Position numbers and translations under genes: made by a program. A stretch of DNA of 64,000 bases, taken from assembly GCA_038087875.1 (NCBI GenBank), contig CM075995.1, positions 5,334,001-5,398,000 of the forward strand, written 5' to 3'. Position 1 is the stretch's first letter, and every line of letters begins with the position of its first letter. The stretch is from Malacoraja senta (lineage: Eukaryota). This document shows positions 1-64,000 of the stretch, one piece after another. The notes beneath the pieces are model-generated. The model was not told where the DNA came from and made no database searches. It worked only from the letters and a program-made list of their open reading frames with translations.

Positions 1-615
1 TCCCTTTGCCCGTATTTCCAGAATCCCTTCCCTGATCCACCTGGTGGGTTTTAAATTAGACTGATGTTATTCGGTGTGTTTGAGCACATCTTTTTCTTTA
101 CGCATAGATTTAAAATAAAAACTGCTGGCGTGGGATTTAAATGCATGATTACTGCGAAGGGCCACCATTATGCCGTGTGACTTCAGTAGTTCCAAAATTA
201 TATTAATAACTCTTTCAAACGTATGCACATTTGGATGATTGGCACAAATTACCCCGAGAGAGAGAGAGAGTACTACCTACTTAAATCCTGTTCATTAACA
301 CAATTCTCTGTCAGGCTATAGGGTATAAAACTGTAGTGAGGAGAGGTAAAACTATTGCTCACTTCCCTGAGCAACTGCAGGCTTATTCCCAGAATGGTCC
401 ACAGCATATTCAAACACTTGCATCCATTTTAGTCTCTGATCTTAAGGGCTAATTACATGTTGGTTTTAATTGAGCACATTTTAGTCGGAGATTTTTATTT
501 TGTTCCACTGGGGGAGATGAAGAGAGATTGAGAAAAAGAGAAAAAAGAAAAAAGAACTTTGCATCTATCATGTTGTCCAAATGGCTCCAAATGCTTGGGA
601 AGAAATGAACTAATT

Positions 616-900
616 TTAGTTTTAGTTTAGAGCTACAGCACGGAAACAGGCCCTTCGGCCCACCGAGTCCGTACCCGAGCAGCGTTCCCCGCACATTAAC
701 GCTGCCCAACACACACACACACGGGACAATTTACATTTATACCAAGCCAATTAACGTAATGTTATGTCTTTGGGGTGTGGGAGGAAAAAGAAGATCTCAG
801 AGAAAACCCACTCAGGTCACGGGGAGAAGGTACAAACTCCGTACAGGCAGCACCCGTAATCAGGATTGAATCTGGCGCTGCAAAGCAGCAACTTACTGTC
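616..900 (-). mobile_element. V-SINE (HE1-like tRNA-derived SINE), head truncated by the hairpin at 904
   Basis: Minus strand shows the central domain (GGAGTTTGTACC-TTCTCCCCGTGACC...TCCTCCCACAC), a CR1-type tail (GGGCCGAAGGGCCTGTTTCC) and a (CTAAA)n end. Confidence 0.85.
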
Positions 901-903
901 ACT

Positions 904-1172
904 TTGCACCTATTGGTCTATTGTCTATTGTTGTGTGCCGAGTTGCTGAGTTGTCGAGGAGGCCCTGCAGTAGCCTGGGCTCACCTAGATCGGGAACGGC
1001 TCAAGTATATCGAGCACGTGAATGCCGCCAAGTTGCCATATATTTGGCGGCATTCACGTGCTCGATATACTTGAGCCGTTCCCGATCTAGGTGAGCCCCA
1101 GGCTACTGCAGGGCCTCCTCGACAACTCAGCCAACTCGGCACACAACAATAGACAATAGACAATAGGTGCAA
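904..1172. repeat. Near-perfect inverted repeat (~128-bp arms, 12-nt loop)
   Basis: 904-1031 is the reverse complement of 1044-1172 apart from three single-base homopolymer indels. Confidence 0.95.
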
Positions 1173-2345
1173 GAGTAGGACATTCGGCCCTTCGAGCCAG
1201 CACTGCCATTTAATGTGATCATGGCTGATCATCCACAATCAGTACCCCGTTCCTGCCTTCTCCCCATATCCCTTGACTCCGCTATCTTTAAGAGCCCTAT
1301 CTAGCTCTCTCTTGAAAGTATCCAGAGAACCGGCCTCCACCGCCCTCTGAGGCAGAGAATTCCAGACTCACAACACTCTGTGTGAAAAAGTGTTTGCTCA
1401 TCTCCATTCTAAATGGCTTACCCCTTATTCTTAAAGGCCTGTCTCACGAGTCTGCGGTCATTGGTGGCGAAATGGGAAGAATCTGACGCCATAGGCCGCG
1501 CACTCGTGAGAACGTACAATTCCGGGGCTGTGCGTCGGTGTTCCTAACACCGCACGGTGCTAAAATAAAACCGACAATGTCGAAAACTATATACTCACCG
1601 CACAACCTCCACCAGTGATGCACGAGTGCGGCACGGCCGCCCGCACGGGCCGCCGCCAGTGTGGCTCGAGCGCCGTGCGTCAAACCTCCACTGCCATAGC
1701 CTCCGCCAGTGAGGCACGTGCCTCCGCCAGTGAGGCACGTGTGCGGCACGGCCGCAGGCACAGCCACCGCTACAGCGCCGCGATCAGGATGGCCGCCGCC
1801 ACAGCCGCCGCTCGTGAGTCACGTGCGGCGGGCCGACGTCATCGCAGTTGGCCCGCCTATTTTTTTACTTACCGCAAGCACGTGGGACACGCCGTGTTTG
1901 AATTACTCGGCCCCCGCGCAGCATCCGTGCGGCGCTCCAGTGGCTAGGCTTGGCGCTCTCGCCGTTGCCGCGCGGTCCCCGCTACCGGCGACACCGCGCT
2001 TCACCGCCGATGACGGCAAACAGGTAAGACAGAGCCTTTAAACTGTGGTCGCTGGTTCTGGACTCCCCCAACATCGGGGACATGTTTCCTGCCTCTAACG
2101 TGTCCAAACCCTTAATAATCTTATACGTGTCAATAAGATCCTCTCTCATCCTTCTCAATTCCAGAGTATACAAGCCCAGCCGCTCCATTCTCTCAGCATA
2201 TGACAGTCCCGCCATCCCGGGAATTAAACTTGTGAACCTACGCTGCACTCCCTCAATAGATGGAATTTCCTTCCTCAAATTTGGGGACCAAAACTGCACA
2301 CAATACTCCAGGTGTGGTCTCACTAGGGCTCTGTACAACATCCTG
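1147..2345 (-). mobile_element. CR1 LINE 3' fragment, interrupted by a MITE
   Basis: ORF2 C-terminal peptide LYRALVRPHLEYCVQFWSP..., CR1 3' UTR and (CTATTGT)n tail; host sequence rejoins across 1435-2038. Confidence 0.9.
1435..2038. mobile_element. Non-autonomous TIR element, PIF/Harbinger-like MITE (CpG-rich)
   Basis: Imperfect TIRs AGGCCTGTCTCAC / GTAAGACAGAGCCT, inserted at TAA in a CR1 with TAA on both sides. Confidence 0.75.
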
Positions 2346-2623
2346 CCACTCCGATGAATCATGTCCCTTTGTTTTGCTGCCATTAATTGAGGGAAATCGA
2401 TTGGCTGGAAGGATTATTCTGTTCTTCATTAGCTCATTTATATTTGCCTTAATGAATGGGGCATTCCTGGGACATGTTCACAAGGTGTCATTCAAAAGAA
2501 CAGTGCTTCCAACAATGTCGCACTCCCGACATACTGCACTGAAATGATAGCTCAGATTTACTTCTCAATTTGAACTCCAATCAACTGAGCAAGTGAAGTT
2601 GCAGATAGTGTCATCATTATACT

Positions 2624-3475
2624 TTAGATTAGATTACATTAGATTAGATTTTATTTGTTGTCATTTGAACCCAGAGGTTCAAACGAAATTTGGTTTCTGC
2701 AGTCATACAAAACTAGAAGAAGAACCAAGACACAACACAATTTACACAAACATCCATCACAGCGAATTCCTCCTCACTGTGATGGAAGGCAAAGTCTTGT
2801 CTCTCCCCTGCACTCCCCATTCTCCTCCCGATGTCAAAGTCAAAGCCCCCGGCGGGCGATGGTAAATAAGTCCCGCGGCCATTAAAGCCGCGCCGGGTGA
2901 TGCAAGGCCGCGCTCCGGGTCTTGATGTTGGAGCCCCCGGCGGGCGCTAGCAAGTCCCGCGGCAATTTAAAGCAGCGTCGGGCGATGTAAGGCCCCGCTC
3001 CAGGTCATCTTCAACCCCGCAACTCGGGCGGGAGTAGCTGCCGTTGTGGAAGCTCCGAAAAGCGGTCTCCCACCAGGGACCCATGAGCTCCCGGTGTTAC
3101 CGTCCACCGGGCCGGCGGCTGGAGCCTCCGAATCTCCGGGGTCGGGCCGCAGCAGCGCGCCACCACAGCTCTCCACGCTCCGAACTTGGCCAGCTCCACG
3201 ATGGTGAGTAGTCCGCAGGCTCCGCGACTCGAGCCCCAGGTCATTCCGGCTGGAGGCCTCTCCACGGTGCTAGGCCCCAACGACAACGGAGACCCGACAG
3301 AGAAAGGTCGGGTCCTCTGTACAGGGAAAAGATTTTAAAAGTTTCCCCACCCACCCCCCACACATACCCAGTTTAAAAAAACACTATACACTACACACTA
3401 CACTCAAACGAGACAAAACAATTTAAAAAGACAGACGGACTGCAGAGGCCGCTGCGACGTGGGTCGCGCCGCCTA
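2624..3475 (-). repeat. Unclassified GC-rich retroposon-like repeat with short-unit tail
   Basis: (TTAGA)n tail at ~2624-2650, internal ~90-bp direct repeats at 2830-3010, no recognisable ORF; 6825-7345 has a similar layout on the opposite strand. Confidence 0.4.
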
Positions 3476-4260
3476 CAATATGGGACATCATTAACATTAA
3501 GGGGGACATTTTCTTAAGTGGTTACATGGCAAATGTAATGAAACATTTTGAAGATAGTCATTGTCAGGGTTGTCCTCAATCGCCTTGGTGGCACGGTGGC
3601 GCAGCGGTAGAGTTGCTGCTTACCGAGTGAACCAGTTTCAATCCTGACTACGAGTGCTGTCTGTAGTGAGTTTGTACGTTTAGTTTAGTTTAGTTTTAGT
3701 TAAGAGATACAGCGTGGAAACAGGTCCTTCGCCACTGAGTCCGCGCCGACCAGCGATCATCCCATACACTTGGACTATCCTAAGCACTAGGGATAATTTA
3801 CAATTTACCGAAGCCAATTAAACAACAAACCTGAACGTCTTTGGAACATGGGAGGAAACCGAGCTCCCGGAGAACACCCACACGGTCACGGAGAGAGTGT
3901 ACGAACTCTACACAGTTAGCACCCATAGGCAGCGTCGAACCTGGATCTCTGGCGCTGTCAAGGGCTTGTCCCACTTAGGTGACTTTGATCGCCACATGGT
4001 CGCCACATGTTCGCTGGTGGTCTCCGGTGAGTCTCCTTCATGGTCGCGAGGAGTTCCCGCATTCTGGGAACTAGTCGCGGCCTCAGTATGGTCGCATCAA
4101 CATGTTGACAAATTTTCTGTGACCAAAAATTGGTCGCCATGGAGAAAATCGATAATCCTGTAGTCGTAGGTGCAGTTGTAGTGGGGTCACGATGTAGTTA
4201 TGGGTAGTCGAGGTAGTCGTAGGTAGTTTTAGTTAATCTCCTTTGCTGACCGGGCATTTT

Positions 4261-4907
4261 CAATAGACAATAGACAATAGGTGCAGGAGTAGGCCATTCG
4301 GCCCTTCGAGCCATTCAATGTGATCATGGCTGATCATCCCCAATCAGTACCCCGTTCCTGCCTTCTCCCCATATCCCCTGACTCCGCTATTTTTAAGAAC
4401 CCTATCTAGCTCTCTCTTGAAAGAATCCAGAGAACCCGCCTCCACCGCCCTCTGAGGCAGAGAATTCCACAGACTCACCACTCTCTGTGAGAAAAAGTGT
4501 TTCCTCGTCTCTGTTATAAATGGCTTACTCCTTATTCTTAAACTATGGCCCCTGGTTCTGGACTCCCCCAACATCCGAAACATGTTTCCTGCCTCTAGCG
4601 TGTCCAAACCCTTAACAATCTTATATGTTTCAATGAGATCCCCTCTCATCCTTCTAAACACCAGAGTGTACAAGCCCAGCTGCTCCATTCTCTCAGCATA
4701 TGACAATCCCGCCACCCCGGGAATTAACCTGGTAAACCTACGCTGCACTCCCTCAATAGCAAGAATGTCCTTCCTCAAATTAGAGGACCAAAACTGTACA
4801 TAATACTCCAGGTGTGGTCTCACTAGGGCTCTGTACAACTGCAGAAGGACCTCTTTGCCCCTATATTCAATTCATCTTGTTATAAAGGCCAACATGCCAT
4901 TCGCTTT
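4261..4907 (-). mobile_element. CR1 LINE 3' fragment
   Basis: ORF 4344-4838 is the CR1 ORF2 C-terminus ending GYGEKAGTGY*; (CTATTGT)n tail. Confidence 0.95.
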
Positions 4908-5218
4908 TCATTGGCTCATTGGGGGAAAAAAGCGTAAGCACGAGTTTTCAGAACCAAGGATAACCAAATGCCCGCCGAACTTCACAGCTGTGTATCTCTG
5001 CCTTATTAAAAGTTGTCTGGCTTCTTAAAAGTGTCTCCACTACTTCTCCCCCCCCTTCTCCCCTCCCCCCCTCCCCCCTCTTTTAAAGGACTTGCAGTAC
5101 ACTGTGCTAGCTGCCTTAACCTTCCTGTTCATCGCGGTGTGTGTCTGTATCACCTTGGCTTTGCACAGTGTGAATTTCAGACAGCGCTCCCCCTCTTTCC
5201 CTGGCCCCCGCCTTGGCG

Positions 5219-5360
<142 letters not shown>

Positions 5361-5744
5361 CACTCTGACAGTTGACGTTCCAGTTTTTCAGGCAAGTGCC
5401 GCGAACTTGACAGTCTCCGGCAGTTCGCTGAAAAAAACGCCTAAGTGGGACAGGCCCTTAAGACAGCGACTCTACCACTGCGCCACTATGCCTGATGCAC
5501 TATGCAGCGACTCTACCACTGCGCCCGATGTTCTGCCCGTGACCAAGTGGGGTTTCCCCCAGGTGCTCCGGTTTCCTCCCACACTCCAAAGACGTAGAGG
5601 ATTGTGGATCAGTTTGCTTTGGTAAAATTATACATTTGTCCCTGGTTTGTGGGATAGTGCTAGTGTGCGGGGTGATAGCTGGTCGGCGTGGACTTGGTGG
5701 GCCGAAGGGCCTGATTCCGCGCTGTGTCTCCAAACTAAGCTAGA

Positions 5745-6825
5745 GCCTGCTCCCAGTGATGGAAGTGTGTAGGAATGAACTGCAGATGCTGGTTTAAACC
5801 GAAGATGGACCCAAAGACCTGGAGTCACTCAGCGGGACAGGCAGCATCTCTGGATAGAGTGAATGGGTGACGTTACGGGTCGAGACCCTTCTTCAGACAT
5901 GAAGTGTTGCTCTCAGACTTGCAAGTGATTGAAGAGTTCCTCGCAGGCTTGCAGTGACAAGTTTGTCATAGTGCGTTGATGATATAATTGATCCCAGCGC
6001 TTCACTAATGTGAATTCATTGTTGAGAGTATCTCCAGCCATGCAATGTGTCACGGGGGGGGGCATCAGATCATTTTGATTACTGGGCTCTATTCTTTACA
6101 CAATGCCAATGAAGTATTTGGCAGCCTACAATTTTCTTCAGTGACATCTGGAGAAACAATGAGCACAATCTTCACCGTGTGTTAAATCTGTGATACATGC
6201 AGAGTACATGACCTTTTCCTAATCTGAAGGTTTTGCATTAAACTGTGGGCGAAAGTGGTTACCAAGAACAGGTCCTCTTAAGAGGAGAGTGTGGCCGCGA
6301 AGTCGCTGCATTAGATTTCTGAGCCTTTTCTGCAGGTCAGCCATTTTGTACAATTTTTGGTTGTTCGGTTTGTCGCAGCAGCTAATAAACGTCTATCTAT
6401 CTCCGCCTTTAAAATATCCACTGACGGCCTCTATAGTCTTCCGTGGCAATGAATTTCACAGATTCACCATTCACTGACTAAAGACATTTTTCCTCATCTC
6501 CTTCCTAAAAGAACGTCCTTTAATTCTGAGACTATGGCCTCTAGTCCTAGGCTCTCCCACTAGTGGAAACATCCTTTTTGGTCAGCCATTTTGAACAATG
6601 TTGGACATTAGTTTTGTTGCAGCAGTTAATTCAATGCCTCATTTTTGCCTCCTGAAACTAGGTAACATGATTTTGTTGATGGACCAGGAAGGTTTATGAG
6701 GCAAGTGGCCATACTAGGCTGATACCACAATGCAACGCTGAGTATTGCCTCTCCATGTCTCCAGGGTCATCCTTCCCAGGCCAGGATCAATTCAATCTTT
6801 AACATCTACCTCAGATACCACCGCC
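5745..6825. repeat. Left arm of a ~1-kb diverged inverted duplication (partner 14535-15890)
   Basis: Colinear reverse-complement match, e.g. 5901 GAAGTGTTGCTCTCAGACTTGCAAG vs ~15823-15847 and 6700-6820 vs 14540-14678. Confidence 0.9.
5769..5900 (-). mobile_element. Penelope-like element 3' end (single arm)
   Basis: Related to the 3' end attached to the GIY-YIG ORF at 62092-63183; flanked by direct repeat GAAGTGT (5762-5768, 5901-5907). Confidence 0.75.
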
Positions 6826-7349
6826 TCGCCAGCAGTCTGTCTTGTCCCTTCTCTGTTTTTATTATTTTAATTATGCCTTGAATGTTGTTTTAATGTCTCT
6901 TGGTATGTTTTAGGTGGAGGGTACGGGGGGGGGGGGGGAGGAACGGGGAAACCTTTTTCAGTCACTTACCTCGACGGAGATGCGATTTTTCCCCATGTCG
7001 TATCTCCGACCCCCTTTGCGGCTTACAACGTGGAGTGGTGCGGCCTTTCCTGGAGACCGGCCCGGAGCTTCGAGCCGCGGCTGCGGCGCAGACTTACCAT
7101 CGTGGAGCCTGGGATCTTTTGCCGAAGATCGCCAGTGTTGGAGCTCCGACCGCGGGGTCTGTGGACTTTAACACCGTGAAGCAGCGGTCTCCGGTGAGAA
7201 GCGGCCGAACTCGAGGGCTCCATGTTTTGTTCCACAAAACGAACACATTTTGTGGAGTTTTGTTCCGATCCGTCCCAACGCCGGAGTTTCGTTTATCCCG
7301 ACGAGAGGCCTTGAACAGCGGACCGTCGGCAACGGCCCCGTTCAAAGTT

Positions 7350-7905
7350 CACCAGCGATCACCCCGCATACCAGCGCTATCCCACAAACCCAGGGACAAA
7401 TGTATAATTTTACCAAAGCCATTTGATTCACAATCCTCTACGTCTTTGGAGTGTGGGAGCAAACTGGAGCACCAGGGCAAAAACCCACGCAGTCACGGGC
7501 AGAACATTGGGCGACATAGTGGCGCAGTGGTAGAGTCGCTGTCTTAAGGGCCTGTCCCACTTAGGCGTTTTTTCAGCGGACTGCCGGGGACTGTCAAGTT
7601 CACGGCACTCGCCTGAAAAATCGGAACTGGAACGGCAACTGTCAGAGTGAAACACAACACACACACACAAACACATCGCAAAGGCGGGGGCCAGGGAAAG
7701 CGGGGGAGCTCTGTCTGAAATTCACACGGTGCAAAGCCAAGGTGATACAGACACACCGCGATGAACAAGAAGATTAAGACGGCTAGCCCAGTGTTGGTAA
7801 GTCCTTTAAAAGAGATGGGAGGGGGGGGGGGGAGAAGGGGGGGGGAGAAGGAGTGGAGACACTTTAAAGAAGCCAGACAACTTTTAATAAGCCAGAGATA
7901 CATCC
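7350..7905. repeat. Inverted duplicate of the SINE/Harbinger junction region ~4985-5685
   Basis: The same composite junction (GTCGCTGTCTTA-AGGGCCTGTCCCACTTAGGCG) and the same SINE-in-SINE join occur in reverse orientation. Confidence 0.85.
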
Positions 7906-8974
7906 GCACCCGCCTCTGATCCTGTCTGGTGGTGTATTCCACTGTCCTATCTTGGTGATGTCACTGGAGAAGCCTAGAGACTGCCAAATACTTCATTAGC
8001 GTTTTGCATCAAATGAGACACAGCAAACACAATGGTCTGAAGCCCCGTGGCACTTTGCATGGCTGAGATCCTCTTGACAATGATTTAACATTAGTCAAGG
8101 ACTGGAATGGATTAAATAATCACGGCACATTTGGTGAGGCATCTTTACCACGACTGCATAATGAAGAGGAGGTTCATTCGCAATGAATGCTAAAAGGGTG
8201 ACAAGCATAAATTAAGCTGAACACTTAATTGGGCAAGTCAGGTCATTTAATTTTTGATTGAATAAGGGGAATACTCATTTTAAGGGATAGAAAATAGGAA
8301 GCATTCGGAGCAACAATGGAATCCTTCATTGTTGTTTTCTCTGAAATCCATCAAGAAGGCTATCAGCTAAGCTCTGTCCACTTTAATAGACTTGAATCTT
8401 GAGGCAATGTTTGCTCATCCAGTTAATGCAGCAGTAAAGGTACCCTTGGGCCTTATAATAAGCTCATTCTGTCTGGAAGTGATTCCACGGTTAATGAAAT
8501 ATCTTTGCACGTGTCCACCTCTTTTTACTTTTGCTTTATCTGCACTGGATTATGTCAATTTAGCTCTAAAAACTGTGTACATAATCAGGCCTGCACTGAT
8601 GCCAAATGATTTACCAACGTAAGGCAATGTAAAAGTACCAGGAGGCACGTTTCCACAGTGTCTCTGCTTCAGAAATTAAAAAGTGCATTAAACAGTTAGT
8701 TCATGATGAAACTAATAAACAGCTCAGACTTCATAATTCAGAGATACAGCGAGGAAACGGGCCCTATGGCCCACCAAGTTCACGCGGACCAGCAATCACC
8801 CTGTACAGCAACACTATCCTACACATTAAGTGCAATTTACAATTTATAGAAGCCATTTAATCTAGTTAGTCACGGGGCAGTCGACGCTGAAGCAGCCTTA
8901 CAGCGAATGCAGCGCCGGAGACCCGGGTTCGATCCCGATTACGGGCGCTGTCTGTACGGAGTTTGTACATTCTC

Positions 8975-11220
8975 CAGGGCTGCCAACTCTCACGCTTTGA
9001 GCGTGAGATCACGCCCTCAGGAAAACTCTCACGCCCCTCACGCTGATCACAAATGTCTCACGCTCTGTGGTGAGAAATTCTGTGATCAACGAAAATCTCA
9101 AAACTCGGATAAACTGCATTGTCCGCGGGTGTTGGAGAGCCGGGGCTGACGGAGGGATGAGAGCAGCGGGCGGATACAGATGCGAGGAGTCGGGGCTGGC
9201 GAGTGTTTGCGGGTCTGGCGAGTCGCTCGCTGCAGCTCCGGCCATGGAGCAGCCCCAGTGCGAGAGTCCCGGGCCGTCGGAGGCGTCGGAAGCGTTGCGC
9301 CGCTGCCGCGACAGTCTCTGTGCCGAGGGGACAGACTCTCAAAGGGAGGTGGAGAGTGAGAGAGGGAAGGAGACAGGAGACAGGGGGGAGAGAGGGGGTG
9401 AGAGGAGAGAGAGGGGACAGACAGAGGGAGGTGAATGGAGAGAGAGAGAAGAGGGAGAGAGGGGAGAGGAGAGAGAGAGAGGGGGAGAGGGGGGAAGAGT
9501 GAGGTGGGAGGGAGAGAGGGGAAGAGAGAGAGAGGGGGAGAGAGAGGGGAGGGAGAGGGAGATGGGGAGGGGGAGGGAGAGAGGGAGAGAGAAGGGAAGA
9601 GAGGAGAGAGGGAGAGAGGGGGAGAGAGAAGAGAGAGGGAAGATGGAGAGAGGAGAGGGGGAGACAGGGAGAGAGGGGGGTTAGAGGAGAAACAGAGGAG
9701 AGGGAGAGAGAGAGGGGAAAGAGAGGGGAGGGGACAGAGGGGAGAGAGAGAGGGGGTTGAGAAGAGAGAGAGCGGAAGAGAGGGGAGAAAGAGAGGGATG
9801 AGAGTGAGGTGGGAGGGAGAAAGGAGGGGAGAAAGAGAGAGGGGAGAGGGAGGAAGAGAGGTGGGAGAGAAAGAGGAAAGAGAGAGGAGAGGGGGAGAGA
9901 GAGAGGGGGTGAGAGAGAGGGAGAGGAGAGGGGGAGGAAGAGAGGAGGGGAGAGGGGGATAGAGAGGCAGGGCTGCCAACTCCCATGCAGAGTGTGGAGA
10001 ATCACGCATTTCGCCAAATTCTCCCGCTGACCACCACAATTTCTCTCGCTCTGTTGTGAGAAATTTTGTGATCAACGAAATTTCAATACTCATTCAACTG
10101 CATGGGCCATGGGTGTTGGAAGCAGAAGCAGCGACGGGGACAGATGCGGATGGGGAGCGGGGCTGGCGAGTGTTTACCGGGCTGGCGGGCAGTCACTGCA
10201 GCTCCGGCCATGGAGCAGCCTCAGTGCAAGGCGTCAGAAGCGTTGCGCCACTGCCGTGAGAGTCTCTGTGCCAAATTTGCCCAGGTGACCAGCATGGATC
10301 TGGCTGCGGCTCGGTGCATCCAGGAGGACAACCAGTGGCTGCTGGAAGTAAGTACCAAGCACTGGGTAGAAACGGTGGAAGATAGTGGACTTCAAATGGG
10401 GTGGTTGGAGAAAGCATCCTGCTAGATTTTCACTTACTGTAACTGCAGGAAAATGTTCCCGATGTTGGGGGAGTTCAGAACCAGGGGTCACAGTTTAAGA
10501 ATATAGGGGGGGGGGGGCAGTTAGGACTGAGATGAGGACATACTTTCTTCACACAGAGAGTTGTGAATCTGAGGAATTCTCTGCAACAGAAAGCAGTGCA
10601 GGCCAATTCACTGGATGTTTTCAAGAGAGAGTTACATTTAGTTCTTGGGGCTAACGACATCAAGGGATATGGGGAAAAAACAGGAAAGAGGTACAGATTT
10701 TAGATGAATAGCCATGATCATATTGAATGGCAGTGCTGGCTCGAAGGGCCGATGGCCTATTCCTGCACCTATTTTCTATGTTTCTATGCTTGAGTATATG
10801 GCAATAAAACTCGATCACTTCATTTTGAAGCATTCATGCATGGTGGAGGTATAATGTAGTCATAGAGTGATACAATGTGAAAACAGGCTCTTCGGCACAA
10901 CTTGCCCACACCCGCCAACATGTCCCAGCTACCCTACCTGCTGGGGGGAATTCCCTACCATACTGTGGAATGTAATTAGGAATGTAATTTACTCAACCTT
11001 ATTCATAGCTAATCCAATTTAAAGCATATATATTGCATTCAAGTGTAGGTTAAAAGACTCGCTACATTATGCACCATATTGCACAATTTCAAGCTGAAAA
11101 ATGCAAAAGATCCATACTAATGGGAGGGGAGACACCCCCCCCCCCCGGTCGTTATGCTCCCTCGGGCTTGGTCTCACGCAATTTCTCACTCCCAACTCTC
11201 ACCCAATGTTGGCAGCCCTG
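8975..11220. mobile_element. Non-autonomous DNA transposon (hAT-like termini) with 6-bp TSD
   Basis: Perfect 13-bp TIR CAGGGCTGCCAAC; TSD ATTCTC (8969-8974, 11221-11226); second left end at 9968; CR1 fragment at ~10420-10790 inside. Confidence 0.85.
9340..9967. repeat. Polypurine (GA-rich) low-complexity tract
   Basis: ~630 nt almost entirely G/A on the + strand. Confidence 0.97.
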
Positions 11221-12840
11221 ATTCTCCCCATGACCTGCGTGGGTTTTCTCCGAGATGTTCAGTTTCTCCCACATTCCAAAGACGTACAGGTTTGTAGATT
11301 AATTGGCTTGTTATAAATGTAAAATTGTCCCTAGTGGGTGTTAATGTGCGGGGATCGCTGGTCGTCGCAGACCCGGTGGGCCGAAGGGCCTGTTTCCGTG
11401 CTGTATCTCTAAACTAAACTAAACTAAACTAAACTACAAACCTGTACGTAATTGGCGTGCGGGAGGAAACCGGAGGACACGGAGCAAACTCACGCGGTCA
11501 CGGGATAAAATGTACAAACTCTGTACAGACCAGCACCCATAGTCAGGATCGAACCCGGGTCTCTGGCATTGTAAGGCAGCAACTCTACCGCTGCGCCAGC
11601 AAGCTGCCCTCAGAACCATCACAGAGAAATCAGTAGCCTTGAACCCTGAATCGGTTTTAACATAGAAGGTAGAATAACGAACAATAAAGCTCAAGAAGGT
11701 CCTTCGGCCCACAATGTCTGTGCCGAACATGATGCCAAGACCATCGCCTGTCTGCCGTGACATAACCCATATCCTTCTTTTCCCTACATATCCATATGCC
11801 TATCCAAAAGTCTTTTAAATGCCATTAACGTTTCTGCTTCAACCACCACCCTGGCCACTCACCACCCACTGTATAAAAAACCTGCCCCACAACTAGTTAC
11901 CTAAAGGTGTTTGCTTGTGATCTATACCCTCCTGCATTCCCTGCATATCCACATGCCTATAAACATTGATCTTGTAGGTAGTATATATATCTTACTATTG
12001 AATGAAAAGCAATTGGAAGAGTGACTGGCCCAGTGTATCAGTACCAGTCTTTAACATGTAACAGCTCCATTCCCTGCTCACTCGTTTTTCTTTCTAATTT
12101 TCATCTTTTCATATTCCCAGGTTTTTTTTTAAGTGTGAAAACAGTTTCCAGTACTGTTTGGTGCAAGGAGGTCTTCCATTCTTTCTTTCTCTGCCGCCTT
12201 TCCCTCTGATTACAAATGAACTATCCTCTTGGAAACTCCTATCAATCTGCTTTGCCTGCTTTGGTAGGGTTTCAGTTTACATAATGCAATAAACCTTCAC
12301 AAGCATCAGTTCTGTGTATAGGGCGAATGCACAATCTTTTACCCGGGATACGAAAATCAAGAACCGGAGGATATGGGATTAAGGTGAGAGAGGAAAGTTT
12401 TAATAGGAACTTGAGGGGCACCCTTATCACACAGAGGTTGGTGGGTATATGGAACGAGCTGCCAGAGGAACTATTTGAGGCAGGTATTATAACAACATTT
12501 AAAAGATATTTGGACAGGTACACAGATAGGAAAGATTTAGAGTGATACTAGACTAAGTGGGACCCGTTGGGTCCCATGTTCACACAGGAAGGCTGGTCCC
12601 CCAATGCAATATTCCACCTCTCCACCAATTCCAATATTGGTGGCCAGTGGGGGGGGGGGCTATCTGGAGCGCTAGTATGGGTATTGTGGGCTGAAGGGAC
12701 TGGTTTCCAGAGGGCTAGTATGGTCATTGTGGGCTAAATGGATTCTTGAGGTGACAGCTCAGTCACTCAAGCCTGATGTGCTGGCAGCTCACTCACGGCT
12801 GGTGGGCGAGCAGTTGACTCATGGCTATTCCTTGAAATTC

Positions 12841-13050
12841 CATTTCAAGCAGGGTGCAAGACCACCAAATTCAAATGCAGTTTCCTACCATTTCAAGCAG
12901 GGTGCAAGGCCACCAAATTCAAGTGCAGTTTCTTACCACTTTAAGCAGGGTGCAAGGCCACCAAATTCAAGTGCAGTTTAATACCATTTCAAGCAGGGTG
13001 CAAGGCCACCACATTCAAATGCAGTTTCATACCATTTGAAGCAGGGTGAA
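12841..13050. repeat. 48-bp minisatellite, ~4.4 copies, inside Helitron
   Basis: Unit CATTTCAAGCAGGGTGCAAGGCCACCAAATTCAAGTGCAGTTT..., starts at 12841, 12889, 12937, 12985, 13033. Confidence 0.95.
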
Positions 13051-13433
13051 ACCACCATTAAAACCACAATAAATCCACACAAAACACCACACTCACAGAT
13101 CAGTAGACATTCAGTGTGTTCAGTTGCTTCACAGCTCAGACAGTCGTGACCTCTTCCTCCCCCATCTTGCAGAGACTGAGCCACACCCACACTTCCGGGT
13201 TTTATAATCCCTCCCCCCTCCCACCGGAAGGGGCATGGCCTTCATGCGTGATTGACAGGAGAGAGATTCTCAACATTTTTTTAAACACTAATAACACTTT
13301 TATTTTTCATTGATGGGAAGAATCCTCTGCACCTGATGAGCGGAGGGGGACTGAGTAAGATGGCCAAAAATCACAGCCGTAAGTGGTAGTGTTTTATCTA
13401 AAATCTATATACAGTGCAAACAGGAAGTTGTCA

Positions 13434-13785
13434 AGTTACCACCACCAACAACCATTTGCAGTGCAGCATTTCAAAGCAGTTACCACCACCAACAACCATC
13501 TGCAGTGCAGCATTTCAAAGCAGTTACCACCACCAACAACCATTTGCAGTGCAGCATTTCACGGCAGTTACCACCACCAACAACCATTTGCAGTGCAGCA
13601 TTTCAAAGCAGTTACCACCACCAACAACCATTTGCAGTGCAGCATTTCAAAGCAGTTATCACCACCAACAACCATTTACAGTGCGGCATTTCAAAGCAGT
13701 TACCACCACAAACAACCATTTGCAATGCGGCATTTCAAAGCAGTTACCACCACCAACAACAATTTGCAGTGCAGCATTTCAAAGC
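13434..13785. repeat. 44-bp minisatellite, 8 copies, inside Helitron
   Basis: Unit AGTTACCACCACCAACAACCATTTGCAGTGCAGCATTTCAAAGC. Confidence 0.97.
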
Positions 13786-14534
13786 AACCACATTTTCATT
13801 TTCAAACCACATTAAGGGCACTCACAGTTGAGTAGACATGTGTTCAGTGTTATTCACAGCTCAGAGAGACGTGACCCTCTCGCTTCCTCCATCTTGCAGA
13901 GACTGAGTGAGGCACAACACTTCCGGATTTTATAGTCCCTCCCCCTCCCACCAGCAGGGGTAGCAGAGAGAATCTCAAATTTTTTAAAACATTAATAACT
14001 CTTTTATTTTTCATCAATGAGAAAAATCCTCTTGTCCAGCGCCAAAAATGGCCAAAAATCACAGCCGTAAGTGGCAGCGTTTTTTCAAAAATCATGAAAC
14101 AGAAAAACAGGAAGTGGTCAAGATCTTACTTTTAGTAATATAGATGGGCCAAAGTGTTTATAGGCTGAAAGGCCTGTTTCCATGCTGTGTTATTCTGACT
14201 ATGACACGAGCTAGGCTTCTGCATATTCTCATGAACAATGCCTGCTTCCATCTCCATAGCAATTCCATCTGAAGCGTGGTCTGTCCATTCCCTTCACCGA
14301 TGCTGCCTCCAACAGTGGCTGTTTGGCTCAAGATTCCAGCATCTGCACTTTCTTGTGCCTCCATCTTCAACTACGGCCAGGGGTTATGGGGAGAAGGCAG
14401 GAGAATGGGGTTAGGAGGGAGAGATAGATCAGCCACGATTGAATGGCGGTGTAGACTTGATGGGCCGAATGGCCTAATCTGCTCCTATCACATGACCTTA
14501 TGAACTACTTCTATCTCAGATGCTGCTCTCCAGA

Positions 14535-15890
14535 TGCGGTGTTATCTGAGGTAGATGTTAAAGATTGAATTGATCCTGATCTAGGAAGGGATGTGAGTTG
14601 ACCCTGGAGACATGGAGAGGCAATACTCAGCGTTGCACTTTGGTATCAGCCTAGTATGGCCACTTGCCTCATAAACCTGTTAAAGAAGGAACTGCAGATG
14701 CTGGAAAATCGAAGGTACACAAAAATGCTGGAGAAACTCAGCGGGTGCAGCAGCATCTATGGAGCGAAGGAAATGGGCAACGTTTTGGGCCGAAACCCTT
14801 CTTTAGACTGATAGGGGGTGGGGAGAAGAGGTTCCCCACCCCCTATCAGTCTGAAGAAGGGGTTCGGCCCGAAACGTTGCCTATTTCCTTCGCTCCATAG
14901 ATGCTGCTGCACCCGCTGAGTTTCTCCAGCATTTTTGTGTACCTGCCTCACAAACCTTCCTGATCCATCAACAAAATCGTGTTACCTGGTTTCAAGAGGC
15001 AGAAATGAGGCATTGAATTAACTGCCGCAACAAAACTAACACCCAAAATTGTTCAAAATGGCTGACCGAAAAGGATGTTTCCACTAGTGAGAGAGTCTCG
15101 GACTAGAGGTCATAGTCTCAGAATTAAAGGACCTTCTTTTAGGAAGGAGATGAGGAGAAATTTCTTTAGTCAGGGGTTGGTGAATCTGTGGAATTCATTG
15201 CCACGGAAGACTGTACAGGCCAAGTCAGTGGATCATTGTAAGGCAGAGATAGATAGATTCTTGATTAGTACAGATGTCAGAGGTTATGGGGAGAAAGCAG
15301 GAGAGAGAGAGGAGAGATAGATCAGCCATGATTGAATGGCGGAGTAGACTTGATGGGCCAAATGGCCTAATTCTTCTCCTATTCCTTTTATGACCTGCAG
15401 AAAAGGCTCAGAAATCCAACAGAAATGCTACGACTTACGCAGCGGTCACACTCTCCGCTGAAGAGGACCTGTTCTTGCAAACCACTTTTGCCCACAGTTT
15501 AATGGAAAATCCAGCGGTCAGGAAAAGGTCATGTAGTGTAATCTGCATTCATCACGTATTTAACACACAGTGAAGACTGCGTTCATTGTTTCTCCAGATG
15601 TCACTGGAGAAAATTGTAGGCTGCCAAATACTTCATCGGCATTGTGTAAAGAATGAAGCCCAGTAATCAAAATGATCTGATGCCCCCCCCCCCCGTGACA
15701 CATTGCATGGCTGGAGATACTCTCCACAATGAATTCACGTTAGTGAAGCGCTGGGATCAATTAAATCATCAAGGCACTGTGACAAAATTGTCACTGCAAG
15801 TCTGCGAGGAAGTCTTCAATCACTTGCAAGTCTGAGAGCAACACTTCCTGCACTGTGAGCAGGCGATTGAGGTTGACCCTGACAATGACA
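14535..15890. repeat. Right arm of the diverged inverted duplication; includes a CR1 3' fragment (~15073-15390, +)
   Basis: Reverse-complement match to 5745-6825 and to 3557-3585. Confidence 0.9.
14679..14944. mobile_element. Palindromic Penelope-derived insertion (inverted 3' ends)
   Basis: Arms are reverse complements and match the 3' end of the element at 62092-63183; 13-bp TSD GCCTCAYAAACCT (14666-14678, 14945-14957). Confidence 0.9.
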
Positions 15891-16029
15891 ACATCTGTGG
15901 CCGGGAAGTCCCGTTGTAGAAAACCAAAGTTGGACCTTTCGGCTCTTTCATGTAAATGGTCACAATTACGTACTATCTGCCCTCCCTGGTGTGCTCTTGA
16001 CTTGCCAGATGAGGAAAATTAGGTCATGC

Positions 16030-16190
16030 ATTGACATCAATAGTATCCATCAAAAATGAAATGGGTTATGGAGAAACCTTCTCAGATTTAGCTGCCTTCA
16101 GAAGTTTGTTACCATTCTGTATCAGCTATGTAATGACATGCAGGCCACAGTCCCAGCCTACACTTCCTCCACCAAAACCATCCCCAATGC
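16030..16190 (+). mobile_element. Ancient RTE-like LINE reverse-transcriptase relic
   Basis: Translates as GLWRNLLRFSCLQKFVTILYQLCNDMQATV, resembling the RTE RT segment LW..L..FGCP.KF...L..LH.DM.A.V. Confidence 0.55.
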
Positions 16191-16297
16191 AATAAGCAGA
16201 TGAATCTATTTCTCGAGAAATAGTCTGTTTCAAATCCTCCTGACTTCAGCTGTCTTCCAACAGGCTTTCCATGGAGACAGCCCAGTGGACCAACAGG

Positions 16298-16625
16298 TCG
16301 GCACATGGCGCAGCGGTAGAATTGCTGCCTTACATCACTTGCAGCGCCAGAGACCCAGGTTCGATCCCAACTATGGATGCTGTCTGTACGGAATTGTACA
16401 TTCTCCCCAAACCGCGTGGGTTTTCTCCGAGACCTTCGGTTTCATCCCACACTCCAAAGACGTACAGGTATGTAGGTTAATTGGCTTGGTGTACGTGTAA
16501 ATTGTCCCGAGTGTGTGTAGGCTTGTGTTGATGTGCGGGGATCGCTGGTCGGTGCGGACTCGGTGGGCCAAAGGGCCTGTTTCCACGCTGTATCTCTAAA
16601 CTAAGCAAAACTAAACTAAACTAAA
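16298..16625 (+). mobile_element. Full-length V-SINE
   Basis: Box A TGGCGCAGCGG, box B GGTTCGATCCC, central domain, CR1-like tail, (CTAAA)n. Confidence 0.9.
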
Positions 16626-17152
16626 CAGGAAAACATTGACATTCTCCACTTTCACTCAGTTTCAGTTTAATTTATTGTCACGTGTACCGAGGTACACGTG
16701 ACAATAAAGCTTTTGTTGCGTGCTAACCAGCCAGCGTAAAGACGATACATGATTACATTCGAGCCATTCGAGCCATAAAAGTTGCTTTTTCATTCTTCTT
16801 TCCAAATTGGATAGCCTCACATTTTCCCACTTCATACTCCATTTCTCAACTTCTTGGTCACAAATGTAACGTGTCCAGATTTCTTGGCAGGCTTTCTGAT
16901 GGATCCACATTCAAACACAGCCAGACTGCTACCCACGAGGGACCATGTGCAACTTTCATCAGCAACAGTAACACTTCCAATTTTAGACAGTCGTCAAATC
17001 AAATATTTAATATGGACTTGCTCACGCCTTTTACCCCAATTCATTGTTAAGTGAAGGAATTGTGCATTATTAATCATTTGAATATTGTACCTATCATGGA
17101 CTGTTTCTAATGCCATGTTTAATTTAGTTTGCAAGCTTTTAAATCAGACAGC

Positions 17153-17915
17153 AAATAGACAATTATATGGAAATAGACAATAGGTGCAGGAGTAGGCCAT
17201 TCGGCCCTTCGAGCCAGCACCGTCATTCAATGTGATCATGGCTGATCAACCACAGTACCCCGTTCCTGCCTTCTCCCCATAATCCCTGACTCCACTATTC
17301 ACAAGAGCCCTATCTAGCTCTCTCTTGAAAGTATCCAGAGAACCGGCCTCCACCGCCCTCTGACGCAGAGAATTCCACAGACTCACAACTCTCTGTGTGA
17401 AAAAGTGTTTCCTCATCTCCGTTCTAAATGGCTTACCCCTTATTTTTCAAGCGTGGCCCCTGGTTCTGGACTCCCCCAACATCGGGAACATGTTTCCTGC
17501 CTCTAGTGTGTCCAAACCTTTAATAATCTTATATGTTTCAATACGATACCCTCTCATCCTTATAAACTCCAGAGTATACAAACCCAGCCGTTCCATTCTC
17601 TCAGCATATGACAGTCCAGCCATCCCAGGAATTAACCTTGTGAACCTACACTGCACTCCCTCAATAGCAAGAATGTCCTTCCTCAAACTCGGAGACCAAA
17701 ATTGCACACAATATTCCACGTGTGGTCTCACTAGGCCCTATACAACTGCAGAAGGACCTGTTTGCTCCTACACTCAACTCCTCTTGTTATGAAGGCCAAC
17801 ATGCCATTCGCTTTCTTCACTGCCTGCTGTACCTGCATGCTTACTTTCATTGACTGATGAACAAGGACCGCCAGATCCCGTTGTGCTTCCCCTTTTCCCA
17901 ACTTGACACCATTTA
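17153..17915 (-). mobile_element. CR1 LINE 3' fragment
   Basis: ORF 17447-17731 is CR1 ORF2 C-terminal sequence; CTATTGT tail. Confidence 0.92.
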
Positions 17916-17916
17916 G

Positions 17917-18204
17917 CAGGGGTGGAAATCGCTATCAAAAACTGGGAGGGACACAATTTGGGGGGGGACACAATTTCTTGGTGACCGCGCGCACCCGCAT
18001 GCGCACACACACACACGCGAGGCTTTGGAGGCTTCAGCTGTGGGCCCTGACCTGGTTGGTGATCGACTCCGAACTCCCGCAACAGCAACTTCGTCCGCCC
18101 CGAATTGTGGGGCTTGAATCGCCCCGTTCGCGGGGCCTTTCATCGCCCGGCACATCTTAAAATTGCCCGTCGGAGGCTTCAACATTGGGAGCCTCGATCG
18201 CCTC
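17917..18204. repeat. GC-rich repeat fragment (probable DNA-transposon end), second copy at ~38632-38925
   Basis: Both begin CAGGGG(T/C)GGAAATCGCT(A/G)TCAAAA and align over ~290 bp. Confidence 0.7.
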
Positions 18205-19896
18205 AATAGACAATAGACAATAGACAATAGGTGCAGGGGTAGGCCATTCGGCCCTTCGAGCCAGCACCGCCATTTAATGTGATCATGGCAGTACCCCGTT
18301 CCTGCCTTCTCCCCATATCCCCTGATTCCGCTATTTTTAAGAGCCCTATCTAGCTCTCTCTTGAAAGCATCCAGAGAACCTGCCTCCCTCTGTGAGAAAA
18401 AGTGTTTCCTCGTCTCTGTTCTAAATGGCTAACCCCTGATTCTTAAACTGTGGCCCCTGGTTCTGGACTCCCCGAACATCGGGAACATGTTTCCTGCCTC
18501 TAGAGTGACCAAACCCTTAACAATCTTACCATTTAGATAGTAATCTGCCTTCCTGTTTTTGCTACCAAAGTGGATAACCTCACATTTATCCGCATTAAAC
18601 TTCATCTGCCATGCATCTGCCCACTCACCCAACCTGTCCAAGTCACCCTGCATTCGCATAGCATCCTCCTCACAGTTCACACTGCCACCCAGCTTTGTGT
18701 CATCTGCAAATTTGCTAATGTTACTTTGAATCCCTTCATCCAAATCATTGATGTATATTGTAAATAGCTGCGGTCCCAGCACCGAGCCTTGCGGTACCCC
18801 ACTAATCACTACCTGCCATTCTGAAAGGGACCCGTTAATCCCTATTCTTTGTTTCCTGTCTTCCAACCAATTTTCTATCCATGTCAGCACTCTACCCCCA
18901 ATACCATGTGCCCTCATTTTGCCAACTAATCTCCTATGTGGGACCTTATCAAATGCTTTCTGAAAGTCCAGGTACACTACATCCACTGGCTCTCCCTTGT
19001 CCATTTTCCTAGTTACATCCTCAAAAAATTCCAAAAGATTAGTCAAGCATGATTTCCCCTTCGTAAATCCATGCTGACTCGGACCGATCCTGTTACTGCT
19101 AACCAAATGTTCGGCTATCTCATCTTTTATAATTGACTCCAGCATCGTCCCCACCACCGATGACAGGCTAACTGGTCTATAATTCCCTGTTTTCTCTCTC
19201 CCGCCTTTCTTAAAAAGTGGGATAACATTAGCTACCCTCCAATCCACAGGAACTGATATTGAATCTATAGAACATTGGAAAATAATCACCAATGCGTTCA
19301 CGATTTCTAGAGCCACTTCCTTAAGTACCCTGGGATGCAGACCATCAGTCCCTGGGAATTTATCAGCCTTCAGTCCCATCAGTTTACCCATCACCATTCC
19401 CTGTCTAGTGTGAATTTCCTTTGGTTCCTCCGTCACCCCAGATCCTCATGGCCACTAGTACATCAGGAAGATTGTTTGTATCTTCCTTAGTGAAGATGGA
19501 TCCAAAGTACCTGTTCAACACATCTGCCATTTCCTTGTTCCCCACAATAAATTCACCCTTTTCGGTCTTCAAGGGTCCAACTTTGGTCTTAACTAATTTT
19601 TTCCACTTCACATACCTAAAGAAGCTTTTACTATGCTCCTTTATATTATTGGCTAGCTTACCTTTGTACCTCATCTTTTCTCCCCGTATTGCCTTTTTAG
19701 TTATCTCCTGTTGCTTTTTAAATGCTACCAAATCCTCTGGCTTCCCACTCATCTTTGCTATGTTATACGTCTTCTCTTTTATTTTTATACTGTCCCTGAC
19801 TTCCCTTGTCAGCCATCGTCGTTGGAATCTTTCTTCCTCTTTGGAATAAACTGATCCTGCACTTTCTGTAATATTCCCGGAAATACCTGCCATTGT
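18204..19896 (-). mobile_element. Degenerate CR1 (outer element A), 3' part
   Basis: RT motifs [25 protein letters not shown] in ORF 18429-19436; internal deletion of the C-terminal region; continues at 26821 with ATTGT duplicated. Confidence 0.93.
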
Positions 19897-21007
19897 GGGA
19901 GATTTCAATTTTCCACACATAGACTGGGAAACACATTCTGTAAATGGGCTGGATGGGTTGGAGTTTGTAAAATGTGTGCAGGAAAGTTTTTTTGCAGCAA
20001 TACATAGAAGTACCTACTAGAGAAGGGGCGGTGCTGGACCTCCTGTTAGGAAATGAGGTGGCAGAGGTATGCGTTGGGGAACAGTTCGGGACCAGTGATC
20101 ACAATACCATTAGTTTCAATATAATTATGGAGAGGGTCAGAACTGGACCTAGGGTTGAGATTTTTGATTGGAGAAAGGCTAACTTTGAGGAGATGCGAAA
20201 GGATTTAAAAGGAGTAAATTGGGACAGTTTGTTTTATGGGAAAGATGTGGAAGAGAAATGGAGGACATTTAAAGGTGAAATTTTAAGAGTACAGAATCTT
20301 TATGTCCCTGTTCGGTTGAAAGGAAATAGTAAAAATTGGAAAGAGCCATGGTTTTCAAGGGAAATTGGACACTTAGTTCGGAAAAAGAGAGAGATCTACA
20401 ATAATTATAGGCAGCATGGAGTAAATGAGGTGCTTGAGGAGTATAAAAAATGTAAAAAGTGTCTTAAGAAAGAAATTAGAAAAGCTAAAAGATATGAGGT
20501 TGCTTTGGCAAGTAAGGTGAAAGTAAATCCAAAGGGTTTCTACAGCTATATTAATAGCAAAAGGATAACGAGGGATAAAATTGGTCCATTAGAGAGTCAG
20601 AGTGGACAGCTATCTGCAGAGCCAAAAGAGATGGGGGAGATATTGAACAATTTCCTTTCTTCGGTATTCACCAAGGAGAAGGATATTGAATTATGTGAGG
20701 TAAGGGAAACAAGTAGAGTAGCTATGGAAACTTTGAGATTCAAAGAAGAGGAAGTACTGAAACTTTTGAGAAATATAAAAGTGGATAAGTCTCCAGGTCT
20801 GGACAGGATATTCCCTAGGACATTGAGGGAAGTTAGTGTAGAAATAGCAGGGGCTATGACAGAAATATTTCAAATGTCATTGGAAACGGCAATAGTGCCG
20901 GAGGATTGGCGTACTGCGCATGTTGTTCCATTGTTTAAAAAGTGGTCTAAGAGTAAACCTAGCAATTATACACCTGTTAGTTTGACGTCAGTGGTGGGCA
21001 AATTAAT
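19897..21007 (+). mobile_element. 5'-truncated CR1 (middle element B), 5' part
   Basis: Endonuclease end and linker (GDFNFP..., SDHN, KSPG.D) to ...SVVGKL; continues at 25466 (ILRDNIYKHL). Confidence 0.93.
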
Positions 21008-21200
21008 TGCTCCCAAATCTACAGAACTGCTGTAGATTTGGGAGCAACAGCAGCAGGAGATTAGCAAGAGATACGACTGATTGGCTCTAGCCCGAGTGGG
21101 AGGAGAGAAGTGAGTCAGAGGGGGGAAAAACAGTTGAAAAGTAGAAGCCAAGCACAGGCAGACTTTATTCTTAATAGGACCAGTTAATTACTTATATAAG

Positions 21201-22154
21201 ATGGGTGGCCAGGAGATGTGCCAATACTGTGAGATGTGGGAAATTGTTGACACCATTGATGTAGATGATCCCTACAGCTGCAGTAAGTGTTTGAAGCTAG
21301 CGGAACTCGAGCTCCGCATTGATGAGCTGGAGACCCAACTTCATACGCTGCGGTGCATCAGGGAGGGAGAGTATTACCTGGATGTTTTGTGCCAGGGGAT
21401 GGTCACACCGACCAGTTTAACTAATTCAGTAGTTAGTGAGCAGGGAAAGGAAGGTGTGGCCATAAGGGAGGCAGGTAGGGGGAACCAGGAGGAGATGCGG
21501 CAGGAGCCACAGCCCTTGTCCCTGACGAGCATGACCGAGGCTCTTACTCAATGTGAGGACGGGATCAGGGGCTGTGGGAGGGATGAGCAACCTGGCTGCA
21601 GCACCGTGGATCAGGGGGCCATTCAAGAGGGGGGAGTTAGAAGAAATGCCGTGGTGATAGGGGATAGTATTATTCGGGGGGTAGATAAGGTTCTCTGCGG
21701 CCAGCAGAACATGTCCCGAAGGCTGTGTTGCCTACCCGGTGCTAGGGTTAAGGATATCTCTGCGATGCTGGAGAGAAATTTGCAGAGTGAGGGGGAGGAT
21801 CCAGTGGTCGTGGTCCATGTGGGGACCAATGACATAGGAAGGACGAGGAAGGAGGATCTGCTGAACGAGTTTGAGCAGTTAGGGAATAAATTAAAAAGCA
21901 GAACCTCGAGGGTACTGATCTCCGGATTGCTACCTGAGCCACGGGCCAAATCGGCGAGGGTACGAAAAATTAAAAAGCTGAATGCGTGGCTCAAAGACTG
22001 GTGTGGGAAAAATGGGTTTGGTTTCTTGGGCCACTGGCACCAGTACTGGGACAGGGGGGATCTGTTCTGTAAGGACGGACTTCACCTGAACGGTGCTGGG
22101 ACTGGGGTCCTGGCAAATCATATAACTAGGGCAGTAGAGAGGTCTTTAAACTAA
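21201..22154 (+). CDS. CR1 ORF1p: zinc finger, coiled coil, SGNH/GDSL esterase domain (317 aa)
   Basis: CxxC...CxxC N-terminus, GDSII, LPGA, HVGTND, DGLHL motifs. Confidence 0.93.
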   Translation: MGGQEMCQYCEMWEIVDTIDVDDPYSCSKCLKLAELELRIDELETQLHTLRCIREGEYYLDVLCQGMVTPTSLTNSVVSEQGKEGVAIREAGRGNQEEMRQEPQPLSLTSMTEALTQCEDGIRGCGRDEQPGCSTVDQGAIQEGGVRRNAVVIGDSIIRGVDKVLCGQQNMSRRLCCLPGARVKDISAMLERNLQSEGEDPVVVVHVGTNDIGRTRKEDLLNEFEQLGNKLKSRTSRVLISGLLPEPRAKSARVRKIKKLNAWLKDWCGKNGFGFLGHWHQYWDRGDLFCKDGLHLNGAGTGVLANHITRAVERSLN

Positions 22155-25138
22155 GTAGCGGGGGGGAGGTATCAAGGGGGGTAATAACGGCAGGGGTAGA
22201 GGAAATAGAGCAGGGTATCAGTGGGGAAACGGAAAATCAAAATGTGACAGGAGGATCCAGAATGTGTGAAGATAAAGCTCTAGATGTAAAAGGGGCAAAA
22301 ACAGAAAGGAAGGGTAGTAAAAATCATCTGAAAGTGCTGTATCTAAATGCACGGAGTATTCGAAATAAGATAAATGAATTAACGGTGCAATTAAGTACAT
22401 ATAGTTATGATATCGTGGCCATTACGGAGACATGGCTGCAAGGGGATCAGGATTGGGAGTTAAATATAGAGGGGTACTCGACAATTAGAAAAGATAGACA
22501 GGAAAGAAAGGGAGGAGGGGTGGCCCTTTTAATAAGGGAGGGAATAACGGCAATAGCGAGGAAGGATATTGCGTTGAAGGATCAGGATAGTGAAACAGCT
22601 TGGGTACAGATAGAGAATAACAAGGGGAAAAAAACACTAGTGGGTGTAATTTATAGACCTCCAAATAGCTGTGACGCTGTTAGTCAGAACATAAATCTGC
22701 AAATAGTTGACGCATGTAAAAAGGGAACTGCTGTAATCATGGGGGACTTCAATTTTCATATTAATTGGGCAAACCAAACTGGGCAGGGTAGACTAGAGGA
22801 AGAGTTTATAGAATGTATTAGAGACGGGTTCCTAGAACAGTATGTCACAGAACCGACAAGGAGGGAGGCAATCTTGGATCTGGTCCTGTGTAATGAAGCA
22901 GGATTAATTAAAAATGTCATAGTTAGGGACTCGTTGGGAACAAGTGACCACAATATGGTCGAATTCCATATTCAAATAGAAGGAGAGCAGGTTGAAACTC
23001 AGGCTAGGGTACTTAGTCTAAATAAAGGGGATTATGAAGGTATGAGGACTGAGCTGATCAAAGTTGACTGGGATAGCAGACTCAAGAATAAGACGGTACA
23101 TGAGCAGTGGTGTACGTTTAAGGATCTACTGTATAACCTTCAAGAAAAATTTATTCCTATGAAGAAAAAAAGAGGTAAGGGAAAGAACAGTCAGCCATGG
23201 CTCAGTAAAACTATAAAGGATAGTATTCGGCTGAAGGCAAGGGCATATAAGGTAGCTAGAGATAGTGGGAGGGTAGAGGATTGGGAAGCATTTAAAGGTC
23301 AGCAAAAAATAACTAAGAGATTAATTAAGACAGGGAAAATAGACTATGAAAGGAATTTAGCGAACAACATAAAAACTAATAGTAAGAGTTTTTATAGTTA
23401 TATAAAAAGAAAAAGGGTGGCTAAGGTGAACGTTGGTCCATTGGAGGGTGAGACTGGAGAGTTGTTGGTGGGGAACATGGAAATGGCAAAGGCATTAAAC
23501 GAGTATTTTGTATCAGTCTTCACCATAGAAGACACAAAAAATATTCCAACGCTGGATAAACAGGGGGCGGTAGGAATGGAGGAGCTAAATACTATTAAGA
23601 TCACCAAGGAGGTGGTATTAGGGAAATTAATGAGACTGAAGGAGGATAAATCCCCTGGGCCTGATGGATTACATCCAAGGGTCTTGAGGGAGATAGCGGT
23701 GGGGATTGTGGATGCATTGGTGATAATTTTCCAAAACTCCCTGGAGGCAGGAACGGTCCCAGTGGATTGGAAAATGGCCAATGTAACACCTATATTTAAA
23801 AAAGGAAGTAAACAGAAGGCGGGTAACTATAGACCGGTTAGTCTAACATCGGTGGTGGGTAAAATGTTAGAGACAATTATTAAAGAAACACTAACGGGGC
23901 ACTTGGATAAACATGACTTCATCGGACAGAACCAGCATGGTTTTGTGAAGGGGAAGTCCTGTTTAACGAATCTGCTCGAATTCTTTGAGGAAGTAACAAC
24001 CCGGGTGGATAAAGGGGAACCGGTGGATGTGGTATACTTGGACTTCCAAAAGGCTTTTGACAAGGTGCCACATAAGAGACTATTGCTAAAAATAAAAAAT
24101 TATGGGATTGGGGGTAATATATTAGCATGGGTAGAGGATTGGCTAACAAATAGGAAGCAGAGAGTGGGGATAAATGGTTCATACTCGGGATGGCAACCGG
24201 TAACTAGCGGGGTTCCGCAAGGGTCGGTGCTGGGACCCCAGTTGTTCACAATTTATATAAATGATTTGGAGGAGGGAACCAAGTGTAATGTATCAAAATT
24301 TGCGGACGATACAAAAATGGGAGGAAAAGTAGGGGATGAGGAGGATAGGAAGAGTCTGCAAAAGGATATAGATAAGCTAGGTGAGTGGGCAACAACTTGG
24401 CAGATGAAATTTAATACTAATAAATGTGAAGTCATTCACTTTGGGAAAAAAAATGATAGGGCAAGTTATTTTCTAAATGAGGTGGAGCTGCGTTGTAATG
24501 CAACGCAAAGGGATCTAGGGGTAGTAGTACATGAATCACTAAAAGTTAGTATGCAGGTGCAGCAAGCAATCAGGAAGGCCAATGGAGTTTTGGCCTTTAT
24601 TGCTAGGGGGATTGAGTATAAAAACACGGAGGTCTTGCTGCAGCTGTACACAGTATTAGTGAGACCACATTTGGAATACTGTGTACAGTTCTGGGGTCCA
24701 TACTTAAGAAAGGATGTACTGGCCCTGGAGGCAGTGCAGCGAAGGTTTACAAGATTAATTCCTGCAATGAGGGGATTGACATATGAGGAAAGGTTAAGTA
24801 GGCTGGAACTCTACTCTTTGGAGTTTAGAAGAATGAGAGGCGATCTCATTGAAACATATAAGATCGTGAGGGGCCTTGATCGGGTGGATGCACCGAGGAT
24901 GTTCCCAATGATCGGGGAAACTAGAACTAGGGGACATAGTTGTAGAATAAGAGGGGGCTCTTTTAAAACTGAGATGAGGAAGAACTTCTTCACCCAGAGG
25001 GTGGTTAATTTATGGAATTCACTGCCCCAGGGAGCAGTGGAAGCAGAAACATTAAATATATTTAAGTCTAAAATAGATGGTTTTTTAGCTGCCAAGGGGA
25101 TAAGGGGCTACGGGGAGAGGGCAGGGATATGGACCTAG
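22145..25138 (+). CDS. CR1 ORF2: APE endonuclease plus reverse transcriptase (frame open from the slippery site; first ATG at 22262)
   Basis: YLNARS, ITETWL, YRPP, GDFN, SDHN endonuclease motifs; YRPVSLTS, QGSVLGP, FADD RT motifs; no internal stops. Confidence 0.95.
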   Translation, partial: FKLSSGGEVSRGVITAGVEEIEQGISGETENQNVTGGSRMCEDKALDVKGAKTERKGSKNHLKVLYLNARSIRNKINELTVQLSTYSYDIVAITETWLQGDQDWELNIEGYSTIRKDRQERKGGGVALLIREGITAIARKDIALKDQDSETAWVQIENNKGKKTLVGVIYRPPNSCDAVSQNINLQIVDACKKGTAVIMGDFNFHINWANQTGQGRLEEEFIECIRDGFLEQYVTEPTRREAILDLVLCNEAGLIKNVIVRDSLGTSDHNMVEFHIQIEGEQVETQARVLSLNKGDYEGMRTELIKVDWDSRLKNKTVHEQWCTFKDLLYNLQEKFIPMKKKRGKGKNSQPWLSKTIKDSIRLKARAYKVARDSGRVEDWEAFKGQQKITKRLIKTGKIDYERNLANNIKTNSKSFYSYIKRKRVAKVNVGPLEGETGELLVGNMEMAKALNEYFVSVFTIEDTKNIPTLDKQGAVGMEELNTIKITKEVVLGKLMRLKEDKSPGPDGLHPRVLREIAVGIVDALVIIFQNSLEAGTVPVDWKMANVTPIFKKGSKQKAGNYRPVSLTSVVGKMLETIIKETLTGHLDKHDFIGQNQHGFVKGKSCLTNLLEFFEEVTTRVDKGEPVDVVYLDFQKAFDKVPHKRLLLKIKNYGIGGNILAWVEDWLTNRKQRVGINGSYSGWQPVTSGVPQGSVLGPQLFTIYINDLEEGTKCNVSKFADDTKMGGKVGDEEDRKSLQKDIDKLGEWATTWQMKFNTNKCEVIHFGKKNDRASYFLNEVELRCNATQRDLGVVVHESLKVSMQVQQAIRKANGVLAFIARGIEYKNTEVLLQLYTVLVRPHLEYCVQFWGPYLRKDVLALEAVQRRFTRLIPAMRGLTYEERLSRLELYSLEFRRMRGDLIETYKIVRGLDRVDAPRMFPMIGETRTRGHSCRIRGGSFKTEMRKNFFTQRVVNLWNSLPQGAVEAETLNIFKSKIDGFLAAKGIRGYGERAGIWT

Positions 25139-25465
25139 GTATGGTTAGTATAGTAAGACCTGAGTGATCTCCTGGACAAGTGTCGATCGCCTGGATTGGG
25201 GTCGGAGAGGAATTTCCCGGATTTTTTTCCCGAATTGGACCTGGGTTTTTATCCGGTTTTTTGCCTCCCCCAGGAGATCACGCGGTTCTTGGGGTGGAGA
25301 GGGGTGATAGCGATATAAAGGGGAGGGTAGTGTCTTGTGTTCTGTGTCTTGTGTCTACTGTTTGTGGGTAAGGGTGTCTGTTTAGTGTTCAGCCCTGAGC
25401 GAATGGCGGTGCGGGCTCGATGGGCCTGGTGGTCTACTCTCGCACCTACTTTCTATGTTTCTATG

Positions 25466-26820
25466 ATACTTAGAGATAATATATATAAGCATCTGGATAA
25501 ACAGGGGCTGATTAGGAACAGTCAACATGGATTTGTGCCTGGAAGGTCATGTTTGACTAATCTTCTTGAATTTTTTGAAGAGGTTACTCGGGAAATTGAT
25601 GAGGGTAAAGCCATGGATGTTGTATATATGGACTTCATTAAGGCCTTTGACAAGGTTCCTCACGGAAGGTTGGTTAAGAAGGTTCAATGGTTGGGTATTA
25701 ATGGTGGAGTAGCAAGATGGATTCAACAGTGGGTGAATGGGAGATGCCAGAGAGTAATGGTGGATGGTTGTTTGTCAGGTTGGAGGCCAGTGACTAGTGG
25801 GGTTCCACAGCGATCTGTGTGGGGTCCACTGTTGTTTGTCATGTACATCAATGATCTGGATGATGGTGTGGTAAATTGGATTAGTAAGTATGCAGATGAT
25901 ACTAAGATAGCTGGGGCTGTGGATAATGAAGTAGATTTTCAAAGTCTACAGAGAGATTTATGCCGGTTGGAAGAGTGGGCTGGAAGATGGCAGATGGAGT
26001 TTAATGCTGATAAGTGTGAGGTGCTACATCTTGGCAGGACAAATCAAAATAGGACGTACATGGTAAATGGTAGGGAATTGAAGAATGCAGGTGAACAGAG
26101 GGATCTTGGAATAACTGTGCACAGTTCCCTGAAAGTGGAATCTCATGTAGATAGGGTGGTAAAGAAAGCTTTTGGTGTGCTGGCTTTTATAAATCAGAGC
26201 ATTGAGTATAGAAGTTGGGATGTAATGTTAAAATTGTACAAGGCATAGGTGAGGCCAATTCTGGAGTATGGTGTACAATTTTGGTCGCCTAATTATAGGA
26301 AGGATGTCAACAAAATAGAGAGAGTACAGAGGAGATTTACTAGAATGTTGCCTGGGTTTCAGCAACTAAGTTACAGAGAAAGGTTGAACAAGTTAGGGCA
26401 TTATTCTTTGGAGCGCAGAAGGTTAAGGGGGGACTTGATAGAGGTCTTTAAAATAATGAGAGGGATAGACAGAGTTGCCGTGGATAAGCTTTTCCCACTG
26501 AGAGTAGGGAAGATTCAAACAAGGGGACATGACTTGAGAATTAAGGGACAGACGTTTAGGGGTAACATGAGGGGGAACTTCTTTACTCAGAGAGTGGTGG
26601 CTGTGTGGAATGAGCTTCCAGTGAAGGTGGTGGAGGCAGGTTCGTTTTTATCATTTAAAAATAAATTGGATAGTTATATGGACGGGAAAGGAATGGAGGG
26701 TTATGGTCTGAGCGCAGGTATATGGAACTAGGGGAGAATACGTGTTCGGCACGGACTAGAAGGGTCGAGATGGCCTGTTTCCGTGCTGTAATTGTTATAT
26801 GGTTATATGGTTATATGGTT
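25466..26820 (+). mobile_element. CR1 element B, 3' part (premature stop at ~26246)
   Basis: RT (YADD) and C-terminus; (TTATATGG)n tail. Confidence 0.93.
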
Positions 26821-27880
26821 ATTGTTGTTCCACTGTCATCCCTGCTAGGATATCTTTCCAGTTAACTTTGGCCAGTTCCTCCCTCATGGCTCCATTGTTC
26901 AATTGTAATACTGACACCACCGATTTTCCCTTCTCCCTCTCAAATTGTAGATTAAAACTTATCATATTATGGTCACTACCTCCTAATGGCTCCTTAACCT
27001 CAAGTTCCCTTATCAAATCCGGTTCATTACACAACACTAAATCCAGGATTGCCTTCTCCCTGGTAGGCTCCAGTTCAAGCTCCTCTAAGAATCCATCACG
27101 GAGGCACTCCACAAACTCCCTTTCTTGGGGTCCAATACCAACCTGATTTACCCAGTCTACCTGCATCTTGAAATTCCCATAACAACCGTAGTATTACCTT
27201 TACGACATTCCAATTTTAACTCTTGATTCAATTTGCACCCTATGTCCAGGCTACTGTTTGGGGGCATGTAGATATGTCCCATTAGGTTCTTTTTACCCTT
27301 ACAATTCCTCAGTTCTATCCATACTGACTACATCTCCTGATTCTATGTCACCCCTCGCAAAGGACTGAATTTCATTCCTCACCAACAGAGCTACCCCACC
27401 CCCTCTGCCCACCTGCCTGTCTTTTCGATAGGACGTAAACCCTTGAATATTCAGTTCCCAGCCCTGGTCCTCTAGCAGCCATGTCTCTGTAATTCCCACA
27501 ACATCATACCTGCCAATTTCTAACTGAGCCTCAAGCTCACCCACTTTATTTCATATACGTCGTGCATTCATATACAACACTTTAACTTCGGTCACTATTG
27601 GCCCTGACCTTACTCTCTTATCCCTTCTCGAACTTTCCTTCCCATTAATTCGGGAGTCTTTTGTAACTTTTCCTGCACTCACTTCCCCTTTAACTCCATC
27701 TTTATACTCCCAATTTGTCAATCCCTCCCACCCACTATTTAGTTTAAACCCACACGTGTAGCCCTAGCAAATCTGCCTGCCGGAACGTTGGCCCCCCTCC
27801 AGTTGAGGTGTAACCCGTCCCTTTTGTACAGGTCACCCCTGCCCCAGAAGAGACCCCAGTGGTCTATAAAGCTAAATCCT
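26821..27880 (-). mobile_element. CR1 element A, 5' part (end of ORF1 and endonuclease domain, degenerate)
   Basis: GITETWL, GGGVALLV, GSDHN; ORF1 end AGRFARATRVGLN* with stop at 27739-27741. Confidence 0.92.
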
Positions 27881-27974
27881 GGAAAGAAATTGGAAAGAAA
27901 TTCACTCTGCAAGTTTGGAGCTCACTGATTTATCAATAGCCCTTTTTGCTCAGGAAAGTCTAGGACCACAGTGT

Positions 27975-28265
27975 GTAGGACTGGTGGCCATAGCCTCAGA
28001 ATAATAGGATGTACCTTTAGAAAGGAAATGAGGAGGAATTTCTTAAGTCAGAGGATGGTGAATCTGTGGAATTCACTGCCACAGAAGTCAATTAATATTT
28101 TTAAGATGGAGATTGACAGATTCTTGATTAGTATGGGTGTCAGGGGTTATGGGGAGAAGGCAGGAGAATATAGTTGAGAGGGAAAAATTGATCAACAAAT
28201 GATGGAGTAGACTTGATGGGCCGATTGGCCTACTTCTACTACTAGAACATTTGAGCTTATGAACT
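27975..28265 (+). mobile_element. CR1 3' fragment
   Basis: HSLRI...NLWNSLP...GYGEKAG and 3' UTR. Confidence 0.85.
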
Positions 28266-28279
28266 AGATTGGTTTAGGT

Positions 28280-29030
28280 TTACATTTAGGTTTATTATCG
28301 CCACATATTCCGAGGGATTGTGGGAAGTTTTGTTTTGCATGCTATCCAATCAAATCAGGTAATACTATATATGAATACAATCAAGCCAATCTCAAGCACA
28401 ATACGTAGGCAAAGGAGAAGACACAGAGTGCAGAATATAGTTCTCAGCATTGTAGCGTAACAGTTCCAGAGACGGAGTCCAATGTCCGCAATGAGATGGG
28501 TTAGAGAATTGTGTGTATACCCAAGTTTATGGAAGGACCGTTCAGAAGCCTGACAACAGAGGGGATGAAACAGTTCCCGAGTCTGGTGGTGCGCACTTTC
28601 AAGCTCCTGTATCTTCTGCCAAACAGGAGCAGGGAGAAAAAGGAATGACGTGGAATGAGAAAGGTCTTTGATTATGTTGGCTGCTTTCTCGAGGCAGATG
28701 GATTCAATGGTGGGGAGTCTGGTCTGTGTGATGGACTGGGCTACCTCCAGAACGTTTTGCGATTTCTTATTGTCTTGGCCAGAGCAGATACCAAACCAAG
28801 CTGTGATGCAACCCGACAGTATGCTTTCTATGGTGCATCTGTACAAGTTTGTAAGAGTCATTAGAAACTTGTGTGATGACCTCAGTGTCCTGAGGAAGTT
28901 AGAGGCATTGTCTGTCGCTTCAACGTGGTTGGTCCAGCTCAGATTTTTGGTAATATTTTTGCCAAGAAACTTGAAGCTCTCAATCATTTCCACTTTGGCA
29001 CCATTTATACAGATTGGGGCATTGACCCCA
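28280..29030 (-). mobile_element. Rex/Babar-like LINE 3' fragment
   Basis: ESFKFLG...LSWTNH...YRCTIESILSGCITAWFG in ORF 28355-29035. Confidence 0.8.
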
Positions 29031-29034
29031 CACA

Positions 29035-29800
29035 CTACTGCCTCACGGTGCCAGAGACCCAGGCTCGATGCTGACTACGTGGGTGCTGTCTGCACAGAGT
29101 TTGTATGTTCTCCCCGTGACCTCGTGGGTTTTCTATGGGAGCTTCTGTTTCCACCAACACTCCAGAGACGTACAGGTTTGTAGGTTAATTGGCTTCGGTA
29201 ACGATTGTAAATTGTGCCTAGAGTAGGATAGCACCGGTGTGCGGGGATCGCTGGTCGGCGCGGACTCGGTGAACCGAAGGGCCTGTTCCCGCGCTCTATC
29301 ACTAAACTAAACTGAAGTCAATAACTCCTTCCTCTTGCTGACTGATTGGGGTTTGAGCACATTGTCCCAGACTTGAGCTCTCCCATGGAAGGACAGAGAC
29401 ATTGAATTAATCCAATAATGGCTCCCTCAATCTGCTATGAATTATCAGCAAAGAAGTTGTGCTCACATTTAACCTGATTGATGGGACGATTGAAAGATAC
29501 AGTATGGAAACCGGATCTTGGGTCCACTAAGTTCTTGCTGACCATCGGTGTCCCGTTCACACTAGTTCTATGATATCCCACTTTCGTATCCACTCCCGGC
29601 ACACTAATTCACAGGGACCAATTAACCTACAAACCCGCACGTCTTTGGAACGTGGGTGGAAACCAGAGCACCCGGATGAAACCTAGTGGTCACAGGGAGA
29701 ACGTGCAAACTCCGCACAGACGACACCCGAGGCCAGGCTCGAACCCGGGTCTCTGGCGCTGTGTGGCAGCAGCTCCACCCGCTGCATCACCGTGCCGCCT
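29035..29800. mobile_element. Two V-SINE copies (~29035-29312 +, ~29490-29800 -)
   Basis: Central domain, tails and tRNA-like head. Confidence 0.8.
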
Positions 29801-30174
29801 GTTCCATGTGGGTGTTGCCAGGATCACTCGGCCCTGGCCTTCACAAACCAAAGGGTTAACTGCAGGAGTAAGGTGAGGAGTAAGTTGACCTTGACATCAC
29901 AGCAGCGTATGATTGAGGGTGGCATCAAGGGACCCTGGTGAACCTAAAATCAAGGTGAAAATTCTTCACTGACATCTGCCACAGGAGCGGAGAACTGGGG
30001 CTCAGAGAATTTAAAATTAACACGGGAGCAGGGTTGCCTGTGAGTTTAAAGGGAGTGTGAGACAATGTGTCCTGGTCTATTAAGGGGACCATGGCAAATA
30101 GCAGCTGGTGTATTAGATGCCAGGCCATTAGGATTTCCATACAATTGGAAAACACATTATCAGATTTTTTAGAA

Positions 30175-30655
30175 ACAAAGAACTGCAGATGCTGGTTTAC
30201 AAAAAAAGACACAAAGTGCTGGAGAAAAGAAATAGGTGATGTTTCGGGTGGAGACCCTTCTTCATACTGAAAAAGGGTCTCGACCCTAAACGTCACCTAT
30301 TTCTTTTCTCCAGAGATGCTGCCTGACCCGCTGAGTTACTCCAGAATTTTGTGTCTATCTTCGGTGTAAACCAGCATCTGCAGTTCCTCCCTACATATAT
30401 TACCTGCCAGGCTTTGTCCTGCCCTTCCTCTCTTCCAGCTTTCTTTTCCCCTTCTACAATCAGTCTGAAGAAGGGTCTCGACCTGAAACGTCACCCACTC
30501 CTTCTCTCCAGAGATGCTGCCTGACCCGCTGAGTTACTCCAGAATTTTGTGTCTATCTTCGGTTTAAACCAGTAACTGCAGTTCCTTCCTGCACTCTTCT
30601 CAGGAGATGCTGCCTGACCCGTTGAGTTACTCCAGCATTTAATGTTCATCTTCTG
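30175..30655. mobile_element. Cluster of Penelope-derived 3' ends (inverted pair plus tandem copies)
   Basis: Repeated CCAGAGATGCTGCCTGACCCGCTGAGTTACTCCAG and CTGAAGAAGGGTCTCGACCTGAAACGTC. Confidence 0.8.
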
Positions 30656-31416
30656 TCAGGTAAAAGGTCAATACAAGTGATACAGATGAGGAGGGTTTTT
30701 CGATAGGCAGAATTTTTACTTTATTTCCATTTTTAGAATGGTGCCTGCTCTCAGATACACATCCAATCATTTTGTCTTTATGGAAAGTACTTGTCTTGAC
30801 TGACCATTGTAGATTCCTTCCTCTATGTCGGATAACGTCTGATCACGTTTCGATGTGTCCTATTAGTGGCTGGATGCTCAGATGATGGCATGGACCATGT
30901 CTTCAGTGTCTTTGATAATGTGACTGTAAAAAGTGCACATTAGTTGAATTGAGTGCTCCATCACTTTTTAATTAAACACAACCACTCCAGGGAAATCAAA
31001 CACGCATGGGATGCATTTCACTCACAGTTTCACACATTTGAGAGCAAAAGTTAATGGATTTTCCTGAAACAAGTTCACTGCACCTTCCAGGACATTTTAG
31101 CTGCAAAAGCAGTAGCTAGAGGTTTTATTGTGTCACTGCAGATTAAGCTGTTAACTGCTAAGTAGATTCAGGATTTTTGGAACCACTTTTGAAATGTCCT
31201 CTTTTAATTAATGTTTTCGTTGGGAGGTCAAGGAATAATTCAGAAATGCAGCCGATCTTGGTTTTAGAACTCTTTGGATTACTCTGGCATCTGACCATAA
31301 AATTTAAATTGCATTTCAGTAATGCACTTTCCACTTCAGTGCAGCTGTGTGGGGCTGGTGCAGGAGTGGGTGGACTGACTGATAGTCAAAAGAGATCCAA
31401 TTTTGCTTGTTCGGTG

Positions 31417-31910
31417 GTTAGTTTAGTTTGGTTTAAAGATACAGCGCAGAAACAGGCCCTTCGGCCCACCGAGTCCGCGCCGACCAGTGATCCCCGCACA
31501 CTAGCACTATCCTACACACACTAGGGACAGTTTACAACCATAGCAAGCCAATTAATCTACAAACCTGCTCTCTCCTCAAATTGTGTTTCTTATTTTCTTT
31601 TTGTGCTTTTGAAATTGAATTCTGTCCTTGATTTGTGTACTGTGGTGTTTTTATATTTAATTTATTCTGATTATGTGTTTTGTATTTTTGTGATTCTATG
31701 CCTTGTAAGGTGTCCTTGGGTTTTAGAAAGGCGCCAGTAAATAAAATGAATTATTATTATTATAAACCTGTACATCTTTGGAGTGTGGGAAGAAATCGGA
31801 GGTCACGGGGAGAACGTACAAACTCCGTACAGACAGCACCCATAGTCGGGATCGAACCTTGGTCTCTGGCGTTGTAAGGCAGCAACTCTACCGCTGCGCC
31901 ACCATGCTGC
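31417..31910 (-). mobile_element. V-SINE with an AT-rich insertion (~31568-31762)
   Basis: SINE halves rejoin at a duplicated AAACCTG. Confidence 0.8.
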
Positions 31911-32286
31911 TCTGTGGGTTGTAAAAAATTCCAAAGCTCAATATGAAGAGCCACAGAATGTTCCCAAGGTGCTAAGGTTAACAGATTCATTGTTATCCGT
32001 GGGATCTATCTCTGTGTAATTAGAATCATAGAGTCACAAAGTACTTCCGCAAGGAAACAGTCTCTTCGGCCTGACTCGTCCTATGTCGACTATGATGTCC
32101 CATCTAAGCTAGTTCCATTCGCCTGCGTTTGGCCCATATCACTCCAAACATTTCCAATCCATGTACCTGTCCGGATGTATTTTAAATGCTGTTAAAGTGG
32201 GTGGCAGCTCGTTCCATATACTCACCACGATATTAACTTAACTGTGACTTTGATGCAAATATAAAATCAATGGATGTGTTACTTTA

Positions 32287-32600
32287 ATGGGCTTGTCCCG
32301 CTTATGCGACTTTGTAGGTGACTACAGGAGACTATGCGGTCGCCACATGGTCGCCACAAGTTCGTGGGTGGTTGCCTGCATGGTCGTGAGTAGTTTCCTC
32401 ACGCTCGCAACAAGTCGTAACGGCATTCTGGTTGCCGCTAATTTTTCAACATGTTCAGGCAGTGGTTTTGATGCCATGGAGCGTAGCTTGAATTCTCGTG
32501 AGGTAGGTGCAGTGGTAGTGGGTCGCCAGGTGACGTAGGTTGTCGCCAGGTGACTGACCGGTGAATTTGATTGGCGCATTGAAAAAACGTAGTACACAGC
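32287..32600. mobile_element. Partial Harbinger-like element related to 3961-5458
   Basis: TAA-TGGGCTTGTCCCGCTTA terminus and CGCCACATGGTCGCCAC subterminal repeats. Confidence 0.7.
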
Positions 32601-33192
32601 TCCACGTGGTGCACTGCATTGGAAAGCAAATTATTTTTATATATTTTGATCACTAAAACAAACACAAACATAAGCAGTGTACTGCATTTAAAATTAAACT
32701 CTTTTGAGAGGATGTGGGCGACCCTGAAAAGGGACTTATCTTGTGGTTTGTAGTGGGCTCTCTTCCTGGAATGCTGGACTTCTGTTTGTGGTGTGGGATG
32801 TTTGCTGCTGGTCTTCAGATTATGTCGTGGGTACACTGCCTAGTTCGGAGTTGTGGTGAGTGCAGAGATGGTTTCTCTGCTCCTTGGCTCTCTTTTTGCC
32901 GGTGTTTCCTGGCAATCTCTCCAGTGGCATCATAGGTGCAGCCTGTCCTCCAGTTTTCAATGAGCCTGGTGTGAAGTTGCCTGTCTGCTTGTCCACTTGG
33001 GCACCCCCCATCCATGGCTGCTGCTGCACTTCTGGTAGCAGCTTGACAACATCTTTCCTATAACATGGTGCCCAGAACCTGTTGAAATGCAAGATTAAGA
33101 ACAAATAACTTTTGCCCCTCCCCAGAACATTTAAAGTGGGCAATTTTAAAATAAATTTAAAGTAAAATGTAAAGTAAAAGTTAATAGGTACA

Positions 33193-34452
33193 TCTATCGA
33201 TATATTACTAAAACTCTCATTTTGTTGGTTTGTTTGTTTGTTTGTTTGTATGTGTGTGAGTTCCAGAAACTCCGCCAAAACGGTACACAATCTTTGGCCC
33301 ACTTTACTCACCATTGTCCTGGGGTGTGCATTAGCCAAGTTTCGTTCAGATTGATGTTATATTTTACAAGTTATTGACATTTTAAACTTTACAAAAAACA
33401 CTTTTCCACTTGCCCTGCCCACGCTACAATGACATCACAATGACGTCATAATGGGATCCCGAATATCATTTTTTTTAAAATTGCAATTTTCATTGACTGA
33501 TTTTATTCCCCCAAAAAACCTTTTAATCAAATTCTTCCATTTTCATTAACAGCTAACATTGTGTTTAGGTTATTTTAAAGAAAAAATGTGATTTTCATTA
33601 AGAATTTCATTTAAAAAAATTGTGATTTTCATTGTGGGGGGTTGGGATAGGGGGAGGTGAGGAGTGGGGAGTAGGGGCATAGAGGGAGAGGAGGGGGGTA
33701 TGGAGGGAGATGGAGGGGAAAGTGGGGGAGGTGAGGAGGGAGAGTGGGGGAGGAGGAGGGATAGAGGGAGAGGAGGGGGAGTGGGGGATAAAGGGAGAGG
33801 AGGGCAGTGGGGGAGGTGAGGAGGGAGTGTGGGGGTGGGATAGGGGAGGTGTGGAGTGGGGAAGCAGGGGGGTAGAGGGAGAGGAGGGAGGTAGGGAGGG
33901 GAGAGGGTTTATGGAGGGAGGGAGTGACTGAGGGTGGGGGAAAGGAGAGGGAGAGGTGAGGGAGGGAGTGGGGAGGGGGGAGGAGAGGGGAAAGAAGAGA
34001 GAGGGTGAAGAGGAGGTTGAGGGGTGCTGGGAGATTAGGGGGAATGGAGGACAGGGGTAGGAAGAGTGATGGCGAGGTAATGGAGGAGGGGAGGGGAAAG
34101 AGGGAGGAGGGGAGGGAGAGGGTGAGGGGAGGAAGCAGAGGAGGGTTGATGGAGGGTGGGGAGATAATAGAGGAGGGAATAGAGGACTGAAGAGGGAGAG
34201 TGAGATGTCTTCACATTGATCTTATATTTTACAGGTTATTGCTATTTTGAACTATAAAAACGTCACAGTCAAGCTCCCACTTGCCGGCCGCGCCTGCGCA
34301 GTTAGGGGAGGGTTGCCGTGTCTTGCGTCACAACGGAGATCTCTGGCGTCACAACGGGAACTCGTCAGCCACGCCTGCGCAGTGGGGGGCTATGGGTCAG
34401 TGGTGGAATATTGTGTTGGGGGACGGGCCCAACGGGTCCGCACCTGGTCTAG
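33193..34452 (+). mobile_element. Non-autonomous Helitron with internal G-rich tract (~33635-34205)
   Basis: A|TC start with TATATTACTAAAA; 3' hairpin GGGCCC-AAC-GGGTCC then ...CTAG|T. Confidence 0.85.
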
Positions 34453-34484
34453 TTTAAAGTAAAATTGGTGGATATTCTGACAAC

Positions 34485-34748
34485 ACCAGAGACCCGGTTC
34501 AATCCTGACTACAGTTGATGTCTGTACAGAGTTTGTACGTTCTCCCCATGACCACGTGAGTTTTCTCCAGATGCTCCGGTTTTCTCCCACACTCCAAAAA
34601 CGTACAGGTTTGTAGGTTAATTGGCTTCAGTAAAAATTGCAAATTGTCCCTAGTGTGTAGGATAGCGCTAGTGTACGGCGTGATCGCTGGTCGGCGTGGA
34701 TTCGGTAGGCGGAAGGGCTTGTTTCCATGCTGTATCTCTAAACTAAAA
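34485..34748 (+). mobile_element. V-SINE (5'-truncated)
   Basis: Box B, central domain and tail. Confidence 0.85.
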
Positions 34749-34909
34749 TTTACCTCGATATTTATATCTCAAGCGAAAACACAAGACTAGGTGCACCTGA
34801 AACCACGCTACCAGGTGCATAAGAATGACAATTCAGGGTTAGCACAAAAAGAGAGGAGGTTTGGCAATTGTTTTTCAATCCAAACAAAACATGCATAGAA
34901 TAAGCTAAC

Positions 34910-35125
34910 AGGGATAGACTCAAAAAGCTGAAGTAACTCAGTGGGATAGGCAGCATCTCTGGAGAGAAGGAATGGATGACGTTTCAGGTCGAGACCCTTC
35001 TTCAGTCTTGACCCGAATCGTCACCCATTCCTTCTCTCCAGAGATGCTGCCTGTCCCGCTGACTTACTCCAGCTTTTTGTGTCTATCTTCGTTTTAGACC
35101 AGCATCTGCAGTTCATTTTCACACA
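34910..35125. mobile_element. Palindromic Penelope-derived insertion
   Basis: Inverted arms around CCCTTCTTCAG; ATAAGCTA on both flanks. Confidence 0.8.
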
Positions 35126-35944
35126 TAAGCTACAGGGAAATCACTTGAAGTTCACAGCATGAAGAGATGTAAAATGGATGCACTTCTGACAACTGACAGT
35201 GGAACATTGATAGAAGGTGGAATCGATCCACGGAAAAGACCTACAGTAGAAACCAAATGGACTTTCAGCAAATCATATCTGTGCTCTTTTTGCAACAGCA
35301 GAACATCAAAGAGCAAACTTCATGTGAAGCTCTCTCTTCACCATTGTTGCAGCTGCAGCTACAGGAATGTTGAAAACAAATTGAGCACTAAGAATGTGGG
35401 AGGAAGATTTTTGCTAAAAGTCTGCGTATTGGAAAACACATTTTGACATTTTTGGTAACCTCCGACTTGTCCGTTTTTGAAAGGTGAAAGCTATTCAAGC
35501 AGAGCTGTTCTCATCTGAAATCCATTACCAAAGCAAGGAAGTTCACACGAAAACTTCATGAAACATTGATTAGGCTTCAATCTATGGCATTCCAATCTAG
35601 TTCTGAGCACCAGACATTATATCGAGACCTTGGGAAAAATGTAGCGATTTCTCACACTGCCACAAGCGACCAGAGGTGTCACTATTACTCTGAGACGCTG
35701 GAGACTGTTGGAGTAGAGAAGTTTGATAGGCCACTTACCTGGAATTTAGAAAGAATAAATAGGAAAACCTAACTCCATCAGGAGGGTAGGTAATCAAATT
35801 TGTTTAATCAAAATGTACCAGAAATGGCAGTATTTTTGCAGCAAATAAAAAAAACCATGATCTAATATGTTCACTCTAGAAGCACAAAAGATGATTCATT
35901 AGTAACTTTCAAAAGGAAATTTCATATATATTTGTAGGTTTAAG

Positions 35945-36370
35945 GGGGTCAAATAACACAATCAAATTCGTGAGACATGATCTCCCACGCACAAAACCAC
36001 ACTGACTATGAGGGGTGATGTTATGGAGGAGTATAAAATCATGAGAGGAACAGATTGGGTAGATGTACAGAGTCTTTTGCCCAGAGTAGGTGAATCGAGG
36101 ACCAGAGGACATAGGTTTAAGGTGAAGGGGAAAAGATTTAATAGGAATCTGAGGGGTAACTTTTTCACACAAAGGGTGGTGGGTGTATGGAACAAGCTGC
36201 CAGACGAGGTAATTGAGGCTGGGACTATCTAAACATTTAAGAAGCAGTTAGACAGGTACATGGATAGGACAGGCTTGGAGGGATATGGACCAAACGCAGG
36301 CAGGTGGGACAAGTGTAGCTGGGATATGTTGGCTGGTGTGGGCACGTTTCCACACTGTATCATTCTCTAC
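35945..36370 (+). mobile_element. CR1 3' fragment preceded by an inverted RT piece (35945-36010, -)
   Basis: SQCGFVRGRSCLTNL on -, then MRGD...FFTQRVVGVWNKLP on +. Confidence 0.8.
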
Positions 36371-36904
36371 GATAACTCCTAATCAACCCCTGCTTTCCAA
36401 ATGCATGTATATCTTATCCCTCAGAATCCTCTCTAGTAAGCCCATCTTAAATAGAGGCACAACACTCGCTGTCCTCTAGTCTTCCATCCATCATTCCTTT
36501 CAGTCACCCATATCTAACAATGATTCATGTACCTCACCCAGGCCTCCTGTAATTTCTCTAGCTTCCCATATACCTGATCGGGCCTGAGAAATGTATCTAC
36601 CTTCATACATCTTAGGAAGTCCAACACCACCTCAACTACAAGACAGGCACTCGGAACGTCCTTTTAACTTTCCCCAATTCCCTAGTCTTCATGCCTTTCT
36701 CTGCAGTAAAAACAAATACTCATTGAGGACCTTGCCCATTTCCTGTATCTTCACACGTAGATAACCACTGTGGTTTCCGAGGGGCCCTATTCTCTTTCTA
36801 ATTACTCTTTTTCCTAAAGTATACATAAAATCTGTTTGGATTCTCCATAACCTGTGTACCTGAGCTATCTCGTGTCCCCTTTTTGACCCCTACTTTTCTT
36901 CTTA

Positions 36905-37260
36905 CGATACAATGGAACTTTATTTATCTCAGGGTGTAAATGGACCTGCCAACAGTTATAAAATGCAAAATACATGAAATTAATGTGACCAATGGAAAGG
37001 ATTGGGGATGTGCAAAGATTGGGGAGGAGTGGGAGTCAGTCTCTATCTCAGTCTACCCCACGACAGAAGGGGGAGGAGTTGTACAGTTTGATAGCCACAG
37101 CAAAGAAGGATCTTCATACAGTTCTGTCCTGCATCTTGGTGGAACCAGTCTGTTGCTGAAGGTACCCCTCAGGTTAACCAGTGTGTCATGGAGGGGGTGA
37201 GCTGTATTGTCCAGGATGCTCCGCAGTTTGAGGAGCATCCTCCCCTCCAAGACCATCTCC
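36905..37260 (-). mobile_element. Rex/Babar-like 3' fragment inside an old CR1 relic (~36395-37455)
   Basis: ILDNTAHPLH...RLVPPRCRTE peptide. Confidence 0.7.
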
Positions 37261-37703
37261 CATGTTCTTCAGGGACATGCACACCTTGAACTCTCACTAG
37301 TACTTTTTAAAGTATTCCACTTTTTAGATGTCCTTTTCTACTGCAATCAACTTTTGCAAGCTCCTGTCCAATACCATCAAAATTATATTTGGCCCAATTT
37401 AAAACTTTAACTTCTGGACCCGCCCTGTCCTTATCCATAACTATTTAAAGCAAATAGAATTGTGGTTGCTGGGACTGAATCTGGAGGTATGTGTTTTCAA
37501 GCTTCTGTACCTCTTGCCTGATGGGAGAGGGGAGAAGAGGGAGTGACCGGGGTGAGACTAGTCCTTGATTATGCTGCTGGCCTTCCCAAGCTCCCCACAA
37601 TCCCTGCCTCTCCCTTTGGATCCTGAGATCTGAGCTCCCAAAACCGCCAATTACTTTTTTGATGATGGTTTACTAAGTCACTTCTTAAACCTTTAAGGAA
37701 AGG

Positions 37704-37705
<2 letters not shown>

Positions 37706-37736
<31 letters not shown>

Positions 37737-37757
37737 GTCTCTCTGTCTCTCTGTCTC

Positions 37758-37792
<35 letters not shown>

Positions 37793-37797
37793 GTCTC

Positions 37798-37828
<31 letters not shown>

Positions 37829-38200
37829 TTTTATTTTATTATATGTTATATTATTATAACATTTTATTATACGTTATATTATATATATTATATTATATTA
37901 TATATATTTTATTATATATATATATATATATTTATATATAATTAAAACTCTGATCTTGTGCTCTTCCGGTTTTTCTATTTGCGCAAAACGGTACGCGATA
38001 ACGCTACGATTTTTCATCAGCTCACTCACCGTTCTCATGTGCTGCGAGTGCACCAAGTTTTGTTCTGATCGGTAGTATGTTGTAAAAGTCAGCAAGGTTT
38101 AAAAATCGTAAAAAACACTCATGTGCAGGTCATTCTCCTCTCCTGCCGCTCAGCGCCGAGCGGATTGATCGCTTCTCCTGTCACTCCCCCGGACGGTCCG
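37706..38200 (+). mobile_element. Helitron 5' portion with expanded (TCTA)n/(TCTG)n/(TA)n; 3' end not found
   Basis: A|TC start; 37935-38110 aligns with the 5' part of the 33193 Helitron. Confidence 0.65.
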
Positions 38201-39136
38201 CCCCTTCCTGCACCATCATGTCTTTACTGGAGCTGAGGATGGCCGGCGGAGGTCTCCAACCAGACACAATTTTCGGAGGGACCAGAAGTGGCCCGGCCCG
38301 AAGTCACCAAACGGAAAGCGGAGTCTGATCCCGGTGGAGGAGTGTCCAGAGCCCGCTGTGAGACTCAAACCCATCGCCATCATAATGCCCCGCAGCTCCA
38401 GCCCCTTCCCTTCTGGTCCCCTTCGCTGGCTCCTGCTCCCCTCTCCCGCGATACCCCCCTTTCCCCCATCGCTCTTCCCCCGTCTTTTCTCTGACCGCTC
38501 CCCCCCATCCACACGCCAGCACAGCTGTAGCTGCTGGTGCTTCTGGGCCGATCCGAGGCCTGGCTCTGAGGGCACCGATGGCTGATGCTTCTCCCGGGCA
38601 CGCAAGCAGGGAGAGGAGCGGCAACCTCGAGCAGGGGCGGAAATCGCTGTCAAAACATGGGGGAGGGGGGGGGACACACAATTTCTTGGTGACCACGCGC
38701 GCACACACTCATGCAAGGCTTCGGCCGTGGGCCCTGTGGACGGTAACATCGGGAGGTGACCTGGTTGGTGACCGACTCCGAACTCCAGCAACAGCAGCTT
38801 CGTTCGCCCGAATCATAGGCTTGAATCGGCCCGTTCGCGGGGCCTTTCATCGCCCGGCGCGGCATAAAATCGGCCGGCGGGGGCTTCATCATCGGGAGCC
38901 TCGATCGCCTCGATCACCTCGATGAGCGGATTGATTTGAAGCCATGCCGGGCCCCGCGAACGGGCCGATTCAGCCCTTAGAAAGCGTCCGATACCCACTT
39001 GAATCTTTCAAAAGCTACAATGGATCACATTGTGATAAATAGATACATAGATACATAGAAATTAGGTGCAGGAGTAGGCCATTCGGCCCTTCGAGCCTGC
39101 ACCGCCATTCAATACGATCATGGCTGATCATCCAAC

Positions 39137-42100
39137 TCAGTATCCCGTACCTGCCTTCTCTCCATACCCCCTGATCCCTTTAGCCACAAGGGCCACATCT
39201 AATTCCCTCTTAAATATAGCCAATGAACTGGCCTCAACTACCCTCTGTGGCAGAGAGTTCCAGAGATTCACCACTCTCTGTGTGAAAAAGTTTTTCCTCA
39301 TCTCGGTCTTAAAGGATTTTCCCCTTATCCTTAAGCTGTGACCCCTTGTCCTGGACTTCCCCAACATCGGGAACAATCTTCCTGCATCTAGCCTGTCCAA
39401 CCCCATAAGAATCTTGTACGTTTCTATAAGATCCCCTCTCAATCTCCTAAATTCTAGCGAGTATAAGCCAAGTCTATCCAGTCTTTCTTCATATGAAAGT
39501 CCTGACATCCCAGGAATCAGTCTGGTGAACCTTCTCTGCACTCCCTCTATGGCTATAATGTCCTTCCTCAGATTTGGAGACCAAAACTGTACGCAATACT
39601 CCAGGTGTGGTCTCACCAAGACCCTGTACAACTGCAGTAGAACCTCACTGCTCCTATACTCAAATCCTCTTGCTATGAAGGCCAACATACCATTCGCTTT
39701 CTTCACTGCCTGCTGCACCTGCATGCCTACTTTCAATGACTGGTGTACCATGACACCCAGGTCTCGCTGCATCTCCCCATTTCCTAATCGGCCACCATTT
39801 AGATAATAGTCTGCCTTCCCGTTTTTGCTACCAAAGTGGATAACCTCACATTTATCCACATTATACTGCATCTGCCAAACATTTGCCCACTCACCCAGCC
39901 TATCCAAGTCACCTTGCAGTCTCCTAGCATCCTCCTCACAGCTAACACTGCCCCCCAGCTTAGTGTCATCCGCAAACTTGGAGATGTTGCTTTCAATTCC
40001 TTCGTCCAGATCATTAATATAAATTGTAAATAGCTGGGGTCCCAGCACTGAGCCTTGTGGTACCCCACTAGTCACTGCCTGCCATTGTGAAAAGGACCCG
40101 TTTACTCCTACTCTTTGCTTCCTGTTTGCCAGCCAGTTCTCTATCCACATCAATACTGAATCCCCAATACCGTGTGATTTAAGTTTGTATCCTAATCTCT
40201 TATGTGGTACCTTGTCGAAAGCCTTCTGAAAGTCCAGATACAACACATCCACTGGTTCTCCCCTATCCACTCTACTAGTTACATCCTCGAAAAATTCTAT
40301 AAGATTCGTCAGACACGATTTACCTTTCGTAAATCCATGCTGACTTTGTCCAATGATTTCACCACTTTCCAAATGTGCTGCTATCCCATCTTTAATAACT
40401 GACTCTAGCAGTTTCCCCACTACCGATGTTAGACTAACTGGTCTGTAATTCCCCGTTTTCTCTCTCCCTCCCTTCTTAAAAAGTGGGGTTACGTTTGCTA
40501 CCCTCCAATCCTCAGGAACTACTCCAGAATCTAAAGAGTTTTGAAAAATTATCACTAATGCATCCACTATTTCTGGAGCTACTTCCTTAAGTACTCTGGG
40601 ATGCAGCCTATCTGGCCCTGGTGATTTATCGGCCTTTAATCCATTCAATTTACCCAACACCACTTCCCGACTAACCTGGATTTCACTCAGTTCCTCCATC
40701 TCCTTTGACCCGCGGCCCCCTGCTATTTCCGGCAGATTATTTATGTCTTCCTTAGTGAAGACGGAACCAAAGTAGTTATTCAATTGGTCTGCCATATCCT
40801 TGTTCCCCATGATCAATTCACCTGTTTCTGACTGCAAGGGACCTACATTTGATTTAACTAATCTCTTTCTCTTCACATATCTATAAAAACCTTTGCAGTC
40901 AGTTTTTATGTTCCCTGCCAGTTTCCTTTCATAATCTATTTTCCCTTTCCTAATTAAGCCCTTTGTCCTCCTCTGCTGGTCTCTGAATTTCTCCCAGTCC
41001 TCTGGTATGCTGCTTTTTCTGGCTAATTTGTACGCATCATCTTTTGCTTTGATACTATCCCTGATTTCCCTTGTTATCCACGGATGCACTACCTTCCTTG
41101 ATTTATTCTTTTGCCAAACTGGGATGAACAATTTTTGTAGTTCATCCATGCAGTCTTTAAATGCCTTCCATTGCATATCCACCGTCAACCCTTTTAGAAC
41201 TAATTGCCAGTCAATCTTGGCCAATTCACGTCTCATACCCTCAAAGTTACCTTTCTTTAAGTTCAGAACCGTTGTTTCTGAATTAACAATGTCACTCTCC
41301 ATCCTAATGAAGAACTCAACCATATTATGATCACTCTTGCCCAAGGGGGCACGCACAACAAGTCTGCTAACTAACCCTTCCTCATTACTCAATACCCAGT
41401 CTAGAATAGCCTGCTCTCTCGTTGGTTCCTCTACATGTTGGTTTAGATAACTATACCTCATACATTCCAAGAAATCCTCTTCCTCAGCACCCCTGCCAAT
41501 TTGATTCACCCAATCTATATGTAGATTGAAGTCACCCATTATAACTGTTTTGCCTTTGTTGCACGCATTTCTAATTTCCTGTTTGATGCCATCCCCAACT
41601 TCACTACTACTGCTAGGTGGCCTGTACACAACGCCCACCAGCGTTTTCTGCCCCTTAGTGTTTCGCAGCTCTACCCATACCGATTCCACATCCTCCAAGC
41701 TAATGTCCTTCCTTTCCACTGCGTTAATCTCCTCTCTAACCAGCAACGCCACCCCACCTCCTTTTCCTTTCTCTCTATCCCTCCTGAATATTGAATATCC
41801 CTGGATGTTCAGCTCCCAGCCTTGGTCACCTTGGAGCCATGTCTCCGTGATCCCAACTATATCATAATCATTAATTGCTATCTGCACGTTCAACTCATCC
41901 ACCTTATTACGAATGCTCCTTGCATTGAGACACAAAGCCTTCAGACTTGTTTTTACAACGCTCTTACCCCTTATACAATTATGTTGAAAAGTGGCTCTTT
42001 TTGATTTTTGCCCTGGATTTGTCTGCCTGCCACTTTTACCTTTCACCTTGCTACCTATTGCTTCCGCCCGCATTTTACACCCCTCTGTTTCTCTGCTCAC

Positions 42101-42262
42101 CCATTTAAGAACCCCACCACCTCTTATTCTCTGTTTATTATTGTTTTCTTCTTTCCCCCCTACATGTTGGGTCTGAGTGCTTTCCTTCTCTGCCTCCTGC
42201 CTCACACACTGTCTAATAGCATTCTCTATTTGAGTCCCTCCCCCCAACCATTCTAGTTTAAA
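39137..42262 (-). CDS. CR1 ORF2: APE endonuclease plus RT (frame open from the slippery site; first ATG after it at 42073)
   Basis: CLNARS, ITETWL, GDFN, SDHN, YRPVSLTS, QGSVLGP, FADD; no stops. Confidence 0.95.
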   Translation of the reverse strand, partial: FKLEWLGGGTQIENAIRQCVRQEAEKESTQTQHVGGKEENNNKQRIRGGGVLKWVSRETEGCKMRAEAIGSKVKGKSGRQTNPGQKSKRATFQHNCIRGKSVVKTSLKALCLNARSIRNKVDELNVQIAINDYDIVGITETWLQGDQGWELNIQGYSIFRRDREKGKGGGVALLVREEINAVERKDISLEDVESVWVELRNTKGQKTLVGVVYRPPSSSSEVGDGIKQEIRNACNKGKTVIMGDFNLHIDWVNQIGRGAEEEDFLECMRYSYLNQHVEEPTREQAILDWVLSNEEGLVSRLVVRAPLGKSDHNMVEFFIRMESDIVNSETTVLNLKKGNFEGMRRELAKIDWQLVLKGLTVDMQWKAFKDCMDELQKLFIPVWQKNKSRKVVHPWITREIRDSIKAKDDAYKLARKSSIPEDWEKFRDQQRRTKGLIRKGKIDYERKLAGNIKTDCKGFYRYVKRKRLVKSNVGPLQSETGELIMGNKDMADQLNNYFGSVFTKEDINNLPEIAGGRGSKEMEELSEIQVSREVVLGKLNGLKADKSPGPDRLHPRVLKEVAPEIVDALVIIFQNSLDSGVVPEDWRVANVTPLFKKGGREKTGNYRPVSLTSVVGKLLESVIKDGIAAHLESGEIIGQSQHGFTKGKSCLTNLIEFFEDVTSRVDRGEPVDVLYLDFQKAFDKVPHKRLGYKLKSHGIGDSVLMWIENWLANRKQRVGVNGSFSQWQAVTSGVPQGSVLGPQLFTIYINDLDEGIESNISKFADDTKLGGSVSCEEDARRLQGDLDRLGEWANVWQMQYNVDKCEVIHFGSKNGKADYYLNGGRLGNGEMQRDLGVMVHQSLKVGMQVQQAVKKANGMLAFIARGFEYRSSEVLLQLYRVLVRPHLEYCVQFWSPNLRKDIIAIEGVQRRFTRLIPGMSGLSYEERLDRLGLYSLEFRRLRGDLIETYKILMGLDRLDAGRLFPMLGKSRTRGHSLRIRGKSFKTEMRKNFFTQRVVNLWNSLPQRVVEASSLAIFKRELDVALVAKGIRGYGEKAGTGY

Positions 42263-43188
42263 GTCTCCCCAGTAGCCTTTGCAGATCTCCCCGCCAGGAT
42301 ATCGGTCCCCCTCAGGTTCAAGTGCAACCCATCCTTTTTGTACAGGTCGAACCTTCCACAAAAGAAGTCCCAATGATCCAGAAATTTGAATCCCTGCCTT
42401 CTGCACCAGTCCTTCAGCCACGCATTAATCCTCCACCTCGCTCCATTCCTACTCTCACTGTCGCGTGGTACAGGCAGTAATCCCGAGATTGTTACCTTTG
42501 CTGTCCTTCTCTTTAACTCCCCTCCTAACTCCCTAAATTCTCCTTTCAGGACCTCTTCTCTTTTTTTACCTATGTCATTGGTACCTATATGTATCACGAC
42601 CTCGGGCTCCTCTCCCTGCCCTTTCAGGATGTCTTGGACACGTTGGGACACATCACAGACCCTGGCACCAGGGAGGCAAACTACCATCCGGGTCTCCCGA
42701 CTGCGTCCACAGAATCGCCTGTCTGACCCCCTAACTATAGAGTCCCCTATTAATATTGCCCTCCTCTTCTTTTCCTTACGCTTCTGAGCAACAGGACCGG
42801 TCTCTATACCGGAGGCCCGGCTGCTGTCGCTACCCCCAGGTAGGCTGTCCACCCCAACAGTGCTCAAACAGGAGTACTTATTGTCAAGGTGTACAGCCAC
42901 CAGGGTACTCTCTAGTCCCTGCCTGTGCCCCTTGCCTCTCCCAACCGTGATCCACTTGCCTGCCTCCTGTGGTGTTGGAGTGACCACATCCCTGTAACTC
43001 CTCTCAATGACTTCCTCGCTCTCCCTGACTAGACGGAGGTCATCGAGCTGCTGCTCCAGGTTCCTAATACGGTCCATTAGGAGCCCCATCTCGATACACC
43101 TGGCGCAGATGTGGACGTCTGGAGGGCTAACAGACTCCATGACTTCCCACATCTGACATCCAGAACAGTAAACTGCCCTGGCCGTCAT
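42253..43188 (-). CDS. CR1 ORF1p: zinc finger, coiled coil, SGNH esterase (311 aa from MTARAVYC)
   Basis: CSGC...CARC, GDSIV, LPGA, HIGTND, DGLHL. Confidence 0.93.
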   Translation of the reverse strand: MTARAVYCSGCQMWEVMESVSPPDVHICARCIEMGLLMDRIRNLEQQLDDLRLVRESEEVIERSYRDVVTPTPQEAGKWITVGRGKGHRQGLESTLVAVHLDNKYSCLSTVGVDSLPGGSDSSRASGIETGPVAQKRKEKKRRAILIGDSIVRGSDRRFCGRSRETRMVVCLPGARVCDVSQRVQDILKGQGEEPEVVIHIGTNDIGKKREEVLKGEFRELGGELKRRTAKVTISGLLPVPRDSESRNGARWRINAWLKDWCRRQGFKFLDHWDFFCGRFDLYKKDGLHLNLRGTDILAGRSAKATGETLN

Positions 43189-43210
43189 ACTCCCCTTACC
43201 CTGGATAGAA

Positions 43211-43334
43211 TATAAAACAAACTGATAGAATACAAAACAAACTGCTACAATACAAAACAAACTGCTACAATACAAAACAAACTGCTACAATACAAAACAA
43301 ACTGCTACAATACAAAACAAACTGCTACAATACA
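43211..43334. repeat. 20-bp tandem repeat, ~6 copies, in CR1 5' UTR
   Basis: Unit TACAAAACAAACTGCTACAA. Confidence 0.97.
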
Positions 43335-43441
43335 GTACAATCAGCAGGGATCTGACTCCCAATCAGCTGCTCCCTCTTGTCTGCGTCCACCAATCAGCGA
43401 CTTCCTCAAACCCACTTGTTTTTGAAGTGGAACGTTGCCGA

Positions 43442-43910
43442 TTTCGGACCTCTGTTAGGAACAAGCCCCCGCACTCCTTTTTAAGTCCTACCGCTCGGTT
43501 GTAGCTCCTCCCTCAGCGACCTCTCCAACGGCTTTCGGACCTCTGTTAGGAACAAGCCCCCGCGCTCCTTTTTAAATCCTACCGCTCGGTTGTAGCTCCT
43601 CCCTCAGCAACCTCTCCAACGGCTTTCGGACCTCTGTTAGGAACAAGCCCCCGCGCTCCTTTTTAAGTCCTACCGCTCGGTTGTAGCTCCTCCCTCAGCG
43701 ACCTCTCCAACGGCTTTCGGACCTCTGTTAGGAACAAGCCCCCGCGCTCCTTTTTAAGTCCTACCGCTCGGTTGTAGCTCCTCCCTCAGCAACCTCTCCA
43801 ACGGCTTTCGGACCTCTGTTAGGAACAAGCCCCCGCGCTCCTTTTTAAGTCCTACCGCTCGGTTGTAGCTCCTCCCTCAGCGACCTCTCCAACGGCTTTC
43901 GGACCTCTGT
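43442..43910. repeat. 91-bp tandem repeat, ~5.2 copies, in CR1 5' UTR
   Basis: Unit starts at 43442, 43533, 43624, 43715, 43806, 43897. Confidence 0.97.
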
Positions 43911-44060
43911 CCGAAAGGCAAACAGAAGAACCAACCTTGGAGGGGGGGAGAGAGAGAGAGATGGGAAAAACATACTAAGTAACGTGAGTGACCGTGAATG
44001 AGGGACTTACCTGCAAGCCAGCCAGGAAACCCGTTCGACCGGAGCCCTTAATGACCTGAC

Positions 44061-44273
44061 CCACAGAGGGTAGTTGAGGCCAGTTCATTGGCTATATTTA
44101 AGAGGGAGTTAGATGTGGCCCTTGTGGCTAAAGGGATCAGGGGGTATGGAGAGAAGGCAGGTACGGGATACTGAGTTGGATGATCAGCCATGATCATATT
44201 GAATGGCGGTGCAGGCTCGAAGGGCCGAATGGCCTACTCCTGCACCTATTTTCTATGTATCTATGTATCTATG
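44061..44273 (+). mobile_element. Short CR1 3' end of the same subfamily as element D, joined head-to-head to it
   Basis: Reverse complement of 39039-39250 with about 3 differences; same tail unit. Confidence 0.93.
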
Positions 44274-44545
44274 ACCCGTTTAAATCTGATACCTGTTTAA
44301 ATCTTTCCCATCCACAAATAAATCCAATTAGTTCAAATGGCAATTGTACCCGCATCAGACAGCTTTAAGAAATTCTCCGTGAATACCTTCAGTAATACTT
44401 GAAGGTCAAAACACAATTGGTGACACATCATGTTAATACGATGTTAATGGAGACATTTAACAAGCGCTTAACAGTGACAACCCCACTGTCTCGTGGAAAG
44501 CGGAGATTTCAATAGGTTTTTTTTGACCGAATTCAAAATCAGGTT

Positions 44546-46375
44546 TACATAGAAACATAGAAAATAGGTGCAGGAGTAGGCCATTCGGCCCTTCGAGCCA
44601 GCACCGCCATTCATTGTGATCATGGCTGATCGTCCCCAATCAATAACCCGTGCCTGCCTTCTCCCCATATCCCTTGATTCCACTAGCCCCTAGAGCTCTA
44701 TCTAACTCTCTTAAATCCATCCAGTGATTTGGCCTCCACTGCCCTCTGTGGCAGGGAATTCCACAAATTCACAACTCTCTGGGTGAAAACGTTTTTTCTC
44801 ACCCATCTTAAATGACCTCCCCTTTATTCTAAGACGGTGGCCTCAGGTTCTGGACTCGCCCAACATTGGGAACATTTTTCCTGCATTTAGCTTGTCCAGT
44901 CCTTTTACAATTTTATATGTTTCTATAAGATTCCCCCTCATCCTTCTAAACTCCAGTGAATACAAGCCTAGTCTTTTCAATCTTTCCTCATATGACTGTC
45001 CCGCCATCCCAGGGATCAATCTCGTGAACCTACGCTGCACTGCCTCAATCACAAGGATGTCCTCCCTCAAATTAGACCAAAACTGTACACAATACTCCAG
45101 ATGTGGTCTTACCAGAGCCCTATATAACTGCAGAAGAACCTCTTTACTCCTATACTGAAATCCTTTTGTTATGATGGCCAACATTCCATTAGCTTTCTTC
45201 ACTGCCTGCTGTACCTGCACGCCAACTTTCAGTGACTGGTGTACAAGTACTCCCAGGTCTCGCTGCACCTCCCCCTTACCTAACCTAACCCCATTGAGAT
45301 AATAATCTGCCCCCTTGTTTTTGCCGCCAAAGTGGATAACCTCACATTTATCTATATTATACTGCATCTGCCACGCATCTGCCCACTCACTCAACCTGTC
45401 CAGGTCACCCTGCAACCTCCTAACATCCTCTTCACACTGCCACCCAGCTTTGTGTCATCCGCAAACTTGCTAGTGTTGCTCCTAATTCCCTCTTCCAAAT
45501 CATTAATATATATGGTAAACAGTTGCGGCCCCAACACCAAGCCTTGCGGCACTCCACTCGCCACTGCCTGCCATTCTGAAAAGGACCCGTTCACTCCTAC
45601 TCTTTGCTTCCTGTCTGCCAACCAATTTTCTATCCACGTCAACACCCTACCCCCAATACCATGTGCTCTAATTTTAGTCACCAATCTCCCGTGCGGGACC
45701 TTATCAAAGGCTTTCTGAAAGTCTAGATCCACTGGCACCCCTTCATCCATTTTACTTGTCACATCCTCAAAAAGTTCCAGAAGATTAGTCAAGCATGATT
45801 TCCCTTTCATAAATCCGTGTTGACTTGGACTAATCCTTTTACTGCTTTCCAAATGCCCCATTATTACCTCTTTAATAATTGACTCTAGCATCTTTCCCAC
45901 CACCGAAGTCAGGCTATCTGGTCTGTAATTCCCCGTTTTCTCTCTCGCTCCTTTCTTGAAAAGTGGGATAACATTAGCTATCCTCCAATCCACACAAACT
46001 GATCCTAAATCTATTGATCATTGGAAAATGATCACCAATGCATCCACTATTTCTAGAGCCACCTCCCTGAGGACCCTGGGATGCAGACCATCAGGCCCAG
46101 GGGATTTATCATCCTTCAGTCCCATTAGCCTACCCAATACTATTTCTCGCCTAATGAAAATTTCTTTCAGTTCCTCTACCCCCTTAGATCCTCTGTCCTC
46201 CAGTACATCTGGGAGATTGTTTGTGTCTTCCTTAGTGAAGACAGATCCAAAGTACCTATTCAACTCTTCTGCCATTTCCTTGTTGCCCATAATAATTTCA
46301 CCCGTGTCTGCCTTCAAGGGACCCACATTTGACTTTGCTACTCTTTTTCCCTTAACATATCTAAAGAAGCTTTAA
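44546..46375 (-). mobile_element. 5'-truncated degenerate CR1
   Basis: Frameshifted RT ORFs 44843-46326; (TTCTATGT)n tail. Confidence 0.93.
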
Positions 46376-46387
46376 AATGATGAGGGA

Positions 46388-47173
46388 TAGGTGGTGTTGT
46401 GGATAATGAAGTAGATTTCCAAAGTCTACAGAGAGATTTAGGCCATTTGGAAGTGTGGGCTGAAAGATGGCGGAGTTTAATGCTGATAAGTGTGAGGTGC
46501 TACATCTTGGCAGGACAAATCAAAATAGGACGTACATGGTAAATGGTAGCGAATTGAGGAATGCAGTTGAACAGAGGGATCTAGGAATAACTGCGCATAG
46601 TTACCTGAAGGTGGAATCTCAAGTAGATAGGGTGGTGAAGAAAGCTTTTGGTGTGTTGGCCTTTATAAATCAGAGCATTGAGTATAGAAGTTGGGATGTA
46701 ATGTTAAAATTGTACAAGGCATTGGTGAGGCCAATTCTGTAGTATGGTGTACAATTTTGGTCGCCAAATTATAGGAAAGATGTCAACAAAATAGAGAGTA
46801 CACAGAGGAGATTTACTAGAAAGGTTGAACAAGTTAGGTCTTTATTCTTTGGAGCGCAGAAGGTTAAGGGGGGACTTGATTGAGGTCTTTAAAATGATGA
46901 GAGGGATAGACAGAGTTGACGTGGATAAGCTTTTTCCATTGAGAGTTGGGAAGATTCAAACAAGAGGACATGATTTGAGAATTAAAGGACAGAAGTTTAG
47001 GGGTAACATGAGGGGGAACTTCTTTACTCAGAGAGTGGTAGCTGTGTGGAATGAGATTCCAGTGGAAGTGGTGGAGGCAGGTTCGATTTTATAATTTAAA
47101 AATAAATTGGATAGGTATATGGACGGGAAAGGAATGGAGGGTTATGGTCTGAGTGCAGGTAGATTGGACTAGG
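46388..47173 (+). mobile_element. 5'-truncated CR1 (element-B subfamily); its 3' UTR resumes at 50392-50478
   Basis: Very similar to 25915-26820. Confidence 0.92.
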
Positions 47174-47183
47174 GACTAGGGAC

Positions 47184-50100
47184 AAGCATTTTATAATAAA
47201 GAGAACCGGATGAAACAACAAACATTGGAAAGGGAAATAAAGCAACTAGATATAGAAAATGCGAGAATGCCATCTACGTTAAAACATAATAAAATTGCTG
47301 CATTGAAATATAAATTAAACAAAATGTATTCAGAACATGTAATAAAGCTTTATCAACACACTAAACAATTACATTTTGAGTTCGGAGACAAACCTCAAAA
47401 ATTATTAGCACGTCAGCTACGAAAAATGCAGGGGGAAAAAATAATTCATAAAATTAGAACAGATACAGGAGAATTATTAAAACTGCCCAAGGACATAAAC
47501 GAGAGATTTCTCCAATACTATCATAATCTTTATTCAACTAAAACTGTAGTACAACCAGAAGGAACAGCAGAATGTTTACAAAAATGTAATTTAAAAGGTC
47601 TAGACTCAAAAGATAGAGAATTATTAGAAGCGGAGATTACGATAAAAGATATTGAAGTCTATTGGATCTTTAAAAAATGGTAAAGCAGTAGGACCAGATG
47701 GTTTAGGCTCTGAATTTTATAAAAAATTGTATGACTTGATCTCTCCACGTTTACAAAGGTTGTGTGAGCATATTTATACTCAACAGAAACTCCCAGATAC
47801 CTTAAACGAATCTATAATAACACTTATTCCAAAAGCTGATAAGGATCCAGAAGATCCAGGATCATATAGAGCAATTGCACTTTTAAATACAGATCAAAAA
47901 ATACTAACTAAAATTTTAGCGCACAGATTAAGTAAAGTGATGAATAAATTAATACACCCTGACCAAACAGGCTTTATTCAGAAACGGTATTCATATTTTA
48001 ATTTGAGAAGATTATTTAATATAATATACTCAAAGAGAATTATTAATGAAGATCTAGCAATAATCTCACTTGACGCTGAAAAAGCTTTTGATCAGGTGGA
48101 ATGGCCGTATTTATTTTCGGTGATGGAAAAATTACAGCTGGGCGATAAATTCTGCGCATGGATAAAACTGTTATATACCAACCCAACGACTAGAATATTA
48201 ACAAACCAAAGGTTATCATCTAAATTCAACTTATCTAGAGGTTACAGACAAGGATGCCCGTTATTTCCATTATTATTTGCGCTTGTTATCGAGCCACTCG
48301 CAGAGTTAGGACTCATCCGGAAATATATGGATATAACACAAAGGATACAGTGAATAAAATTTCTCTATATGCAGATGATGTATTAATTTACATTACAAAA
48401 CCAGAAATTAGTATTCCAAATTTACTAAAGCTAATAACCCAATTTGGGTCACTTTCTGGATATAGAATAAATTGGAATAAAAGTGAAATTATGCCAATAA
48501 GGGAACATAATAAACATATAACACAATTCCCGTTTAAAATAGTAAATGAAAAATTTAAATACCTAGGAATTTATGTCACTAAGATATATACATCATTATT
48601 TAAAGCAAATTTTCCCCCATTACTGAATAAACTACAAAAGAATATTCAGTACTGGAAAACTCTTCCTTTCTCAATGCTTGGTAAAATGAATGCCATAGAA
48701 ATGATTTTCTTACCGCAAATATTATACCTATTTCAAACAATTCCAATATACTTGCCAACATTTTTTTTTTAAGTTGGACTCCACTGTCAGTGATTTTATC
48801 TGGGATTATAAGAATCACAGGATAAGCAAAAAGCATCTGTGTAAATCGAAAATAAACGGAGGTTTGGTTTTACCAAACTTTTTGTTTTATTTTTGGGCAG
48901 TTAACATTAAAAATATGAATTTTTGGCTGGAAGAAATAGATCAACAACCAGATTGGTTAAAAATGGAAAAGGAAGATTGTTCACCATTTGAAATCGGCTC
49001 GATAATATTTGCTACTTCTAAATTAAACAAAAAAATTTATAGGGAAAATCCTATAATATATAGTGCTATGCGAATTTGGAAACAATTAAAAAATACATTA
49101 AAATTAGATAACATATCACTTTTTCTTCCAATCGCGAATAATCCTTTATTTAAGCCCTCATGGGTGGATTAACAATGGAAAAACTATGGAATTAAAAAGA
49201 TGGGACAACTTTACAAGGAAGGCACTTTTCTTTCATTTCAGGAATTGCAACAGACTTATGGACTTCAAGTAAATGATTTCTTTAGATATCTTCAACTTAG
49301 AGATTATGTAAAAGCAAATACCCAAAACTTTAGAATTAGAAATTCAGAAATTCTTGATCACTGTTGGAATAAACATCCTAATACAGAAAAATTAATATCT
49401 TATATATATAATATTTTATTAGATAGTGAAATTCCATCGACGGATTTACACAGACAAACATGGGAAAAAGAACTAAATCAAATAATAACGAAAGATACTT
49501 GGGAAGAAAGTTTACAACACATACATCAATGTTCATTAAATACCAGACACTCTCTAATACAATTTAAAGTAATACATAGGTTACATTATTCCAAAACAAA
49601 ATTAAATAAAATCTTCCCACATATCTCACCTATATGTGATAAATGCCAACATTTAGAGGCTAATTTATCTCATATGTTTGCAAATTGCATAAAAATTAAA
49701 AAATTCTGGGCAAATATTTTTTAGAATAATATCTAATGTGACGAGCACTCAATTGGACCCGGATCCAAAATTAATAATACTAGGAACATTAGAATTAAAT
49801 CAAACATTTACAACAACTCAAAGAAACTTTATTGATTATAGTATAATAACTGGGAAAAAATTAATTCTAAAATTTTGGAAAGGCCCTATAACCCCCACAA
49901 TCAAAATGTGGATTATAGAAATGACGGAGACCCTACACTTGGAAAGAATTAGACTTGTCCTGTTGGACAAACAAGAACTATTCGTTGGAACATGGTCTCC
50001 CTTTATTGATTATTTAAAGGGTCAGAACGGTTCAGCACGCGAACCTGACTAACACTCGAGCCAAGGAATAGATGAAATGTTCGGAAATGTACGAATATAC

Positions 50101-50391
50101 CTCGTAGGAAGTTTGTTATCTTAGTAAGTTATTCCATTTATTATCTCTTTCTTTTTTGTTCTCTTTGTTTCTTTTCTTTCTCTTCTTTTCTCTCTCTTCT
50201 CTCTTTACTTCATCTATCTTTTTAGTTCTATTTAGTTTTTAAAAAAAAGAAAAAAAAAGAAAAAAGTATTGGAGACAATGGAATAAGATTTGACAACATT
50301 ACTAATTTAAAAATGTAAGACTGGAAATGATTTTAATATGAAATGTATGTATCTCCAATAAAAAATATTCTTAAAAAAATAAATAAAAAAA
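47184..50391 (+). mobile_element. 5'-truncated, decayed L1-clade LINE
   Basis: ORF2 pieces GDKPQKLLARQL, YRAIALLNTDQKIL, SLDAEKAFD, LYADD, C-terminal CxxC...H; AATAAA at 50357 and A-rich tail; TSD AGAT(T/G)GGACTAGG. Confidence 0.93.
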
Positions 50392-50554
50392 AGATGGGAC
50401 TAGGTGAGCGTAAGTGTTCGGCACGGACTAGAAGGGCCGAGATGGCCTGTTTCCGTGCTGTAATTGTTATATGGTTACAGAAAGTTGTGATGTGATGAGT
50501 GATCCACGCCTCTCTGCACAGGAAACAGGGCATTCATCTCAATGTTGCCGACCT

Positions 50555-50745
50555 GACACACAGACATACATGCATGCAGATACACACATACGCATGCACA
50601 CACACGTAGACACAAACACACACACATGGACACATACACATGCACACGCGTAGACACAAACACAGACACATGCATGCACACACATACATACACTGACATA
50701 CACATACACACACGCACATACACATATAGACACACACATGCACAG
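50555..50745. repeat. Imperfect (CA)n tract
   Basis: Direct reading. Confidence 0.95.
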
Positions 50746-50789
50746 AGTCTCAACAAAATCAACAGCTCCTTGGTAATAAATCTGTTTCT

Positions 50790-50825
50790 TTTATTGTAAA
50801 CTGCAAGATTCCAAGGACATTTATT
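50790..50825 (-). terminator. Candidate ELMO1 polyadenylation signals
   Basis: AATAAA on - strand at 50820-50825 and 50790-50795, followed by GT-rich sequence, ~1.05 kb after the stop codon. Confidence 0.65.
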
Positions 50826-51324
50826 CAGCTATTACAAAGTGGCAAAGGAAGATTACAATACCCAGATGTGCATTTCCAATAAAATATATATGCAACAAGG
50901 CAAAACTGGTCAAACATTTTCATATATATAACATATATAAAAAATGCTTTCTTGTAAATTCTTTTACACTGAAATAATACAACATTTTACATAATACTGG
51001 CAGTTTGGTATGTTTCACAAAAAAAAAACACTCATGCAATAAAGGTGCCTTACTCGACAGAGAATCAAAGCCATGACCATATGTTTTAGTTTAATAGGGA
51101 ATTAAATCTTTCCTTTTTAAGTGTGATCCATATTAATGAGCTACAATGTTACTGGCATCACAATGTAAGCTTTCTCTACTGAATGAAGTGAGCAGCTGGC
51201 TGGTCTATTCTGAGAGGGCAACTTTGATATATTTACAGACCTGGGTCGATTTTGGGTGCCTTGAATCGCAAAATACTGATCATTTATATGCTTTTGATGT
51301 GTAGATCAAGAAAGATAAAGATCC

Positions 51325-51525
51325 AAAGATAGACGCAAAAATCTGGAGTAACTCAGCGGGACAGGAATCGGTGACGTTTCAGGTAGAGACGTCAGTCTGA
51401 AGAAGGATCTCGACCTGAAACGTCACCAATTCCTTCTCTCCAGAGATGCTGCCTGCCCTGCTGCCTAACTCCAGCTTTCTGTGTCTATCTTCGGTTTAAA
51501 CCAGCATCTGCAGTTCCTTCCTACA
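51325..51525. mobile_element. Palindromic Penelope-derived insertion in the ELMO1 3' UTR
   Basis: Imperfect inverted arms of the same family as 34910-35125. Confidence 0.8.
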
Positions 51526-51869
51526 CAAAATAATGATCCATCTCGCCTCCTCAATACCACCCCTTGTCGCCCTTGTCACCCTGGCAACAGAGTGCAAAGG
51601 GCAATCTCAAGATGCTGCCAGAAACTAAGGCCGTGGCAGGAAGGACACATCAAAGAGTTGATTCCCCCTCTCAGTGGAGACTAATACTGTGACAAAATCA
51701 TTGCCTTTAATGACACAGAGACTCATTAGGTAACAATTTGGTCGAGCTGAACATTAGTAGAGGCTGGAGAGCAGCAGGAAGGTCGATAGGTAGCAAGAGG
51801 CAATAACAAAAGAGAGGCATTTCCAGGTGATGCTGATTCCAGTTTATACTCATAACTGTGTCCCCGTGT

Positions 51870-52070
51870 TTAGTTACAGTCGTAAACAAAGTCATAGTTG
51901 CTCGGTTCCTTGGGGATGGGCGGCGGGGCCTCTGGAATTTGGATATTTTCCAGGTCGAGGAGGCGGAGCTTCATCTCCATGCTGAGGAGCGTGTCGAGGT
52001 CATTCTTGGTCAGTTCGCTCATCATCTCCTTCCCGAGCAAAGCGTTCAGCCCATCGGTCCACACGCAGTA
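51870..52070 (-). CDS. ELMO1: Engulfment and cell motility protein, last coding exon (end of PH domain and PxxP tail, 66 aa)
   Basis: [66 protein letters not shown]; (CT)n-cccag acceptor. ELMO family is secure; WTDGLN and the YDCN end favour ELMO1 over ELMO2. Confidence 0.9.
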
Positions 52071-52644
52071 CTGGGAGAGAGAGAGAGAGAGAGAGAAAAG
52101 GACAGGCGGCAATGAGAACACTGGTCAACCTTGCACAGGGTAAACGGCACAAGAACAGGGTGTGCCCACGCCAGCAGTTAGTTCAGTTTATTGTTAAGTT
52201 TAGTTTGTTGTCACGTGTACGGATGTACAGTGAAAAATCTTCTGTTGCGTGCTAACCAGTCAGCAGAAAGGCAAATCATGATTACAATAGTGGGATTTAC
52301 AGTGCATTATAAGGGAATTATGTTTAGTATAAAGTAAAGCCAGCAAAGTCCGATCAAGGATAGTCCAAGGGACACCAATTAGATAGATAGTAGTTCAGCA
52401 CTGCTCTCTGGTTGTGATAGGATGATTAATTTGCCTGTTATACACCGTGCAAGCTTCCTCTGATCTGAAGAAGGGTCTCGACCCAATACGTCACCTATTC
52501 CTTTTCTCCTGAGATGCTGCCTGACCCGCTCAGTTACTCCATCTTTTTGTGTCAGTCTTCCTCTGGTCTGTCAGCTAAACTCTCTGTTCCCTTCTCTCTC
52601 GTGTGCTTTTCCAGGCCCCATTGAAATGTAAATGTACTCATTTA

Positions 52645-52955
52645 GGGCGGCACGGCGGTAGAGTTGCTGCCTTACAGCGAATGCAGCGGCAGAGACCCGG
52701 GTTCGATCCCGACTACGGGTGGTGTCTGTACGGAGTTTGTACGTTCTCCCCGTGACCTGCGTGGGTTTTCTCCGAGAACTTTGGTTTCCTCCCACACTCC
52801 AAAGACGTACAGGTTTGTAGGTAAATTGGCTTGGTAAATGTAAAAATTGTCCCTAGTGGGATCGCTGTGTTAATATGCGGGGATCGCTGGTCGGTGAGGA
52901 CCTGGTGGGCCGAAGGGCCTGTTTCCGCACTGTATCTCTAAACTAAAACTAAACG
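52645..52955 (+). mobile_element. V-SINE
   Basis: Head, box B, central domain and tail. Confidence 0.88.
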
Positions 52956-53039
52956 AAACTTCCATCCTGCTCTCAATTGATTGGTTAGCACGCAACAAGA
53001 GCTTTTCACTGTACCCTGGTACGCATGATGATAAACTAA

Positions 53040-53285
53040 ACAAAATTCACTAGGAACTATCTCTGACACCTCTCTCTCCTTTCTTGATCTCTCTGGTTCT
53101 ATCTCAGGGGACAGACTAATGACTGCATTTACTATAAACCCACAAAGTCCCAGTTATCTGGACTGCACCTCCTCCCACCCCCCATCTTGCAAACATGCCA
53201 TCCCCAGAGATGCTGCCTGACCTGCTAAGTTCCCCCAGCACTTTTTTTGTTTTCTTTCGTGAATCAGGCGTCTTCAGTTCCACTT
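53040..53285 (+). mobile_element. Penelope-like RT relic fused to a 3' end (internal deletion)
   Basis: With frameshifts reads TISDTSLSFLDL...ISGDRL...YYKPT...SYLDCTSSHPPSCKHAIP. Confidence 0.7.
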
Positions 53286-53569
53286 CTACCTCTCCCTGCA
53301 GGAAATAGTTCCACGTTCTCATAGTCGTTTGGGTAAAGAGGCGGCTCTGCATGCCCTATTATGGGTGACTATCGTACATGGATGGCTTCTAGTTACGCTC
53401 CTCTCCTGTAGAAACCTATGGCAACAATACTCCCAGTGTGGTCTAACCAAGAGATATCTTCAATATAACTTATCTACCGGGCAAATCTACCCCTCTAGAA
53501 ATATATCCTATTGTTTAGTTTGATTTCTTTGTGGTCCCGTTCACCTTTGGCACAACTTTTCATGTAGAT

Positions 53570-55205
53570 ACAAGGAACTGCAGAAAAAATCCTACAGAAC
53601 TTACAAAAAAGGACACAAAGTGCTGGAGTAACTCAGGGGCTCAGGCAGTATCTCTGGAGAATGTGGATAGGTGACCTTTGGGGTCGGAACCTTTCTTCAG
53701 ACGTCTGAAGAAGGGGCCGACCCGAGACGTCACCAACTACGTTCTACAGGAATGCTACACAACCTTACATGATTGGTGGGTGTACTTGTACCCCAGTATT
53801 CCTTGTGCCTTTTCTCCACCTAGACTTGCACTTCCCAAGTAATAAAATGACCTCTTCATTCTTCCAACATGTTCTGCCTCACATTTAACATTGCTGAACA
53901 TGCCTACCCGAAACATCACCTATCCATGTTCTCCAGCCTGACCTGCTGAGTTACTCCAGCACTTTGTGTCCTTTTATGTATTAACCAGCATCTGCAGTTC
54001 TTTGCTTTTATATTGCTGGCAATTTATTAATTCTGTAAGTTTATTAATGCATTCACATTATTTGTTGAAGTCCTTCTCAGTATTGTCTCCACAATATGGC
54101 TTTATCTGCATATTTAAAAATTACATTCATGCTTCCAAAATCTAAACTGTTAATGTGAATTGAGAAAAGCCGATGTGAATTGAGAAAAGTTCAGACACCG
54201 ATATTTGTGTAGCCCCTCTATGCATCTCCGACAACTGTGAAGAATTGTCCTTTAAGGTCTTGTTGCTTTCGGTCTTAAAGCCCGTGAGCTATCCACTCTC
54301 CTAACGTCCCTTGATTCTGCTTTGTCCATTAGCAGGTACCTTATTGGTGCCTAACGACAATCCAGATGAATTACATTCACTATATTATCCTCACTGTCAC
54401 CCTGCAAAAAGTTCAATAAAAATATAAGCAAGCAACAATTGAAATATATTGATCATTCTTTCTTAGTTATTCTTCCATTTTCTCCTTGGTAGCAAATCCA
54501 ATATTTTTCATAATATCAATATTACACTGACATGGTGTGTTGTTATCTTCCTCGAATTCCATCTTCTTAAACATAGATACTATGTTAGCAATCCATTAGT
54601 GTCTGGCATCAAATCATTTTCCAACAGATTATTCCATTCATCTCATAATGACTCAGCTCTCTCTTTGTTAGGTTCTTTTAAAATGCATAACTTTACACTA
54701 TCCAGACTCAGGATATTTATCCATTTTGAGCTTGATAAGCTTCTGCAATCTATAGTCTCTTACTATTTAAATCTATTTTTCTTATAATTCAACTCATTGT
54801 CCAATCTCATGCCATCTGTTTTATCTTCCTGCTAAATATCCAAATGATATTAGAAGTAAGGAGAGGTTGGAAGGAACTGCAGATGCTCGTTTATACCGAA
54901 GATAGACACAAAGTGCTGGAGTAACTCAGCGGGTCAGGCAGCATCTGAAGAAGGGTTACAACTCAAAATGTCACCCATCCTTTTTCTCCAGGTGCTTTAA
55001 CTCACCTTTAAGTTAACTTAAAGGCAAGTTAAAGCATCTTTAACTCAGCAGGTGCTGCCCGACCAGCTGAGTTACAATAGACAATAGGTGCAGGAGTAGG
55101 CCATTCGGCCCTTCATGGCTGATCATCCCCAATCAGTACCTCGTTCCTGCCTTCTCCCCATATCCCCTGACTCCGCTATTACTCCAGCACTTTGTGTCTA
55201 TCTTT
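53570..55205. mobile_element. Several Penelope-derived ends (~53570-53755, 53905-54005, 54870-55205) amid an old antisense CR1 relic
   Basis: AAGGAACTGCAGA...GACACAAAGTGCTGGAGTAACTCAG motifs; small CR1 3' end at ~55076-55180. Confidence 0.7.
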
Positions 55206-55462
55206 GGACAGACTAGGATTGCTTTCTCTGGAATTTCAGAGGTTGAAGGGGGATCAGATAAAAGTAAATACAATTATGAAGGGCATGGATATGGTACGTC
55301 AGAACCTTTTTTACCAGGGTGGAAATGTAAAAGATTAGAGGGCATAGCTTTAAGATGAAAAGGGGCAAAGTCTAAAGGAGGTATGTGGGGCAAGTATCTT
55401 TTACACAGTAAGTGGCGGGTGCCTGGAATGGGCTGCCAGGGGTGGCGGTGGAGGCAGGTACA

Positions 55463-56530
55463 ATTCAGATTCAGATTCAGATTCAGAAAACTTTATTGTC
55501 TGTCGTAACAGAAAATCTTCTTTGGCGTGGCTCAACATACAAACAGGACAATGTACTGATAAGCTGTCATACAACACAGATTTCTGCGAGCACACACCGT
55601 GTGTATAGATCTTAAAAGCAAGTATAAGGATTAAAAACTGTAAAAATAGACAAGATGAAAGTTGTGGATTATTGTAAAGTGACAGTGCGTCAGGGTTAAT
55701 TTGTCCATTGTTCATTTTTTATTTAAGCTGTTTATGGCAATGGGTATGAATGAGTTTTTGTGGATGTTTTTCTTAGATAGGGGGACTTTATATCGGCGGC
55801 CTGATGGCAGAAGTTGGAAGGACTTGTGCAGGGGGTGGGTGGGATCCTGTGTAATGAGGTTGGCTTTCCTTTTAACTGCCTGGGTGTGAAGTACTGATAA
55901 TTGATTTTGAGTTTTGCCAGTTATTTTGCTTGCTTGATTGATGATCCGGGAAAGCTTTGATTTGTCTTTGACAGAGGTGAGGGTGAACCAGGATGTGATG
56001 TTAAAGGTGAGTACAGATTCTATAAGTGATTTATAGACAGCTGTTAAAATGTCCTGTCTGACATCAAATCTCCTGAGTTTTCTCAGCAGGAACAGGCGTT
56101 GCTGTGCCTTCTTGTACACAGAGTCTGTGTGCTGGGAGTAGGACAGGCGGGTGTCAATCTCTGTGCCCAGGTATCTAAAGGCCTCTACCTGCTCAACTGT
56201 CTGCCCATTCAGCCTCAGAGGTTCAAAGAGAGGTTGGGGGGAAGATGTCCGCCTCCCCCCACAACATAGCTCCTTGGTCTTGGAGATGTTAAGCTCCAGA
56301 GAGCTCTCTTTGATCCACAGCATCAGGGTGTTGACCTGCTGATAGTAGGCAGCCAGAGAAGTGTGATCCTTGATGTGGGCCACCAGGGCCATATCGTCTG
56401 CATACTTAAAAAGGGAAATGTCACTGTTATTGTTTGTTATGTTGTTTGTGTAGATGGAAAATAAAATCGGTGATAAAACACAACCCTGGGGGACACCAGT
56501 GTTTAAAATCATGTTCTTGGATTTAAAACA
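55463..56530 (-). mobile_element. Rex/Babar-like LINE, 5'-truncated, with an open RT C-terminal frame (55712-56551)
   Basis: NTGVPQGCVLSP, KYADD, FRYLG, AQQRLFLLRKL, DPTHPLH; (TCTGAA)n tail. Confidence 0.88.
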
Positions 56531-57554
56531 ATAGTGGCATTTAAGCCACATGATTATGTAGGTAATGAGGGGTACGGATCATGTACTCCGATACTTTCCT
56601 CCTGATGATAGAAGTGCAATGAGAGTGTGCCTAGGGTGCTGCTGGTCTTTGTTGATATTGGTTGCCTTTTTGAGGCAGCACCTCCAATGGATCCCAGCAA
56701 TGGCGGGAAGTCAGCATACGTGATGGTCTGGGCAGTGTCCACCACTCTCTGTAATCTCCTTAGTTCCTGGACGTTCGAATAGAGGGATATAGATCACGTG
56801 TCGTCAGATGCGATTAGTTTGTCTTGGAATTAAGTTAGGTACAGACATTGTGGGCTGATGGGCCTGAACCTATGCTGTACTCTTCTAAGTTCTATGTTCT
56901 ATGAAATAATAAACGGATATTTTGGCCTTGGCATTTATTTTTGTTCCTGAATGGCTCATTCCCATCTAGACTTTATAATTGATGTGTGTGAAAAGATTTA
57001 TGTTCCCTTGCAACATCATTTCATTGTTCCTTTTACTCTATAATTATTATTTTTGTTTTAATTCTTAGAATGTTTTGTACTCTCTTATTCATGGCTCTCT
57101 CTCTCTCTGTTGTCTTTATATTCCAAATCTGTCAATAACGTCATTATAAAAAAAAAATTCTGCTTGTTCTCCAATATCTTCTACAATCTTCTACAACTTT
57201 CATCGAACCCAGTTTCCAACCATCAGGCAACATTTTACGGTGATTGAAATCTGACTACCAATACAAAATTTGACCTGAGTTGGTGATTATTTTGTTTTAT
57301 TAAAAATATACAATATGCCCATGGTAAGACTGCGAGCTGATATTTGCTTACAATGCAGATCAATTTAATGGATCTCAGACACAACTGTCTGCATTTGGCC
57401 CATATCCCTCTAAACCTTTTCGTATCCATGTACCCATCCAAATGTTGTTATAGTACCTGCCTCAACTACCTCCTTTGGCAGCTCGTTCGAAAGACTCACC
57501 ACCCACTGTGTGAAAACACTGCCTCTTGTGTTCCTGTTCAATCTTTCCCCTCTG

Positions 57555-58737
57555 AATCCTGCCCTGAGCTGGTTCATCTCCTACCTCAAAGGTAGGAGTT
57601 TCTCGACTAACATAGGCAACTCTTTCTGCTCCCCAGCTAATCTCTGTTGTGGGGTTCCACAAGGTTCCATCCTTGGCCCCATTCTCTTCTCCCTGTATAT
57701 GCTCCACCTTAGGCCAAGTCATTGAAAGGCACGGCATTTCCTTCCATTGCTACGCAGACGATACACAACTCTATCTCCCCCTGAAGCCCAAAAACCAATC
57801 AAATCTGCTTAACCTTACCCACTGCCTCGAGGATATAAAGTGTTGGATGGCCCAGAACTTCCTCCAACTAAACGAGAGTAAGTCTGAGGTCATCCTTCTC
57901 GGCCCCTCAGACTCAATCAAAATGATAGCAGGCAGCCTTGGAAGCCTTGCCCCACTACTCAAACCTCACGTCAAAAACCTTGGCTGTGATATTTGACTCA
58001 GCACTGAAATTTGACAAACAAGTCAATGCCGTGGTAAAAGCTAGCTTCTTTCAGCTTTAGGACGATAGCTAAAATAAAATAATTCCTCCAGTTTGATGAC
58101 CTCGATAAGATCATCCACACATTCTTCTCCTCCCGCCTAGATTACTGCAACTCCCTTTACACTGGCATCAGCCAATCTTCCCTGACCCCGCCTGCAACTG
58201 GTCCAAAACACCGCAGCGAGACTCCTGACGGGCACCCGAAAAAGGGGACCACATCACCCCTATCCTGGCCTCTCTCCACTGGCTCCGTGTGGTTCCGTTA
58301 TAAACTTCAAGATCCTCCTCCATGTCTACAAAGCCCTCAATGGGCTTGCCCCCACCTACATAAAAAGTCTTCTCACCCACCACTCCACCTCCAGGCCCCT
58401 CAGATCGGCCAACTTGGGCTGCTGAATATCCCACGGTCTAGGCATAAGCTCAGGGGCGACCGTGCCTTTGCGGTTGCAGCCCCTAGACTGTGGAACAGCA
58501 TTCCCCCTTCCCATCAGAACTGCCCCCCTCCATCGACTCTTTTAAGTCAAGACTAAAGACTTATCTATACTCCCAAGCCTTTCCTGACGTCCTCTGAGTG
58601 AGGGCTACATATATATATGTATGTAGTTTGTTTTGTTTGTGCTATTCTTATAACAAATGTAAAGCACTTTTTGGCCAACGAGAGTTGTTTTTTAAATGTG
58701 CTATAATAAATAAATGTGACTTGACTTGACTTGACTT
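57555..58737 (+). mobile_element. L2-clade LINE 3' fragment (frameshifted), inserted in a CR1 fragment
   Basis: [53 protein letters not shown] 3' motif and (GACTT)n tail. Confidence 0.9.
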
Positions 58738-59814
58738 TCACCTTAAACCTATGTCATCTGGTTCTTGATTTTCCTATCCTGGGTAAAAAAACTGTATTCC
58801 ACCCATGTATTCATCTCATGATCTTGTACACCTCCATAAGATCTATATCTTATACACCTCTATAAGATCACCCCTCAGCCTCATGCACTACAAGGAATAA
58901 ATTCCTAGCCTGCCTAACTTCTCCCTATTGCTCAGGCCCACAAGTCTTGGCAACATCCTTGTCAATGTATGGCCTACTTTCTTGTGGAACCTATTTCAAC
59001 TCATCTGCATTCCGGAAGTTAAATCTATCGTCCAAATGTCAGTAAGGTTCTCAAAATTAAACATAATTCGATGCTCAACACCCTACGGTACTTTATCCCG
59101 TTTTGTGTTATTAAAAATATCCTCCTTTAAATAGTGAGTGCCAATGACATCTTTCTGGGCACTAGGATGCTGACATTGCGATGGAAATGAATTAGCACTT
59201 GGCAAGGGACTGCGTGAGATTACTGACACATTCTGGGTGCTTGGTGGAATCCACAGAGGCAGCTTGCCTGTCCAACACTGCAGACCTCAGCATCGTGTTT
59301 ATGTCATCATTTCTCCTCACTAAAGACCATGTTTTATCACAAAGATAAATATTGGGAGACATTGAGAAAAGGATATCAGAACTCCCCAAACCACATTTCA
59401 GATGTTCTTTTAACTATAACTGGGTGATGTAAAATTGTTCATCAAATTTCATTACAAGGACAGGATGGGCTGAGTAATTACCCCGATTTATTGCTGGGCA
59501 AGCACTGCCGCAGATTCTATTTTTAATATTTGTATACAAAGTGAGGATGTTACTGGCAAAGGCAGCATTTAGTGTCGATCCCCAATGGCAGCTGATAGTG
59601 AGGCGGTGGACAGGGGTTAATCACACTGGCTGCTCTTGATTCATCGTGCAACCTACTGGCCCTTCCTGGGGAGAAGGCAGGAACGGAGGTACTGTGATTG
59701 GGGATGATCAGCCATGATCACATTGAATGGCGGTGCTGGCTCGAAGGGCCGAATGGCCCTACTCCTGCACCTATTGTCTAGTCAGGATTAGTGAGTCAAA
59801 CACGGTGGCATGAG

Positions 59815-60128
59815 GCAGCACGGCGGAGCAGAGGGAGAGTTGCTGCCACAAGCGCCAGAGACCCAGGTTTGATCCTGGACTACGGGCGCTGTCTGTACGG
59901 AGTTTGTACGTTCTCCCCGTGACCGTGGGTTTTCTCCGGGAGCTCCGGTTTCCTCCCCACTTTCCAAAGATGTACAGGTTTGTTGGTTTAAAATTAGCCT
60001 TGGTAAATTGCAAAATGCCCCTAGTGTGTGTAGGGATAGTGTTAGTTTGCGGGGTATCCCTGGTTGACGCAGACTCGGTGGGCCGAAGGGCCTGTTTCCG
60101 TGCTCTATCTCTAAACTGAACTAAACTC
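59815..60128 (+). mobile_element. V-SINE
   Basis: Head, central domain and tail. Confidence 0.85.
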
Positions 60129-61148
60129 AGGTGCTCAGACTAAGGCACCACCAAAGAATGACCACAGCTTGCCTTGGTGATTAGATGAACATTGCCAAGA
60201 GGAGTCGGTGATAGCAAGCTCCCTAGATGCATAATCCACAGCTTGAATCACAGCAGCCTGAGTGTCTTCCAAGCAGTCGCAACATGTCAAACTGTGATCT
60301 ACCCCACAGGCAAAATGATGCACTGTCAAAGGTTGACAAGAGAGGAGACACACAAGAAGGCTGGCTATGGTAAGACTTTAATTGGAGCAATAAAAGGAAA
60401 CTTTATTACATTTCCTCATTTAGAAATCTATCCCCCCCCCCCCATCCTTTGCCACCTTTGATATCTCAGACTAAAAAGGATAAGGAAGCAGTGACAGAGA
60501 TATCAAATAACATAATTTATCATCCAGACTAGCACTGTCATTTTAACAAAAAGCCAAACACTGCAAATGCTGGATTGCATTTTACTATTTACCTGCCATG
60601 TTGAATTATATTTGCTTTAGACCATGTTTTATTATTAATGTTTAATGTTTTATGTGTCATTCCTAACTGTCACTGTATGTCATGTTGTCACTTGCGTGCA
60701 GAGCACCAAGGCAAATTCCTTGTATGTGAATACTTGGCTAATAAACTTATTCATTCACATTGTTATACACAAGAGCTCCAGCAATTTCTAATTTTACTTT
60801 CATTTTATCTGTTCATTAATTCATTGCTTTCCAAACCTACAGTAGTGAAGAGTAGGACAAAATGCCTGACCTGTTATGCACGACTCTGAGAGTATGAAGC
60901 AGTTAAGTGGAACTTGTCTTGTTTCTGCATTTATAAATAATAATAAGGGAAAATACCAAACACACCAGTTATTACTTCATTTCACCTGTGGGAAGATACA
61001 CGGGTTCCTCGTTCAAAAATACTTGTGATTTTTTCATGGTGGAACCACTAATCAAGATACTAACAGATAATTGCCGGTTCCCATGTCAAGAAATTGTTAA
61101 GAAGGCGGATTAAAAATAACATTAATGGAGGGGTGGAATCACACTTAC

Positions 61149-61226
61149 CTCATGCTTGTCAGGGGCGATGAAATTCAATGAGTCATCCGGGTCATATAGG
61201 ATAGAGAAGGCAAGTTCCAACACTTC
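61149..61226 (-). CDS. ELMO1: ELMO penultimate coding exon (78 nt, phase 0/0), missed by the ORF track
   Basis: ttctccacag|[26 protein letters not shown]|gtaagt; splices in frame to 52070 across a 9078-nt intron. Confidence 0.92.
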
Positions 61227-61279
61227 CTGTGGAGAACAGAGCCACATGAATCAGTCAAACAGAAGCGGCATCCTGCTAT

Positions 61280-61555
61280 GCTAAGAATAAGGGGTAGGTC
61301 ATTTAGGACTTTTTCACCCAGACAGTTGTGAATCTGTGGAATTCTCTGCCACAGAAGGCAGTGGAGGCCAATTCACTGGATGTTTTCAAGAGAGAGTTAG
61401 ATTTAGCTCTTAGGGCTAAAGGAATCAAGGGGATACGGAGAGAAGGCAGGAACAGGGTACTGATTTTAGATGATCAGCCATGATCATATTGAAAAGCGGT
61501 GCTGGCTCGAAGGGCCGAATGGCCTACTCCTGTAGTTATTTTTCTATGTTTCTAG
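61280..61555 (+). mobile_element. CR1 3' fragment
   Basis: NLWNSLPQKAVEA..., 3' UTR and TTCTATGT tail. Confidence 0.88.
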
Positions 61556-61940
61556 GACAGGTCACATCCAAATCATGCGTACCTCACACACTTTGATTTG
61601 AGGATCACCTTCATCAATAATAACCGCATTTAAAAAAGGTCTCCAAAGTAGGAAAATGCTGCACGATGGTTCATTAGAACCTTAACTAACGCAATCTGAA
61701 GCCAATTCTCGTGAAGGAGATGAAAACAAAGGAACTGGTCAAGAACATAGCTTTAAGAAGAGTCCTAGAGTGTTTTATTGTCATAAGTTCCAGACAGAAC
61801 CATTGAATTCTTACTTGCAGCAGCACAACAGAATATGTAAACATACTACAACATACAATATAATAAACGGGAAAAAAAAAGTTATGTGCGTGTGTGTGTT
61901 GATATATACACACATATGTGTAAACATATATTATTTATAT

Positions 61941-61997
<57 letters not shown>

Positions 61998-62091
61998 GTA
62001 TCCACACAGGCATATGCATAAACATATATAAAAAAAACCAAGAATAGTGCAAAGAGACAAAACCAATTAGCCCAAGTCTATGCAGTTCAGA

Positions 62092-63183
62092 AGGTAGACA
62101 AAAATGCTGGAGAAACTCAGCGGGTGCAGCAGCATCTATGGAGCGAAGGAAATAAGCAATGTTTCGGGCCGAAACCCTTCTTCAGACTGATAGGGGGTGG
62201 GGGGTGGTGGGGGCGGGGAGAAGAAAGGAAAAAGGAGGAGGAGGAGCCCGAGGGCTGAGGGAGAGATAGGAAGGGGAGGAGACAGCAGGAGCTAACAAAA
62301 TTGGGAGAATTCAATGTTCATGCCCCCAGGATGCAGACTCCCCAAGCAGAATATGAGGTGCTGTTCCTCCAATTTCCAGTGTTGCTCGCTCTGGCCATGG
62401 AGGAGACCCAGGACAGAGAGGTCGGATACGGAATGGGAGGGGGGGTTGAAGTGCTGAGCCACCGGGAGGTCAGGTTGGTTATTACGGGACCGAGCGGAGG
62501 TGTTCGGCGAAACGATCGCCAAGCCTCCGTTTGGTCTCACCGATGTAGATCAGCTGACATCTAGAGCAGCAGATGCAATAGATGAGGTTGGAGGAGATGC
62601 AGGTGAACCTCTGTCGCACCTGGAACGACTGCTTGGGTCCTTGAATGGAGTCGAGGGGGGAGGTAAAGCGACAAGTGTAGCATCTCTTGCGGTTGCAAGG
62701 GAAAGTGCCCGGGGAGGGGGGTTGTACGGGAGGGAAGGGAAGAATTGACAAGGGGAGTTACGGAGGGAGCGGTCTTTGCGGAAGGCAGACATGGGGGGAG
62801 ATGGGAAGATGTGGCGAGTGGTGGGGTCACGTTGGAGGTGGCGAAACTGACTCCATGGCCAGAGCGAGCAACACCGGAAATTGGAGGAACAGCACCTCAT
62901 ATTCCGCTTGGGGAGTCTGCATCCTGGGGGGCATGAACATTGAATTCTCCCAATTTTGTTAGCCCCTGCTGTCTCCTCCCCTTCCTATATCTCCCTCAGC
63001 CCTCTGGCTCCTCCTCCTCCTATTTCCTTTCTTCTCCCCCCCCCCCCCTATCCGTCTGATGAAGGGTTTCGGCCCGAAACGTTGCCTATTTCCTTCGCTC
63101 CATAGATGCTGCTGCACCCGCTGAGTTTCTCCAGCATTTTTGTGTACCTTCGATTTTCCAGCATCTGCAGTTCCTTCTTAAAC
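62092..63183. mobile_element. Penelope-like retroelement (Neptune-like), truncated, with inverted 3' ends
   Basis: Minus strand 62292-62850 encodes a frameshifted Cys-rich linker and GIY-YIG endonuclease (NLIYCICCSRCQLIYIGETKRRLGDRFAEH); plus-strand copy of the 3' end 62852-63183; 15-bp TSD TCTATGCAGTTCAGA (62077-62091, 63184-63198). Confidence 0.92.
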
Positions 63184-63854
63184 TCTATGCAGTTCAGAGC
63201 TTATTTGTAGTGTTTAATAGCCTTATTGCTGTAGGGAAGAACCTGTTCCTGGATGTGACAGTTTTCAGGCTCCTACATCTTCTTCCCGATGGCAGGAGTG
63301 AAATGAATGTGGCCAGGGTGGTGTGGGAAGCAACAGAGGCAGATGGGTTTAGACTTAGAGAATTACAGAGCTTGGAGGTTAATTATCACCATCGATTAAA
63401 ATCAAACGTGAACGAGAGATCAGAACAGGTGCGGATATATCGTCTTGGAAGGGAGCAGTGGTAGCATAGTTATTAAAATAGGGAGGGGTAGGACATGGAG
63501 AAATTCAAGATCACAGATTAGAACTGTAAATAGTGGACTGCAACACATATAGACCAGTGAATACAGGGGTGATGAGCAAAATGGGCTGGTTATGATGTTT
63601 GAGGAAACTGGATATCACCTCAGGAGGCAAGGTGAAAGGCTAACATTAATGACAGTCTCCAGTTAGGATTAAGAGGTGATTAGGATTAAGATATGGATGA
63701 GAAGAGTTTTTCATGAAAGAAAAGCTGAAACAGCATGGGGGAAGATGTGAGCAGACTTAGAGGGCTATCAGGAAGGGAATCAAATGCCAGCCTTACTAAA
63801 GGTTTGGACAGACACTCCCCGACATACTCACTCTTACATAAACAATTCCTAGTG

Positions 63855-64000
63855 TTTAGTTTAGTTAGTTTAGAGATACAGCGCAGAAACAGGCTCTTTG
63901 GCCCATTGACTCTGCGCCGACCAGCAATCCCTGCACGCTAATACTATCCTACACACACTGGGGACAATTTACAATTAATCCAAGCCAATTAACCTTTAAA
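63855..64000 (-). mobile_element. V-SINE 3' end running off the window
   Basis: (TTTAG)n tail and CR1-like 3' segment. Confidence 0.8.

Follow-up and report, generated by a model that had tools for sequence, protein, structure and literature searches.

CR1-group elements are the dominant retrotransposons in most vertebrates (PMC13343379), and the translation of LINE ORF2 has been termed an open and important question (PMC3894237). How, then, is ORF2 expressed in the CR1, denoted element C, that is found in the window, the 64,000-nucleotide stretch of Malacoraja senta DNA analyzed here? An earlier note on this DNA had suggested that ribosomes slip into the -1 frame at a heptamer immediately preceding the ORF1 stop codon. 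On sequence grounds we consider it quite probable that programmed -1 ribosomal frameshifting is the means by which esterase-ORF1 (canonical) CR1 LINEs produce their ORF2 protein.

Results and Discussion

Element C and Related Copies in the Window

Element C lies on the forward strand. Its 5' UTR (21020..21200) has an approximate 5' edge placed by blastn, the longest of 30 genomic copies beginning at 21020-21026, and is followed by an ORF1 of 317 amino acids (21201..22154, ATG at 21201-21203) that sits within a frame of 21138-22154 and terminates in Ser-Leu-Asn-stop. The N-terminal part of ORF1 contains a CxxC/CxxC arrangement and a coiled-coil-like region, both judged by eye, the C-terminal part is an SGNH esterase (Pfam PF13472), and PDB entry 4C1B, labelled an ORF1-encoded protein, matches with an E value of 2.5e-28. 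The ORF2 frame comprises 1002 amino acids from stop to stop (22130..25138), with matches to PF03372 (endonuclease, ∼22346-22951), PF14529 and PF00078 (RT, ∼23804-24451). The 3' UTR (25139..25465) has a CR1-type short-repeat tail and no LTR; positions 25401-25465 match four other places in the window, and the short tandem repeats (25451-25465) are common to other window sites. ORF1 groups with turtle and lizard ORF1 proteins (tree support 0.93), and its tail is very like that of the dogfish consensus SquAca_CR1-17a; by its ORF1 and its likeness to labelled consensus sequences element C is placed as a canonical CR1 LINE.

The last codons of ORF1 read TC T-TTA-AAC, so that the heptamer T_TTA_AAC, of the form X_XXY_YYZ, occupies 22145..22151 in slip phase and directly 5' of the stop TAA (22152..22154), just as the earlier note had described. 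Its account of the -1 frame is equally accurate: there is no stop over 22130-25138, and a TAG ending at 22129 closes the upstream side. In this frame a linker without stops leads from the slip site to the N-terminal strand of the endonuclease (22151..22342), and a G-tract that is a candidate stimulator, its position kept across subfamilies, lies 8 nt 3' of the heptamer at 22160..22169. Farther into the linker (22242..22264) an out-of-frame ATG-TGA (22242) is followed by the first in-frame ATG (22262), and a start there would yield an ORF2p of 958 amino acids. The predicted ORF1-ORF2 fusion, recomputed from the frames of element C, has the 1312 amino acids originally claimed (∼148 kDa, junction ...ERSLN-LSSGG).

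The same arrangement had been reported to recur at 42256 and 27742, and a heptamer plus stop does end ORF1 in both cases, but the copy at 27742 is decayed. The former belongs to a second CR1 on the reverse strand, divergent and full-length, with ORF1 at 42253..43188 (heptamer 42262-42256, stop TAG) and an ORF2 frame of 1095 amino acids from stop to stop (39137..42424), a linker of 111 codons and a first in-frame ATG at 42073. Overlap of the two ORFs, said to be short, is so in element C but not in this second element, where the open stretch of the -1 frame starts at 42424 and so reaches 54 codons to the 5' side of the heptamer. In the third CR1, also on the reverse strand (27742..27748, heptamer read 27748-27742 and followed by TAA), ORF1 is cut, a stop occurs at codon 66 of the -1 frame and no in-frame linker ATG precedes the endonuclease motif. 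A fourth TTTAAAC-stop in the window (34458, reverse strand) has no esterase tail before it and was taken as chance.

Conservation of the Heptamer

A pattern search of the genome returned 8090 ORF1 ends coding for Leu-Asn-stop, with the exact heptamer in 7802; since a reversed control pattern gave 0 matches in the same genome against these 8090 and 7802, heptamer ends occur beyond chance. The first heptamer base differs in 116 Leu-Asn-stop ends that are spread over the same subfamilies. Because genomic copies are not independent of each other the subfamily is the informative unit, and among 14 ORF1-tail groups differing by up to 58% TTA AAC never varies, in contrast to the two Leu codons of the DGLHLN motif farther upstream, for which 5 and 4 forms occur. 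Immediately before TTA, the codon specifies Ser, Thr, Val, Gly or Ala and has a wobble T in 12 of the 14 groups; the remaining two came from a selection for non-T copies, and other listed copies of these families do show T. The stop that follows is variously TAA, TAG or TGA. Upstream, an Asn AAC (13 of the 14 groups) and a Gly GGG (12 of 14) are near-fixed as well, so that AAC taken alone is weak evidence. With the last six bases left free in the search, 56 of 78 matches (counted by hand) have the exact heptamer, 15 have scattered changes and 7 are unrelated or rearranged, compared with 5 control matches. The heptamer is also found in all of ten old-subfamily stretches, where decay is too great for a test of frame.

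Published consensus sequences were searched over their visible 400 nt, with positions placed by eye. There are 23 occurrences of heptamer plus stop, of which 18 close an esterase ORF1, and the hosts are alligator, crocodile, bearded dragon, bullfrog and coelacanth as well as bowfin, halosaur, chimaera, catshark, dogfish, sawfish and stingray; six one-base variants of heptamer plus stop occur 10 times and in none of the CR1 rows. Codons fixed as NNT TTA AAC, a prediction of the earlier note, are thus seen across divergent subfamilies and across jawed vertebrates. In an NCBI gene model from stingray (P0001) the esterase is fused to the endonuclease at precisely the heptamer junction. Vertebrate CR1 junction DNA was absent from the viral contig scans and the first genome contig scan; a second genome contig scan gave 12 loci, with no vertebrate CR1 junction among the four read, and a metagenome scan gave 80 distant loci.

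More distant ORF1 proteins provide 102 distinct tails, of which 44 end in Leu-Asn, 10 in Gly-Asn, 2 in Lys-Asn and 46 otherwise. The three dipeptides are the products of U_UUA_AAC, G_GGA_AAC and A_AAA_AAC, which rank among the most shift-prone heptamers (PMC5009743), and putative Gly-Asn and Lys-Asn heptamers can be read back from the protein sequence of distant ORF1s. The residue before the dipeptide appears to fit the wobble base that the heptamer needs, being one of E/Q/K/M/W in just 1 of 44 cases before Leu-Asn and Gln in 8 of 10 before Gly-Asn, a test that is blunted because position -6 has an equally low E/Q/K/M/W count (1/44).

An Open -1 Frame and a Subfamily That Lacks AUG

Of 100 junctions examined for linker frame, 56 have an open path from heptamer to endonuclease, which is in the -1 frame in every case and in the 0 or +1 frame in none; the other 44 are broken or have no endonuclease motif. 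The open linkers span 44-111 codons. Seven linker types are free of stops up to the point where an in-frame Met first appears or the endonuclease motif begins, with shuffle probabilities for the stop-free stretch of 0.01-0.62 each, the seven types being partly related. Young copies likewise have an open -1 frame, as the earlier note had anticipated (92 of the first 100 family-C copies). Among 30 family-C loci 13 are out of frame by G-run length; a frame free to vary in this manner was considered and rejected, as out-of-frame copies number just 8 among the first 100, in genome order, of a total of 527. Copies with G6 occur in both family-C haplogroups, and we take the length variants to reflect recurrent slippage or an error of assembly. 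A net 3-nt deletion that keeps the frame lies upstream of ATG 22262 in contigs of two related organisms, and no change at this ATG was seen among the rows listed for related organisms.

While element C and several subfamilies have an in-frame linker ATG, a subfamily of 1647 copies has none in any of the 9 copies read. The in-frame length is maintained in 76 of its first 100 copies, with 2 more differing by a multiple of 3 nt (by hand), and in one copy (L068) the first Met is codon 266, past the endonuclease motifs NAR, ETW, GDFN and SDH. This large subfamily is, as read from its DNA, one without any AUG able to start an endonuclease-bearing ORF2.

Sequence Downstream of the Heptamer

Efficient -1 frameshifting usually involves a downstream RNA structure 5-9 nt away, a feature that is not universal. 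The linker had been described as not conserved, a statement that does not hold for the G-tract, found ∼8-20 nt past the heptamer in nearly all groups and 8-10 nt past it in most published consensus ends. A consensus fold 3' of the heptamer was empty across subfamilies, pseudoknots not being modelled explicitly, folding z-scores for the downstream regions of representatives ranged from -3.7 to +1.2, and there was no Rfam match. A G4Hunter-type score of 2.2 at the G-runs is the highest in element C (0.56-2.56 across 17 representatives), RNAfold with quadruplexes allowed folded none in element C, and in a related organism the second and third G-runs are broken. Neither a G-quadruplex nor a stem-loop is supported as a general stimulator by the folds, by Rfam or by these G-run breaks. 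Hairpins between a G-run and a C-run occur in single copies (L047, the second element) and are not common to others, and two full elements, scanned for long-range pairing, have no partner in common.

Proposed Mechanism and Alternatives

We propose that the majority of ribosomes would terminate at the ORF1 stop, releasing the 35-kDa ORF1p, and that in a minority tRNA-Leu and tRNA-Asn on U_UUA_AAC would shift back by one base and continue through the linker, to give an ORF1p-endonuclease-RT fusion (∼148 kDa in element C) under ratio control of the gag/gag-pol kind. The pause would probably be due not to a pseudoknot but to the adjoining stop codon and/or a factor that binds the G-tract 8-10 nt farther on. 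The reading of the earlier note is supported by the fixed heptamer codons, the open -1 frame and the AUG-less subfamily, from which we infer the slip itself; its rate, its stimulator and whether or not the fusion is later cleaved are presumed elements of the scheme.

Reinitiation after termination remains as a rival or co-mechanism alongside frameshifting, albeit one that we judge improbable. Here ribosomes would restart in the ORF2 frame, using a linker AUG if one exists and otherwise a non-AUG codon close to the stop, and no fusion would be made, the conserved heptamer, stop and G-tract serving to position or hold the post-termination ribosome. LINE-1 and SART1 are described as using reinitiation (PMC5972666; PMC3894237), viral reinitiation tolerates non-AUG restarts (PMC5972666) and a restart near the stop would likewise require an open -1 linker. 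The linkers of element C, the second element and others do contain in-frame ATGs, but out-of-frame ATGs come before the first of these in both elements; similarly, a TAATG stop-start overlap with its ATG in the ORF2 frame is present in 3 of 18 published ends, but no ATG overlaps the stop in this frame in the 14 group representatives, and no start codon near the stop is common to them. In 12 of 14 groups a GGGA, extended to TGGGA in the element-C clade, stands ∼52 nt before the stop; it resembles calicivirus TURBS motif 1 and is not retained, by eye, in two crocodilian consensus ends. What reinitiation leaves unexplained is X_XXY_YYZ in slip phase next to a variable stop, and the Gly-Asn and Lys-Asn ends.

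We regard as very improbable the view that there is no translational signal at all, with Leu-Asn kept as a feature of the protein C-terminus and the DNA motif retained as an RNA-binding, splicing or template-switch site or through descent and A-rich codon bias: two dogfish CR1 consensus sequences contain a TTTAAACTA(A/G) in the 5' UTR as well, and ORF1/ORF2 modules have been exchanged within the linker by recombination, which keeps frame by homology, but synonymous bases are not fixed by protein need, similarity to 4C1B, an ORF1 esterase of solved structure, stops five residues short of Leu-Asn and the dipeptide is missing from an L2-like clade, four contig sets guessed to be RNA listed no GT-AG joint spanning the junction (weak evidence, which bears on neither the level nor the strand of expression), and the endonuclease, intact in the AUG-less subfamily, must be translated by some route.

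If frameshifting is indeed used, CR1 handles ORF2 translation as retroviruses do, unlike LINE-1; annotations that start ORF2 at a Met in the linker would be mistaken, the ORF1 multimerization and esterase domains would be part of the active enzyme, the junction would need to be left intact in retrotransposition assays of full-length CR1, and the known chromosomal -1 frameshifts would gain one that is very old, abundant and apparently free of a structured stimulator. A broader picture, which we offer tentatively and with some doubt, is that CR1-group LINEs across animals make a gag-pol-like ORF1-ORF2 fusion by recoding. Jawed-vertebrate CR1s would have kept U_UUA_AAC since the shark/amniote split, a G-tract with protein bound to it, in place of an RNA structure, would drive the slip as a G-rich counterpart of the PRRSV system, and related esterase-ORF1 lineages would switch among U_UUA_AAC, G_GGA_AAC, A_AAA_AAC and in-frame UGA-C readthrough.

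Comparison with Known Systems

The literature searched, which excluded the classic CR1 papers and Repbase notes, contained no report of a CR1 frameshift, and term searches of the available text of PMC5009743, PMC4255032, PMC13343379, PMC3894237, PMC4120745 and PMC3905857 gave no mention of one. The vertebrate canonical CR1 of PMC13343379 has, like element C, an esterase ORF1 and an endonuclease-RT ORF2; the main text of that paper has 0 matches for frameshift, overlap, start codon, readthrough, translation or slippery, and the junction signal is present but undescribed in its sequences.

The U_UUA_AAC of the IBV coronavirus is identical to that of CR1 in heptamer and phase, and retroviral gag-pol likewise couples a structural ORF to an RT ORF that lies in the -1 frame (PMC5009743). 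CR1 differs from these viral sites in being a non-LTR element in which no pseudoknot or stem-loop was found and for which we infer slippage from sequence. The PRRSV frameshift trans-activated by nsp1beta/PCBP also uses a short motif ∼10 nt downstream and no RNA structure (PMC5009743); the PRRSV motif is C-rich whereas that of CR1 is G-rich, and the likeness is an analogy in which the CR1 binding protein is hypothetical. Among non-LTR elements, TRE5-A and TRE3-A of Dictyostelium are stated to require a -1 frameshift for ORF2 (PMC5911963); these amoebozoan elements are of another lineage. LINE-1 and SART1 face the same problem of low-level ORF2 production from a bicistronic LINE RNA (PMC5972666) and make a separate ORF2p, by way of a spacer or a UAAUG overlap, whereas ORF2 of CR1 is tied to ORF1 by frame and heptamer.

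Junction between ORF1 and ORF2 in element C

Element C, a full-length young LINE at about 21020-25465 (+, edges approximate), belongs to canonical CR1 by its ORF1, ORF2 and 3' end, and the closest named homologues are from rays. ORF1 (21201-22154, +; 317 aa, with an SGNH esterase domain) ends TCT TTA AAC TAA, so that the heptamer T_TTA_AAC (22145-22151, +), directly 5' of the stop, is in slip phase, while the ORF2 frame (22130-25138, +), encoding endonuclease and reverse transcriptase (RT) domains, has no stop in −1 from the heptamer up to 25138. The earlier note had described both properties and had claimed the same arrangement for two other CR1s; in both we find ORF1 ending in this way, at 42262-42256 and 27748-27742 (−). 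A slip here is predicted to give a 1312-aa fusion. We consider a programmed −1 frameshift at the CR1 ORF1 end very likely on sequence grounds; most product would be ORF1p and a little, through the slip, an ORF1p-endonuclease-RT fusion. In the 1.94-Gb genome containing the window, to which all genome-wide counts refer, the last 117 ORF1 residues are matched at 100% by at least 150 copies and the junction is present in 527 (family C). Remnants of the RT region of an older CR1 flank the element (20800-21047 and 25466-26248), its 5' edge carries a 41-nt inverted match (21007-21047), and no clear target-site duplication was found at its flanks.

Reading frame of the linker and start codons

The linker from heptamer to endonuclease is open to an endonuclease motif in 56 of 100 junctions, in the −1 frame every time (44, 56, 65, 66-68, 83 or 110-111 codons) and never in the 0 or +1 frame; in the remaining 44 it is broken or the motif is absent. 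In seven linker types the −1 frame has no stop ahead of its first Met or of the endonuclease motif, and the 0 and +1 frames have 0-6 stops each; shuffling gives 0.01-0.62 for each type. The product, 1e-8, treats the types as more independent than they are, since recombination has swapped linkers. Family C was out of frame through G-run length in 13 of 30 fetched loci; when the first 100 loci are taken along the genome, just 8 are, in keeping with an open −1 frame in young copies. Ahead of the ATG at 22262, contigs of two related organisms have lost a net 3 nt, and 11 listed substitutions in another organism introduce no stop (hand-read codons, weak alone). Chimeric families with ORF1 and ORF2 modules swapped between subfamilies within the linker, at a common GFLKC-coding stretch, are seen in L032 and L046-L048 versus L031, L033 and L053.

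Termination-reinitiation is an unlikely explanation; it may also act alongside frameshifting in subfamilies with a linker ATG. The in-frame ATG of element C, at 22262, follows an out-of-frame ATG-TGA at 22242; in element 2, a divergent full-length CR1 on the (−) strand, four out-of-frame ATGs come before the in-frame one at 42073. To judge from the copies read, however, an AUG start cannot supply an endonuclease in one subfamily of 1647 genomic matches, where an in-frame linker ATG is absent in 9 of 9 copies; in locus L068 no Met occurs before codon 266, which lies past the endonuclease motifs NAR (57), ETW (84), GDFN (189) and SDH (257), and ORF2 is open over all 500 codons examined. Of the first 100 matches, 76 keep the in-frame length exactly, 2 deviate from it by 3n and 22 are out of frame (hand count). 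Non-AUG reinitiation, as in LINE-1, is possible for this subfamily; extracts of PMC5972666 document non-AUG restarts in viral termination-reinitiation, and TAATG at three shark consensus ends (PMC13343379, in part) is also a SART1-type stop-start.

Conservation of the heptamer

A genome search for any codons for DGLHLN (an ORF1 tail motif), 18 free codons, Leu-Asn and then TRR gave 8090 matches, 7802 with exact T TTA AAC; 116 copies with another first base are scattered over the same subfamilies. Since copies have common ancestry we compared subfamilies, sorting the 100 junctions by ORF1 tail into 14 groups with tails up to 58% different. Where distant groups have an amino acid in common, its codon differs synonymously in about half of the cases; the Leu codons of DGLHLN occur in five forms at one position and four at the other, and the stop is TAA, TAG or TGA. 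Whether the codons are fixed as NNT TTA AAC had been proposed as a test, and the outcome is favourable: TTA AAC is final in 14/14 groups and the preceding codon (Ser, Thr, Val, Gly or Ala) has wobble T in 12, the other two having been seeded from a search that picked non-T copies. As a caution, an upstream Asn codon is AAC in 13/14 groups and a Gly codon GGG in 12/14. A search leaving the last six bases free returned the exact heptamer in 56 of 78 cases, scattered changes in 15 and unrelated sequence in 7 (hand count). That the heptamer has no translational role is highly improbable.

The proposed frameshift site extends to other vertebrates. Leu-Asn is the C-terminal dipeptide of ORF1 proteins named from Pelodiscus, Chrysemys, Lepidochelys, Zootoca and Varanus, and in P0001, an NCBI stingray gene model, esterase runs into endonuclease across the same junction. 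In the first 400 nt of each published consensus (PMC13343379 supplement; no bird DNA), heptamer plus stop occurs 23 times, a positive search without denominator in sequences with too many gaps for the frame to be tested generally. Eighteen are esterase-ORF1 ends, placed by eye (alligator 2, crocodile 3, bearded dragon, bullfrog, coelacanth, bowfin, halosaur in an element labelled Crack, chimaera, catshark 2, dogfish 3, sawfish, stingray); the other five lie in dogfish 5' UTRs (2; SquAca_CR1-3 and SquAca_CR1-18, followed by G-rich sequence) and L2 or Rex1 rows (3). Six one-base variants occur 10 times in this set, never in CR1 rows. In ScyCan_CR1-1a the −1 frame, read by eye, continues without a stop into the endonuclease.

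Among 163 ORF1 homologues 105 have the tail motif, and the 102 distinct tails end in Leu-Asn (44), Gly-Asn (10), Lys-Asn (2) or otherwise (46). These dipeptides are encoded by U_UUA_AAC, G_GGA_AAC and A_AAA_AAC, three of four heptamers named among the most shift-prone in extracts of PMC5009743. The preceding residue agrees with the first base that each heptamer needs: residues without a T-ending codon precede Leu-Asn in 1/44, against 16/44 and 15/44 at the next two positions, but position −6 also gives 1/44. Gln precedes Gly-Asn in 8 of 10 ends (Fisher p 4e-7, relatedness ignored). From protein, we predict G_GGA_AAC or A_AAA_AAC sites in the mostly unnamed homologues with Gly-Asn (P0077, P0078, P0089, P0094, P0097, P0102, P0106, P0114, P0140, P0158) or Lys-Asn (P0146, P0149) ends; the same prediction extends to ten more that, by eye, have Lys-Asn at similar distance and then a short tail (P0061-P0063, P0066, P0073, P0075, P0086, P0112, P0121, P0129). 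An esterase-core tree of 99 proteins (3 too short omitted; names sought for 20) has a clade holding vertebrate CR1 proteins that is almost all Leu-Asn, a second, mostly unnamed, that mixes all three, and an L2-like clade with none.

Downstream G-tract

A G-tract lies about 8-20 nt 3' of the heptamer: 8-13 of the 14 groups have G at each of positions 9-15 and 17-19, against 1-5 at 21-29, and most of the ORF1 ends covered in PMC13343379 have the tract as well. The linker had been called not conserved, which these positions qualify; of the G-runs noted earlier, the tract position is conserved, while quadruplex potential scores high in element C and varies widely among other subfamilies, and the second and third runs are missing in a related organism. 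The consensus fold of 20 sequences was empty of shared structure after the heptamer, and the junction had no Rfam match. The tract codes Gly in −1 and therefore a peptide role is possible. Its placing is similar to that of a C-rich motif which binds protein 11 nt beyond the shift site of PRRSV (PMC5009743, in part); a protein could stimulate the slip, or the ribosome could pause at the stop next to the heptamer.

Readthrough candidates and other features

Metagenome LINEs with esterase ORF1 apparently include candidates for programmed stop-codon readthrough in a lineage related to CR1. Among 50 loci with a readable ORF1 end, many near relatives of one another, 34 have TGA-C (TGA CCA 15, TGA CTA 14), and ORF2 is open in frame behind a single stop in 17. 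Loci with ORF2 in frame behind one stop are L093-L095, L099, L101, L102, L104, L105, L107, L142 and L155, also L091, L123 and L131. Their stop mostly reads TGA-CTA or TGA-CCA, a context known for readthrough, and L091, L105 and L107 have no Met ahead of the endonuclease.

Elsewhere in the window, an open frame at 55712-56578 (−), matching part of RT plus PF09004 (ALKBH8_N), is probably another LINE family's ORF2 end. A repeated short element with TTTAAAC in palindromic GGTTTAAACC context (5793, 30563, 51495) is probably a SINE unrelated to the junction. Long open frames of 354, 337 and 331 aa lie at 19971-21035 (+) and 9058-10093 (−); Pfam scans of two of them gave no match.

Comparison with known systems

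In the classic CR1 sequence papers the ORFs reportedly overlap or lie close together, and frameshifting may be mentioned in passing. No CR1 frameshift report was found in the literature searched, which covered other papers, in part; that a suggestion of it was printed earlier is possible, though less likely than not. In extracts, a −1 frameshift is stated for the Dictyostelium non-LTR elements TRE5-A and TRE3-A (PMC5911963), Paramecium elements are suggested to use +1 frameshifting, reinitiation or readthrough (PMC5405496), and LINE-1 and SART1 use reinitiation (PMC5972666). Whereas retroviral gag-pol and coronavirus 1a/1b have the usual structured stimulator and the CR1 junction does not, CR1 would, in the frameshift reading, work likewise.

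Follow-up and report, generated by a model that had tools for sequence, protein, structure and literature searches.

How the second open reading frame (ORF2) of a LINE retrotransposon is translated is a long-standing question, which has been answered mainly for L1 and SART1, in both cases by unconventional initiation. The question is raised again by a decayed fragment on the minus strand of a 64,000-nucleotide stretch of Malacoraja senta DNA (the window), in which the end of an ORF1 combines a slippery heptamer, a stop codon and a row of G tracts. The original prediction, made from this single stretch, favoured -1 frameshifting into ORF2 with a canonical G-quadruplex and/or the adjoining stop as the stimulator. 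The fragment belongs to CR1, which excerpts from the literature rank first among the LINEs of turtles, crocodiles and birds and call prominent in several fish groups. Comparison across the clade suggests, with good probability, that CR1 elements with an esterase-type ORF1 express ORF2 by a programmed -1 frameshift, which would give an ORF1-ORF2 fusion.

The fragment, element A, is a dead CR1 copy of 1.06 kb (~27883 to 26820, minus strand), which retains ORF1 over its final 47 codons and ORF2 over its first third and is interrupted by stops and frame breaks. Being truncated at its 5' end, it cannot be active or translated as an element, but it preserves the signal. The ORF1 tail (27742..27883, minus, about 47 codons) corresponds to the C-terminal helix of an SGNH esterase and matches residues 298-343 of the ORF1 of element C, described below, at 63% in tblastn, while the remnant alone gave no Pfam match. 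At the 5' edge, the depth of related sequences falls to 0 at 27884-27900; a pyrimidine tract ending in CAG, which looks like a splice acceptor, also lies there (27880-27910, minus). At the other end, a 5'-truncated CR1 on the plus strand (25457-26820), which carries an 8-nt tail repeat, abuts element A and cuts it off at ~26820.

As originally described, the ORF1 of element A ends in GGT TTA AAC TAA on the minus strand, where the heptamer T_TTA_AAC (27742..27748, read from 27748 to 27742) makes up the final two codons, Leu-Asn, and adjoins the stop TAA (27739..27741). A TAG at 27764..27766, 18 nt before the heptamer, closes the -1 frame upstream, and the overlap contains no -1-frame ATG. From the heptamer on, the -1 frame is open for 65 codons (27554..27748, minus), comprising FKL, a 59-codon linker and the start of endonuclease motif I, until a TGA at 27553-27551 closes it. 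The predicted position of its first Met inside motif I was also confirmed: the ATG at 27571-27569 is codon 60 and stands in LY-M-NAR, directly before the motif I Asn. In an alignment made with the sequence of element B, motif I matches the first strand and the Asn of the human L1 endonuclease, so that a protein begun at this Met would be without the first endonuclease strand. Past the stop lies the G-run (27723..27733, minus), with a conserved core at 27731-27727 that corresponds to offsets 10-14 after the heptamer. The G3 tracts start at 27733, 27729, 27725 and 27711, with loops of 1, 1 and 11, the first beginning 8 nt past the heptamer, exactly as had been reported for this copy; the fourth tract (27709..27711), which belongs to Trp-Glu codons of the -1 frame, is not conserved across CR1. 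The remainder of element A is a decayed ORF2 endonuclease and following region (26822..27583, minus), which resembles residues 6-326 of the ORF2 of element B (tblastn, 42%) and carries a PF03372 match at 27320-27550 (Pfam) and no reverse transcriptase (RT) part.

Relatives of element A were collected from three contig sets and one RNA run at 80% likeness. At position 27730, the relatives have G instead of T in 96-97% of the depth in all three contig runs and in 21 of 26 RNA reads, so that family A reads G7-A-G3 and the spelling GGG-T-GGG is a private mutation of this copy. The TGA at 27553 is also private, since 97-98% of the relatives' depth differs there, while the heptamer, the stop and the other G's are untouched among the 40 differences listed of 108. 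A dip in depth at 27578-27595 and an accumulation of loose ends at 27583/27597 indicate that element A has probably lost ~18 nt of linker, near 27584-27597. The original caveat, namely that this copy might have lost part of the linker or an ATG, seems justified for the linker. A manual reading of the -1 frame in the relatives' consensus of the loose ends at 27583 gave no ATG in frame. The poly(A) RNA run came from another organism, and 246 of its 418 placed reads were under 90% alike. RNA first mates over 27704-27775 were ~2-3 times commoner on the plus than on the minus strand, a bias that would mark the sense strand of the element, provided that the library was made by the common stranded protocol, and these reads give weak evidence that relatives of element A are transcribed. 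In run X22, 6 of 33 RNA reads also have a G-run one base longer at 27726, a variant that stays at <1% of the depth in the three contig runs.

The window also holds two intact CR1 copies of other subfamilies. Element B (21138..25138, plus) has an ORF1 that runs to 22154 and an open -1 ORF2 with endonuclease and RT; its junction consists of the heptamer at 22145-22151, a TAA stop and a G7 run at 22160-22166. Element C (39137..43284, minus), of a further subfamily, also has an open -1 ORF2, and its heptamer (42262-42256) is followed by a TAG stop and a G6 run at 42245-42240. Both other ORF1/ORF2 junctions of the window therefore share the heptamer plus stop of element A, whose heptamer thus exceeds chance. 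The ORF1s of B and C are 40% identical and both contain PF13472 (SGNH esterase) above the cut-off, while the ORF2 of B contains PF03372 and PF00078. The elements were assigned to CR1 of the esterase type by the arrangement of their domains and by similarity to proteins of birds and sharks. Kapitonov and Jurka (2003) is reportedly the reference for CR1-clade elements with an SGNH esterase in ORF1. The layout is the same as that given for the clade in excerpts of Schneider et al. 2013 (PMC3905857), that is, a GDSL/SGNH domain in ORF1 and an APE endonuclease and RT in ORF2. Decayed ORF2 fragments of other LINE types were also seen in the window, at 47180-50052 (plus), 28355-29074 (minus), 55712-56578 (minus) and 57414-58556. 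From their look, we take these fragments to be L1/Tx1-like, Rex-like and L2-like.

To extend the comparison beyond the window, metagenome contigs were scanned with an ORF1 profile, which yielded 80 loci, 11 of them with an endonuclease match as well. Nineteen were read at the ORF1 end and comprised 14 CR1-type junctions, two loci that end earlier, two that are L2-like and one of another kind; the other 61, weak SGNH matches or shortened stretches, lie outside the junction count. Together with A, B and C, 17 DNA junctions of shark, bird and other types were thus compared. The heptamer is TTTAAAC in 14 of them, GTTAAAC in one and decayed in two, and a stop follows it directly in 15 of the 17. 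ORF2 lies in the -1 frame relative to ORF1, and this frame stays open exactly from the heptamer on, so that an X_XXY_YYZ heptamer in the 0 frame is combined with an open -1 ORF. Twelve junctions are bird-type by motif likeness to proteins P0042 and P0060, seven of these coming from one data set; as the twelve are not independent, about five or six lineages remain. Given x-Leu-Asn, the probability of T+TTA+AAC calculated from the codon use of six ORF1s is 0 to 0.015 in each lineage, and in the 32 codons before the heptamer the third positions agree by only 22-59% among A, B, C and the loci L001, L002 and L008, two observations which indicate that the constraint on the heptamer acts on nucleotides. 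Slippage at the heptamer is highly probable, judged from sequence, frames and conservation, and frameshifting at U_UUA_AAC into ORF2 is supported much more strongly by the clade than by the copy on which it was first proposed.

The same layout in element A could in principle be an accident of decay, with an ATG lost and a G-run arisen by chance, as the copy is truncated, has private stops and a probable linker loss, and CR1 sense strands are G-rich. However, the same heptamer, stop and G core are found in the intact B and C and in families outside the window, and two intact families have no linker Met either. An accident is thus very improbable, and it is largely refuted for the heptamer and the G core. 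The exact spelling GGG-T-GGG is such an accident.

Two further loci of the scan, L014 (1119-1500) and L015 (1319-1600), are L2-type elements whose esterase ORF1 is closed by an in-frame TGA and whose ORF2 follows on without a change of frame. Since these ORF1s end differently, the esterase fold does not need a Leu-Asn (LN) end. An NPGP motif occurs in L015 ~25 codons past the TGA, which we presume to be 2A-like, and readthrough or StopGo in place of a slip is possible in these two loci.

The ends of ORF1 proteins were consistent with the DNA junctions. An LN end is shared by 28 of 39 ORF1 homologues, including those of sharks, rays and a bony fish, and turtle and monitor lizard ORF1 proteins have it too. 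The named homologues would place the host of the window among the cartilaginous fishes. The invariant LN of alignment A1 is a biased count, because its 25 members of the 39 (with C added) were picked for a complete C-terminus. A more distant set consisted of the best 150 representatives at 50% identity, of which 105 hold a DGLHL-like motif. Sixty-two of these end in N (45 in LN, 10 in GN including 9 in QGN, 3 in KN and 4 in another xN), and 43 end otherwise. Among the 17 non-LN proteins ending in N, G or K precedes the final residue in 13, against an expected 0.20 (p 8e-7, kinship ignored), and most of the GN ends fall in one clade. Nine further proteins, again of one clade, have KN 26 residues past the motif and a stop several codons later, while a few distant ORF1s end near GF or FF (proteins P0242-P0342 include QGN, SKN, GF and FF-type ends). 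In a tree of 104 proteins (FastTree, midpoint root), which serves only as a guide, LN ends turn up in several clades, and most of the GN, KN and FF-type ends group in one. Excerpts of Atkins et al. (PMC5009743) place G_GGA_AAC, A_AAA_AAC, G_GGU_UUU and U_UUA_AAC among the most shift-prone heptamers. The GN, KN and GF ends, known as protein only, would fit the first three, which suggests that distant esterase ORF1s exchange one classic slippery heptamer for another at their ends. DNA searches for the GN and KN families in viral contigs and plasmids gave nothing useful. A search for longer ORF1 forms returned five proteins, of which P0040 and P0042 run through the junction as FKL; being gene models or mutated copies, they show no mechanism and were set aside.

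The ATG codons around the junction bear on other routes into ORF2. Six of nine open DNA linkers (B, C, L002, L003, L004 and L008) contain an in-frame Met, which stands between codon 5 and codon 64, and the linkers of A, L001 and L011 have none. Among nine database proteins that span FKL to motif I, six are without Met. In the P0174 family (974 aa, intact ORF2), a cluster of 57 proteins, three of the four members showing the linker have no Met between FKL and motif I, and the first Met lies past motif I; one member of the cluster is labelled sturgeon but flagged as a contaminant. The same absence is seen in all three of P0193/5/7 (998 aa, intact ORF2). The N-terminal M of P0174 and P0193 was called 26-30 codons upstream, where the codon may be ATG or GTG; in the DNA of L001, which is 91% like the P0174 representative, it reads GTG, and a stop closes the frame. 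Two families with an intact ORF2 thus have no linker Met, which argues that the missing ATG of element A is not just decay and that AUG reinitiation cannot serve all families. An ATG in the overlap upstream of the slip site was rejected as a start, as no -1-frame ATG is found there in any of the 17 junctions. Within 30 nt of the stop, a -1-frame ATG occurs in four junctions, all bird-type, each time 5 nt past the first base of the stop, so that a conserved in-frame AUG at or beside the ORF1 stop, as expected for SART1 or TURBS, was not found among the 17.

In L1 and SART1, according to excerpts of PMC2881922, translation of ORF2 needs that of ORF1 and proceeds by reinitiation or by recruitment of a new ribosome after ORF1. 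Initiation in L1 is considered AUG-independent in the literature. The lack of an ATG alone therefore excludes no reinitiation, the less so as six of nine linkers have a Met, and the original claim that it does so was overstated, although the lack itself extends to intact families. Termination-reinitiation or AUG-independent initiation of this kind, with the LN end kept as a protein constraint, could draw on these precedents, on the linker Mets and on the +5 Met of the four bird-type junctions. However, it would leave unexplained why synonymous bases of the heptamer are fixed across near-saturated lineages, why ends switch to GN and KN and why it is from the heptamer, exactly, that the -1 frame stays open; moreover, the Met, where there is one, stands anywhere from codon 5 to 64, and only 6 of 17 junctions have a TURBS-like TGGGA upstream, at varying places. 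It is accordingly quite unlikely. Splicing was also rejected, since a donor-like sequence at the stop is present only in some bird-type junctions, where it lies after the stop, and no RNA reads were found on any of the 15 joints listed of 63. Stop readthrough was rejected because the 0 frame of element A closes again 7 codons past the stop.

Past the heptamer, G is present at offsets 10, 11, 12, 13 and 14 in 16, 15, 15, 16 and 13 of 16 junctions, respectively, and at all offsets from 10 to 13 in 14 of them. Offsets 10 and 13, with G in 16/16, are third positions of -1 codons, while offsets 3-9 vary; the run also encodes Gly in the -1 frame, and in L003 it starts at offset 7, not 10. GGGGG occurs 0-3 times per 600 nt downstream. 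The conserved part, as far as these junctions indicate, is one G5 run at a fixed offset and not the canonical G-quadruplex. The leading edge of the ribosome is expected at about the 11th base past the heptamer.

A G-quadruplex might still stimulate the shift in family A or in all CR1. Excerpts of Yu et al. (PMC3919603) agree with the premise that RNA G-quadruplexes can stimulate -1 slippage in reporters, reporting behind UUUAAAC best spacers of 6-8 nt, which include the 8 nt of element A, and at most ~7% shifting; an RNA G-quadruplex also promotes +1 shifting in human HDAC1, as excerpts of PMC12809536 state. Copy A does have four G3 tracts that begin within 5-8 nt past the heptamer, its 60 nt fold at -7.2 kcal/mol with a G-quadruplex and -1.8 without (ViennaRNA), and the G7-A-G3 of its family can still supply three tracts. 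However, of 16 junctions only those of A and B have four G3 tracts with loops up to 12, and none has them with loops up to 7; the predicted fold includes a G-quadruplex in 5 of 16, three-tiered only in A, and L001, of an intact family, has a single G6 run followed by an A-rich stretch. In addition, the efficiency in Yu et al. fell as total loop length rose to 10 nt, and the 13 nt of element A exceed any loops tested there. Stimulation by a G-quadruplex is therefore unlikely. A weak or two-tier form is possible in some families, while the canonical one, which the original prediction took as a general feature, appears from these junctions to be a feature of two subfamilies and partly of A's own mutation.

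Folding gave no other candidate. For 16 stretches of 60 nt, z ranged from -1.5 to +1.7, with none below -2 and no conserved hairpin among nested folds, and one of 15 folds of 100 nt was below -2. The stable hairpin 5-9 nt downstream that marks canonical -1 frameshifting was thus not found, again in a model without pseudoknots, and Rfam gave no match in 20000-44000. Long-range pairing of the G-run was rejected, as the best duplexes in seven elements were near shuffle levels or at unrelated places. What was found is a short unstructured motif at a fixed spacer of ~10 nt, which is the arterivirus-type arrangement. The heptamer and slow termination might suffice, with the G-run kept for a Gly-rich linker or another role, as the stop is adjacent in 15 of 17 junctions and neither a conserved hairpin nor, in the seven elements, a shared long-range partner was seen. 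Against this reading, which we consider unlikely, G is fixed at two third-codon positions (16/16) while offsets 3-9 vary, and the nine proteins of the KN clade reach their stop only several codons further on, which may mean that adjacency is not needed. The G-run itself is likely to have a role. That it acts by binding a protein is a more tentative suggestion, drawn by analogy, and is favoured here on account of the start at the 11th base, as in PRRSV, and the lack of predicted structure.

In the proposed mechanism of frameshifting, a ribosome finishing ORF1 would have UUA in the P site and AAC in the A site. Most ribosomes would terminate at the next codon and release ORF1p, while a minority would slip back one base to UUU and AAA and read the former stop through as CUA. 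The slipped ribosomes would cross the low-complexity linker into the endonuclease and reverse transcriptase, and the product would be an ORF1-ORF2 fusion at a low ratio, like Gag and Gag-Pol. Slow termination at the adjoining stop might assist slippage. The stimulator would most likely be no fold, but about five single-stranded G's from the 11th base past the heptamer, at the leading edge of the ribosome, which may act via a bound protein, either a host G-run binder or ORF1p. As candidate binders we assume hnRNP F/H, GRSF1, CNBP and ORF1p itself.

The closest parallels are viral. Coronavirus and retrovirus -1 frameshifting uses the same heptamer U_UUA_AAC, with a structural ORF upstream and the polymerase ORF in the -1 frame; CR1, in contrast, has no conserved hairpin or pseudoknot-like stem at 5-8 nt, as far as nested folds indicate, and the host of the signal is a LINE. 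The arterivirus PRRSV shifts by -1/-2 in nsp2 under transactivation by PCBP and nsp1beta, and excerpts of PMC7939443 describe a C-rich motif that lies 11 nt beyond the slip site, is bound by protein and has no predicted structure, so that both systems have an unstructured, homopolymer-rich motif from 11 nt. However, the CR1 motif is G-rich and not C-rich, the heptamer differs and the binder is putative, which makes this a likeness by layout. Compared with G-quadruplex-stimulated shifting, as excerpted from PMC3919603 (synthetic, -1) and PMC12809536 (HDAC1, +1), A and B also have G tracts 8 nt past UUUAAAC, whereas the four tracts are not conserved in CR1 and the third loop is long. Taken by analogy, the CR1 case would work like viral -1 frameshifting, fails on a structural stimulator and resembles the protein-stimulated arterivirus type in layout.

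Among retroelements, L1 and SART1 resemble CR1 in their bicistronic LINE RNA and in the dependence of ORF2 on ORF1 translation, but they make a separate ORF2p by unconventional initiation, whereas the CR1 slip site implies a fusion (excerpts of PMC2881922 and PMC5009743). Frameshifting in retroelements without LTRs is already in print in the excerpted sources: Penelope-like elements, of another clade than CR1, combine a frameshift with a pseudoknot after ORF1 (PMC8557442), and Drosophila HeT-A shifts within gag, not from ORF1 to ORF2 (PMC5009743). In the literature searched, no report of a frameshift between CR1 ORF1 and ORF2 was found; classic CR1 descriptions, which lie outside that scope, may note the overlap. 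In the CR1 and ORF1 papers searched by term, the matching passages do not mention frameshifting for these elements, and those of the chicken report concern ALVE retroviruses.

The conserved slip site makes the question testable by a 100-nt reporter insert. If a fusion is indeed made, a lipid-binding esterase would be tethered to the endonuclease and RT. The slip site would also account for the scattered or internal Mets at which gene-calling programs begin CR1 ORF2, and such starts bear on which CR1 copies count as intact. As a stimulator, the G-run would be of a new type in either case, folded or protein-bound. A protein-switched G-run would be a non-viral counterpart of arterivirus transactivated frameshifting and could give a host a means of controlling CR1 mobility. 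Doubtful as yet is the widest reading, in which a whole animal LINE branch, from sharks to birds and probably invertebrates, makes a Gag-Pol-like fusion by a shift that a G-run-bound protein switches on and the host could control.

Outside animal sequences, viral contigs contained no CR1 relatives, with one weak non-CR1 match, and plasmids gave no match. GTDB contigs yielded six weak SGNH loci in prokaryote assemblies. In addition, a CR1-type ORF2 protein, P0050, which is 44% identical to the endonuclease region of element B, is filed under Carnobacterium maltaromaticum on a 3-kb contig, where it is probably host contamination.

Follow-up and report, generated by a model that had tools for sequence, protein, structure and literature searches.

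A Conserved Slippery Heptamer at the End of ORF1 Suggests −1 Ribosomal Frameshifting in Skate CR1 Retrotransposons

Introduction

Two reviews describe the translation of the second open reading frame of LINEs as an open question (PMC3894237; PMC3708506). The question is raised anew by a locus of the skate Malacoraja senta. In the window studied here (64,000 nucleotides of contig CM075995.1, the whole stretch that was analyzed), a CR1 element, hereafter element D, has an ORF1 ending in ACT TTA AAC TAG and an ORF2 that continues in the −1 frame. Among retrotransposons, the CR1 group dominates in most vertebrate species (PMC13343379). Slippage at the heptamer U UUA AAC is efficient, given a stimulator located 5-8 nt downstream (PMC3919603). 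Is the reverse transcriptase of element D then made by ribosomes that slip at the end of ORF1, or does ORF2 have a start of its own? A conserved site of seven bases makes this question of LINE ORF2 translation testable.

Organization of Element D

Element D is an intact esterase-type CR1 LINE, ordinary for a CR1 in its make-up, and lies on the minus strand. Its assignment to CR1 is based on the domains of ORF1 and ORF2, on the features of the 3′ end and on the likeness of its ORF junction to CR1-labelled consensuses. The 5′ UTR contains two tandem arrays, with 5.2 copies of a 91-bp unit (43442-43910) and 6.3 copies of a 20-bp unit (43209-43334). ORF1 (42253-43188, ATG at 43188) encodes 311 amino acids comprising two zinc-finger-like CxxC motifs (residues 8-11 and 28-31) and an SGNH/GDSL esterase with GDS and DGLH motifs (Lipase_GDSL_2, PF13472, E 3e-14); it ends with ETLN, and its closest named homologs are found in skates and rays. 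The heptamer T TTA AAC, of the X XXY YYZ type, is read in the ORF1 frame (42256-42262) and is abutted by the ORF1 stop codon TAG (42253-42255). ORF2, in the −1 frame (39137-42256; 1039 codons and a stop), comprises a linker, an APE endonuclease (Exo_endo_phos, PF03372) and a reverse transcriptase (RVT_1, PF00078). The linker runs for 104 codons without stops from the slip site to the first strand of the endonuclease (41945-42256), and the first in-frame AUG of ORF2 (42071-42073) is located 61 codons past the slip site. The 3′ UTR (39046-39136) carries a predicted stem-loop (39103-39065) and a short microsatellite tail in place of poly(A). Such a stem-loop with a short-repeat tail and no poly(A) is a feature of CR1 LINEs.

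The first-pass annotation of this DNA had located the heptamer and the stop, had placed the sequence GGTTGGGGGGAGGG 6 nt past the heptamer, had described a −1 frame open for about 60 codons before the first ATG and had predicted a fusion protein of 1350 amino acids. On the minus strand these coordinates are found again, with GGTTGGGGGGAGGG beginning at 42249. The −1 frame is open for 61 codons before the ATG at 42073 and for 1039 codons down to 39137, so that a tandem −1 slip would join 311 and 1039 codons into the same 1350 residues.

The window holds two other CR1 elements with the same heptamer. In element C (family C, plus strand, 22145-22151) the heptamer is followed by TAA and a run of seven Gs. 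In a third, decayed CR1 (family G, minus strand, 27742-27748) it is followed by TAA, and the −1 frame is open to the start of the endonuclease. The family of element D is young, all 150 listed matches to its last 65 ORF1 residues (17,213 candidates) being 100% identical.

Conservation of the Heptamer in the Skate Genome

Seven queries against the 1.94-Gb genome yielded 200 loci; for each query, 20-30 of the 150 listed matches, the best ones, were retained. A single query (30 loci) included the terminal Leu-Asn; the others stopped six residues earlier or relied on the Pfam model. Together with those of the window, these loci provided 204 ORF1 ends, of which 188 remained once duplicates were removed, a sample favouring well-kept copies rather than a census. 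TTTAAAC occurs in frame, as the last two codons, in 177 of these 188 ends and in nine families. Five of the 11 other ends read TTTAAAT or TTTAAAA, which are still compatible with X XXY YYZ. Family sorting covered 184 ends (C 17, D 77, E 29, F 30, G 14, H 2, I 6, J 7, K 2), three unassigned D/E copies and one copy with a deletion being omitted. The bare sequence TTTAAAC is common, with 24 occurrences on the two strands of the window; it is its placement at the end of ORF1, not its mere occurrence, that exceeds chance.

Codon usage was compared in the eight families with distinct ORF1 ends, which are 40-94% identical in amino acids over 35 codons. The codon before the last Leu is TCT, ACT, GAT, GGT or GTT; five different residues (S, T, D, G, V) are thus encoded, always by a codon ending in T. 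The last Leu codon is always TTA, a codon that accounts for about 15-20% of Leu codons in these elements, and three invariant Leu residues upstream use two to four codons. The terminal Asn is encoded by AAC, or by AAT in family J, and the stop codon after the heptamer varies between families (TAA, TAG, or TGA). Upstream, identity between families at third positions is only 37-89%, and C, D, and F differ from one another at 43-60% of these positions. The heptamer is conserved at the nucleotide and codon level, beyond the needs of the protein. The eight families are related and therefore do not represent eight independent trials. The first-pass annotation had seen independent conservation in elements C and D. 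The divergence on which it relied is real (40% amino-acid identity in ORF1, 66% in ORF2), but the sharing is better described as common ancestry kept under selection than as convergence.

Could the esterase itself need a terminal Leu-Asn, the heptamer being a by-product together with an overlapping Phe-Lys-Leu start of ORF2? Leu-Asn is indeed found exactly 26 residues past the catalytic Asp in 45 of 86 homologs; tails of 20-34 residues past the catalytic motif are present in 61 of the 86, and 52 of these 61 end with Leu-Asn. Such a need would, however, fix neither TTA nor the T that precedes it. Moreover, the −1 frame upstream of the heptamer has no Met in D, C, E, and F, and in C and F it closes seven codons upstream; Phe-Lys-Leu could therefore not be reached by initiation. 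In distant proteins, the tail switches between LN, GN, and KN, all compatible with slippage, and KN is kept at tail positions 27-28 in 11 of 32 longer tails. This explanation is disfavoured and, of those considered here, we regard it as the most improbable.

Distant Relatives and Published Consensuses

A profile search with representatives at 50% identity retrieved 137 new proteins, giving 109 unique tails with the motif, the profile itself favouring LN endings. A dipeptide compatible with X XXY YYZ (one of 16) ends 56 of the 109 tails, to be compared with a background of 5% by position, and 53 end with no compatible dipeptide. When LN endings are excluded, 23 of 76 tails are compatible (GN 11, KN 5). 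Named proteins ending with LN, known here by their protein sequence only, belong to frogs, lizards, a snake, turtles, a swallow, and an eel.

Among 33 metagenome loci, six (L221, L231, L228, L222, L224, L225) carry G GGA AAC at the end of ORF1, directly before TAG in five of them. Their ORF1 is 28-38% identical to that of D, L221 and L231 being nearly identical to each other. The −1 frame enters an endonuclease 31-33% identical to that of D in L221, L231, and L225; in L221 and L231 this frame has a Met just ahead of the heptamer. Locus L240 has no canonical in-frame heptamer and L223 ends before the site. No convincing endonuclease start was found after the esterase in 25 of the 33 loci. A search of viral contigs gave no relative, and 25 loci from prokaryotic genomes were discarded as weak matches without an adjoining endonuclease.

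In the available part of the supplement of PMC13343379, 17 of 23 matches to TTTAAAC plus a stop are located at the esterase end of CR1-labelled consensuses, a count made by eye and without a denominator. A further match belongs to a Crack-labelled element, and the remaining five lie elsewhere. The labels of the 17 read as alligator, crocodile, bearded dragon, bullfrog, coelacanth, bowfin, elephant shark, catshark, dogfish, sawfish, and stingray. With published CR1 consensuses spanning chondrichthyans to crocodilians, the site is a real and deeply conserved feature.

The Linker and the Open −1 Frame

The modal distances between the esterase Asp and the endonuclease Asn are 242, 266, 269, 272, 275, and 407, all equal to 2 modulo 3. 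By family, they are 272 in C (14 of 16), 407 in D (51 of 73), 242 in E (25 of 28), 275 in F (14 of 27), 266 or 275 in G (5 of 8), and 269 in I (2 of 5). The first-pass annotation had made its reading depend on linkers free of stops and frameshifting indels at the subfamily level, and this is what was found in C, D, E, F, G, and I, each with a clear in-frame modal length; J and K are too decayed for this comparison and H has no measurable copy. The two remaining frames contain 4-11 stops per linker, and shuffled pre-AUG linkers are stop-free with P 0.011-0.16 each. An open linker persists in 45 of the 73 copies of D, in 14 of the 27 of F and in one of the five of J, and the single K copy has none (0 of 1). 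The closed linkers of D, F, and J read as decay after insertion.

A count of indels across linker copies, also proposed in the first-pass annotation, does not discriminate, because single copies gather frameshifting indels at about the rate of the endonuclease. Per kb and per copy, linker and endonuclease values are 0.69 and 0.11 in C, 1.35 and 1.16 in D, 0.70 and 1.92 in E, and 3.45 and 2.07 in F. No such indel recurs in more than three copies, and counting at the copy level therefore measures decay after insertion.

Between its 5′ end and 42099, element D matches family E at 89-92% identity; from 42098 down to the tail, it matches family F at 93%. D is thus an E/F recombinant with a breakpoint inside the linker (42098-42099, minus strand) and the frame kept. 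It has the whole linker of E, continued without a change of frame by most of that of F. One random switch in three would preserve the frame and a single event is at hand, so the recombinant lends modest support only. A second frame-keeping recombinant, L213, was rejected as evidence of selection, being represented by only two adjacent copies. As a side observation, contigs of another organism have loose ends that match the E and F continuations at the same places.

Amino-acid constraint was sought in the pre-AUG linker from pN/pS and found no support there. D and E differ in this part by 19 replacement changes and one silent change; it therefore behaves as a free spacer. The F-derived part of the linker, mostly past the AUG, has four replacement and five silent changes. 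Constraint located mainly after the AUG fits an AUG start in D and F; E has the unconstrained linker alone.

Start Codons of ORF2

The main competing proposal is that ORF2 is a separate protein, produced by ribosomes that terminate at the ORF1 stop and reinitiate. They would do so on the following AUG (codon 61 in D), on UAAUG (F) or on a non-AUG codon (E). The amino-acid constraint lying mainly past the AUG of D argues for it, as does the route via UAAUG demonstrated for SART1 (PMC3708506). SART1 has a bicistronic LINE RNA with a UAAUG like that of family F, which has an in-frame TAATG and is the sole family with a stop-start of this type. The stop-start is absent from C, E, G, and I. In D, the AUG following the stop (42251) opens another frame, only 12 codons long, which does not make a SART1-type stop-start; three other out-of-frame AUGs (42222, 42165, 42104) also come before the first in-frame one. 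Near-cognate start codons exist in every linker, which also speaks for this proposal. AUG-independent translation is moreover the case for ORF2 of L1. Nevertheless, a near-cognate start at a position shared across linkers was sought, and none was found.

Family E is of particular interest in this respect. In 13 of its 22 open copies, the first in-frame Met is located 211 codons beyond the Asn of the endonuclease NARS motif, and the four commonest positions of the first Met are all inside ORF2, past this Asn. Reinitiation would thus find no AUG ahead of the endonuclease in E. One copy of this family (L218) has an uninterrupted frame of 984 codons that starts at the heptamer and reaches the end of ORF2. 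In the other families, the positions of the first Met scatter from codon 1 (F) to about codon 62. AUG starts fail as a general account of ORF2 translation. Reinitiation also leaves unexplained the fixed codons of T TTA AAC, the switch to G GGA AAC and a −1 frame that is open from the heptamer onwards. It is unlikely as the general mechanism, and family F may use both the frameshift and the UAAUG routes.

Proposed Mechanism and Known Systems

Programmed −1 ribosomal frameshifting at the end of CR1 ORF1 would best explain these comparisons, and we give this reading a probability of roughly 85%. The first-pass annotation had arrived at the same idea. It now receives support from codon conservation in nine families, from a family (E) with no AUG ahead of its endonuclease, from a second heptamer in distant relatives and from the out-of-frame AUGs of D. 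Taken together, the conserved slip site, an ORF2 lying in the −1 frame and the absence of any AUG ahead of the endonuclease in family E suggest that the reverse transcriptase is likely made as a slip-derived fusion. A minority of ribosomes would slip back by one base at U UUA AAC and skip the stop, tRNA-Leu and tRNA-Asn presumably shifting in tandem onto UUU AAA. The predicted product is a 1350-residue protein in which esterase, linker, endonuclease, and reverse transcriptase follow one another. Most ribosomes would terminate and release a 35-kDa ORF1 protein, and the adjacent stop codon perhaps assists slippage. The outcome would be a gag/pol-like ratio, with much ORF1 protein and little ORF2 enzyme.

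A different possibility is that the motif acts at the RNA or DNA level, with TTTAAA serving as a weak polyadenylation signal or TATA-like element next to a G-rich tract downstream, as a splice acceptor or through polymerase slippage, giving separate or frame-corrected mRNAs. TTTAAA does resemble polyadenylation and TATA-like signals, G-runs are known as processing elements, and the G-run that follows the CR1 heptamer is conserved. Against this, the motif is kept in codon phase and swaps to GGGAAAC in distant loci. The stop varies between TAA, TAG, and TGA, so there is no fixed AG acceptor. In four contig sets of related organisms, RNA contigs span the junction without a joint at the site; this is weak evidence, as such contigs show neither frame nor level. 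Finally, an mRNA for ORF2 only would lack the endonuclease in family E. A signal of this kind is very unlikely, appreciably more so than reinitiation.

Frameshifting by −1 is known in viruses, in LTR elements and, as stated in a review, in Dictyostelium LINEs; for CR1 none was found described, and the usual stimulator is lacking here. A thesis on waterfowl CR1 is said to mention a putative frameshift site where the two ORFs overlap, and an earlier proposal is therefore quite possible. The literature search, which included the available texts of PMC3905857, PMC8915115, and PMC11835228, found no proposal of frameshifting for CR1; the founding CR1 papers (Kajikawa 1997; Kapitonov and Jurka 2003; Kojima 2005) are outside its coverage. 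The term CR1 is absent from the available text of PMC5009743. Vertebrate esterase-type CR1 elements (type IVB ORF1, CR1 subgroup 7, PMC4120745; canonical CR1, PMC13343379) have the same ORF1 with a CxxC pair and an esterase, the same ORF2 with APE and reverse transcriptase, and a short-repeat 3′ tail. In the main texts of these two papers the word frameshift is absent, and ORF2 is treated as a separate ORF.

The closest precedent among LINEs is that of TRE5-A and TRE3-A of Dictyostelium, whose ORF2 requires a −1 frameshift according to a statement in a review (PMC5911963). They are APE-type non-LTR elements; unlike CR1, they are amoebal and target tRNA genes. Coronavirus 1a/1b and retroviral or LTR gag-pol have the same order as D, with structural genes before enzymes. 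In contrast to these, D has no hairpin that could be found, its 3′ element is a G-run, and it is itself a non-LTR retrotransposon without a recognised protease.

If frameshifting is the correct reading, the CR1 ORF2 protein is mis-annotated, since it would begin in ORF1 and carry the esterase. The counting of intact CR1 copies would change (family E looks start-less), as would the design of CR1 retrotransposition constructs, and CR1 would provide a rare natural case of −1 frameshifting in vertebrate nuclear DNA. A wider proposal is that of an ancient gag-pol-like CR1 fusion, extending from jawed vertebrates to distant relatives, stimulated by a natural G-quadruplex or G-run in place of a hairpin or pseudoknot and holding a membrane-binding esterase covalently with the endonuclease and reverse transcriptase. 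We offer it tentatively and consider it doubtful as a whole.

The Candidate Stimulator

The least certain part of the proposed mechanism concerns the stimulator, for which the candidate is the G-run, as a two-tier G-quadruplex or a protein-binding site. Downstream of the site, no hairpin was better than those of shuffled sequences (z from −1.15 to +0.82 and from −1.47 to +1.04, in folds without pseudoknots). These folds give no stable stem-loop 5-9 nt downstream, where a canonical −1 signal has a stem-loop or pseudoknot, and the region is C-poor. A run of 5-7 Gs (nine in J) starts 8-12 nt past the heptamer in nine of nine families; as a background, five Gs are present in 4-7% of the 25-nt windows of these elements. 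In D, the G-rich element (42236-42249, minus strand) has a run of six Gs (42245-42240) and is predicted to form a two-tier G-quadruplex. G4Hunter places the G-run window within the top 0.05% for C, D, and E. Folding predictions give a G-quadruplex as the structure of minimum energy for D, E, F, and G, and a different structure for C, H, I, J, and K. L221, L228, L222, and most published consensuses have a similar G-run after the site; L225 does not. Two-tier forms of the G-quadruplex are weak.

Codon repeats of human genes have reportedly been studied for quadruplexes and frameshifting. Synthetic G-quadruplexes placed 6-8 nt past UUUAAAC gave about 7% −1 shifting in vitro (PMC3919603); these were three-tier, whereas the CR1 form is two-tier only and is not predicted in every family. 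According to a 2016 review, natural use of G-quadruplexes in frameshifting was not then known, and CR1 would possibly supply it if the proposed mechanism holds.

Long-range pairing between the G-run and the 3′ UTR was also considered. In all of the 14 copies tried, the UTR came between ranks 1 and 6 of about 80 sites, the first 160 of about 320 UTR bases being used for family C. Among six families, a family's own UTR was the best partner of its G-run only for C (tied) and I, which indicates no cognate preference. Between 23 and 286 of 500 shuffled UTRs pair as well with the G-run, and the partner tract in the UTR is part of the local 3′ stem. As a separate observation, the G-run encodes Gly-Gly in the −1 frame; a role at the peptide level is therefore possible.

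Recombinant Structure of Element D

In element D, the intact minus-strand CR1, the breakpoint between families E and F lies at window 42098-42099 (-). The recombinant origin is common to D's whole family, which is abundant and young. ORF1 and the 5' linker (the linker being the -1 frame stretch from the TTTAAAC heptamer to the endonuclease) come from one family, and ORF2 and the 3' UTR come from another. The structure of the D family is one of modules swapped between CR1 lineages. A second E/F junction, where the linker is shorter and in-frame, was found only in L279 and L280, two adjacent copies located 6.5 kb apart (G000:C3).

Variants of the ORF1-ORF2 Junction

A third, decayed CR1 junction, belonging to family G, carries an identical heptamer followed by TAA and a G-rich run (window 27742-27819, -). 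In family F (L111-L140), TAATG directly follows the heptamer, so that the ORF1 stop overlaps an in-frame AUG. From this arrangement, both frameshifting and stop-start reinitiation could be usable. Among distant relatives, ORF1 of the metagenome locus L225 (851-1310) runs about 125 residues past the esterase, yet still ends with G GGA AAC TAG, here without a G-run after it. In a distant group of ORF1 proteins (P0108, P0118, P0121, P0124, P0128, and others), Lys-Asn is kept at position 27-28 of the tail following the esterase catalytic motif, and the stop occurs about 10 residues beyond. This pattern, read from the protein sequences, would fit a site of the form A AAA AAC separated from the stop. 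Another ORF1 homolog, P0020 (57% identity to that of D), has an NCBI entry that names it a hydrolase of Pseudomonas aeruginosa; its contig is 4 kb long, and the sequence is likely contaminating host DNA.

Untranslated Regions and Other Sequences

The 5' UTR of element D contains two tandem arrays, one of 5.2 near-identical copies of a 91-bp unit (window 43442-43910) and one of 6.3 copies of a 20-bp unit (window 43209-43334), an arrangement that resembles monomer promoters. The 3' UTR of element C reaches about 320 nt (window 25139-about 25460, +), compared with about 80 nt in other families, and includes a long predicted hairpin 5' of the usual terminal stem-loop. Elsewhere, translation, judged by eye, points to LINE-like reverse transcriptase gene fragments at window 47180-49724 (+), 55712-56578 (-), 28355-29074 (-), and 58083-58556 (-).
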